Below, in pieces: positions 1 through 64,000 of a stretch of DNA of 64,000 bases (position 1 is the first letter of the stretch; every line of letters begins with the position of its first letter). The DNA is from Ascidiella aspersa (taxonomy: Eukaryota): positions 29,450,001 to 29,514,000 of the forward strand of contig OZ004608.1 of assembly GCA_963924565.1 (NCBI GenBank), written 5' to 3'. The position numbers and the translations under genes were made by a program. The notes below the pieces were generated by a model. That model saw only the letters and a program-made list of their open reading frames with translations, searched no databases and was not told the origin of the DNA.

Positions 1-80
1 ACTGTTTTACATATGATAAAATAGCCTAATTTTATAATAAATATTAAATGAAACACTTTATTTTAATTCCAGTGACGTAC

Positions 81-602
81 CTATGTTCTCCAGTGCAAAA
101 TTGGCGAAAGTTTTCAGCTGTTTTGGGAACTACGTCTGCAAAGAGCTCAATTCTAATTCGTCCAATTTCCTGTTGAAAACAATGGTAATGAATAATTTAG
201 CGACAGCCATGTCTGCTATTTTGCTTCTCAGAATTTAGTTCTCTTTAGGCTAAAATAATTGGATAATTCAAACAAAATAAAATAAATTTAATAATGTGTT
301 TATAAACTAGATATTTTGAACTCCGGTTGGTATAAAGATTGTTGCGTGCAACACTGTTTGTTCATAATTTGTACATTTTTTATAGAACAAAAAAAAATGT
401 TTTTTAGCTCTAAGCAGCATTGTAAAACAAGTTAAAATTAGCAAGTTAGCAAGTTGTGTTAGCACTTTTTTAGCAAGTTAAAATGCCACAATTAAATATT
501 TTCAGTGCAAATAAAACACACCAATTAGTTGCTAAAAGTACAACCCACCTGGCCACCAACACTGACATCCATAAACACCATCGGATTCTTTGTTTCAGTC
601 AT
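81..602 (-). CDS. PPIH: Peptidyl-prolyl cis-trans isomerase H (cyclophilin H, U4/U6 snRNP); 5' part only, gene continues off the left edge
   Basis: Not in the ORF track. Exon 1 602-549 ([18 protein letters not shown]|gtgggt) and exon 2 169-81 (ttcaacag|[29 protein letters not shown]..|gtacgt) splice in frame. The sequence matches the PPIH signature [31 protein letters not shown]. Confidence 0.92.
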
Positions 603-1401
603 TGTAAAATATATATTTAGTCAAGAGCTAGATGATGTTTTTCTGCAGATGAAGGGAAAAACAAATGTACACAAACCTTTCAGTAGAAATATTTTGTAAT
701 AAGCCTCCAAAAAAATAGGTTGCTGTTAATGCAATAAGTTTAAAGAAGCATGCTTTGAATTTTAAGTTCATACATTTATAAGTTTTTGCGAAATTAACAA
801 TGTAATTGAAATTGGCTACAGACTTTGGCAAATTGGGAGTCACGTTGAAAAGAAGGGAACATCAACACTTTATATACAATGCAATTATATACAGATTATA
901 ATAGGACACTAATAACTACATTTCACATGGCAGTGAGTACTTGGCCCATAGGCAGCAGCAGCGCTAGTTTCTTAGCAGGACGAAAAGAACATAACAGAAC
1001 ACTATTTACAAGGCATTTTACAACCACAAATCAAAAGAAGTGAAAACATCGCAATTTTTAAGCACCCAGTTTAGACACATTACATTTACATCCAGAAGCA
1101 AAAATCAAATAAATTACAGAAAAACGCCAATGTACTGGCCGAATTAACTTGAAACTATGTTGATTTTACAAAAAATTAAAGCGTTGTACAAATCTGGCCA
1201 TCTTTATGCAACTAAAAATTTTAACAACATCTTAAAACAACAAAACAAAAATCAACTTCACAACAAACCTTTCTACAAACCATCACTATTTACAAGTTAT
1301 AGCAGCATTGCCAGTATTTACCGGTCATATCACTCTTTGAAACGAAAATAAGCTGTAACTGAACACAACAGCAAAAGAAACAACCAGCCAACAACAAAGA
1401 A

Positions 1402-3618
1402 CTACTTGATTCGGTACAACATCTTCCTCTGCATGCGATGCTGGACTTCCCCCCTGCGCATCATCAGGTTAAGGACTTTGTAAATCTTCCGCTCCTCGTA
1501 CTTTTGCTTGACAAAGTCCTGGACGATGGCATACTCGGACACTTGGGAGCCGACCACAAAACGTCGCTTAATCTGTCGCTCGATCCGAGTCAACTCCTCC
1601 TGGTCAGATGTGGAGGTGAAGCCTTCTACTCCGGATAAATCCCCGGTCATGGCTGCGTCTAGCGTCGAAACTTGAAACAGGTGAAGAGCTTCATCCACTT
1701 CCGCTGCTCCGGCAAAAGCCTGGAGTTTCATCTTCGCCAATGACTCGGCAATACGGATAATGGCTTCCAGCTGACGGACAGTGATTGGAATTGACGTTTT
1801 TTTATTGGACTCTTGCTCGTGGGATCTTGCTCCCGATCGCATTAACACATAGCGATTCTGTAACTTTTCGCAGGCGGCTTTCGACAGTCTGGGGCCACAA
1901 TGACTTCTACAATAGGAAATGTACTTTGTAAGGGTCTCAATGTCTATTTCACCTTCGGTTGGCTTTGACGCTACACTGGCGTTCATGTGCACCCCCATCA
2001 CATGCTTTGCAAGGCGGATGTCTTTGGCTTGATCGTGTTCATCCTTTACAATAAAAATCATGTCGAAACGAGACAGAATGGTTGGCATGAAATCAATGTT
2101 TTGATCGCCCTTTGAGTCATCCCACCTGCCATACACTGAGTTGGCAGCTGCCAAGACTGAACACCGGGAATTCAAAGTTGTAGTGATACCGGCCTTTGCT
2201 ATCGAGATAGTCTGCTGTTCCATAGCCTCGTGAATAGCAACCCTGTCGTCCTGTCTCATCTTGTCAAACTCGTCAATACAAACAACACCGCCATCAGCGA
2301 GGACCATAGCGCCGCCTTCCATGACAAAATTTCTTGTGGAAGGATCACGCATAACTGCAGCCGTCAGACCGGCAGCACTGCTTCCCTTGCCAGACGTGTA
2401 AACCCCGATTGGTGAAACCTGCTCAACAAACTTTAAAAGCTGAGACTTGGCAGTACCAGGATCTCCGAGCAGAAGAAGATTGATGTCTCCTCTTCGTGTT
2501 AGCCCATCAGGAAGCCTCTTGCGTGATCCACCAAACAACAGACAGGCTATTGCCTTCTTGATGGACAGGCTTCCAAAAATTGAGGGGGCAATTGATTTTG
2601 CTATGCTGTCATAAATATTGGGCATAGATGCCAAGCGACGAATTTTCTCCTCATCTTCTGAAGTAAACTCAAAACCAGTTGATCTTCCTGGACCACCAGT
2701 TTCAACCTCGACCCCAAGGACACGAATGTAAGGAGCACGGATTCCAACTCCGGCCCTTCCCTTTTTCTCACGACTTCTGGCTGAAACACCTTGGGTTGCT
2801 TTTCGAATAGCGAAAATACCAATAATCGTTACCCGGTTCCCCGGGACCACTCGATCGCACAAGTATCGATCAATGTAGAGCTGCAAATGACGTGGCATCT
2901 CTCCCATGGGAACCGCATCGGGAGATTCCTGTAGCTTCAAGGTTTGAAAGTCCACACAGCAGCACTTATCAGGCAAAATGAAGTATGGGTCGATGGGACA
3001 TGGCTCTCTTCCTTGAGCTTCGGTGCCACACTTTCTTGGAAGCATGTAACCCTCCAAACCTGGCTTGATGTGAACATTCGGGACGATTGATCTGCATCCT
3101 CGACACTGGAGCGCTATTTTCGTGGCCTTTGCGCGGACGGCAGAAGCAGAAACTGCAATTCCTGGAACCTTGACGAGTTTCGACATCATGGATGCCTTTA
3201 GGTTTCTCACTGATTCTGCACGCGCAGAGGACTTAAGCATAATCTGAATATCTTGGACTTCCTCTTCATTTTCTGGCCTTGGTCGGGTAACTTCATCGGC
3301 TATTTCTTTGGCAGCTTGCTCAAACAGAGGAATGTATTCGGCTGGTCTTTGATACATCAAGTCAGCGAGCTCGTCATTATAGGAGCTCAGGTGTCCCAGA
3401 TCGATTTCCAAATAGTACTCTCCGAGGTTGTACCTCCTACGCAGCTGATCGCGATACAAATACGAGACACCAGATGCAGCTTCAGAGACATGGAACTCGC
3501 GCAAAAAGTCTCGGAATTTCTTTTTTATGATCGATCTTTGAGCGGTAGCTGTGTCTGACTGCTCATCGGCTCCAAAGTTGTCACTGAAGAAAATTCCAGG
3601 ATCATCAAAACCAGACAT
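1402..3618 (-). CDS. MCM5: DNA replication licensing factor MCM5, single coding exon (~738 aa)
   Basis: N-terminus [13 protein letters not shown] (ATG 3618; alternative in-frame ATG 3624), Zn finger, Walker [10 protein letters not shown], Walker B IDEFDKM, arginine finger SRFD, and MCM5-type C-terminus [11 protein letters not shown]. The ORF-track extension to 3717 is T-rich leader sequence. Confidence 0.97.
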
Positions 3619-4319
3619 CGACATCTTACTGGATATATTTTTACACCAAAAACAAAAAACTACACACAAACAAACATAAAAAACTAAAAAAAGATAACAG
3701 TTGATTAGAAAAACCAAAACAATTGTTGATCAGCCTTTACTGCAAATTCCATGCCGACACATTTGTTTTATGTCCCGATTAATTTAGTAAATTTAGATAT
3801 TACAGTAGAAACACTTGGTTAAATCTCTAAAAAGCCAAATTTTTGAAGTTAACTCACCATTACTTTCCCTAATATCACTCATATCGAATTGTTTTCTAGG
3901 GGCTACGGCTCATCTCTAAACTAACACGAAAAAACATTCATACCCTGCAAACTACAAATACTTTTGAATCGTAACAGGATATGACACATAAAAGAGATAA
4001 AAGATATAAATGTACGTTAACAATTTACTTACATAAATTGTCAAAAGCTAAAGGTAATTGTACGGATAACCAGAAATATGATATACTCGTTGCTCTACGG
4101 TTAACACAAATGTACCAACATTTTATTAACTTTTTATTAACGTACAGATGATAAAATAGAAATAGCACGTTTTAAATGCAATTTATTGCTCCAAGGCCAT
4201 TGGATTTGTAACAACTTGCCAAACAATGCCACATTTAAGAAATTCTGTACCTTGCGATGAGTTGCAGCGCCTGACTGTAATTGTCAAAACACAACTAACG
4301 AACGAACGAGGCACTGCTC

Positions 4320-4370
4320 CAGAATTACCCGCCAAATACACGTTTCGCGCCTCTAAAAGTGACGTCCCAT
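4320..4370. promoter_or_regulatory. Core of the MCM5/LRRC57 bidirectional promoter with two E2F-type sites
   Basis: CpG-containing patch between the divergent genes: TTTGGCGGG (- strand, 4328-4336), TTTCGCGC (4343-4350) and CRE-like TGACGTC (4360-4366). MCM genes are classic E2F targets. Confidence 0.6.
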
Positions 4371-4760
4371 ATCCGTACCACCATAGCTTATCGATTTTAA
4401 TTAAATTGTTAAATGGTTATATTCGAAACAGTAACTTATCGTATAACAGTTTATTTGATCAAAAATATTAACCCAAATTTTTTTTTTCGTAGTATTTTTG
4501 TTTTGAAGGAAAATATGTGAATTGACTTTGTTCAAAAAGCAGCAGTTGAGTAAATGCACAGCGATGAAAACAACGCCATGTCATGGTTGAATAGTTGCAC
4601 TTGCACTGTTGTGTTCACATATGTTCAATGTTATATTTATTCATTCAATTGTACTATACATCTTCGTGTGTTTGACAGATATATTTTTTAGGATTTTACT
4701 TGCCAGTTGCTTTAAACGAATTGCTAACAATAAAAACTAAACTTTTAGGGTTCGTCAAAA

Positions 4761-5474
4761 ATGGGAAATTCTATTAAATCTCACATTGACCAGGCTGAAA
4801 AAACGGGAGTTTTACAGTTGGCCTCCATGAATCTTACAGAATTTCCACCACAGTTAATGAAGTTAGCCAAAACACTGCGAACACTTGATCTTTCTGATAA
4901 CAAGATTCAGGGCCTTCCAGCAGCAATAGCCAACTTCATTTCATTGAAAACACTAACTTTGAACAGCAACAGATTAAGTATAGTAAGTCCGAGCTTGGGA
5001 AAACTAAAAAAGCTGGAACACCTGCATGTATCCTATAACAAACTGACATGTATTCCTCCCGAAATAAGACAATGTACAGCTCTCAAATCAGTTGTTCTCA
5101 AAGGCAATCAGTTAACATCTGTACCAGAGCAACTTGCCACACTTAAGCATCTGGATTTGCTGGATTTGTCCCACAACAAAATAACCGACATTTCTGATGC
5201 CATTGGTGGCCTGTATGCGGTTGAGTTTATCCTTAGCAATAATCAGATTAATTCGCTACCTGAAGGTCTGGCATCCTGCCCTCGCCTAAAAGTTCTTCGC
5301 GTCCAAGAGAACTGCATTCCACTACATGGAATCTCACCTAAGATTTTGAAAGACTCAAAAGTGTCTTTACTGGTTTTCGATGGAAACCTTTTTACACAAA
5401 AAGACTTTCAACAAGTAGATGGTTATGGCCAGTACATGGAACGATACACTGCAACAAAAAAGAAATTTGAATAA
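4761..5474 (+). CDS. LRRC57: Leucine-rich repeat-containing protein 57, single coding exon (237 aa)
   Basis: MGNS start (myristoylation-like), A.KTGV.QL N-terminal block, tandem LxxLxLxxNxL repeats, and the characteristic C-terminus YMERYTATKKKF. Confidence 0.93.
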   Translation: MGNSIKSHIDQAEKTGVLQLASMNLTEFPPQLMKLAKTLRTLDLSDNKIQGLPAAIANFISLKTLTLNSNRLSIVSPSLGKLKKLEHLHVSYNKLTCIPPEIRQCTALKSVVLKGNQLTSVPEQLATLKHLDLLDLSHNKITDISDAIGGLYAVEFILSNNQINSLPEGLASCPRLKVLRVQENCIPLHGISPKILKDSKVSLLVFDGNLFTQKDFQQVDGYGQYMERYTATKKKFE

Positions 5475-5958
5475 AGCAGTGTAGTAGTTTTGATAATTTG
5501 TTTTCCATTTGGAACATCATGATGTCATACTATAGTCCTATTTAATTGATACAAAGTCCAATTTTGTTAATAATATGCTGTTTTGGTTCTATGTCCTATG
5601 TCATGTCACCCTGCCTCAGTAATATTACATGTTATGTAGTTTTAATGCATGTCTACACATTACTCTGTTTCTTTGCAGTACTAAAATGTATTGATGGCTT
5701 TTTTTTTTTTGATTTTACTAACATTTATAAATATATATATATATATTATTTATGTTTAATTTTACTTAAATTAAACAATGCATTATAACAAAAACATAAT
5801 GCTATATAATAATTGGTTACAGTGTCATTACCAGCAATGTTTTAAAGTTTTACCTAGGTAGTGCAATCGTTTGATTTGAACTAATTGTCATTTATTTTTG
5901 ACTAATGTTTATATATATATTTTATGTTTCTTGAAGAAAGATGACACAGGTATTTTAA

Positions 5959-8900
5959 ATGTTTGTCCTAAGTCTCACGTCCTATCAGAGATGTGCCACG
6001 TGTTTGGCAAAATCAAACCTGCTTGTGGCCAGTCGGGGGAGTAAAAAAAGAAGTGAAGAGAGGGTGAAATACAAATGGCGCGGTCACAGAAAACGATTAG
6101 AACCGCAGGAGATTGCCAAAGACCACTACGACGAACATTATCCAATGTACCTTGGGCGCGAGTGGCCCTCAATTCGTTGTGCAATGCTTTCCAGGAAAAA
6201 GTACTGTAGTGTTCTGAATAATTTCATTGACACCGAGAAGTATGAGAAAAAGCTCCTTGAAAGTGGGGCTTACAATTTTATCGCCAAGTTTAATGCAAAT
6301 GCGCGGCAGAAATGGCTGGAATTAGATGAGGAATGCAACATCCTGTATGATCATTCAAGGGACTCTTACAGCAGCAAAATCCAAATGCAGCTTGGACTTG
6401 ACAACCTGACCTTAGACCGGTCATCGGAAACATACAGAAATGACGTACTGGAGCAGTTTGAGAACTTGCAAAGTGAAATGGACTTCTACGAAGAAGCTGC
6501 ACAAATGTGTAGTGCGGTGCGCGCATACATTTATCCCAAGGAAGACTTGACAGAGTTTAAATCGATCGTGACCAGAAATGGGGAGGATCACATGTATCAA
6601 AGCTTCATCCTGGATGCCGCTTCAGTGCTTCCTATTTTGGCCCTGGACCCTCATCCCAACGATCATGTTCTTGACATGTGTGCCTCGCCAGGGGGAAAGC
6701 TCAACGTCATCCTTCAACATGTTGGACTAGAAGGTAAATTTTAATGCCATTTTAGAGAGTGTTGGATTTTTAGCAGGGATGCATAGTCGAACTCCGCACT
6801 CGAGTGAGACTATCAAAGTCCAAAGTTCAACATGTGCAAATTGGAAACCATTAGGGCGGCGAACTGTGAAATGTAAAGTTGGAACGCCTATTTTGGATTT
6901 TTTTTGTTAACTTAAGTCAGACTCCTGTTGTTTTTTGACTTACTCTGCAGCCCTGCTTTTCAGTACAAATAACTGCATAGCGTAATTTTATACACGAGAT
7001 AAATTTAAAAATTTCTAACTAAGCAGACGAACACACACAATGACACAAAGTTATGCATTCTTTGAAATCCTTAGCTTTTTTTTGGCAATTGCAAAATTAG
7101 TGTTAAAGATTTCCTGCTTTTCAACTGTACTCTTCAAATTTTAAAGTTGAAATTAAACAGTATAAAATAGAAAACAAAATATGTTTGGCACTGTGGCATA
7201 AGTTGCGCAATTCATATTTATTAAAAATATAATGTTGAATTTTAAGTTGTTTTATTGTCTGTGTCACACATCCCTAATAATAACCCATTATAAAAGTCAT
7301 GGTTTGTAATAAAGGCAAGTTTCAGGTCATGAACAAAGTACATCAGCTCTTATGATAAGCACACTAGTGTGCTGGGCCTGTGGCACACAGTCTGAGAATC
7401 ACTGTAATACATATTACATTAATGGGCAACATAAACAGCTAGATAACATGTGGTGCCATACTGCCATTGTAAGACCCTGATGTACTGAAAAACAACTAAA
7501 GGATTTAATTTATTTTTGCCTACCTTACATACTATACAATGCAGATTGATTAACTTTCAGGAAAAATTGTTGCAAATGATGTGTCGAAGCAACGCCTCAA
7601 ACAGACTAGGACAGTTTTAAGTCAATATGTCCCTTTAAAGCACGATATTACCAACACAGTGAAGCTGACATCTCAGGATGGCCAAAACTGGGGTGGTATT
7701 GAACAAGAGTGCTATGATAAGGTAAGAATATAATATACACCTAAAATTAAAATATTTGTGCTTCTATGTCATGAGGAATAACTATAGTCTAAAACAAAAG
7801 CCCTTTTTAAAATGTGCATTGACTGTTTGGGACGTCTGTTGTGTAAAGCAGTTAATAAAACTCGTCTAAACAGATAATTGGTATGACCAACAAGAAAAAA
7901 CAGCAAGTGTATGCTAATGTTTTAATAAGGAATTTTCAGTAACAAACCTCATTAGGTTCATAAAATCACCGCCTAAGTTACCCTCTCTGTATGGATTAGT
8001 GAATTTTAATTAAGTAAAACTACAACCTACAGAGGTGTATATATATATGCAGTAGTTGCTGTGGACAATATGATGCATATTATAGGGACTAATTTTGTTT
8101 TCAGGTTTTGGTTGATGTTCCTTGCACCAATGACAGACTGAGCATTTATGAACCAGAAAAAGTGTCAGATCACATGTTTTATCGTCTTAGAAAAAATGAG
8201 CGAGCAAGGTTGCCTGAACTTCAATCTGAGCTGCTCAAGTAGGGATACTACTTGTTACACAAAAAAATGTATCATATCTATATATTTTTTTTTACTTTAA
8301 AATGCAACTTGAATTGAATATTTTGATCTTAAAACTTTGACGTGTTGATAAAGTTTCACATAGTTTTTTTTTGTGATGTAGAAATGCGGTGTTGGCTTGC
8401 AACATAGGCGGCACTATCGTATATTCAACCTGTTCCGCTTCAAGGTGGCAAAATGAGTTTGTTGTCCAATATGCACTGCAGGTTTGTTTGCTTACCTTAA
8501 CTGATTAAAACGAATTATAAATTGTAATATATGATAGCAATTGTATGTTCGCTATTAAAAGGATTTGTCCTCTTTCTTATTTTTCTAGAATTATTTGTGA
8601 GTTTTCAGGCTTGGACCCAAGTTAATTAAATGACTTTTTAGGGACAGAATTTTTCTTATTAATAAAAACCCAAAATATGTATGGTGTTTGTCTGCCAAAT
8701 AAATTGAATTGCATCCATTGTCCTCCTTTTTTGACCATAAAAATATGGTAGGTCAATATATAAATTATTGACCTGCAACAGAGAACACTTTCGTATAAAC
8801 AAACATTAATTTTCCACAGGAACTTCAAGAAAAGAATGTGCACTGTGAGGTCGTTGACCTCAGTCGTTATGAGGAGTTGCTCTCTGATGAGTTCTACTTT

Positions 8901-8993
8901 AACTCTGCCCCGCCTGTTGGTTCATTGGTCCAACCCAAACTCGACGCCAACTTTGGACCAATGTACATTTGCAAATTGCGTCGCCTAAGATAA
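5959..8993 (+). CDS. NSUN4: Mitochondrial rRNA m5C methyltransferase NSUN4 (~447 aa), 5 coding exons
   Basis: Exons 5959-6733, 7561-7721, 8105-8238, 8382-8481 and 8820-8993, all GT-AG and in frame. Motifs: LDAASVLP, DMCASPGGK, DGQNWG..YDKVLVDVPCTNDR, VYSTCS, and C-terminal ANFGPMYICKLRR. The DGxxWG and DVPCT motifs favour NSUN4 over NSUN3. Confidence 0.88.
6774..6955. mobile_element. Degenerate hAT-like MITE in NSUN4 intron 1
   Basis: Termini CAGGGATGCA...TGCAGCCCTG; flanks ATTTTTAG/CTTTTCAG match at 6 of 8. Confidence 0.5.
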
Positions 8994-9614
8994 CAGCGTA
9001 TTTTTCAATACATTTTCTTTTTGGATTGGTTGGTATCGCAGTCAAATTATCACTATGTTTCGGTTCTGTTTTCTATTTAGCACTGTTATGTGTAAATTCA
9101 AGAGACCTTAGTTGAGTTGTCTGAAGCGCTATTTTCTTAGAATGAAAATTAGCATAAAAAATAAAAGGCTTTTAATTGTCAGGGGATACAAGCCCATGTC
9201 AATAATATTATACTTGCTAATTTTACTAAATTCTGCATAAACCACTGGTTCATAATGTAATCACTGATATAACATTTGTCTCCAACATACATAAAAATTA
9301 ATTTAATCTTTCAACATTACAAACCAACCAACAAGGTATTGTTGACGTGTAGAATAAAACTTACCTAATTTTGATATTTTCTAACAAAACAAATATAAAA
9401 AATGTTCATTGTATAGTAATATACATTTTATATTTGTAACACTACAAAATAAAATAAATAACAACAACAAAAGCTCCATTGACAAAGCACAGGGGTGTCA
9501 ATGCTGAGATGAAGCACAAGCACTTTTTAAAGCTATTAATAATCATGCATACATCGCACTTCACTTTTCCAAAACGCTACTAGCTTGTTGCTCTAGTACT
9601 GGAATTTAATACTA

Positions 9615-12063
9615 TCAGGTTTCATTCTCAGATTTTTCTTCAAGTTGACTCAATGTCCAGTCCAGTTTCACAAAGCTTTCAGATATGTAGTTTACCTGTG
9701 CAAAAACTGAAGGTTATAAACAAATAGCATTCAACAATTTTGATTGATGGAAATTAAATAAAAATACATACATTTAAGGAAGCACCACATGAATATTACA
9801 AAAATCAGTTTACTTGATACAAAAATATCTTGAAAATAAACTAACAGCACTTACCAATTGATTGTAGGTCGAAATTAATGTATTTAGGTCTTCAGAAATA
9901 TTATTCAGATCTCCCTGAATAAAATGTTAAATTTTTATAAAACACTGATGCCTAAAAAATTGGCAAATTTTACACAGTAAGGAATAGATTGACACTTAAG
10001 TTCAATAAAAATTAATTAGAAAATACCAGTTGTGCATGCTGAACTGTCTGCAACTTTGCAAGCTTGGGTTGATGCTTGGAAATTTCTTTAATTTTGTCAC
10101 TTTCAATGCATTTTTCCAGCTTTTTAATTTCCTCAAACTGCAATGCCATGTGTTTGATTGCATCTTCAGAAGCCAGTACAGCCTCTGTTTCGCAAATGTT
10201 GTCCATAGAAATCGCATCAACAAAGCCAGGACTCAAATATTCACAAATTGATGGAACTAAAAAAATAGAGCTCATATGTTCGGGAATTTTAAAGAGTAGC
10301 AAAACTAAGGATATTTTTTTATCCAAATTTCAGCAACAACATGGCATTTTAGCATTTAGATTACAAAATTATTTAAAATCTGCTTGCATAAAAGTATTTG
10401 ATGCACAAAGACAATAAAAAATCGTTCTAAAACAGTTTGTAACATTGTGTTACATGATTGTGAAAAGAGCTATTTAAACTCCGCATTTCGTTATTAAAAA
10501 TAAACGTTTAAGAAAGTGATAACTGTTTTCTTAAGGTTAAAGCATTTTTATGGCTTAACTGTATGCTAAACTTCTCAATTCGCTTTGGGCTTTATTACAT
10601 CAATGTTTGCCTTAACAATATTGTAAATCTTTAAGAAATTTTTATGCCTACTCAGATTTGAGCTTTTTCCTCAGTTAAATAATTACTAAATCATTATTGT
10701 TGGTTTAGGCTGCAGACTTAGGAACAATTAAGTATTATTATATATTCTTCCGGCTTGTCATTTTTTTATTACGGAGTCAATAATTTCAACCCATAAATGT
10801 AGGAAGTTTACAAGACTAGGATTTTGGATGTGGAATGTTCGGTAATAGGTTTAGCCTCCCAGTCGTGAAATGTAATATATTACTACTAGTTTGTAAACTA
10901 AATCTCTAGCCGTGTATCTAATTTTTACATATATGAAAAATACGGATTGTGTACTCACACTTAAAATTAAAAAAATTGAATACAGGTTGCTGGTTATATA
11001 GCCTCTTCCTTTTATTTAATAAAACTAACCTCGCTTAAATATTTGGTTAAACCGTTCCCTTCTGGAGGCAAAAGTTGTTAATGTTTCATCAACCACCTTT
11101 AACGTCTTTAATATCTAAAATATATTTAAAAAAGGGTTGTTAGCAACTAAGTTCCACCAAAAATTTAACTACTGGTCAGTATTTACCAGTGTTGTAAACA
11201 AGTCATTGAAAAATGTGCCAGTCAAGTTGTTAGTAAAATAACTAAAGTCCAAGTCAAGTCTTTTTGAATAAATAACAAGTCCCAATCCAAGTCATCAGTT
11301 GCGCAAGTCAAGTCATAATTAGAGCAAGCCAACTTCAAGTCACACCCTTGTCATAAATATAAAGCGGTAAACCATTAAAATTGTTTAAAAAAGTCATATG
11401 ATTATAAGAAATAACTAAACAAAAAGAACAACGCAACATACAGCTAGAAAATTGGGCGCTGGTCTAGAATCCTACCACAACGAAACACCATTTGGGTTAG
11501 GGTGCGGGTTAGCGTTTGGGTTAAGGTGGGTCAAGTATTATTATTAAACAAAGAATATAATAATACTTGACCCACCCACACCCAAACGCTAACCTGCACC
11601 CTAACTCAAATTTTGTGCGTTGATTTTAGAACTGTGGTAGGATTCTAGACCAGCGCCGAAAATTGTTGTGCAAAAATTTGGATAAATAGCTCAATTTTAT
11701 AGAAAAATACCTGAAGAAAACACTTTATTTCAACTCAAGTCATTCTTTCAAAGGGCTTAAGTCAAGTCAAGTCATTTGTCCGAAAGACTCTTGAAGTCTA
11801 GTCATTTTGCTGTAATGACTTAAGTCAAGTCATTTTAAAAGAGTGACTTAAGTCAGTTCATTGACTCAAATCACTACAACGCTGGTATTTACCTTCAAAA
11901 ATTTACACGTTTATACTAAAAAACATATTGGAAATATTGGCATATTGGAAGTATGTTAAAACAACATAACGCGAACCTTTCCGTTGTCACCATCGTGAGC
12001 TAAAACTTTGCTTTCCAAAGTTGCGATTCGTTCCTCCAAATCTAATAACATCTGTTCGTCCAT
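9615..12063 (-). CDS. DCTN3: Dynactin subunit 3 (p22/p24), 180 aa, 5 coding exons
   Basis: Exons 12063-11977, 11114-11030, 10256-10027, 9914-9855 and 9695-9615 splice in frame: MDEQMLLDLEERIATLESKV...SRRERFNQIFKR...YLSPGFVDAI...YNQLVNYISESFVKLDWTLSQLE. This is colinear with DCTN3 (LQARVEELE..SKRERVK..YLDPEYIDRI..YNK..LSKQFVQWDELLCQLE). Confidence 0.88.
11187..11884. mobile_element. hAT-type MITE (family A, AAGTC-rich), interrupted by a nested element
   Basis: TIRs CAGTGTTGTA...TACAACGCTG; perfect 8-bp TSD GTATTTAC (11179-11186 and 11885-11892); many subterminal AAGTC repeats. Confidence 0.9.
11455..11657. mobile_element. Fold-back MITE nested inside the family A MITE
   Basis: 25-bp perfect TIR GGCGCTGGTCTAGAATCCTACCACA, near-palindromic over the whole length; perfect 8-bp TSD GAAAATTG (11447-11454 and 11658-11665). 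Confidence 0.9.
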
Positions 12064-12787
12064 TGCTGTTCAAAAAATATATCACAATACCGGTACACTT
12101 AAACTCTGTTATTTTGCTTTGCCATAAAAATATTGGAGGCGTTATTCGTCACGCATGAGCTGTTATGATGCACTGCCTTTCTATTTTTCTTGGTATTTAA
12201 CAGAAAATTTGTCAAGAAGTTACGCATATTGCCCCAAAATAAGCTAACCATTCGCATTTGTATAGGGCGATTTAATTTGAAACATATAAATAAAGCTTTA
12301 TTGATCTAGTATTTTAAACATTTGCGTTATTCGTATATAAGTTGTCGTCGAAAATCAATAAAAAAACAAGGGCCACAAACAACATTTTGCTTTATTTCAG
12401 CTATTAGTTTTGCTAGCACACCAAGAAAAGCTCTTCGAATTCCATATTTTCTGAATTGTATAACAAAATTGGTATCGATAATGAGGCCCGTTTATCTTAT
12501 TAACCAAGTAACTCTGTTTCCCCGGGATAACAATTTTAATTACACGCCAATAGTAATAGTGAATATTTAAAGTACACAATTTTAATTATACAATTTAAAA
12601 TTAATAGGTAGCCATAAACATTACTGCATAAAACATAGAAAATTTGCACATCAAGTTGTTACACATTTTTGACGATTTTCCGCTAGTAAGCAGTAAAGAT
12701 CTAAAACCAAGTGACAACACTATTTTGACGTTACTGGTCTAAATGGTGTTCCAGTTTAATTTTTCATTTTCATTCACTTTTTGGGTC

Positions 12788-13333
12788 CGTTCCGAAGTGG
12801 TGTATCGACTGCGGTGCAGCTGCAACCAGACATACATCAACCAAACGCAACGCAACCTAAAGGCGAGTATAAAAGAACATCAGACATCACCTAAATCGGA
12901 AGTTTGTGCTCATTTGCTCGCCAATCCTACACATAAGGTTAATTTCAACAAACCGGAAATATTGGGTTCACGGAATGACAAATATCGTCTATTTTTGCTG
13001 AAGTCTTTGATGATCCAACATCACAAACCAGAACTTAATATCGATACAACCTCGATACCTTTATATATTTTTAATACCTAGCGGTACGCACTGACCCAAA
13101 GGCCTACATCGCCATTTTTCGTTGCTATGTTTTGTCCTTTTTTCCTTTCTTTTTATGTTTTATCGCTTTTATCTTCACTTGATTTTTACCCTGATGATGG
13201 CATGAGTTATTGCTGAAACGTCTGTTAATTACTAAATGCCGATTTTATCGAACATTATGGCTTTGATATTTTTATTGAAGTTACTGAAAAAAAACGTATA
13301 TTGTGTTCCAACGTTCCGAAGTGTTGTATGACT
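12788..13333 (+). mobile_element. Penelope-like retroelement remnant: decayed GIY-YIG endonuclease, 3' region and hammerhead motif
   Basis: ORF 12743-13081 contains VVYRLRCSCNQTYINQTQRNL..IKEH..S.V..H..H..IL..PELN, the PLE GIY-YIG pattern with substitutions at conserved positions (YIG>YIN, R>S, E>K). A hammerhead core follows at ~13191. Confidence 0.82.
13185..13228 (+). ncRNA. Minimal type I hammerhead ribozyme motif (PLE-associated), probably decayed
   Basis: tttacc-CTGATGA-T-GGCA tgagttat TGCT-GAAAC-GTC-tgttaa: conserved core, stem II and palindromic ACGT stem III; stem I is imperfect. Confidence 0.7.
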
Positions 13334-15016
13334 TAGGTTATCAGTTTAATCAGTTTTACGACGCAATCCATTCGCTTGCTCTTTGAATTAACCTAATTTT
13401 CAAGCAAGGGAGCATAGTGCCGAAGGTTGCTTTGGCCGACACACGAGTTGTCCTGGTATTTCAGCACCAAAGAAACTGCCCACATTCAACCCTAAAAAAT
13501 TGTTAATCTAAGTGCATTTAAATCACTCTTTCCTAAACGAGTGATTTCACGTAAAAGGCAAGATTTTTACTTATGTATTGTTTTTTTGAACAAGTGACAT
13601 GTTTTTGACAAATTGCAGAATTGTCCTTTAATAATGCTAATTAGGCCTACTTGGTTTAAAATAAAGTATTCACCCTGAATTTTGTAGGCTATTTATTTCA
13701 CTTTTAGTAGAACGGTTGTTTGTTATTTGTTTTTGTGGCTATGTTTATAAATGGCGTGTCTATATTTTGTCTTTTTGTGTGTGTGTTTTTATAAGCCTAT
13801 ATAACGTCTTTGCTCGAAATGATTTATCTTTAAGTGTATAGCCTATATAAAGTAAATGTTGGTACACACTCCTAAATAAGCATGGAAGCTTTGTCTTAGC
13901 TGACCTATTTCAATGTGCATAATATCTTTCTTTGGTTTGCAAATACTACACTTAAGGCTTTTGATCATAACGAAGAAGTTTTTTTGTTTTTAAATGTAAT
14001 CGTACTTGCAAAAAATCGAAACAAATGTGAAATAAAAGGGCGCATTTCAAAGCGCCGGCGCTCAACGAAAAACTGCGATCGACCAATTTTATCGAAAAAG
14101 CTACGCCACGACCCCGGAAAAAGCGAGGCGTTTTTTTTCGCAAAAAGCCAGACCTTCGTCGCGAATAAAAAACAAAAATATAAGAAAGAATAAAAACGCC
14201 GTGTCACGCGACCCTGTTAGACAGGGCAGCCAAGCAAAGTGCGCAGAAATACAAAAAAAACGACATTATAATAATGATAATATTAATAATAATAACAACA
14301 ACTTTCAAATAACCTTGAATAAAAAAGACGAAATTGAACAGGTAGAAAGAGCAAGTCTTGCTAATTTCATTTTGCATTTCATAAAAATTCATGATGCTCA
14401 GGAGAAACCTAAGTTTTACCCAACACTAAATAAATTTCGGTCTAAATCAAAACGGAGAGCGCAGGATCCCGTAAAAACAAAAACATCATCTATTTAAGGA
14501 AAACGTTGAAATGTGAAGCAAACGCGGCGTACCGGTCGTTGTGAAAAAATGTGGCAGTGATGAAAACAAAAACAAGGTCGTCTCGTTTATAGGTGAGACG
14601 CCAGTAAAGATTCGTGTCATGTGCGTGTAGAACAAAAAAAACACTACCGTTTTTGATAACAAAAGTAGCACAAACACACACGCCGTAACATGCAGTTTGA
14701 ACTCATTCTGGTGATATATCTAATTCGTCGTTTACAAAGTGAACATAAAACAACAAGGTTGTTATTAAATACTTGCGGGAGCACGCGGTTCGAGGTAGTA
14801 GAAGTAGAGTTTGGTTTTCGCTCGCGTTATTTCTTTACAGCGGGCGGGGTGAGTGTACAGCGAAGATGCGCAAACGCGCCGACGGCGGCCGCGACAACTT
14901 TCCGCCACAGTGGACCGTCCCGTTCTGTCGCGTGTCGCGCGTCGCCCTTTCCACGTCGCGCGCGCGGCATCGACGGCCTCTTTCAAGCGCAGCGTCACAC
15001 ACAAGTGTTCGGGGTC

Positions 15017-18000
15017 TCACTTGCAACGGTGTACCTTGACCGTGTCTTCGCACATTTCGCAACGCACCGAACAGCACCACTGGAATCGGCAGTTGCACTT
15101 TCTCTTGACCTGCTTCACCTTGGTCTTGTAGCCACGACCGCAGCACATCAAGCCGCAGCCGTCATCACCGGTCGAGTCTGCGTTGCACAGGCGACCGCGC
15201 GTACCGCTTACGCCGGTCTTCTTGTTGCGGAGGCAGTAGTCGGGCGAAGACTCTAGGAAGATGAGGCTGCTGGCGCCGGCTTGCTCGGACTGCTTGCGCG
15301 GGATGATCTTGCCCCGACGCGTCACTCGCGACTCGACGGCGCGCTTGTACTTTTGCTTGAGGGTGTTGCCGATCTCGCGGAAAGAGGGGATCTGCATCCA
15401 GCAGGTGCGCACGCTGCACGAGCCCGAAACGCCGTGGCAGTTGCACTTGGGGCGACTCGAGTGGACGGCCACCTATGGAGAAGAAGGAAGAGTTTAGAAC
15501 TTTGAAACGCGAGGTTTGGTTTAAAAAACAAGACTATTTAAAAGCTAAAAATATAGTTAGCTCCACCAGAGATATCGCTCTTCTGGTGTAAACGAAGTAC
15601 AAACTGACGTTCGGCCGCAGATACCAGCTGGACCTCATCAGGGTTAATAGTTTATACTTCGTTTACACCAGAAGTGAATTTGCTCAGCTATTTAGGAAAG
15701 AGGTTAAACCGCCGTTACTCCTTGGAGCGTCTTAAGAAAATTAGGGCACGGTTGCGAATAATTAGGGTTTTTTCAAACGGTTTTCTGCTAGGAACAATAC
15801 TCGATGCAATCGCTTGGGTTATGCACAGCGCCCGGAAGGGCCAGTCGCAAACAGAGGCCGCCATTGTTGTGGGAGTTTACACGATTTCAAAGCGGCCCGT
15901 TCGAGATGGCATCGCGGCGCTATTAGCCTGTGAAGATAAACCACCGGTCCCTTTGGCGTTCGCGATTCCTACACAGATCGAAAGGAGCCATTTGCGCCGC
16001 GAGACGGAGCGTCTATGTCGCGCGGGCTGTACATCATGTGCAAGAGCGTCGATCGCTATCGCAATTTCCCGATACTGGAATCTTATCATCGGCAACACGA
16101 GATTAGGCCGACACTGGATACGCGGTGTACAGGGCGGATTCGGCTACGTAATGCCCGCGAATAGCAGGAAAGTCGATTTCGGGCCGAATGCCAGGCGGTT
16201 TGGGTGAATGTCAAATCGTTTTGGGTTACGCTTTAACGCGGATCGGACAAAAAGGTCGCCAACAATTACGACCCTTGGGTTACTGTTAAACTGCGGCTTC
16301 GGGTGACCGAATGAGATTTTCTCCACCCTTTTCGGGTGACCGAAAGAGATTTTCTCCACGGCGTTTGCTGCAAGAAATCGATAAACGATTCGGGGAGCAG
16401 AGTTACGATAAATCGCCCTGGTCTCCACTTGAAACAAGTAGGAGATGATGAAAAAGCGATTGTCTATCGATTTTTGCCTTTCGCGGATTTAAGTCAGTTT
16501 TTGATTAAGCGATAGCTCGAAAATCTAAATCAACGAGGACATAAAAATCAATCGGTGAGGGCTTAAATTTCCGAATTTTCCGCGCAACATTCCCCAAATT
16601 GAAACGCCTGAACCCAACCTGGAAACGCTAAACTTTTAAGCTCATTGGAATGGTGAGTTTTCACCGACTGAAGAAGATAAAAAGTCGCCCTTATCTGTAA
16701 AGAGTTTTATCGCGACTTGGCGCGGGTGCTATTCGTACGATGAGAGAGCGCGTCGGACATTTAGGCTCATTCGCGATCCCGGGGCGATAGACCAGACTCC
16801 TTTCAAACAACGCCGCTAATTGTTTCCGCCGCGACCTATACACAGAGTTTTCCAAAATATCGCCTCGGTCCCACTCATCGGCGAGGCGATAGGCGAACCA
16901 GATAAAAGGCACAAGTCTCTTATTGCGATCGCTATCGGGCGTCGTCTTTTCCAGGGCCGCGGCGATTTGCAGATTAAAACACAGCCAAGAAATGACGTGA
17001 TGTGCTAAAGCGGCGCGGCCTTTTCGCTTCGACGGAATATACGTTGTTTTAAGGGAGAAACGCGCGGCCCGAACTTGGCCCTCGAATCGGTTTGTTGTGA
17101 AAACGTAGCGGGCGCGTGTACTCAATGCCGCGATAGCAATGCTGCACGCGGGATAGGCTGAATATATTGAAAGCGCCATCGATCAAGGCGGCGGATTGGT
17201 GTGTATGGAGCACTAGAACAGTGACTTACCAGTCGACCGACTTCGTTGTTGTGCAGGTTCATCACTTTGCGAGATCGGTCCTTCTTCTTTCGTGGCGAAA
17301 TGTCGCGCTCCTTGGCGTCAATAAACTCGCGCGCGAAGCCGTACGCGTACACTGTGTTGTCGCCGCAGCCGCCCCAGTTCTGTTGCGAAAAAAAATGTAT
17401 GGTTGTAATGAAGGAAAATAGGATTTAGCTCATAGAAAAGTAATAAGTAAAACAAACCGCATTTTATCACATTATTTTAGTCTCGAAAAACGCAGCGTTT
17501 TAACAAAAAGAACCCGGTTTTTACTTAGATAAGAGTTACAAAGTTCGTGCTTTAACGAGGTTAACCGCCAGTCCATTCGCGAAGAAATATAGTTTTTATG
17601 AAATAAAAAAAATAGTATTTATAGATTACAAAAACATTAAGTATTTTATATCTTAATTTTCTTTCAGTCGCAAATAAGCCAGAGAGTTTTACAATGTGAA
17701 ATGTCATTAAATGGCGGATTTTATTATTGCTGATTAAATTTCGACGGTTTAATCGGCGTAACGTTTTTAACATTAATTAACTCTTTTTCGGTTTGTCGGT
17801 CGTTTAGCGAAACGAAATTACGGCGAAATTGGCTCGAAATATGTTTTAATTAATCCGCCAAGGTAAAGAACGGTTTCTATTGCGCTAGGCGCTTTGACAG
17901 CTTCAAGTATTTCCTAAACCGCCGCCTCGAATAACTTTTCAGTGATTCGCATATAATCTATACGCGCGCCGGCCTAATGACACGGTTATGCATCCGGCGG

Positions 18001-21000
18001 CAAGGCCGAAAAGGCAGCGGAGCGTTCGCAGAAACTGGGTGGGCCGTATTTGGCCAACCGACACACAATTGCACAAGAGAATTAAGCTGGAAAAAACGTG
18101 CACTTACCCAGTCGGGAGCGAGTCCTTGCGGTCTTCCGGCTGTACTGCATCCGCATTCCTTTAGGGAGCCTTCTCTACAAGCCCTGGCAACGTTTGACAC
18201 GACGCCAGCTGCCTGGACGGCGTACGCGAACGCCACCTCTTTGCTGTCTGTAGAGGTAAATAACACATAAGGTTACACACTCGATAAAAGGGAGTATTCG
18301 GCCAAGTATAGGAAACCGAGCCGTGAAAAACATTATCGCTATAGGGTAAGGGTATAATAGGCGAGGGACCGCGCAAAGGTTGCAAACTCAGCCACACGGA
18401 TGCCAGTCAATTACCGGTCGCCGTAAAGACCACCGCACAGCGCAGCACACGGCAGGAAAGTCGCTTCTACAGAGCGTATATAGCTGCCGTAAGGTTGGCC
18501 TCGGAAGGTATACACACGACGCGACAGCTGCAGTGGAGGACGGGCAAATCTGCACCGGATACGGGTTAAGGACGAATGCTATATGTGACCCGTGCGCCGG
18601 CGAGATCTAAAGGAGTCGCAATCCGCTCGCCAGGCGACCACAGATTTTTCCACAGTGCTTTGCCGTGCTCTTGCGTGCGGGCACGCGGCAATGCCTACAT
18701 TAGCGTGAACAGCTGAGGCCCCCGGATGGTCATTGGGATGTTTTGTGGCCTATTGGACTCGCGTGTGTGATGATGGGCTCGAGTAGACGCGCTTACAAAC
18801 GCTGCTAATGGGCCGTGGCCAAGAGATAACCATAGCTACTATGGCGGTCTTTCTACTGAACTTAAACGGCCCAATGCTTGTGATAAGCGCGCGTTCGCTT
18901 TTGCGTGACTAGAACGATATAGTGTATGCACAATATCAAAACCTCGCGTAGCCCGCACACACAGCACCAACGTTGCCTTCCCTCCCTCAAACACACACAA
19001 AAATGCGATTAGTGCGTTGTAGTAGCGACGGAACGAAATTGGCCATTTCGAGCGCGCCTGTGAGAATATCGGAGCGGGGGCGTACAGTTGGGGCTTAAAA
19101 TAAAACAACAAGTGCCCTCAAGCAGAGACAGAAAGCCGATGTTGTCAATCGTCAGTCGCCGAAAGTTTTAAAGCAACCCTGACCACCTTGGATAAATAGC
19201 CGCTGCTCCTAAGCGTTGAACGCAGGCGCAGCAAGCTGTTTGTTTTGGTTGGCGCGCGCAAGGGGTGGCGACGGTTTTTCCCACAGGCCCCAGCCGGCCC
19301 CCATGGGGTTAACGGCGCTTTTGCGGTGGGCAATTTGCGTATTTTCGTCGGGCTGCCACAAGAAAAGCGCCGAAACGCGATTTTTTTTACGATTCTACTT
19401 GCGCATGAAATTGAAGATCAACGTGCCACAATGCGAAGCAAACAAAACGCTCCGCGCGTCGTTTTGGCCGGGGTGACGCGGCGCCCAGTGAACCGGCGCC
19501 GGGACCCTGCGGGGGCCGCAAATTAAAATTGCTTGCTCGCCCGGCCACGACGCCCCCGGGTAAGGCGCATTTGGCGCACCTGACTCCAGGGGTAATCGCA
19601 CCCGGCCGCTCCGGAATCTGTGCAAGTTAAAAGGCCCCGCTGCCGAAAATAGTCGCCTTAGAACAAAAAGCGGGGGCTGTTATGAAATTCGATACCCCGG
19701 TTCGAATCTCGCGCTGTTTCCTCGCCCTGGGGCAAGGGGGAAAGGGGAGAAGGGTGTCAGCTGCAACATGCAACAGGGTTGGGGTAACACAGGATAAGGG
19801 CTTGCGGCTTTGCGGTTCGTTTCCTTTTGTTTTGGGGCGCGCGACTTTCGCATGAAGCCCCGACATCAACAAAAAATCCACGTCTCTTTATAAAAGTATA
19901 TAGGGGAAAGCGAAAGTGCGGAAATGTTGCGAAACAAAGACGGTTGAGCGGCTCCAAATAAACATGACGTAAGGCGAGAAAGCTGCCAAGTGCTGAAGGC
20001 GAGCGCAGAACATGGAAGTTTAAAGTTAACTTTACATATAAAACCGAATTATGCTATGTAAAACCGCACCTTTAAATTCCCTAAAAATTCCCTAGTACAC
20101 CCGTCGCCCATCTGTCAAAATAATTTCTTTTTTCAAGTTTTGTTTTTATTGTTTCTTAAATACATAAAGCTGTCTCGTGACAGGTGAAACAACAACCTCA
20201 TCCGGGAGCAGCAAGCAAGAACCGACTTGACTTTGACGTATCGACTTTCGTCAGTCAGCACCCCCTACTATAACCAAGCTCGGCCCCCGATATATAGCCC
20301 CACCCCTGATCGTGACATACCCCCAAAACCGTCGCAACACGAGATTGACAAGCGATAGGCGCAAGGACTAATGGACCAACCCTTTGGTAGGGGGCAACGA
20401 ACTTCAAATCCCAAAAGACAACAGTGGTCGCGTATTTCTAGACCGCTCTTCTTTTTTACAAGTAACTCGTGACTGGCCAGCGCGTATGGTATACGTGATC
20501 GGGTTACCGCAGGCTGTTCTGTTTTGTCGACAGATACCATCATATGGGGGCGTCTAAAAGGGGCGAATATTCGGTTATTACTTGCAACAATCCCGGACAG
20601 GCTTCTGGCTAGCCGCGAGCCTCTTAACAGCGCTGGGTTTTCGGTCGACGCGCACGAGCTTGGGTTGACAAAATAGAGCGGCGATTATTAGAGCAGAAAG
20701 CGGCGTTTGCGCTTCTGTTTTAGTCGAATCAAGAGCCGCTGCCCATCGCATTTTTGCGCCTATTTTTGGGTCGCGCGGTTGTTTGAAGACGATTGCGTTC
20801 TTGACCTTGTCGATTTGGAGGCGAAGTGTTTTTGCCGATGCCCTAGCCGCGGGTCCAGATGGCACGCATTCGCAGCATTCACGCGGCGGGCCTACGGTTT
20901 CGCGTTTCAGCCTTGAAAATGTCAACGACTTGAGCTGGCGACCCTTGGACCCGAAAACTTGTTTGATTTAGACCCAATTAAAAATGGAGTTTCTTAAACC

Positions 21001-24000
21001 CTTCGCTAAATCTGTTTTGGGCACCTGAGTAGGTCTATAACGGAAGATGTTCTACCGCAGAAACTAATGGCTTCCCTTTTTTCTACCCACAGTTCGATCC
21101 ACGTTTAAGAATTATAGGGTTTGGCTGCGCCGCCGCTTCTCCTTTAATGCTTTCTCCTATAATGCTTTCTCCCATATACATTACCTTTTAATGCGGCCCG
21201 CGATGTAATGCTATATTTCGGGTTACTATACTTTTACTCTAAACACGCGCGAAGTTGCTTGGGTATTGCATAATATTAACAAAAATACTGATAGCACGCT
21301 TCCTTCGGTGTAATTTTGGTAGTTAGTATAATATATTCTACTCCTATTCGACTTTTGTAAAGTAAATATGTTACATTAACGTTAGTATGCGGTCTGAGAA
21401 AAATAGTGTTGCGGCCCTTGTGCCATTACGTTGTATACAGGCCTGACCTAAAGTAAGGCTGTTGCAGCGGCTACTATTCACAATTCGGTATAAAGAGATA
21501 AAAAGTCGAATCTTCTCACCGATGCGGAGAATCTTTCCGAACATGTTGTTGGCGTCGGGCGTCGAACAGTTCCAGCGGTCGTTCCTGAACTGCCACTTGC
21601 ATTCGTTGATGCCGTCGCGGGCTCCAATACGCACAAACTCCATGTGGCTGTCGTACTTCTGACAGAGGGCTCGCTGGTTGCGAGACAGGCCCTCGATGCC
21701 CGTGCACAGCTGTTCCGGGGCCGTTCCCAGCATCAGAGTCTGGGTGGCGATGGCCCTGTCGAACAAAAAGACTACTGTTAATACTTTAGACGGGGATTTT
21801 TGCCCGCCTGTGGGTTAAGTTATAGGAAACTTATAGAGACGGGTTCCAGGTCAATTGGCTGCGGTCTGATTATCAGGCAAAACATAGGAAGCAAGGTGGC
21901 GAGTTTACAAAGCCGCCTGTTTAACACACACGCCATATCGCCGGCTTTGTTTTGAATGGAAGCGTGTAGCGGTAAGGCAAATCAACTTGAAGGCCTGTGT
22001 GTCATCTACTGGGGTCTGCTGAGCTGAGCAGGATGTTGACCTGTTTTGAGTCGTACCGTGGGCCAAGTGAGAAACAGGACAAACTGTGCGAAAAGTCCCC
22101 GGTCGGTCGAGATTACGTGGCAATTAAAGCGACGAGGTTTGTTTTGTGTGGAAGTTGAGATTTTTCTGGTAATCTGCCAGCTACGACGCTAATTCGAACG
22201 AGCCAAAACACTGTGCCAAGGCCCTAATTCCGTCCTTGTTGCGCGTTTTTTATCGTCTGTTATGCTTCCTCGGATCACAGGACTTTCGATTCGCAAGCTG
22301 CCCTCCTGTTGCTTGGTATGCCGCGATAATGGTCAGTTTCGCTAAGGCAATTAGTCGCGCGGTTCGTACGTTTGTTAATACTATTTGATGGCAGCTATTT
22401 CAGGAATTTCGATTAAAAATAGGTCAATTTCGAAGGACATACAGTTTTGTGTGGGCAATTAGCTGCGCGCTTCGTACAGTTGTTACTACACTATACTGGA
22501 TCGCGACTATTTTAAGAATTTCGGTTAAACATAGATCAAATTTGAAGAAACTCTACGGAAAGGGAATCCTATATAGCAAGACAGAAAAAACAACGGTCCT
22601 TTTCCTTAGAAAGATCGCGGTTGGAGGCGGTTTTGTGAGTAACTTTTCGCCTTCGGTGAACAATGGCCGCGAAAGTTACTAATTGCGAGACAAGGTCACA
22701 GACGCGTTCCCACGGCCTCGGTACGAAGCACCGCAAACTGCTAAAGCGGGCGCAAACAACTTTCGCTGTTGACGGTCACTTTCGCGCACGAAAAGGGGCC
22801 AGACGACCACCCCCCTCAACATTGTTACGTCACAACGGCCTTGGCGCGCCGCCGACGCGGTCACTTTCACAAAGCGGGCGTCTGGAGTTGGCCGAACAAA
22901 GTGCCAGTAGTTTTGAAATTGAAACAATGGGCGTCGCGCTCTCGCCTGCAATTTGTTGACGCTAGACGCGCGCGGGGACAAGTATGAGCGTGGAATTGAT
23001 AAGAATGTCAACGCTCCAATGCTAATTGCACGGCTTGCCATCGGGGGGCGCGTAATTGTTAGCGAGGCGGCGTGAACACTTCCCAAACGGCCATTAGCGG
23101 CTTTTGTGAACGCCAATTTGAGCGCCTTTCAGCGCAAAAACAAAAACTGTAGCGAGTTGCAGCAGCAGGCTGCTGCTGCTGCTGATTTACGCGGTTACTG
23201 TGCGGACCTGGAGCTGGCATTCCAGCACAGGCGCGGGCAATACGAGATCAGAGGCGCCGAACCAATCGCTTTACGACCAAAGCTAGGCAAATATTAATAT
23301 CGGCCGGATTTACGGGGCCCGGGATCGATTGGGCCGCCGGCTCTTCTGTGCACACAGGCGAGCGCGACGGGCCCTGTAAATCAACGCACGTGTGTCGGGC
23401 TCAACAAAGGCTCCTTTTGCTTAAGACTGAAGCTATGGAGGCGCGTGGGGTCCCGTTCTGGTAAAGGACCCGGTATCATGATTTTTCAATTTGAGCAATT
23501 TCACGTATGCGGGATTTTATAGGTGCAATCACATTTATTTTTTTAGGAAAACGTGCGCCCGCGAATTTCTGCTAACGATTTGGGCGACGCTTCAATTCGA
23601 CCGCGAACTTTGCCAAAAAATAGCGGCATGCGATTACCCACGTAGGCAGGAATAATAAGGATAGAGTTTAAAGATAATTTTGACATTTTTATTAATTTCA
23701 GTCGAGGACAGGGGGGGGCGGTGTAAAGAAAACTACTAACAGGTTCCCAATCAACTCAACGGTTTGACCCTATTCGCGGTTCGTCGACGGAATTAAACCA
23801 ACCGAAAAGCGACATCTTTCGTCGCGGCTATCGAGCGAAGCCTAGCGTTTCCACGATGCGCTCACCCAGCAGCAAAACCAAGGCTGGAATAGCAGACACA
23901 GTAAAACGGGCGAATATAGGGTTTGTCGTCTGGCGAGCAATTTGCAACGGAGACGAAATCGGTCGGGTCGCGCGGTGATCTCATTTCGGAACGGCGCGAC

Positions 24001-26348
24001 AAAACTAGAGCAAATTTCGCGCCTTGATGCGAAGTGCAGCTTGCTCGAACGGCTTTTCGCGCCGCTGTCCGTCATTCGCTAATATCCATTAACAAGGCGT
24101 TAAGTGGATCGCCGAACTCAAATAGTCGCTGAACCCTGAGTTTGGTTTGGCTTGGCTTTGCGCGTCGACTAACAGCCCCAAACAGACTCGGCGAAAGCCC
24201 GCAGCTATTGGGGGACTTTACGCCCCATCGACAACGCAAATAATCTGGGCAGCGGCCGCAACTGCAAAGCGGATATTCTAGACTTTTAAAACGCGAAAAC
24301 TATGGGCGACAAGCACTCGAAAAGCCTAGAAAATTAGCAGCTTTTGCTCTTGGCCCAAGGCCGGGCGCATTTCCGGAGATCCTCGTTCGAGTGCTGAAAG
24401 CGGAAAGCGGAAAAAATAAAGACAAACAACAAGCACACTCTCGACGTCGGCGCCGTGAGATATTTGCCAATTCTGTGTCAGCCGTTGGGTAAAGGCCACA
24501 CCTGATGGAGAGTCTCTTTCACGACAACAGAAACAGAACTATGTTTATCGCGCTCGAAAGAGGTTTCGTTGTGCTGATTTAAACACCGTGTTGTGGCGGC
24601 CCTTAACTTGGCGCCTACGTGATTGCAAGGGCGCGGCTTTCAAAACGCTCAAGCCCCGAAATAAAGATATGTCGCATGCCGCCGGCCGGCAATCCTTATA
24701 AGCGGTTGGGGTTTCGCGTTTTAAGCTCGCGGAATGCCCAGCTTTTTTGCGCTGAAAGTGGGCGGAAAGGGAAACATCCTGTTCCGAGACAGTACCGCGG
24801 CCTCTTGACGCAGCAGTCGGGACGGCGTCGCCGCCTTGTTTAACGACACGTTTTACTGGGCTCCTGCGCGACTGGCCCTATACACGTAACACCACCGCGG
24901 CTGCTTTTGTGCCGCTTTCACTTTCTACATTAGGAATCGTTCGTGTTTTTTGTTCGCCGTAATTAAATTATAAGGATTGTTTGCGAGCCGAGTCACCCAA
25001 GAGGTTCGCAAATTACATTGGAACAATTCTATAGCCGTTGATGCGCGTCGTAAGCTTTAATTACGTCGATATCCCGCCTGTTTCTCGGATTAGCGCCCGG
25101 GTTGCTACTGTTTCGCTCGTTGTTCTCGTATCTGGGCCAACAAATAGCAGACAGCAGCAGCCCGGGCGTAAGATTCGGAACCGACGAAAACAATAAGTCG
25201 GCTAAATGGAATTTGATAGGTCGCGCGCGCTGAATGGAATCAATAGGCGCAGCAGACGAATAACGGATCTTGTTTAGTTTGGCGACGGATTTGGGGATTA
25301 AACTATCTTGCAAATTGTCGGGCTTGTATATATTCGATGACAGTAGTCGAGTAACTCTATGTCAGTGCGTCTAAAACTGGCTTTGGCTATACTTCCAACG
25401 CACAATACTGAACGGGAGGTTTCTGCAGAGCGGCCAAGAAAAACAAGTCGGACAGAGGCATTGCTCAGTTGCGAGCGCTGAAAAGGCGGCTTAGGCCCGA
25501 GCGGCCTTAACCCCCGGGTTCCGGGCCCCCGTAATCCCGCGGGGTCGCTTTGATGCGATCCGATGGCAAACCGACATGTTGCGACACGCCGCCACGACGA
25601 CGATTGTTCGCCAATAACTTGGTCAAAATGAGATCTGCGAAGTTTCGTTTTCGCTTGAACGGGCGCTTACCAAATATGCGCTCGGTTTTGAAAGTTACCG
25701 TCAAAGGCGAATTAAGTAAACTTGCATTCGGGTATTTTGACCGCACGGTGTCGCATTTGCGCCGTTTTCGGGAAACTGCGAAAACTTATCGCCTCAGTTG
25801 ACAAATTGTCTTGCGGCATTCCGCCTTATCCAAAGCTTAAATCTCATCCGCCTGCATACAAATGCCTCAGCGTTTTAGAACCGGTTTACCAGAAGCGCGC
25901 ATTTCAAACAGCTCAGCAGCTGGGGTGCAAATAAAACGAAGCTATATGTAAACGTTCCTGTGCCCCCCCTGTCAACCCGCGGTGGTCCCTGGCATAAATC
26001 CTGTCGATTGTGACCGCGCATAACACGGCATTGTTCCGTCATATAGCGTGCCATTGTTCCCAATGCCAGAAACGAGAGTTATTGCGCATACGCCTCAAGT
26101 CGTATATACGACATGCGTTGCTGCCTGTTAAACAATCAGATTCACCTCAATCTGATTACCCGGGTTAGGAATGCGCTCGCGGTTTTCGGGCCAGTTGCCA
26201 GGATTGCCTTGCCTGCGCGCTGCGGCCTTCGGCAAATAATAATTACTCGAACTTACCACCAATGTGATTCGGCACGGGGAAGTAGGGTCGCCATCCAGCA
26301 GAATAAGATTGGAGCGATCACCGTCATTACGCGGGAAATGGAGGTCAT
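15017..26348 (-). CDS. Wnt5: Wnt5 (357 aa), 5 coding exons
   Basis: Exons 26348-26257 (signal peptide [31 protein letters not shown]), 21755-21520, 18247-18108, 17379-17230 and 15472-15017, all GT-AG and in frame. Wnt5-type blocks: [80 protein letters not shown], terminal CK. Confidence 0.95.
15580..15674 (-). ncRNA. Hammerhead-like core flanked by a 26-bp inverted repeat (Wnt5 intron 4, sense strand)
   Basis: Minus strand: ttaacc-CTGATGA-GGTC cag..ctg c GGCC-GAAC-GTC-agttt, with one A of GAAA missing. Arms 15580-15605 and 15649-15674 are inverted repeats matching at 25 of 26. Confidence 0.55.
16298..16359. repeat. 33-bp tandem duplication (2 copies)
   Basis: TTCGGGTGACCGAA(T/A)GAGATTTTCTCCAC at 16298 and 16331. 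Confidence 0.85.
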
Positions 26349-26859
26349 TTTTCCCGTCGATTTGCTTTTTGTCGTTTGCTTGGTAAAATTCGATATTCTT
26401 GCGTGAAGGGGTTAAATCCGTCGATTTGGAAACTGCTGCTTGTTAAATGTGAGCTGTTCTTAATCCAATTCGGTGCAGAAGTGGTCGGTTAAAAAAGTGC
26501 AAATCGTATTTATCAAACGCTTAACTCTGCAACGAAAACATTCGTACGTTAAACGATTTGTACACAATATGGCCATCAACATCCAGGCAATATACGTGTA
26601 CTAGTATAAAACTTTGCGGTGTTAAAACAGTAAAGCAAACTAAGGTAAAAACCTGAAACTGTCATATAATGAGCTTTTACTGTCACTAACCAGAAATATA
26701 CGAAAACACGAAAAATAAACTATACCTAAACTTAAAAGGTTAAGCAAACCTAAAATTGCCTTCATTTTGAAGCCTTTGTAAACTTTGTCACAACAGAAAA
26801 CATAACAACAACAACAACAAACAGTTTAGACAAAAGCGCGTGCTCCCTGCTCGCTTCCC

Positions 26860-26990
26860 AACTTTAAACTGACTGGTCCCGCTCGGTTCCTGAACAGCCA
26901 AGGCACCTCCAAGCTCTCTCGCGCATTTTTTCTCCCGCGGCCCTCACGGCACAACAACCTGGAGAGAGAGAGAGGCCAGAAAGAGAAAAA
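26860..26990 (-). promoter_or_regulatory. Candidate Wnt5 core promoter
   Basis: Initiator-like TCAGTT on the minus strand (26872-26867), about 520 bp upstream of the ATG, with GA/TC repeats at ~26914 and ~26962. No transcript evidence. Confidence 0.3.
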
Positions 26991-29900
26991 GAGCAAGGCG
27001 CACTCCCGCCGGGTGTGAAAAGGCGCAGATTGGAGGTGCGTGCCACGAAAACGGACACTATTGCGATTCCCACGGACGCACGCAGAGCGACTTTGGGGGC
27101 AGATAACGGGGCGCAATTAATCGCCAGCGCGCTGCAAGTTCAATATGTGCCGGTTGTCGCTCGGACCGAGCCTACAAACAAGTTTGCCCTTGCGCGCCCG
27201 CGAGATAGCTATAGGGAACAGCGCACGTGCTACGAAAAACCTCGCATAATTATTGGTAACTGTTCAAACACGCGAGCTATTATCCGCCGTATGATTGCCC
27301 TGATGACTTTCAATTGAGTCGCTTTGCACTGCGACGGCCCGGGCCTATGTGCGATTTCGCCTGTTCATATTTGCCTTTCCAGTCGGCAACGAACGATTCC
27401 TTTCAAGGCGCGGTCTGCTCGTGACTCAACTATAAGCTGAGAAGGACTGACAAGAGGTTCCGGCTGTTCGGCGAATCTCCCACCTGGACAGTCAGTTTGG
27501 GCGTTGCTGAAGCCATATATCTGGAGGCTAAAACCGACTGCACAAAAACGCCTTACCCCCGGCCTTTGAAGCTCGATTAAGCAGACAACACAAATCGCTA
27601 AGCTAAAAAAATGTTCTTAGAATTTATGGTAAACGAAAGCTGACACGGTTTTTAGCCGCTAAACTAAAAGTTGAAATACCTAACAAATTGCCGCTAAGCC
27701 AAAATTAGAACAGTCCTTTGAACTGCGGCTTCAGTAAAATCGAAAATGTCCTTTAGACTCTTCAGTTAAATAAAATTGTCACAGTTTTTATTTTCCCTTA
27801 AATCGAAAAGGTTCCTCTGTCATTCCAGACAAGCTAAATCGATAGAGTTCTTTAAATTCCCGAAACCTTATATCAAGAGTATCCTTTAAATTCCCGCAAA
27901 ACTAAAACTCAACACAACTGCAAACTAAACTAGACGCTTTAGCTGCTGATTCGGCGCTCGTATTCCACCCCTAAAAAATCAGTGCGGCAACGACGACCAT
28001 TTGAAGCGAAATGCTTAGCTCGGCAAACGGCCGCGGCACAAATAGGCGGCGAGCACGAGTCGAAAAAACGCCCGCGCGCCCAGTTGCGCTCGCGTCCCCG
28101 GGCGCAAGTGATTTACGATCTCGCAATGTCGTCACCGTAATAAAGGGCGACAAGTTTTTTTTTTCTCGCGACGCCGTCACCGGCCCATCTGTCCTCGACC
28201 GTAGCGACAGGCCAACTCTAAACAATAAACTTCGCGATGGCAACTGTCCTGGCTGCACAAAAACCGGCGGGGTACTGCGTTTCGCAGAGAGGGTGACATG
28301 CAAGGGGCGACAGACGCTTTTTTGCTTTCTAGGGGGTTCCATCCGCCGCGCCTTTGTCCCCAGCCACTTCCTCCTGTTGCAAGTCGCCTATTCCGCGTAC
28401 AATGGACAGGCCGGTTGCTTCTGACAGCGGCGCGCGCTTCATGCAGTCCGCACGCGGCCATTAGCTCGCCTTTCACGGCCGGGAAACACTATAGTCGCTC
28501 GTGTATCGCGACACTGTATGGCGACGCGCGACATGCGACAATTACAAGTGGCCTGCAATAAACCTGGACGCTTTGAAGCCGTCCGATCGCTTTACGACCA
28601 TAATTGTTATCATCCGGTTTCATGCAACAGCAGTTGCGCAGTCTGTTATAAGTATACTGGGAAAGAAATAGGCTCGGGCTCTTAAACTACAAGAGATCGA
28701 TAATGAAACGACTTATGCGGTGAATCAAGATTTGAAACAATCTAGAAAATTTTCACGCGGTTAACTTACGATTTTGAGACATAGTTCCGCTTATAACCTT
28801 GTTTGGCATTGGCAACGTAGCTTGTTCTGTAAAAATACGATCAAGGTATTTTCCGAAACCGACTGTATTCCCCTGCATCGTAGCTACAAGTTAACGTAGA
28901 AACAGCTGCTGCTTTGCCTTGTAAATTGTCGACTTTTAATCCTCTGAACTTGCGCACCAACACTCGCCTGACGATACACTTCCGGCAGACTTGAACGTAC
29001 CGGTCTCCAATACTACTAGAAGCCGCTGGCAAAAGCGTAATAACAGCCTTAGCGTGGCCCACACCTGTTCCCAACGAACTGCCGCCTGGACTGACGCTGG
29101 TTCTCGAGCTTTAGCCCAACTTAAATCAACGCGAACGAAATTCGCGTTTTTTCGCTTCTCGCCCGCGCGTTTCATACCGACCTCACCGCAAGTTGCCAAA
29201 GGGCCACGCCACCTTCGCTACATATTAAAGATTTAAACACCACTGCTCGTTTCGCGAAGTAAAACGGTGGCAAATTAAATCAAAAAGCTGAGGAAAAATA
29301 ATAAAAAAAGATTTGCAAACGCTTTATGTCAGCTATAATTCGTTTAAAAATAAAAACTACTTTTATTCAAGAAAAGTAATTTTGAGGGAAGCGAACTTGC
29401 TGCTTATATATCGAAATATGCCAAAGCAACGATTCATTTACATTTTTAAAATGATGTTACCGAAACAAACTGCCCACAAACATAATTATCTTACCTAGAT
29501 TTTTATACACAATTTGTTTCTTCAAGAAAAAGAGAAATTAAAAGTACAGTTTTAAGAATGTTGGAATTGTTGTTAAAAAGCCATTCTACTAATTTACAGT
29601 TTTGTTACAAGTCTAACGTCTGACAAAAAAACTTCTGAGGCTGCTGCACTTGGTAACGGGGTAGTTATAAATGCTTGATTCGTCACTCGCGGATATGATT
29701 TCTTCCTCTGAGCCACTCGACTGGACGATTCATAGACGAGGAAATTAACTCGATTTCCTCGCAATGCTCACCTTAAGGGCATCAGAAAGATCCAAACGAA
29801 ATAACTCCAGGAAGACTATACGTTTAGTAATAACTGCACTCAACGATCTTCTAACCAAACTAATTTGTCAGACAAGTCGATGTATGTTAATTGGCATATA

Positions 29901-30327
29901 ATTTTCACTTATAAGGCGAATAACCATATCTTGTTTATCCAGAATAGAGATATTTGTCGAAAAAATAGGCTCAACTTGCTTAACCTTTCCAATGATAACA
30001 TTGCAACTCATAAGCAAATTCGAAAGTGAATGAATCCTGATGAGCGACTTGGGGTATTTAAGGGATCCCCTCTACAAGAAAAAGCGTGTAATTGCCTCGA
30101 TTTCCCACACCCAGAGCCCCACGGGGCATCACACTTCCCCTTTTCGGCGATAGGGTGGTTTCTCCCCCAGGGGTGGCGCGTCAGACTTCGTACCTGTCAT
30201 GGCCGCCCGTCGCGGGGCTCCGACCCCCAAGATAAGGGCTCCGCGAACCTTCGCACTTCCGTCGCTCGAGTGTGGGAACCTTATCGCTGGCACTGACACG
30301 CGTCGAAATGGATAAGTGTAAGTGTGG

Positions 30328-30700
30328 CCCTTAACGTTGGGTAACTTGCGGTCGTGGTTTATCGAGGGTATTTGATAGGAATGCAAAACGGACTTTTCAC
30401 TATAATGACAGTCATCCTTAAACGATAAGAAACGTTATTCGACCGCGGCCAATTCTCGAGGGTGTTTCATTAGGATGCAATTAGGCGACAGTTTACTGTT
30501 ACGAATGACTGTTGTAAGCGGACTTTTGTACGCCGTTATGACTGCCACCCTCAAACGATAAGAAACGTTATTCGACTGATTATCAAGGTTATTAGAGATG
30601 CAACTATAGACAACAGTACTGTTACGAAAAAAACACTGTTATTGTCATCCTTAAACGCTAAAAAAAGATAGACGACTGCGGCATATTATTGAGTGTCTGA
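30328..30700. repeat. Degenerate tandem repeat, ~110-130-bp unit, about 3-4 copies
   Basis: Recurring blocks CGGACTTTT, GTCATCCTTAAACG, AAACGATAAGAAACGTTATTCGAC, GATGCAA and ACTGTTACGAA. Confidence 0.7.
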
Positions 30701-32319
30701 AATGGTATTTTCACTTGCTGGAACAATCACCACATTTATATCCAGTGACCTGCCTTTGACATATTTACTGTCACCACTCTCTCAGGCGGTTTAAATGTGG
30801 AAAAAAAAAATACATAAATACCTTGTTCGATTATTACAGGATTTTATAACGCTACTTAACTTGTAACTTTGAAGAACAATAGTATACGTCTAAAAACTTA
30901 ATGAAACAGAAACGGGTACTCACGCCCTTAAGGTAACCGTTATTTTAGTGATGTCACTTTCCGGCCCGGTAACCATTTTTCGGAATTGAAAAAAAAATCG
31001 CCCAACGCATGTAGCATTTAAAGTCATTATCGTGCGGATATTTTTAAGTTAATACAATGTTGCTGCGAAATTTCAAGTGCCGGGTGTATAATCGAGCTTG
31101 CCAAAGTAGCGTTCGGTGGCGGACTTTGAGCCTTTAGTCGACTGTCTGCGCCGTGCAGTTTTTTTTAATAAACTATAACACAAATGCCGGGCTTCGTAAT
31201 GAGGCACTCGACGAATGTGTATTTACCGAGCGAATAACGCAGGGTCAAATGCCAGTCAATTGTTTCCAGTCTGTAGGCGTTAAGCTCTGCTGCGGCGGCG
31301 GCGACGGCTGCGGCTGCGTCTCAATTTTTACAGCCTTCGCAATATTTTGACAGGGCGAAAAACACGCTTTGAAATTGCCACATACGCAGTCGGAAGTGGC
31401 GAACGGTTGAGTTCAAACTTAAATTCACCCCCGAAGGTCAAGGTTGCGTAGAATCACAATAGCAAAGGGCACGTCGAAGACGATGCACGCCAGACTCAAA
31501 ACAAATAAACTTACGAAGAGTGTAAAACGCGCGGCATTCAAATCGAGAACCGCTAAGGCTGAAAGACTGTTTTTATAGCTGCGTTGGGTTTGTCTGTGGT
31601 GAGGCTGACAGGCCGACTGGGCGGCTAAGTCATGTAAGCGTCCGTATAACAACCAGCAGAATTTCAACCGAAATACGCCGGAGCCTGGTCTCCCATACTC
31701 CTTTGATGTACTTGTCTTGCAGGTCTGATGTTGCGGCAAAGCGGCGGTGAAAAATTTCGCTGGAAATCGACCGAAATTGCTGTGTCTCTGTGCTTCGCGG
31801 GAGATGGGTACAAAACCAGAGCATGGGAAAGCGACCCCTCTCATTGCACTGTGACAGAGTTCGACTTAACGCACGTCTATGTGACCTATTTTTGTGTTTG
31901 TATGTCCCGAGCCTAAGATAACTAGTATGTGTACGTGTTTTTGGTTAAGGGTATCGCTCTATAAAAATTCGTCGTTGACGAAGCAAACAGTGATTGTTTT
32001 TACAGTGATGCGTTAGTACCTGTAAAGAATTCTATTTTTACAGGCTTTGTTGCCAACATTTTATCTTAACCATGCCACTTGTTTTCAGTTTTTGAATACT
32101 GTAATACAAATAAGACTATTAGCCAAGATTATTTTATCTGTTCGTGTTCCCATTTAAATTTGGTTGCCGCATTCTATAGTTTTTTCCTGATCTGATGTTT
32201 AAATTTCTAAAACTGGTTGCCCAACAATAATTTTGTTGTGGAAGAAATACTTAAATTTGAACAAGTCTTTTAAACGTGATTGGTTCTTGGTATACGCCAA
32301 TGGAGTACAGTTAGTGCAG

Positions 32320-32629
32320 CAGTGGTTCTTAACCGGGGTGCCGCGTTACACTGGGGTGCTATTTCTAAGCTCAAGGGTGCCGCGAGGTATTTTGAAATTT
32401 CTAGGAATAATATTTTTGCTATTATTGCAAAGCCTTTCATTAGAGTACAATAAGTCAAAATATAATTCCTAAATTGGTTAGAGTTTATTGTGTTTTTTTC
32501 TGTTTCGTTTATTTATAGTAAACCACTTGACATTGTAATGAGTTACTCAACGAAAATTACAGTAGGCGTGCCGCAATCCAATTAATTTTGCTTTGGGTGC
32601 CACAAGCCACAAAAGGTTACAATCCAATG
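32320..32629. mobile_element. Degenerate hAT (Charlie/Buster-like) MITE
   Basis: Starts CAGTGGTTCTTAACCGGGGTGCCGCG; internal GGTGCCGC repeats; decayed end AAAAGGTTACAATCCAATG. Confidence 0.55.
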
Positions 32630-34459
32630 AATTAAAGGTAAGTCATTATTCGGGTTTTAGCAAACGTCGCGGTCATAAGTAAATACACTTTTTTTTGTAA
32701 CGCTAATAGGACAAAGGCAAACAGATCATTGTTTATTTGTTAAGCTACAACAACCTAAAGTCAACATAACGATTTTTGATGTCCCGCAGTTCGTGTAATT
32801 ATAGAAACCGAAGCTGTCTTCTATGCAAACAGTTACATTGCGTTACAGTCTGGCGTTGCATGCTGACATGCGTCGAATAAAAACCTTATATTTGATGTCG
32901 TACATTCAATAAAAACTATATAGGACCATATGTCAAAGTTCAGCCGAATTAAAACAAAAACGGGCGGTGTATTAAATCCCAGGAGAGCACGGCAATCACC
33001 GTTAATATACACACGTCACAAAGCCCACAAGATACTTTAAAACCAAACAAGACTCTCGGTACACGGTGAGATTAAAGCATCAAAAGCGCTACAAACCGGC
33101 AATTATCAGTTACAAGCTAAATTAAGAGCGCATAAAACGGCGCTACAACGTTGCAAAATGGAGTCATATGTTTGAAAACGAAAATTTGAATCAAATTTTA
33201 CTGGTTAGGTTTGAAAGTATTCCTATATGATATTTACCTCGCCTGTAGTTTGCATTGAAATTATTAGAACAATACATGCGATGGACCTTGACATTTTTAA
33301 ACTTCAATGACTTTTGACCAATTAAATTAAACGTTAAAAATCAACATGTGTACAACAAAAAATACGGCCACGTAATTACCACCATCTTCCCTAGCCAAGC
33401 GTTTTGTCAAGAATGTAAAAGAAACCATTTTCCTTAGCCAAGCGTTTTGTCGAGACGCTTAAAACATAAGGACTTGGATGAGCTTATTTGCATGAGCTAA
33501 TTTCCATGTTTCGCATCTTTCACTAAATACTTTTACCGCAAGTGGCAAAGGGATGCCAGCCTTGACAGGTTCAAGTCGTCCAACGTATAGATGCTGGAAA
33601 CGTGTAATTACAAGAGTTCGCGGCCCGCCGCTGACTGGGTGGCACAATAGTACGTCAATTAAGGGTGGCGAAGACATTTCTAAAAAACTAAACGAATTCG
33701 AGCTAAAAAATCAGGCAAGCTTAAGAGCTGGACAAATTGAACGAAGCCTTTACGAGAAAGAGTATATTATTTGCGAATTTATGAAATATTGGTAAAAACG
33801 GAAACAATACACCTTTGCAAATCTTGAAAGGTATAGGCTATTCATTTAAATTCCTTGCAAAGTTTTGGTGTCTAGTTGGACGCCAAAAATATGTTAAGAC
33901 GTTGTTGTGCCATTTTTGCAATGTAACACAGGTTTTTCGACTATCAATAATAAAGCAAATAAAACCAAACTCAACGCTTTGCGATACGCCAGGAAATAAA
34001 AGTTTCCTATTGCTATGCAATTGGACCAAGAAAGCTTTCCCGACGTTCTATATTGCGAGACAAGATGTTGACTTCCCTGGGAAAAGTAACGAAACGATAG
34101 CAGTTGAACGCCGTTGTTGAGGTCTTCGTTAAACGCTAAGAAACAGTACAGCCTACGACTGCGGGCAATTAACGCGTTTCTGAAACGATATTTCAACTTG
34201 GAACGGTCACCGCAATTCGGCCTAGCAGGCCGCCGTTGGCATATTTACGGCAACTGAGTGTTTCAAGTGGTTCTGAACTACCGCAACTTGCCGCTCTATG
34301 TTTAAGTTGAACGCCAGAACGTCAAGAAACCGGCACTGATTCACTTTCTCGGAAATCGTCTTAAAAGCGACTCCTTTCAAAGGGCTGTCAAGTGCAAAAA
34401 ACGCATATAGACGTAACAAACTCTTTGGAAAGTTTAAGAACTTCTTATTCTAAACCGCG

Positions 34460-34677
34460 GTTCTCACAATGTTTGCAAGATCATCTGGAAACGATGTAGA
34501 GCTTTAGCAAAAAGGCAAAATGCCTTTAAAATAAACTGCGCGTAACCCATTGACCAAGTATATAAAACTTATTAGCCTTTCGGAGAATTCTGATTCGAAA
34601 CCTCAGTTCTTACAAATGTTGCAAAATTATCGGAGAACAATGTAGCGCATTAGCAAGAAGGCAGAATGCCTTTAAAA
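34460..34677. repeat. Diverged direct repeat (~70 bp x2)
   Basis: GTTCT..AATGTT(T)GCAA..ATGTAG..TTAGCAA.AAGGCA.AATGCCTTTAAAA at 34460 and 34606. Confidence 0.7.
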
Positions 34678-37157
34678 CTAACTATACTTAAATCCGGAAA
34701 TTCAACTACCATAACTTTGTGTTTATAAAAAAAGGTACAACTCTTAAAATTTGAAATATATTTATCAAACAAACGAAATAGCCATATACTGTACTCAGTA
34801 ACATATTTTAGGCGGCTTGACCACTTCGTATATGTAAGGGATCTCCGCGTAGAAAACGAAATGTAAATGGAAGTTTTTGCTTAGAACAAGGTAAGTTTTA
34901 CCTGGTATTATTAAGAAGTCTTAAGATTCAATATTGACGACCCATTTTCTTTGCTTTGGCCAAATCATTTGCGCCACACGTTTAATAAGTACACCGATCG
35001 TATCGCGTTGTTTTGTTGCGAGCAATTTCGTAATTTGCAGGAGCATCAAGCCGCCCGCTGCTTGTATAAGCGACATTTCACATCGACACGCTATTTGCCA
35101 ACGATATCTGTCTGCCGGAACAGTCATGGTTTCGAAAAGCTAAACCAGCTTTACTTTTCCACCGAGACGCGATCTCTTTGTTTATCGCGGGACGATAGGC
35201 GTATTGACGACGACAGAGGCTGACGTGTTTACCGTTGCCGACAGAATCCACCTAATACATTTAAAAGGGGTCACATAAGCGGTGACTTACTCACTGTACC
35301 AACAGAATTCGGGGTGCTCGATAGTTCCTATAAGAAGCACGGCTGTTACATTTTCTACCCATTGCTTTTTTCACAACCAAAATCAGTTAGCAATTTTTTA
35401 GGGATGGATATTTAAAATTTGACCAAGTAAAGCATATTTCAGTTAACTTACGTGCATATATGCATATTGATGCAATTTATGAGCAGAGTCCAATTCAAAA
35501 TTTAAACACTGCTGGTCTTTTTCGCAAACGAGAAAAAAATTGACCATAATGCAGTTCCTTATTATTACGTCCCAGTGTGCATTGTGCGCTCTTTGATTTT
35601 GACTGATAAAGTTTTCATGGGAGGCTTTAATTTTGAACACCGGTTAAAGGGGACCATGGGATGACAAAGATTGCAAACCCTTGTTTAAAGGACCATTCAT
35701 ACGGCTGCACTGTAAATTTTCCAAAGGGCCATCAGCAGACGTCAAACATTTACATCGGACCTAGGTAAGGTTCAGCAAATCAGACACAACACGCGTTGTT
35801 GGGAACATCAGAGGAACGCACGCGAGCCGGCATCGACACATAATAGGCCTAATTTTGCCATTTCGCGAAGCGGGCAATCGATTGCCGAAGCGGTTCGGCG
35901 AAGGTCCGGCTTGGAATGTTGTTTTCGACCTTTGTGACGGCCGAGGTTACGAATCAAAGGGTCGCATCATCAAAGTGTCTTTACCTATAAGTCGAGGCAA
36001 TTTCATTTCGGACTTTAAAATGGTTGGTAATTGCGAAACGCGCAAGAAAAATTGCTGATGAATTAGTAAACAGAAATGGCACACTTTCTCGAAAATGCAT
36101 GTGATGGTATGACAATTGGCGGGTCTGTAAAACCTAATCAAAAACAAAAAGGCATAAAAAAACATTCACTGAAGAAGTAATCAGAATTTTCTTTCGAATA
36201 ACAGAATCTGCGTGAATCCGAATGGTGAAAAACAAACGATTCTGGTTGCACATTATCATGATGATTCTTTTAAGAGCGAAATATATTTATCATTTAACAT
36301 CTAAACAGTCTGATTTTCGGTTTACTAAGTTCTGTACTTAATTTAATCTTTACTGAAGGAAGCTTGTAAAACTATTCAGAAACAAGCGCATTTCCAATGC
36401 AAATATTTTGTTCAGTAAGAAAACTGCGTACATAGGATTCCCCATTTATAGAAAGGAATACACTAACAAGCTTTAGGTATCTCGGATAATAGCGTTTTGC
36501 CTAATGCTGAAAAACTCTGGCGGATGCGAAAGGAGATAAAATAGCGCACAAAAACATCGCCCCTACGATAACAAACTTGTGGCGAAAATCATACGCTAAG
36601 CGGCATTTCATTTCAGTGGCACTAAACGAGCGTGCCAAAAACACGGCCCTGTCGTGCTATCGTATAGTTGCCTCGATTTCATGCCTCGTTCCGCGTTGAA
36701 ACCACACTTTGCACTCTTGCCTCGGTAAATCCTTAAAATAGGCCGCCAACCGAAAGAGCGATCTCTTTTTGGAAATCCGTGTTAAGAACTTTTATTTTTA
36801 GAGAAAATCCAGAATACCTTTTTACTTGAAAGCGTAAACGAATTAAAATGACTGACTGTGAACTTGGTGTATAGCAGGAAAGTAGGCTCTCGTGGGTTTT
36901 AGAATATTATGCCCTCGAACGAAAAATAAACAAGAAAATATGTAAACAAAAATATTATAAACCGGAAAGTTTAAACGACACTTATAGCGATAACTTATAC
37001 CAAAAATAATTGGCCAAAGGTTATCTTAAAATCACCCAAGAAATTTCCTATTGCTTTTTGCCAGCTGACCACTCATATTGACAAGAACAACTTTAAATGG
37101 CCTATTTCACCAGCCGTTCGAAAACAACCCTTTTACTGCCTTATTTTTGTACCCTTA

Positions 37158-37264
37158 AACCAAGTGTAAACATAAATTCAACCAAGTGTAAACATAAATT
37201 CAACCAAGTGTAAACATAAATTAAACTAGGTGTAAACATAGCGGAAACCAAGTGTAAACGTAAA
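37158..37264. repeat. 22-bp minisatellite, ~5 copies
   Basis: Unit AACCAAGTGTAAACATAAATTC; first copies identical, later copies diverged. Confidence 0.9.
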
Positions 37265-38594
37265 GCCAATGCAAACGAGCATGTAAAATGGTCAAGGTTT
37301 GTTATATTCAGCCGAAACAAGGCGGAAAATACAGATGGGCGCTTCTGGAAGAGGCCACCTTAAATGATCACTATAATGTGCAGCGATGATGTGATAAAGT
37401 ACTCAAGAGTCTCCTACGTTCCTTCCAATGATCACAATGGGACCCAGTCGTAATTGTCGGCCTCGTTTCCTCCATGCATTCACCCATGCGATGCGTAGCC
37501 GCAATTAAATCTTACAAAACCAGCCCGAAATAGCAGCGCAATTACACGGTTTAACAAATCGGATCTCTTCTCAAGCTGTTCTGCTGCTGGTTGCGTCTCT
37601 GCCTAAGGGTTAAATATTCATGCCATTCTTGAAAATAGAGTTTGGCAGTGACTTAACAATAGTTTCACTTCCGCTCCACAGATGTCTGTTAAATATTTTT
37701 ATCATTTGCATGACCCGGAGAGAATATAACTTGACTTTTACTAAAGCTTCATTTTATTAAATGCGTTAGGTTAGGCTAACTTAAAATACTTAAACAAACG
37801 CATACGACTTTTTAGTTCAGTTTGGATAATACCGTAATTTCAAAGCTCACTAATTTTAAATGTTTCATCTGAAAACCTTGATATATTTCAACTATAAGAG
37901 ATAACAACAAAAACTCCAAAATCTTTTGCATTAAACAAGCAGTGAAAATAGGTTGAATAAAAAAATGAACAGTTACCCGTTAAACGATTTACATAATGGA
38001 ACGACCAAACGCAGAGAAGATGGATCAGTTTAAAACGTCCAACCACTTCTTAAGTTCAGATCCAGAAAAAAGTACATAGCATTTTGTTAAAATTAATGCT
38101 TGCGAAAAGCCTAAAAATAGCCAAGGAAGGCGAACGATGGCTAACACGTTGCTGCTTTCTATGTGGCAAGTAAACACGATCATCACTGATGAGTTTTAAA
38201 CTGCCGCGATAGCGATCTCGCGATCGTAAGTATATTGCCTAATGCGCGTGTGATTTCTTTTGTTTAGGCCACCGTGGGTATCTTGCCACGGTCGTGCATC
38301 TAGGATCTGGCCCCGAATCAGGACGTGGGCCGTAAATTGCACACGGACCGACAAGATCACAGGACGCGCCGAAAATGTTTTCGCTGTTTGTTCAACCCCG
38401 GCGATTTTAAATTCCAATATTTTGCCTCAGCGGAAAATTCATCTGAAAAATCGATCTCCCTAAAACTACTATACACACGGAGAATACACATAGGTAAAAC
38501 ACCTCCTATTTTTAGGACCTATGCAAAACCAAACCGCTCTCTGCCGAGCAATTAGCAGCACTTTACGAGTTATGAAAAGTTTGTCGGTGATCAC

Positions 38595-38932
38595 CAGTGT
38601 TGTAATGATTTAAGTCAAGTCTTTTGAACAAATGACTTGGTATAAAATGAGGAGTTTTCATTGAGCATTATTCGTTATAAAATTGGGTTATTTACGTTTT
38701 GCACTAAAAAAAGGTTTTGTGTTATTTTTTAGTTGAGTTATTGTTCATAATCGGACTAGTTTACTAATTTTAAAAGTATAACGTTTAAAGGACTTGACTT
38801 AAAAATAATTGATCTATGACTTGCTGGGACTTCACTTGTTATTTACTAAAAAGGACTTGACTTGGACTGAAGTTTTTTACAATGACTTGACTGGGACTTT
38901 AGTCATTTTAAAATGACTTGATTACAACACTG
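38595..38932. mobile_element. hAT-type MITE (family A)
   Basis: TIRs CAGTGTTGTAAT...ATTACAACACTG; perfect TSD GTGATCAC; GACTT repeats. Confidence 0.9.
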
Positions 38933-41900
38933 GTGATCACAGTTATACTCATCTCTGTTATAAGCACATAATAGAAAAATTGGTGGACCACATTTAACTT
39001 GATAGACACAGCTCTCAAATCGAATCTTAAAATATTGCGAAAACCTTTTAACGAAAACAATTAGACGGTCACCTCTTTGGCAAACTTAAAGCTTCCTGGC
39101 AAACATAAGGGTAGTGTGTTGATAAGCGTTGATAAAATCAGAGATATGGGCGAATTCGAAGATATGGTCGCATATTGTGAGTGTCAAGTCACGACTCATA
39201 GAAGTTTTGAAAAGCAAAAAAGAGGTCCGCCAACGCTTCTATATACAACAGACATTTCCATTTGTGACAAATTTTATTTAAATCGTGCTTTTTTTTATGA
39301 AAGGCATTTAAAGCATTTTTAAATTAGAGAATTTTATAAATCGGCACACCAGAAATACAGTATTTGAAAGAGCTATATAAATCGTTCAGTTATTTGAAAC
39401 GTCAGTTTTGACTCCTACGTTACAGAGTACTTCTATCATTTAGGTATATAAGGCAGTACTGTATATAGTGTCAATTTTTCGCCTTAAGTGCACTTAAGTA
39501 TTTTGGGCAAATGATTTGACTTTGACTTTACTCATTGAGGGAAACGATTTGACTTAAACTTGAGTGAATTTATTTAGATTTGTTTTCTTCAGAAAATAAG
39601 GTAATTTATCTCAACCTTCGCACGGAAAACATTCTTTGAGTTTTTCGTGTTTAATCTTTAATGTGGCTTATCTTTGAACAGTTTACCAAGTTTATTTGTT
39701 TTTGAAATAAATGTAATTTTCTCGGAATTAACTTGGGCAGTGGAGACGTGGACTGGGATTTATCTTGGACTTAAGTTGTTCAACAATTGTCCTGAGCGAG
39801 ATTTCAGTCATAAATGTCTTGTTCGCAACACAAGCACAGGGCAAGCTAGTTTTGCTTTGAGGCCAGAAATAAAAACGCAGGTTGAACGTAACAAATCGCA
39901 ACTTTTCTACCCTTGGACAACCTACACGACCAGGCATGCCACGTATCAATGTAAAACACGCAGCACTTTAATATTTGGCAAAGTATTTGCGGTTTGGCAG
40001 GGGACGCTATATACCCCGACCCCGACAATCATCCCTTTGTCGCGCCAAACCTCGGAATGCGTTGATCGTCGCGAAGTTCCGAGGCCATGGTCGTTTATTT
40101 CGGCTCTCAAGGTCGCGCGGCTAAAAATATCGCGCGGTTCGACGTCATCGTACAAATTACCAGTGATGTGCTCTCGGATTTTTGACACGAAGGCTATTAC
40201 GTAGCCGCGAAACTCGCAATCAAGACCACGGCTGTCATGGAGCTGGGGCGAGGCCGTATAGTTGGGCCAGGGCGGTAGTTAGCAGGCGTTAACTGCCTTC
40301 GCACTCCACCTGGGCCTTTGTGCAGACCTGGGTCCTTCAGTGGGAATTTTTCAATCTCTCGCCCTCGTCTTGTCGTTATCCACTCGACAGCACCAAGGCA
40401 TTAGACACGTAAAGCCGTAATGAAATAGATAGATAACGTTAATTGGCAGCTATATGAGAGTACGGGTTGCTACAATGGGGCAAAGCACATCTTTATGAAA
40501 AAAACAAAGGCCAGGGGTCTGCATGAACACATTCCTTGACTGAAAACTACGTATAGTCTGTTATTGATGGAAATAACAAGGACGCAAACAACACCTAAAT
40601 ACGTCAGCGGTTCTTAAAATGATCTTATAACGACGAATCACTGCAAGTAATATCACCAAATTGCACACCACAAGTAAATTTGCTTGAAAATCAACTTGCA
40701 AACTGTTTCAGATCACTTTTGCGAAACGTAACGAATTGAGCTGTATTTAAAACGAAAGGAGCTGTAATAAAACTACCTAACACATGCCTGCATTTTAAGA
40801 TACAACTATATTCAAACATAGAAAAATACCTCTCACTAAAGCATACAGTTCATTACAAAATTTACACTGTGTTGAACAAAACTAATAACTTGAGTTTGTA
40901 AACAACATCTTAAAGTCTCAATTGAACAGAGAACTGATATCAGGTGAAATATACACTCGAATTTAAACTTGGCTGATTTAAATAATTTACTATTCGCTAT
41001 GATTTAGTTTCAACATCTACTAGAATTGAAGCAAAGGCACGTTCTGCATTTAGGGAAATTCATCCCATATCCCACGCTTAGCACACACAAAATCCTATCT
41101 ACCTTGACAAACACTGATATTTACTGCGGCTATTGGAACAGTTCGCACCACGTTCTGTAATGGATTTATGCCAAATAAATCAACGGATTTTCCTCACCAA
41201 ATTCTATTGATCCAGCCAAGAAACACGTGCAACATCGCGTGAGGTATAAGGCTGGATGACGTGGCTGGTTTTCGCCCGGCAGCACCTGTTCCCAAATTGG
41301 ACGCAAACAACCGCTTTTTCGCCGTAACCGCCTTTAGATCTGACACCGAAAGTTGCAGGATCAAAGGCCTGAGAGTACAGCACGCGCGCGTATATGTATA
41401 CCGCTTGAAAACGTGTGGCGGTCATTTTTGCTTTATCGCCTTAAAAACAGTCGGAGCAAAGCCGAAGCGCCATGAGCGAGACTTCAATCGGCGATCGTCC
41501 ATCAGCCGCGACGCAAATCTCGGAGCGGCGCGAGGATTACGACAAGGCGACAAACCGAGTCTGATTCGTCTAAATCAGCTCGCCTTTCGGGCGTCGGCGT
41601 TTCGCGGAAAGGACGCGTGTCGCGAGCAAAAGCAAAATCCCCGGCACGCGCGTTTTCTAGACTTTTCTAAATCGGGAGAAAGGTAACGCGGCCAATATGT
41701 ACAAGTATACATCGGGGTCTGCACACGGTCGGGTCGTCAGTATAGGGCGAATTGTAACATATGGAAGCGTGTTCACCCGGGGGCTACACACGGGTGGATC
41801 GTCAATAGGGCGTGCTTTCATAGACTCTTAACAACTTGTGCCGCCCTATGATAACGTCTCGGAAAAAAATAGTCTCAGAGTCACAAGGGGGTTTTCCAAG

Positions 41901-43198
41901 GTCAAAATAAAAAACACCAATTAACGTATAACTATCAAATAATAAACCTCGGCCACCAAATTCTGCTGTGTGGCCTGTTAGGGGAGCCGAGGCCACTGCT
42001 AAGAAACCCTAGATTAAGGTATTTAGAAGCAAAACTATTATAATTTCTCGCGTTCTTACGTGGTAACTTTATCCACTTAATCCAGGTTTAAGCAGTTGCA
42101 TACAACTCACGTAAGTTAACAAAAGCCTACGGTCAACAGTTTCGTGCACAACGCTCTTAAAAGCTCATACATTTTTTCAGTAAAAAATAATCCCACGCTC
42201 ACATTAAGATGTATCCGATCATTTATCCATTACAGTCGAATCGTGGAGAAAGTATATCTTACGAGCATATATCAAGTACCTTTTAATTGTAGAGAGCGTC
42301 TACAAATCAACCAATATGTCCAATCCTATTCAAACTTAATTTCGATGACTCAAAAACGAGTGTAAATACGGCCGAGAGCAGAGTAATCAACCGGAAAAAC
42401 GTTTTGTTTACCAAGTGCCAAGCTTGTTTGCAATTAAAAGTACTTTCACATGACTCTTTAAGCGCATATCTTTCACGAAAACGCGATTTGACCTGATTGG
42501 CAGGCCACATATCCGATTACGTAAGGTTTTCGCGGAGTATTATCGCTATAGTGGACAGGGAGCGGTACCAATTAGCCCTCTATAAAGACAAGGGGGGCAA
42601 AGATGCTAAGTACTCCTTTGGACACACGGGTGCCAGTCACAGGAACCTATCCTTGAAACGGAAAAGGAGGAATGTACGATTGTAGGCGCCGGTCGCGGAA
42701 ATTGTCTTTTGATTTACAGCCCGCCAATGGAAGGCACGTCCTTATTTATCCAAGGCAATCGCTCCGCACAGCGCTCGACACTTTTGTAAATATTTTTCGT
42801 GTTTCGCCGGCCCAGGACACCCGAAAGGGCGAGAGATCAAAGGCCTGAACTCATTTGCAACATCGAAGCTAAATAAATAAGAGAACACCCCGTTTCGGGG
42901 TCGAAAATTTATATTTAGAAACACCTGAACATTGCAGGCGGCTTCGGTTTTCCGAATCGGATAAACAGGAGAGCCTTTCTTGTTAATACCAAGAATTTAA
43001 GCAACGTTGGCTAGCATTTCCATCAATCAAATTACTATATTTTTATTGTGTGACTAATCAAATCACGGTTTATATCTTCTAAAATTGTACACTAGAATAA
43101 TAAAAACCGACAAAAATATAACTAACACGATTTTTTTTACAAATATATGGAAGTTGAGTTTTTCTTAAAAATAAAGGTACAATCATGTTTGCGTATAC

Positions 43199-43419
43199 CA
43201 GAGGTCGGAAACCTAAGGCTCGCGAGCCATATACGGCTCTTGATAAAGGCATCTTGCTCGCAATAAATATAAGCTATGCCTTCTTAGCCTAATTTGACTA
43301 AAAACTGCACGCGACCATTGCCCCTTTCAAAACTTTATTTTTCACTTATTTAAAACACATATAGTACACCATAAAAATTATTTAGTGGCTCCCTTAGTTA
43401 AAAAGGTTTCCGACCCCTG
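43199..43419. mobile_element. hAT (Buster/Charlie-like) MITE
   Basis: TIRs CAGAGGTCGGAAACCT...AGGTTTCCGACCCCTG; TSD GCGTATAC/GCGTATAT. Confidence 0.85.
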
Positions 43420-44238
43420 GCGTATATCAACACACACGACAAAGATAATGAGAAGATTCACAGAACTTCTATTCCACCACTAAACGATCGAACGCGAATT
43501 TTACGAGCAGCCGCAAAATAGCAAAGCAACGCGTCGGAGAAGGTGCGGTCCTTTGTGGTGGCCCAACGCGCCGGGAAAGTCCCGGGACATGGGCCGGCCG
43601 GGCCAAGTCGGTCGCACGAAGCTGTATGGGGCGCAATTAGCCGCCGCCTTGCCAACGCTCGTAAACAAGCAAATTACGAGCGGCCAACGAGCGGGCTCGG
43701 ACATTGGTAATTGCCGGCTGACGGCAAAGGTGTTTGCGAGCGCAGATGTGCCACGGCAGTACGCAATGGGCCACAATCATACGGACTTGGACACAAAGCG
43801 ACCGTAAAGACGCCTCAATTGCGGAGAACTGGCACTAAAGCGCTTTTTCGCGATCCGAAATGGTTATTTTTTTTAAGTTTGAAGAAACGCTTTTCTCAGT
43901 AGAAGGCCGCACCTTGGTTTGACACCTGTCGCACAGTTCTAAGCTGTAGTCTGCACTCGCGGCGAGTTAAACCTACACAAGCACCGCTGCATGAACCGGG
44001 CCGTAAACCGCATTTGCAGGCTTTGCGCTCGTCAGCTACTTGATTCAGTGCATACTTCGCATCGCCGCCTCTGTAAAACGCAACTGTGTAAGACTTAGTG
44101 GACGAAAACAATTCGGCTGTCAAAGTGACGTACAGGTTTATCTAACTGCCACAAAATGATCTGTTGAGAACCCGCTGGATTCCTGGTATAACTAGACTAG
44201 AAATCTCACTTTCATCAACCAATGTTACGTTTAACTTA

Positions 44239-44758
44239 AAGGGTTACTATCAAATTTTATGAAAAAATTTTCAAAGACTAAAAATTGGCTTTAAGATTTT
44301 TTAAATATAATTTGGCACAAAATGTATACAATCAAAGGTCAACTCAATAACAAATAGTTTAAAAAATGCTTTCCCAGCGGCCCTTTCTGAACACATTACT
44401 TTAAGCTACACAAAAAAACAATTCAAAGAAAAACCTAAGATTTTTCAAAGACTTTTCAATGCGGAAATCAAATCAAAAACTTTTAAAGGCATTTGATGTC
44501 AAAATATTTCAAAGTACTAAAATTGGATCGCTTGGCGTTTGTCAGCTATAAAAAGTATACATTCAATGGTCAACTCAATACCAAATAGTTTAAGAAAATG
44601 CTTTTCCAGTCGCCCTTTTTGAACAGCTTAAACTGCACAAAAAATATTTTGAACACTGTTCAAACCCTTTTGGGAAAACGAAGTAATTTTCAAAGACCTT
44701 TCAATACGAAAATCAATTCATACACTTTTAAAGATTCAAAAACTTTGTGGCAACCCTA
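44239..44758. mobile_element. Probable MITE containing a ~240-bp internal tandem duplication
   Basis: Ends AGGGTTAC.../...GTGGCAACCCTA; ~44270-44500 is repeated at ~44505-44745 (GGTCAACTCAATA.CAAATAGTTTAA.AAAATGCTTT.CCAG). Confidence 0.6.
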
Positions 44759-47332
44759 ACCTAGTAAGCTCGTCTCGTCGTTTCCTGTTAGGCGAGCGAA
44801 TGGCATCGGAACCCTTGCATTTAAAGAAAGCAAAAACGCCGCAACAATGTCTAGAATTCCAGCGTTTCTGCGTGGCGGCCCAATTACGCCTGCCATCGAA
44901 TCGATCAGGCGTCGCTCATAATACTAGAAGCCTGCACTGCCGTACAGCACTATACACGACAAACCATTAAAATCGAGACTGTGGAAAACGTCAACCCGTC
45001 AGCGCGGCGCTGTCTGAAAGCATGGGACGGCCAAATGTGCTTGTTGTAGACACAAGCGCGCCGCACTCCATGGCCCATCTGGCCCGCGCGGGACCGTGCC
45101 TAATCGACTGCGACCCCTTATACGAGATCCGACTCCGGGCCGCACGCCCCCGTCCGAAAAATAAACGCAAAAAACACCCCGTGAAACGCTTCTATGCCTG
45201 GAACGCGGAAAATTCGTCCACAGAAAGCCAGACACCTGCTACAATGGAGCGAAACGATAACCGTTGCGCGATTTTGCGTGTAAATGCGCAACGGCGATGG
45301 TTGTAAAGCGAACGCGATACAACCAGACAAGCGCGACACCGTTTCGAGGTGTCGCCAAGCCGGAATTCGCGACCCACAATGGCGCGAAGCTTGTAAAACA
45401 CGGACTGGTCTATAGTGCTGCATCGTCCGGGTCCTAACCGTAGGTCACCGGTCGGAAACCGTCAAACTATATCCCGCGGCACTGTGTTCGTGGAGTGTAT
45501 TTTCGGCCGCGAGTTTCGAGTTTACAGCTTACACAGACTGTCGGACAATTGCCCGACGCGCGATAACATTGCACCAACTATATATATATATTGCATGGAG
45601 TTTGAACCGTAGTTATTTATATCGGCTTAGGCGCGTTATTGTTTCGGACAAACCTGCGAGTAAACAGGTTGATCCCTGACAGTTTAGCTCTTCAACCTGA
45701 GGTATTAGCAGGTTTAATTCAACCCAAATTCCAAGAAATCCATCCCCTTCTGGCGAAGACTCATTTCGTTGTTTGACGGTAGACCACCGGGGCAGCGCAC
45801 ACTAACTAAAAAACCCTGTCCAAACCATAAAAGGCCGTATAGAAGCGCAAAAACAAAACGCCATCAGGCTTTTAAGCTGGAAATTGCAGACGACAGCGCT
45901 CCTTGTTTGAAAACACAACAGGTCTTACGCGGCAGCCGGTATATCACATTGTGACGTTGAGTCAGAGCCCTGGAGGAGATTCCGACTCTTGTGGACGGAA
46001 AAACGTGTTTTGGAAAGTCATGGGGTCGCGCTCCGGGCAAGACATCGCTTTCACTGTTTGGCCGGCTCGGAACAATCCGCTTGACGAACCAACAACAGAA
46101 AGTGACACGTTTATGTTTTGGTACAGGGCTGTGTTTTTTAGAGCCCTTTGTCAAAGGAAGAAGTGGTGCTTTATCTGAATGAGAGAGACAATAGGATCGA
46201 CAAAGACAGGAAGTAAGGATTTCCGATACTTGATATTTTATTCCGATACCGTTATACAATGTTTTGTAAAAATACCGCAAGTCAGTGTAGAAAAGTACCG
46301 CAATCGTATATCCGGCAACAAATGAAGTCATCTCTATGCTTAAAATACAGATGAAATTAAAACATTCAAGGATGCCTTTTTTAAGGTTATTCAATCAAAA
46401 TTTGCTTCAACGTTAACAAATTTAATTATTTTATAAATTTACATTTCAAAATAAAAATTGCTAAGTCGAATCACAAATCGTGACTGATATTTCCTAAATC
46501 GAATAGGCAACATGCCACCCCGGACGAGGTTACCGATTTTTCCACTTGGCGTCATGTATCGGGTTCCGATTCTAAATTATCGGACATCGTAAGGCAGAAG
46601 GGTTGAAAAATTTCCTGAAAGCTGTTTACTTGTTTCCAACCATAGGGCACACGGAAGGCACTTTAGTCATTTTAAACCACAATCCCTTTAATTTTAAGGT
46701 TAAGTTCTGGCAGAATAATCCGCTTACCAACCCAACTCCTAACATCCGCTAGTGGAGTAAAGTTTTTCGGCGCACATTCGATGCGCAGAATTGTTTTTTA
46801 GATAAGAAAAACAGGATTTTCTTGTTTTCGAGGAGGCGCGTGACGCAGACCGGCGACCCCCGGGTGCAGTGATAATTAAAAATCCGTGAGAAGTGACGTT
46901 GCGGGAAGGGGGCCGGCGTGACAGGCGTACAGCGTTAAGTAGGATTCGAGTTGGGTTTCAGCCTCACTTTGGCGATATTTGGCGTTAATTTGTTGCGCCC
47001 ATAACAGGCCGCTCATTAAGAGGAACGGCCCGGAGCGCAGCGAACCGAAAACGAAGAGTGCCTTGCAGTGCTTTGCAGTGCTTTGCTCGTCAACGCCAAA
47101 GAAGCCCTGATTGGCAAAATTCCGGCTCGAAAAAAGGGGGCAAACGCACGTGTGTACCCGTAAACAGCGCTGCTGCTGCTGCTGGCGTATCATGAAGGTC
47201 GAGACTAAAGCGGAGGTACGCGAAAGTTGGTTTGATAGATTGTCTTTTGCTTTCGTAGTTTGTCGGACCCCGACCAGCTGTACCGCCACCGTTTGAAGCT
47301 ATTTTTACATTGCAAACGTCAATGGTAAAGAA

Positions 47333-47762
47333 CAGTGTTGTAATGACTTAAGTCAATCACTGTATTCAAATTACTTGACTTGACTTAAGTATTTTGGACA
47401 AAATGACTTGACGTGGCTTACACTAGTCTTTTAGACAAAATTACTTGACTTGACTTAAATCTTTTGGACCAATGACTAGAGCTGAAATGAAATGTTTTTA
47501 TTAAGCATTTTTTATTATAAAATTGGGTTATTTATCTTAAGTTTTGCAGTCAAAAAATTAGCTTGCTATATTTTGCATTTTTTGTTATTTTTCCGTTCAG
47601 TTACTGCTCATGATCAGACTATAGTTTACCAATTTTTGGACAAAGACTTGACTTACAATTGACTTGCTCTAATTATGACTTGACTGGGACTTGACTTGTA
47701 TTTATTCCAAATGACCTGACTTGGACTTAAGTTTTTCTACAAGTGACTTGTTTACGACACTG
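47333..47762. mobile_element. hAT-type MITE (family A)
   Basis: TIRs CAGTGTTGTAA...TTACGACACTG; TSD GTAAAGAA/GTAAAGCA (7 of 8); GACTTGACTT repeats; internally similar to the copies at 38595 and 11187. Confidence 0.88.
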
Positions 47763-49349
47763 GTAAAGCACAACAGTCGTGTGTTATACTGAAGCGAAAA
47801 TATAATAAAAAGTCAAAGCACTTTATCACTCTCAATACCAACTTTTTACAAGCGGGTGAAAACTGTTTTAAACGCTTGACGCAACTTGTTTGTCGTTATC
47901 GATTGATCTCAAAGATTTTAGTAAAATTAGCTTGCTGTCTGATTGCCTTTGGTGTGCGCAGCTAACGAAGTTAAAAACCCCAATACGCGTGCTTTGTGGC
48001 ATCAAGGCAACATATAGATATGCACAAAAATAACAAAAATCTAACCACCAGTGATTTTCGTCCATTAAAAGCAGCCAACAACGTTTGGTGATACACAATA
48101 TGTTGTTTTACAGTTTTTAAAGCCCAATAATTAAACAAACATCTGAATATTAATATTGGAAACATATATTACGACATGTTTTAGCATAGGGTAAGCATGA
48201 AACATTTTGTTGATGGTTGGTGATTAGAAAATGCGCACTTCAAAGAAGTTTGAACTCTTAATCGCGATATGTCATGGGCCTATATGAAAAGCGAGCCTGA
48301 AATACCGGGGTCAAATGACAATGAGAAAACAACATTTGGGCGACTAACTTTTTCCGGGAAGAAAAGATTATTTTTGTTATAGCAATCGTATACGGCAAAG
48401 CACATCGGTGATCGCTGAAAAGCATTCCTATACAATCAACGTTACGCTCGCTCTGCGGAGAAAAAGTCTTATTAACGGCTATAGTTGCGCATAATTGGGA
48501 GCTTCGGGTTTTCGGCTGACCGAGGAATACGCGACCCTTGGCCCGCAATTTGACGAATCTATTTTCGACGGGGTATGCTAATTCAGAATTCTCATTGCGC
48601 GGTAACGGTAAAGATTGTGAGCGTCTACGATGGCAAATCACTTTTCAATTTTTTTTGGACACGACATAAACAGCTGGTTCCCCATTTTTTTTTTTTTAAG
48701 GTGCTTTTGCCACGTTTATTCCCCCCTGAAAGTTAAAAAAATTAAACTATTTAAATTGTAAGCTATATTATAGCATTTTACTACATGTTTTGCGTGTTTT
48801 ACAGGAAATAAGGATTGATACACTTGGTTTCACACGGTACAAGATATATTTCTGTTTATTTATGAAATTATTCATTTTTTTTAGCTGTTCTTATTTAACA
48901 GTCTAAATAGTTATTTGATTACAAGCAAGAATCTTTCTGCTACATTATTGGCTGTAAAAGAGATTACCTTCTTGAACAAGCGTTTCAGCTAAGGGAAAGC
49001 ATAGGGTGGAAAAATTTGGCCGGTCGTTGTACAGAGGGCACAGGTCTTGGAGAGAAGAATTCGATATTATGTGGAGCTCTCCGCAGTGCGAACGGAAACC
49101 AGGTAATTGCCGCCTATTATCGAGTCGCGAAGCTTAACATGGTCATATACGGCTTTCTGCGCATTATTTAAGCAATAGTTACTATTTAATCCTACCACTT
49201 TGAGTATCAGCTGGAGACTTTTTTTTCTCCAAACCTATGGGTTATTTTTGCCTCGTGCTGTAGACTATAAAGAGGACTGCTTAACCGGGAGTATTAGACC
49301 AGCATGTGGGTAAAAAAATCGCCAGTTGCTTTCAAAAGATGCTATAAAC

Positions 49350-49731
49350 CAGGGGTGTTCAAATGATTTCTGCCATGATCCACCACAGCTAAACCTGACA
49401 ACATGACGACCCACTGAAATACGATTAGTAAACATATTGGACATGCTTTAATTTCCATGGTGCCCAGGAGCATTAAGTTCGTATTTAGATGGGTAACACA
49501 GTCAGCAAAAAAAGCCAAGTTACATAGATTGGTACCTTCAAGCAGAGTACAATAGTTTGACCTTTTTCGTTCAAAAACTTGACCAACTCTTTACAAAGGT
49601 GCCACAGCCCATTCAAAACATTGCCCACTTATAAAGGTATTTTTTAGTTTTTTTAAGACTACATTGGAAGATCCACACAAAAATTGAGAAGATCCAGAAC
49701 CGGATCGAGATCCGCCATTTGAACATCATCG
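49350..49731. mobile_element. Degenerate hAT-like MITE
   Basis: CAGGGGTGTTCAAATG...CATTTGAACATCATCG; flanks CTATAAAC/CTAGATAC (6 of 8). Confidence 0.55.
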
Positions 49732-52700
49732 CTAGATACTGTTCAGATGCGCAGGGCAGATCGTTGCCGAAATAATCGCATCATATATATGTACGTATAA
49801 AGTTCATAAAACATCTCCTGACAAATACAGTGGGAGTCACCTCACCCCTAAATATTTCAGCCCTCATTGGCCGCATAGCATGAATACATCTAATTATCCC
49901 TACCAGATGATTGGTAAGATGGTATTCGGGAACCGCTTTGTCATTAGTGCGGTTGAAAACGAATAAATCCAAAGTCCACGAGACAAATGTTATGAAACCG
50001 TCATTACGTTACCCGCAAGGCACGAAAGGGCACAATTGTGGTCGACATGATAATTTCTCTCACGTTTTAATCTACAAATTGCTAAACGAATTCCCATCGA
50101 TCACGTAAAGTAGGCCTATGTTATTCTTAAACTATGTGGCTACATAAAAAAATCTTTTTTTACAGTAAGGTCATTTGCAGAATTATTTCATGGCTTTACG
50201 TTAAAAGGTTAAATATGTTTGTACTGCTAGTTGTCCATTATGAAATTCAATTTCAATTTTTTTTTAATTTAAAACTTAACGTTGTTTGAAACGTGTTCGC
50301 GACCAGTGCAAATAACAGCTGCCTACATTCCCTGCCTTTATGGCCTAATCTGTAACGTGACGTATGGCAAAAGAGCGGCGCATTCACGTACCCCCAAAAT
50401 AACGACGACAAGTCGCTATTTGGGACGCGTACATCACGCAACCCGTCCATAAATACAGGCGCCGCTTTCAATTACGCCACGAGAGGTATATCATTAACTT
50501 TCAGCGTGAAACCTCGTTGAAGGGTAAGGCGACATGAATACGACGCAAACACCGGCGACCTATAAGGAAATTTCGTGACGTTAAGAAATAATCTATTACC
50601 GGTCGGAATTATTGCCTCGCGTTAACTTAGCGCGTTTTTTCAGGATTGTGTTCGCGCATACAGTAAAGGGGATCGGAGCCTATACCAGAACCCAAGTGGT
50701 AATATCGTTACTTGTCTGCAAGGGGCTGCGCGGATCACCTAAAATGCTGCACCTAAGATGCTGCGCGGATCACCTAAAATATGTTTCTTAACCTTGTTTC
50801 GAAGCCATCAACTGACTGAACGAAGTATAACAGCTAGCCTTTGGTGACCCAATTCTCTTCCTTGAACTATTTTTTAAGCTCAAAGTGAACAAAACACAAA
50901 TAAGACAAAGCATTATTAATTCAAATATAATAGTTATGATCCATCGTACTGGTTCGGCAATTTTCTCAAGTAATGGAAAACTTTTTCGCAGAACCAATCT
51001 CAAACTAATCCTATAAAACTACTACAGTCGGAAACACAAACAAATCCATTAGCGACCACGTTTTGGGTCGTGACCCTTAATTTGAGAAATTTGGAAAAAC
51101 TTGGTCAGCAAAGTCGAAGTTGGAAGTTATTATTTTGCAGGATTTTTCCGCCTGTCCATTCAGTAGGGGGTTAACCAGGTGCAAAGTTTAAATAAAACGT
51201 TCAACGGGTGAGTTTATCAAAAATTCTAATGATATAACTCATCAGTTCATAATTTGAAAAGATTCTGCGCGAACCACATAAAACCTCCTCACGGCCTCTA
51301 GTTTAAAACGCATTGACCTAACGCGCAAAGCCGAAGTTGGACGTGGTTATTTTCCAGCTTTATGTGCAGGATGGACAGGCGAGGTCAAACAGGTCCAAAG
51401 TGAAATAACCGCGCCTGGGAACAATCGACGTGCGAGTATATTAAGGGCGCAATTCGAGGAAAAGTCGTCGGGCATACACGGGAGCGGCAGGCTGCGCTGA
51501 GGTGGCGTGAACTCGGAGCAATCGCGGTTCACCCTTGCGGTTGCCCGCCTGTCACGAGTGCTGTTGTTCTTATGCGGTTTGGCATCACAACATATGGCAG
51601 CTCCTCCCCATATTACGTCATATATTCCTGTCCGACATCACACGCCTTCGAAAAGATCACTCTAGCACAGACCTGGGCCAAATGCAATCTACTCCGGCCC
51701 GCGGATCATTTTCTTTTAAGCTTTTAAGTAAAAATAGCCCTTTACGTTTTTATTGAAATTTTATGTTGTAGAATAAATAACACTTGCAAGTCAACCTAAC
51801 TTTTCTCTTTACTCATCAGTTTGTAAAACCAATGCTATCCCCAGTTTTTTTGAAAGATCACACTTCATATCATGTGTATTTCAGATCCCATTTTTGATCC
51901 GGCCCGCCAAGAAATCATGAAACATTTTGGTGACCTATCTTTTGTGGCCGCTAATAAACTGTAGTGTTCTTTTTACGTAATTTCCTTGCCAACAGGTAGA
52001 GAAGCATTTTCTGTTTAATGTATTTAGTAAATGGTTAACTAATAACTAACAACACTTGCTTACGGCAACCAAATAACCACCATCTATTTGCCCTGATGGT
52101 AACTTTTGCCGGCCACAGGCCGTATTTTAAGTTATTTTGTGTCTCCAAATCTAAATTCTAGTCATATTCTATGGATGCTCTAGGTTGGCATGTTTTGAAA
52201 TTATTTCCAGTAGCAATTAAGTATATAGAGAGAACACAGAATTATTCATCTATAATACATTGATTTGGAATTACTGTAATACCGCTTAGATATACACAAA
52301 ACGGCTATGCGGTTTATGGCCCCTTCAAACGGTTGAAAAAATTATATTTATTATATTTATCTCAGTCCATGCGTTGACATCATCACAAGTCCTAGATTTT
52401 ATATTAAATGAACAAGACAAACCCGTGTTATCCTTAACGCATGGCTTAATTTATTTTGTAAACGAGGTTAATTTCTTTGTAATCACTGTGGGTCATATGA
52501 GGCATCAACAAACTTGGATTGATGCCAAGTGCAGAGCAATGGAAACATTGTTTATTGCAAGTGTAACGACGCGCCCTACACCTACTATAGTGCTTTGCAG
52601 TCGGCGGTTTTGGTTTTTCTGGTTGAGAACGGGTGCACTGCATTTAGTGGGTTCACGACAGGGGTGTAGTCGTGCTTTTGTATCTGTGCGGTGTAAGGGG

Positions 52701-52870
52701 TCATTTCAAGGTGCAAACCCCACTTTCGCTCGGTGTATCATTTTTAAAGTCTTCAACACAAGCGTTGTCGTTTTTTCGTTAACAGTCGAATGCAACAATG
52801 AGCTATTTATTGGGCAAAAACGTGATGCGTGAAATATTCTGTGTCGCAACACAAAACGCTTAGATCTTCA

Positions 52871-53088
52871 AACAGTTCGATTTAATGATGATGGAAGCCT
52901 GAACATGGCAAACAGTAATAATAGTCATGACAACTGGCCAAGAATTTTACCAAGCGGTCTCAAAGGATAAAATAAAAACAAATGTAACAGTTCGATTTGA
53001 TGATGATGTAAGCCTGAACAGAACAAACATAAATAATAATCAAGACAACTGGCCAAGAATTTACCTAATCATCTCAACAGATAAAAAA
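52871..53088. repeat. ~115-bp tandem duplication
   Basis: AACAGTTCGATTT.ATGATGATG.AAGCCTGAACA...GACAACTGGCCAAGAATTT at 52871 and 52986. Confidence 0.8.
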
Positions 53089-54370
53089 CGAGCTTCATAT
53101 CAATACACAGAAACAAATGGTTAAAAAGGAGCCCAAAGTACAACAGCACATCAATGCCCTCGTAAAACGACCGCTTGTGCTGCGTGAAGCACTTTGGAGT
53201 AATTCGGGATTTGGGCCAGACGCGGGCCAGGCCGCCCTGTCAACATCAAAGCGACCGATGGCGGGCAAAATAAACGGGCAACTCGAGTCCATCCAATTTC
53301 CCGAGCTGGACGCGACAAAGTTAGTAATATATTCTCAAAGTTTTACACACAAAATAGGAAATTGGTTTTGCGATGGAGTTCGTTTAATTCGTTTCCGCGA
53401 CCTCCTTTAATTTCTTTCTCACGAAGATTCAGATTTGTGCGGACTAAAAAAGAGAAGCCGTTTTCCCCTTACTGAAACGCTATAATATACAATAATCGAC
53501 ACAGTAATGTCCCCTAACGTCACAATAAATTTTATATTGGTCATTATTAATTTACCTAAAAATATAAAGAGTATAAAAATAGTGATGACAAAAACAGTAA
53601 TGCCCCTTAGCAAGTTAATAAAAAAAATACTAATGCCCCTTTTCTTAACAGTTTAAGCATATCTAGTTACATTTTATACAAAAGCTCAAATTCAAATAGT
53701 ATATGAATACATTTTTAACATCGAAGAGTTTTACGTAATGACATCAGAAACAATAAAGTGACGTAATGAGAAGAGGAAAAGCGGCGGCAGTACGATCCAG
53801 ACCACCGTACAGTCCTAATCGAATCAGGCGACGCATTATCGACAAATCCAGGCCGCAAATAGCGATTTACCTCATCGTAACTGTACAACATATACGCCTC
53901 ACCTTTCGCAGTATTTACTTCTAGTATAGCCGCGCAGCAGAGTGACCCAAATCCGTCACGGTACGCGCCCGGCCAAATTGCTGACCAGCGAAAACAAGCG
54001 CGCCGACTCGAATCACAACATTAAGAGGAGCAGACTGATCCCACGGACGCCGGGGCCGCGTTGGTCATCCAAGTGGCAACACCATGTCCCAATATTTGCG
54101 CGCAAATCACCAACGCGCCTCACGCCATTGCTGTTTGGATGAAGCGGCTCTAAAGCGCTTACGCTTGGTCCGTCCTCATTGGCACCTGGCAGTGCTTCAG
54201 GCGAAGTGCGAAAACACTCGATGTTGGGGCGTGTCGGATTTAACCCCGCGTGATTTGTTCTCACCCTTGGGCTCACCCCCCTCCCCCCCAAAACTTCAAC
54301 AGGGGTGCGAAAACGGGCAGGCTTGCCTGGTGCGGATTATAAGCTGCGTGACAACATGCTCTATCTATAG

Positions 54371-54691
54371 CAGGGGTTCTTAATCAGGGGTACATGTATA
54401 CCTTTTGTCTTAGGAAGCACCAAAGCTGGGGGTACGACATGCAGTATGAAATTATGCGCTTTTTAGGCATAGTTGTGAAAAGTCCGTATTTAAGAAAAGC
54501 AACAATAAAATCCATTAGTTAATTGACTGATTGTCTGTTTTGTTGTAAATATTGTTGAACTTACAAGACTGTTGCATTCAACACGTAAGTTATAAATATA
54601 CTGGGTATTTATTTAATTCCTATTATTACAACTTTATTTACGTCCGTCAACCATTGTAGAGTACGAGCGCTAAAAAAGGTAAGAAATACTG
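54371..54691. mobile_element. hAT (Buster/Charlie-like) MITE
   Basis: CAGGGGTTCTTAA...TAAGAAATACTG; TSD ATCTATAG/ATCTACAG. Confidence 0.7.
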
Positions 54692-57600
54692 ATCTACAGA
54701 GATAGTAGGGCCCGCTCTGTATTAAGGTGCAAGATAAGACGTCGCGTTACGTCACATGTGTTGTCGGGCAGTTTTTATCCGGGGATGCAAATTAATATAA
54801 AGCCTTCCGAGCAAATAAGTGAATATGTTATTTTATCGTTTGTGTGTACGTTACTGTTTTTTTATTTTATCATTTGTTCACGTGTTGTTCTTTTTACTTT
54901 TTCTTCACTCACGTAAATTATATCGCTTTTCCATTATAGAACCTCATCTTTCCCGCTTTATTTTTTATCTTATCATTTTTTCCGTTGGCACCTAATATTA
55001 GTTAAATTTGGACCATTTTCGGGTTACCGAAAACCAATGATGGCAGTCAGTCGGATTTTGGGAGAGCTTGTGTAACATTTGGAGACTTTCGCAGCTTACG
55101 TTTCTGCCTCTATTTTAGACGTTGGCCGATTTTTATTGTTTTACTTACAGTTCGCTTATATTAATACGGTTTAAAGACACTTCGCGTCGCCCGAAACAAC
55201 AATATATGTCGGGATATGGATCGCTCACTGCTTGCAGTATCGGGTAAGTTGTAATCACGCCTTAGTTGTAAAGCAAGAGATTGTAAACAGGTTCGTACAG
55301 CATTGGTGGTTTAGATAACAATGCAGTACTATACTAAAGAAACAGGACTAGTAATCGTTACGCAAATTAAAAAAATGATTTATAGGTTTTGCTCGTTTTT
55401 AAAGCTATGAATTGATTTCTTCTAAATTAAACGGCTTTGATTTTAGGCGAAATGGAAAAACTTGCTGCATTTCGGCCTAGGTGAGTTGAGGGTTCACGCC
55501 CCGGTAGGTACACCGCATCAGCGACCTTAGAAATGGCAACAAAACTAAACAGGCGTTGCGCAAATGGGCATGGGGCGGAAAGGGCTAAACAAAGCCACAT
55601 CACAGAAGCGCCCCTAAAGCGACCCCGTCTATCGGCGCGACCCTAAAGGAGGCGCAGCATCCCCGTATTAAGGCGGGGTGTATCAAGTTGCGACCCGGGT
55701 AGTGTATCGCTTTCTCCGTTACAACATCGAAATCAAAAGAGTTAAAATGTTAAAATCATACGTGTTGGAGGAAGTGTACGAGGGTGATTTGCTAAATGTG
55801 GCCTGCCCGTGTATTTGGGTGTTTTGAATACCTTTGTAAATGGCCGTAATTGTCTAATTCTAAATAGGATAATCAGGTGCCACTATATACAGACAAATTG
55901 TATTTGTAGCTTCACACAACCATGCTTTTTTAGGTCAAAGTAGAAATAAAAGCAATTAAAATGCACAAAGCTTGTCGAGAAAACAATACAGTTTGTCTTT
56001 ATATAGTGCAACCTGATTACCCCATTTAATTGTGGTCGTCTATCGAACGTTGTATTACGAAAAAACAGAAGCGTTAAGTCGCCGCCCCCATATTGGAGAT
56101 GCAATCAATTCAAGTTTGCAGTATATTGTCAAGATTTTACCATTTTTTTAAAAACCATTGCACGGATTCAATTCCTAGAGTTTGAATTTTACCAAACTGC
56201 AGAAGCTTTCGTATAGACACGTTGCTGTTGGAATTCTAGTGGATAACAATCCCAACCCATTTTTGTCAATATGACCTTTAGCAAAAATTATAGAGGGCGT
56301 ATTTTTCAATTAGGATCTCCGCAACTTTATGTGTAAGCAACACACCAGTGGTAATCGTTGTCAAAATATAACAGGGCGTGGTAATTTCAATTTAATGGTT
56401 CTTTTCAAAAGGCAAAAATAAAAATCGTAAATATTTTGCTTCAGCAAGGAAACTCATTACGAAGCCGCCGATCCGTTATATTGCAGCTGAACGGGTGTTT
56501 ACACCGCGCCAGTGTACTCATCAATAAAAGTTTACAAACAGGGCAAAGCGACGCATAGGCGTTTCGGGTCAAAGCGCGGTCAGTCGCGAATAGAAACGCC
56601 AAGGCAATTTGGCGCCGCCTTGTTAATGTAACCCACCTGTCGCCGCGCGAAGACGGAAGACGCAATTCTCATCGCTCGCGCAGCAAATTACCAAGCGGAC
56701 ATCGTTCGCGTTTTGATAGGCGAAGAGAATGGGTGAGACGGGTTCGGCCCTTTTGGGTCGAAAGTCCGTTTCTCCCAACCGCCGCATGATTTTTCGCTGA
56801 AAATCGCCGCATTCGAGCAGACTGCTGTATAAGTTTCGACAAACAACGTCCCAACAATGGCAAACAAATACCATCGTCGTTCGTGCGGCTTTAAATTTGT
56901 CCGGACTAAGATGCTTTTGGTTTGGGACTTAAGGTTACAAGTTCACACGTTTACGGTAAGCGTTGCGTCTCCCTTCACCGAAAACATACTGCGAAATGTC
57001 CTGGTGTCTATGTTTTTAAACTATGCGTGTTTGTATTTCGTGTGTGGACCACGACGAAGACATGCAGAGTTGTGTGGGTCGACCGTGTAACCTTAGACAT
57101 TTTTTGTTGTTGGAATTTAGCGATGACCGATAATATCAGATCGGACGTGATTCCAAGTAAAGGAATCGAAACCCGTTCGATACTCGGGTTGTATCGGTGC
57201 CAAATCCTATACAAAGTAATTTGTGCAATATAGCCATGACATGCCAACGAACGTAGAGTTTTCTAGTTTGAAAAGTATTTTATGAGAACATATTAGAGTA
57301 TCATTTGAAAAAAAAAAGTTTTCCTTACACAAAGAGCAAATGCTAGCCTGTAATGTTTGAAATCAAAACTCATGTTGGCTAGTTTTACCGTTTTTGTTAT
57401 CAGCGAAATCAGGTTAGAAAAACAAGGTTCAGCGAAAAAAAAAACTTACCTTTCGTGGACAACACATGAACACAGTATATAGCTTAACATTAAGGGTATA
57501 AGAGCACATGATATTGCTATTTATTTAGAAGGCGTATTGTTGTGGCTATTGTCTGAATTGATAAAAGGAAAATAGTACAAATAAAAATAAAAAGCGAAAT

Positions 57601-59264
57601 GGGAGAAAATCAACTCGCCTTTTCGCCCGAGAAACGTCACGTTTCAACATTTTGTTTTCCCTGAACAAATACTTGTATAATTCAGGCGGGCGACGCTAAA
57701 CGCCGAAAGCGCAAACCTTTGCTTGAAATCAACCCCGGCACGAAGCGAGCCGAACTAAGAGACGCGCATGGTATCAGTCAGCTCTTGGAAAGCGGATCTC
57801 AACTTTTCAACGCCCCACGGCTTTATGGCTCTTCTAAGCGGTTTAGAGCTGTCAAGTTTACTTTTCCGTTTGAAGTGAACGGGATGCGTCGGCCGGGCGT
57901 CGAACACGTTTAACGGCTGCAGGGCGGGAATGCCACACAGCGTGGCTCGATGCTACTCATACATGACCGTACAACACTATACAGGAGAAATCGCCGGGCC
58001 AGCTGAAAAGGGATGTTGCCATCAAACGAGGTGTTGGCTGATTTAGCCGGTTTTAAACGCTTTATCGCGTTTTTTTTACGCTGAGTCTATGTGCCACCCA
58101 GGGTAAGTTGCATTAAATTTAGAGTAGCAGATAAAAACTACGCATTTTTACGACCTACTCATCGTTTTTTTTTTCAGTTAAGTGACAGATAAGCAAGTTC
58201 AGACAAACAGTTTTCGCCCGCAAATATGCAAACTAATTTTTCTGGCGATTACGTGTACTGGCAGTTGCTAATCTGAAACGTTAAGAGAGGCGCGGCACAT
58301 TCCAAAGTTGCCATATGCACACTGTAAACGCACCGAATCAACAAATCGAAAAGGTAACTCAATTTTCACCCAGGTGCCCCACTACAGCCCCAAGGCCTCG
58401 GCCACATCAAGTCCTTTCAAAAACAACAAAAATGATGCAGTACCGTAATAAAAAGCTTGCGTTACAAATATGCGGCGCATGCTTCAACGGCCTGTGTTTA
58501 CAAAGATTACATAGGAGGAAAATTGGCGCAGTTCACAAGGCATATTAAAGAGCTCCCAGCTCCTTTATAACGTTGCTGTTGTGCCTTTTCCAATCACTTT
58601 GTTAGTTTTCAAGGAGGACTGGTCATGCTAGTTGACCAAACGCTGTAGAAAACAAAGGCCTGGCGATATTTGAAGTGACTACGTAAACATATACTTGTCA
58701 ACTTGATAAAGAATAGGTGTTTTTATAAACCTGTTTTTTTAAATCCCTAAAAGGTTCGCTAGGACCGGGTAGGTATGATATTCGTTAGTAATGACGTCAT
58801 AAAATAAGAATAGACTTAAGAAACCTGCTGTTTCCGGTTAAATATAAAACTAAAATTGAGTATGAACTTATTCGAGGAAAGGCTAATCGCTTTCTTCACT
58901 ATAAATTGTAAACACTAAGATTTCACTTTGTGCCTTTATGGACCCCAAAACTATGCCACGCACCACCAAGTGGTCCACAGTCTAAAACCGCCTGTTTCAA
59001 GTAAAAAGTAACATAAAAAGGTTCAATACAGGCGGCGCCTGGCCACTTTCGAAACGACCATGTAAAAAGCGCCCGAATGCGGTTCGACTTCATGCCTAAT
59101 TCGATTCGACGGCCCGGGCTTTTGAAGTGTCTCCGTGTAAGCGCGTGTGCGGGCCTGCTGGCGCTTTAATGTCCCGCGATCGCTTTCCAGGATCAGATGT
59201 ATCGCTTTCGCGTTTTAAGCCGTTAAGCGGGGCACGGGCGGACGAGTCAAAACAAAGGAAGATC

Positions 59265-59320
59265 TATGTGTGAGTGTATGTGTGTGTGCGTGTGTATGTG
59301 TGCTTGTTTGTGTGTGTTTG
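59265..59320. repeat. Imperfect (TG)n microsatellite
   Basis: tgtgtgagtgtatgtgtgtgtgcgtgtgtatgtgtg... Confidence 0.8.
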
Positions 59321-62300
59321 CGAGAGCAGAGGTATCGGAAAATGATCAAAGGGCGGGAGGCGACGTGTTTCGGAACCGTCGTCACCCTTACCGTGAGCAA
59401 ACTGACAGGGCTGCAGAGTGAGACAATTTTAAACCTGTGAAACAACAAACCCGTCCTATACAAACGTTGCACTGAATATGTGAAAACGAAAATCACCCTT
59501 GCATGATAAGATACACTCGAATTAAGATATACTGACGATGCCTTTGCTGCCGAAATATATATATATATATAGCTTTTGACATCTATAAAAAGTGTCTGAC
59601 CTAAATTACTAGCTTTGTTAGAGTTTTCTGCTATTACTGTCCTATATAAACAAGTGATTTTATACAAGAACGTTTTTTTTTTGTTTAGGTCATTAGTTTT
59701 CGATTCTCCGGAAACTGAATAAAAATATTCATTCGTTTCCGCCTGATCAATACAATTAATTGTAGATGAGATGACAATTTTCTTTACTTGGGCAGAAAAT
59801 AACTGGTGGACGCAAAAATTCAAGTCAAATTAGATCAATATAATAAATGCATTATCCCCCAGCGGCTCTTAAAGGTTGCTTACGATATGAAGATGGTAAA
59901 AAAGAAAAAAAACTAAAATTAAGCCAATGGCAAATACAAATATAAAACGGGCATAACCAGGAGACGCATTTCTATAAAAAAAACTTTTCAAAAAATATAG
60001 GTTTTCAAAACAACTGAAACTGCACAACTCAGCGTAATTTGAGAATATAATTAAAAAACAACAGTATAAATGCCACAGTCAACACAATAACAAATGGTGG
60101 ATTGATGTATTACATCACTTTCCAAAGTTTCTAAACACATAACTTAAACTGCAGAAAAAATATATTCAAATAGTATTCAAGGACATTGAAAGAGTCAAAA
60201 ACGTTGTGGCCACCCTGTGGTCAACTGTTTGTTCGGGTTAGGGGCCTTGCATCATACGTGGTGGTGACTGACATGACTTCAAAATTTCGCCGGAACAGTA
60301 AACGTGAACTATATGCGGGGTTTGGGCGACCGAGTGACGCCGAAAGTCGCAGTAAAATCGTGATTTTCTTAAAAGAACGTGCGTCGTAAAAGTGCCGCGG
60401 TCGTTTTTAACGAAGGAGAAAGCCCCGTGCCAATACACGCAAAAGCCGCTGGCATAATTTGGAAGCCTTTTCTGGTTGAAGTGACAAGTTTTTTAAGATT
60501 GGTTACCCTTGCTCGTGACTAGAATTATACGCCTACATATGAATCAAAAATCGCAAACGCCGTTTCGGAATAGACATGCTCTATTTCGTTTTAAATTGTG
60601 ACTTCCTTCAATAATTTACACCCCACTGAACAACATATGGGGGGAATTCGATCCAAAACACACATCAGTCATCGCGGTCATAAACTAAGGGCCAAATTGA
60701 CGTACACGTCTTGAATCGCTTCTTTTGTGTTTTCAGTCATACGTCGCGAAAGGGAAGTCTTAAAACGCCGTACATCAAGGTTGCGTTTTATTTTATTTCG
60801 CTGACAACGGAATTCGTTCAGATTTTTAGATCCGGCCAGGTCAGTCCATATTTTATAGGCGACCAGTTTTTATGGCTATTTTCTACGCAATATTTCCTGT
60901 TGCCTGAGCCTTATCATTACTGTTTAAATAAACAGCCATACATCAAAAGTAGGGATGTCTTGAAATTGTCAGATCAGAGCCGATACAAGAAACAAGGTGG
61001 TATTGTCGGTATTTGTCCGACACCAAATTTATATGTGAATGTCAGCCATGTGTTGCATTCAAATGCAATGTTTTCTAACAGAAAAATAATTTTTGAGAGA
61101 ATCTTTAAAAAACAACTAAAAGTACAACTTAACCTGAAAACTCAAAGCAAATTATGGTTTATTCCCATATTATTTTCCGTGATTCTTTTTTAACTATTTC
61201 TCAGCCGTAAATGTTGCCAAAGTATAGCGTGTGTCGGCATAAAATCCGAATTAGTGGCTTATATTTTTTAGACTGGTCATTTCGCTTACAAGCAACCCCG
61301 AATGGACTTTTTAACGCACTGCAATATCTATAATGGAGATATGCTGTATCGTGCGCGTGCGAAAATAAACAGTGACGGCGCAGAGCGACTAAAATCAACA
61401 CACTCGCGCCGTATCCACTCGAATCAGTTTCCGTTGATAAATCGAAACAAGTTTTAAGCGTAAGATATACGCTTATTGGCCGTGCAATCTAACTAATGCT
61501 CACGGCGCTTGTACTAAGCCTATACCGTCACGGCTTTTATATCTGAGTAGTTTCCCCACATAGACCTTGACTATAAGTGCGCGTATAGCGTGACAAAGCA
61601 ATTTCGCAAAATCATTCTAAACGGTTTCGTTTTACCGTTAATGCAAAAACCTAATTGCCTTTTAGTTTGACTTCCCATAATTTCTATAGCCTGTATTTTA
61701 TTTTTTCGCGACCGCTTGTCAGTGATATCCAAAATATTTCTTGTTGTCTGCTTCAGCGTCCAATTGGTGTAGTAATGTGAACCTCAGCTCGGGATTTTGT
61801 ATTGTAATAGTTTTATCATCTACAATTTTGCGACTTAGAAAAAGTACATTGTACATATGTTGCACCTAACGTGTAATTGATCTAGCCCTATACACTCACA
61901 ATCTCTAAAACAAAAAAAACCTGCCGGGATCACGCACAGTTTTAACAGTTTTAAAAGTCCTGTTAAAAATAGTTATTGTCGTGGTTGCAATTAAATTAAA
62001 AAAGAAATAAAATATCGGTAAAAATAATTATTGTTGTAAAAGGATATGAGGCCCTAGTCTGTGTCAGGTAGTCACACATTGTAATGAATCCTTTATATTG
62101 GTTGAATTTGGGTATAAAACTTTTATAATAAAGCCTATACATTTTACACAGACGCCATACCAAGGAACATAATGCCGTTCGGTATTTTTCCACCGAAAAG
62201 CAACTCGACACCGAATGTTGCACACTGTTCGACGCGCCGATTGTAACAGAACACTCGCCGTGACGTAGCGTGACGTCAAATGCCAAAAGTGGTTCGGATA

Positions 62301-64000
62301 AAAGAAGCAACTTTAACACATACCAATGGTACGCGGCAATAGTAGGTGGACAATGGAAAAATGTGTAACGTCACAATATGTGTCGTGCGGAATGGGGCCG
62401 GGAGAGACCTGGGGTGGAAATTATCGCTACCATAAATATTCGCCTGCTGCCGAGGCGACATTCCAACGAGCTTTCGGGGCACGACTCAACCCAAGAAAAA
62501 AAAAGATAATAATTTAGCACATGTTTTTTTAGAATACGACCTTTAGCCTTTTAAACTAATAAATTAAACAATTACGTTCGCGCAAAAAAAATGAAAAAAC
62601 ATTACGCGACTAATAAACTGTACAAAATTAGGTCGTTTGCAAAAAACGCCAACGTAAAATTACAGCGGAAGCCCAGTTACTCAGCTCCCTTAAAATGCAC
62701 AACTAAAGTATCTCCACCTTATGTTTTCCCAAAATTATTGACGATTTTTCTAAACTGACAAAAAAGATCAGGCTATAGCCTTTAAACACTCGCTACAAAG
62801 TAACTCATAAAAAAAGTTCAGTCGCCTTCAAGAACTCCACAAACACATTACATGGTCGAAACCACAAAAACTTTCCTTGGTACCTTAGAGCCATTAAAGT
62901 CATCGAGAAAATGATCGATAGGCAGAGTATGTTCTCCACGGTTGGCAGGTTATAAGGGTGCAAAGAAAATAGAATTCTCTCAAAATCGAAAACACGCCAG
63001 TTGACTTTTTATCATTGTTAAAGTCTGCAGACACACGCGTGTCAGAATAAGCGGGTTGGTCATAAAAAAAATGTGGCTAATCACCAAGTTTTGGCAGAGG
63101 GTGAAACGTTTATTCAGTCCGGTCTCACTGCGTTGAAATATGTTTTAATTATGAAAACGCAACATGCCGTGAATCCACACAAACTTGTTTTTTGTTGTGT
63201 TATTCAGCTCGTGGACATTACTGTATTTTGTTATTTCTGTTAATGAACTATTTTTAATAAATTGGATGTTCTTTCAGCAGTACAAAAGTCGGATCCGAAC
63301 TGCGGTCTGCCAATAGCGTTAGGTGGCCCGGAATGAGTAGTGGCAAATTTCAAAGGAACCATGATAAAAAAGAGGGCCAGCAACTATTGGACTGGCCTTC
63401 AAAACTGGCCAGGTATAAAGGTTGGCGGCGGCGGCGACAGCGGGAGAAACCAGTCTAAATTACACCGTAATAAGCGGTTTACCCCAGCGAACGCAGCGGC
63501 TTTGCGTGACATTCGCCAACGATGCTCCCTAGCCTTGACACGAACAGGTGACATCTTATATTGGACGCATTTATATATATATATAGCTAGATGGATAAAT
63601 AAGTGTACCAATTGGCGGAATAAAGGCCGCGACACAATGTCCCTTATGACGTCACGTCATGTCGTGCGGGCGCGATTCGCCGCTTCTCGTGTTCAACGTC
63701 ATCAAAGGACCTTCGCGCGCGCTTGGAATTGATACCTGCTGGACACTGCCGGGTCAGGTGTCTGTTGTGGGGCCGACCGGGGTGAATTCGGGGGCTCTTG
63801 GCGCGAAAGCAAACCGGCCCCGCACGCGACCCCGTGGGAAAGGTGCACCAGTTTTACACGGGCGTAACGAGTGTTGTGTTTTAACGGAAATTGTAGCAAT
63901 TTTCTGGTTAACGACGTCTTTATGGAGAAGCAATTGAACGCAAATGTATTTGATAATTTCTCCTATATGTATGTGCAATATGTATGTCCAATATATATGT

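Follow-up and report, generated by a model that had tools for sequence, protein, structure and literature searches.

The window, by which we mean the whole stretch of 64,000 nt that was analysed, contains the last coding exon of Wnt5 on its minus strand, preceded in the gene by an intron in which a long hairpin surrounds a hammerhead-like motif. In a spliced contig (run X3, depth 58.2 as against about 3 for intronic contigs), 15470 is directly adjacent to 17228, the intron having GT..AG ends, and the insertion described below is therefore placed in a spliced intron. A sequence-only reading had drawn attention to the motif, and the minus-strand sequence from 15674 to 15580 is as it was given there. 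The distance to the last-exon acceptor, which it put at about 110 nt, is 109 nt from the end of the arm when the acceptor is taken from the spliced contig. Also in agreement are the sole mismatch between the arms, which is U-G on the sense strand, and the GAAA box, which lacks one A.

Positions in the element were numbered from the first base 3' of GUC, so that +1 is 15605 in the window. C17 of GUC is 15606, and the predicted cut falls between 15606 and 15605. The two arms (15580–15605 and 15649–15674) are 26 nt each and 96% complementary, and the 95-mer folds with a z of -9.05, none of 200 shuffles being equally good. The 95-mer described earlier is real, but the element goes on beyond it to 15546. 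As judged from the alignments, it is part of a 129-nt insertion (15546–15674) derived from an autonomous Penelope-like element (PLE), here called family 1. The features of the locus are the following:

15017–15470, minus strand: last coding exon of Wnt5 (Pfam wnt, E 1.5e-56; best PDB match Wnt-5a)
15471–17227, minus strand: Wnt5 intron, GT..AG, holding the insertion in the orientation of the gene (spliced contig, run X3)
15546–15652, minus strand: forward copy, a 5'-truncated 3' pseudo-LTR (pLTR) of PLE family 1, from -47 to +77, with tail (BLAST to the intact copy L061; alignment with six copies)
15650–15674, plus strand: inverted second arm, element +2 to +26, 25/25 identical to the family (L001 1581–1605, 100%)
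15650–15652, minus strand: 3-nt microhomology AAC at the head-to-head junction, common to the forward copy and the inverted arm (alignment overlap)
15606–15641, minus strand: decayed core of a minimal type I hammerhead, CUGAUGA...GAA, C, GUC (alignment; family letters in reads of other copies)
15605, minus strand: substitution of A for the G at +1 (a family CpG), breaking the first pair of stem I and adding a 26th pair to the arms (comparison of copies)
15569–15570, minus strand: site of a 17-nt deletion (+37 to +53) that removes the ATG of the element (alignment; loose ends of family reads at 15570)
15546–15569, minus strand: PLE tail (ORF start), ending at +76/+77 in the second cluster of family 3' ends (90/237 3' ends at +70 to +84)
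13191–13222, plus strand: minimal hammerhead of PLE family 2, which served as the control family (family comparison)

Seven changes separate the window copy from the family copies in the alignment. Apart from those listed, stem II contains an additional C (15630) and has G in place of T at 15616, +6 is changed from A to G, and there is one change in the tail. The GAA at 15610–15612 is GAAA minus one A, and GAAC was found in 1 of the 93 copies examined; at +1 the same copies have G (89), A (3, the window copy included) or T (1). The decayed allele is identical in a gap-free contig from another sample (X2), while reads from other copies carry the family letters at the changed sites. In RNA run X8, of which 6% was examined, 23 reads fell on this stretch, all of them partial and with the family letters, and hence uninformative on the window copy; a contig of depth 2.5 that spans the cut but extends only 11 letters beyond it on one side was left out of the count.

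The inverted repeat had been reported as 26 bp starting exactly at the cleavage site. There are indeed 26 pairs, and the 3' arm does begin at 15605, but the 26th pair results from the altered A at +1, which faces a T contributed by the forward copy; the true arm is therefore 25 nt and its inner end lies at +2 to +5. By comparison with other copies, the "exact" match between the beginning of the arm and the cut is partly accidental. Inspection of the flanks gave no clear target-site duplication around the window copy and no empty allele was seen among the reads of X7 (depth about 5, low); the 5' boundary is therefore not fixed. The 5' flank 15675–15692 is weakly like the missing outer part of the arm (+27 to +44), and GAGCAAATTC within it also matches a variant of the family tail; both resemblances may be due to chance.

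The window contains other repeats. Nested inverted repeats with 28-nt and 60-nt arms lie at 11452–11660, are MITE-like and give weak matches to miRNA models, below the gathering score. A TGACTT-rich repeat with terminal inverted repeats, also MITE-like, is present in three copies (11182–11875, 38578–38949, and 47324–47767), and a 22-nt unit forms a tandem array at 37133–37269.

Parent family of the insertion

A search with hammerhead models had been proposed as a check, and the Rfam scan of the window gave no hammerhead match at E <= 5. The other proposed check, a search of the organism's own genome for related copies, returned 551 candidates, which rules out a chance CTGATGA. A repeated 95-nt hairpin element or retrozyme with the same ends was considered and rejected: among the 40 candidates that were scored, only the window matches positions 1–116 of the query, the others beginning at about 34. 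The hammerhead at 13191, whose context had been noted as similar, was rejected as a source because it is part of another PLE family, here called family 2.

The copies of family 1 carry an intact minimal hammerhead, of which the genome contains 138 exact 38-nt cores. They have the features of the minimal type I class, namely CUGANGA, GAAA, NUH, helices I and II, and a palindromic 15.2-16.2, whereas the window copy lacks the intact GAAA box (it has GAAC) and an intact stem I (G-to-A at +1). Upstream of the family hammerheads, pieces of a reverse transcriptase (RT) and of an endonuclease-like domain are encoded. In L061 (G000:C3:7033500-7039500), an intact full-length copy that stands after a short inverted tail piece and is likely recent, the pLTR-ORF-pLTR unit is complete, with a core on either side of the ORF at a spacing of 2633 nt. 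The frame has 790 aa, begins with the ATG at +47 and matches RVT_1 in Pfam (E 2.9e-08). Its translation also contains AVYEIPCGGC..YIGET, which we take to be the GIY-YIG endonuclease motif, and Pfam gave no GIY-YIG match on this translation at E <= 1. The linker is without a cysteine cluster, as in the Penelope/Poseidon clade according to the available text of PMC8557442.

The 3' ends of the family (n = 237) fall mainly in two clusters, with 109 at +40 to +50 and 90 at +70 to +84, a tail signature that has been traced to two internal priming sites (PMC11167929, as far as its available text goes). On the basis of the RT frame, the paired pLTR hammerheads and this signature, the parent is therefore a Penelope-like element.

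To map 5' ends, copies were collected by an exact anchor at +18 to +34 and a non-C at -37, a pattern that misses copies with C at -37 or an altered anchor. Of 191 matches, 169 were analysed; those left aside were 11 copies whose whole core was visibly displaced, together with about nine look-alike segmental duplicates, and identical keys were merged. Removal of 24 copies running through the mapped stretch and of two tandem extras at L022 (G000:C4:3802500-3802720, three tandem 73-nt units of an inverted family-1 junction piece) left 143 copies with 5' ends between -38 and +18. Almost half of these (68/143) are joined to an inverted piece of the element, with an overlap of at least 1 nt at 31 of the 68 junctions. 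The outer ends of 26 of the 31 short partner arms fall within one or other of the start clusters, as priming from both strands would produce; the available text of PMC11167929 describes both target strands as cut and extended in vitro. Among the 62 plain copies, five have an adjacent exact target-site duplication of at least 7 nt, and the breakpoints could not be refined by them. One near-full-length copy, L246/L080 (G000:C4:15921630-15924298), begins at +5 and adjoins an inverted arm (-22 to +74).

Origin of the window copy

The feature is very probably a decayed, 5'-truncated PLE insertion with an inverted second arm, whose hammerhead is predicted to be inactive and which likely has no role in Wnt5 processing. 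As such, the locus is ordinary mobile DNA. One of the two origins suggested earlier, a footprint left by the insertion of a PLE together with an inverted end, thus stands as far as the footprint is concerned; its further part, the copying of that end from ribozyme-cleaved RNA, is possible, though the inner end of the arm lies at +2 to +5 instead of exactly at +1 and the outer end (+26) is unusual, and is weighed below.

In the proposed course of events, the element protein would nick AT-rich DNA of the intron, and a cDNA of 124 nt, primed at the distal start site (+77), would stop at -47. The other strand would prime a second, short cDNA, which would end at +2 to +5 and be joined head-to-head with the first through AAC at their truncated ends, its outer part being lost at joining or later. 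Point changes and deletions would afterwards have broken the core and removed the ATG. In the pre-mRNA, the 26-bp hairpin is predicted to sequester the 3' strand of stem I from the ribozyme. The A missing from the GAAA box is an invariant position of the core in hammerhead numbering. Because this A is missing, because stem I is broken and held in the hairpin, and because intact single minimal hammerheads are reported not to cut in vitro (PMC4209133, available text), the ribozyme of the window copy is predicted to be dead.

The other origin suggested earlier, a small hairpin element with a ribozyme by which Wnt5 pre-mRNA is cut or regulated, would suit the sense orientation, the 109 nt to the acceptor, the very stable fold and the presence of the hairpin in a second sample. 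It is nevertheless highly improbable, since the core lacks the invariant A and its stem I is broken and sequestered, there is no partner ribozyme of the family within the window, the combination of arms does not recur in the 40 candidates that were scored, and splicing of the intron uses its normal acceptor. Within the preferred reading, that of a truncated insertion with an inverted arm, the outer end of the arm at +26 is atypical, none of the 31 short partner arms ending at or before +30, and because it is shorter than all of them, trimming, a later deletion or a snap-back must be added. In a snap-back, the 3' end of the first cDNA (GTT) would anneal, shifted in register, to the stem I complement within the same cDNA and be extended by 22 nt, and the position of the arm near the cut would follow from the complementarity of stem I only. 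The two strands of stem I are indeed joined by the junction microhomology, with a shift of 7 nt in register, no priming site lies at +26, and self-priming has been proposed for head-to-head PLE junctions (PMC3846280, available text); as 26 of the 31 short arms start at priming sites, it is not the main route in the family, and we regard it as rather doubtful for the window copy.

Family 5' ends around the hammerhead cut

The 5' ends of family 1 were compared with nulls for CpG decay, slope and microhomology bias. At -1 to +1 there are 15 ends among the 143, where 4.7–6.3 were expected (p 0.0003–0.002), and at -1 to +3 there are 30, where 12–16 were expected. Under a stricter test, which allowed for indels, counted each locus once and corrected for the best 4-nt window, p was 0.006–0.023. 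The upstream edge of the pile is sharp, with 2, 2, and 1 ends at -2, -3, and -4, and its largest bin is at +3 (nine ends). The excess is also present in the plain truncations (15/62, p 0.004), and inner ends at -1 to +3 were found in nine of the 31 short partner arms, a set that overlaps the anchored and anchor-less ones. At L193 (G000:C4:3969033), a perfect head-to-head palindrome is centred on the cut, both arms stopping at +1; it has look-alikes at C4:4032145 and C4:4101034, three places in total. In a non-exhaustive search of titles and abstracts we found no report of 5' ends piling at the cut, and supplements may hold such data.

The excess of ends, its sharp upstream edge, the inner ends of the partner arms and the palindrome are what would be expected if the RT had run off the 5' end of hammerhead-cleaved RNA, an addition to the preferred explanation by which the arm of the window copy would end near the cut and part of the family copies would have been made in the same manner. 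Several results speak against it. Piles at +8 (10 ends against 4–5) and +18 (eight against 3–4) also exceed the null, which is therefore imperfect. Plain truncations taken alone give p 0.14 at -1 to +1, and an independent anchor-less set has three of 24 ends at -1 to +1 and five of 24 at -1 to +3 (p about 0.1). No ORF-start piece found begins at +1 (their starts are +5, -90, -77, -20, +21, and +48), and for the Poseidon element of Anolis carolinensis, the available text of PMC11167929 describes cleavage as dispensable in vitro and gives no RNA reads ending at the cut. The pile at the cut was also not replicated in family 2, a 3' end of which, with an endonuclease-like C-terminus, the hammerhead at 13191 and a tail, lies in the window at 12743–13311 on the plus strand (772 candidates in the genome). 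From 91 matches in this family, 90 were analysed, and after 14 that run through the stretch were set aside, the 76 remaining copies have one end at -1 to +1 and three at -1 to +3, below the uniform expectations of 2.6 and 5.2; the families differ by Fisher's test with p 0.013 and 0.0006, respectively. The hammerhead of family 2 has G-U instead of G-C at 10.1-11.1 and a weak stem I, and to invoke these as reasons for the failure is an after-the-fact excuse. Many look-alike copies of family 2 share flanks and lie near contig ends.

The pile is also compatible with a stalling of the RT at the folded, uncut ribozyme, where two G-C pairs close stem I at +2/+1 before the junction. Its largest bin, +3, lies just before these pairs, and family 2, in which stem I is A-U rich, is without a pile; but there is no clear pile at the entry to stem II, which is G-C-rich (4, 5, and 5 ends at -8, -7, and -6 against about 3), and only a weak fold is predicted for the monomer (z -0.86). 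We hold such pausing to be doubtful, and the run-off addition, taken as a whole, to be no less so. For the family by itself, run-off from cleaved RNA can be put forward tentatively, with slightly better prospects, and for the arm of the window copy it is unlikely. With the same reserve as for the family, the 5' ends might record hammerhead cutting in the germ line with the 3' product as template, in which case about one tenth of the copies truncated in the 56-nt stretch, the window arm included, would be run-off cDNAs.

Relation to known elements and significance

Family 1 is like the EN+ PLEs of the Penelope/Poseidon type, as far as these are covered by the available text of PMC8557442 and PMC3846280, in its single ORF, with RT and a putative EN, between pseudo-LTRs, its heavy 5' truncation, the head-to-head inverted piece and the optional tail of 30–40 nt. 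The window copy differs from them in being only 129 nt long, non-coding and decayed, in the outer end of its arm, which is off a priming site, and in the target-site duplication, which was not found in its flanks. With the minimal hammerheads of metazoan PLEs (PMC4209133, available text), the shared features are type I, a long helix II, G10.1-C11.1, a short helix I and a palindromic ACGU in place of helix III, as well as a bulge in helix II known from the D. virilis variant; unlike these, the window copy is missing the first pair of stem I and one A of GAAA, and the available text of that report does not mention a pile of genomic 5' ends at the cut. Its layout is already known for EN+ PLEs (PMC8557442, PMC3846280), and its motif for metazoan PLEs (PMC4209133), in the text available of these reports.

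The Poseidon of A. carolinensis (PMC11167929, available text), for which no RNA ends at the cut are given, shares with family 1 a pair of internal priming sites, separated by about 35 nt, where the pLTR meets the ORF, and the capacity of both target strands to prime, but its ORF begins within stem II, 26 nt ahead of the cut, whereas the ATG of family 1 is at +47. The non-LTR retrozymes of animals (bioRxiv 10.64898/2026.07.22.740005, available text) resemble the window unit in having a hammerhead, in being non-coding and in their derivation from PLE ends; the window unit, in contrast, is without a tandem array and represents a single truncation product derived from an autonomous family.

In the available text of PMC8557442, the function of the minimal hammerheads of PLEs is called unclear. 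The pile of 5' ends in family 1 bears on the question of whether the minimal hammerheads of animal PLEs cut in vivo, and any PLE family can be tested cheaply by counting the 5' ends of its genomic copies; here the outcome was negative in family 2 and positive in family 1.
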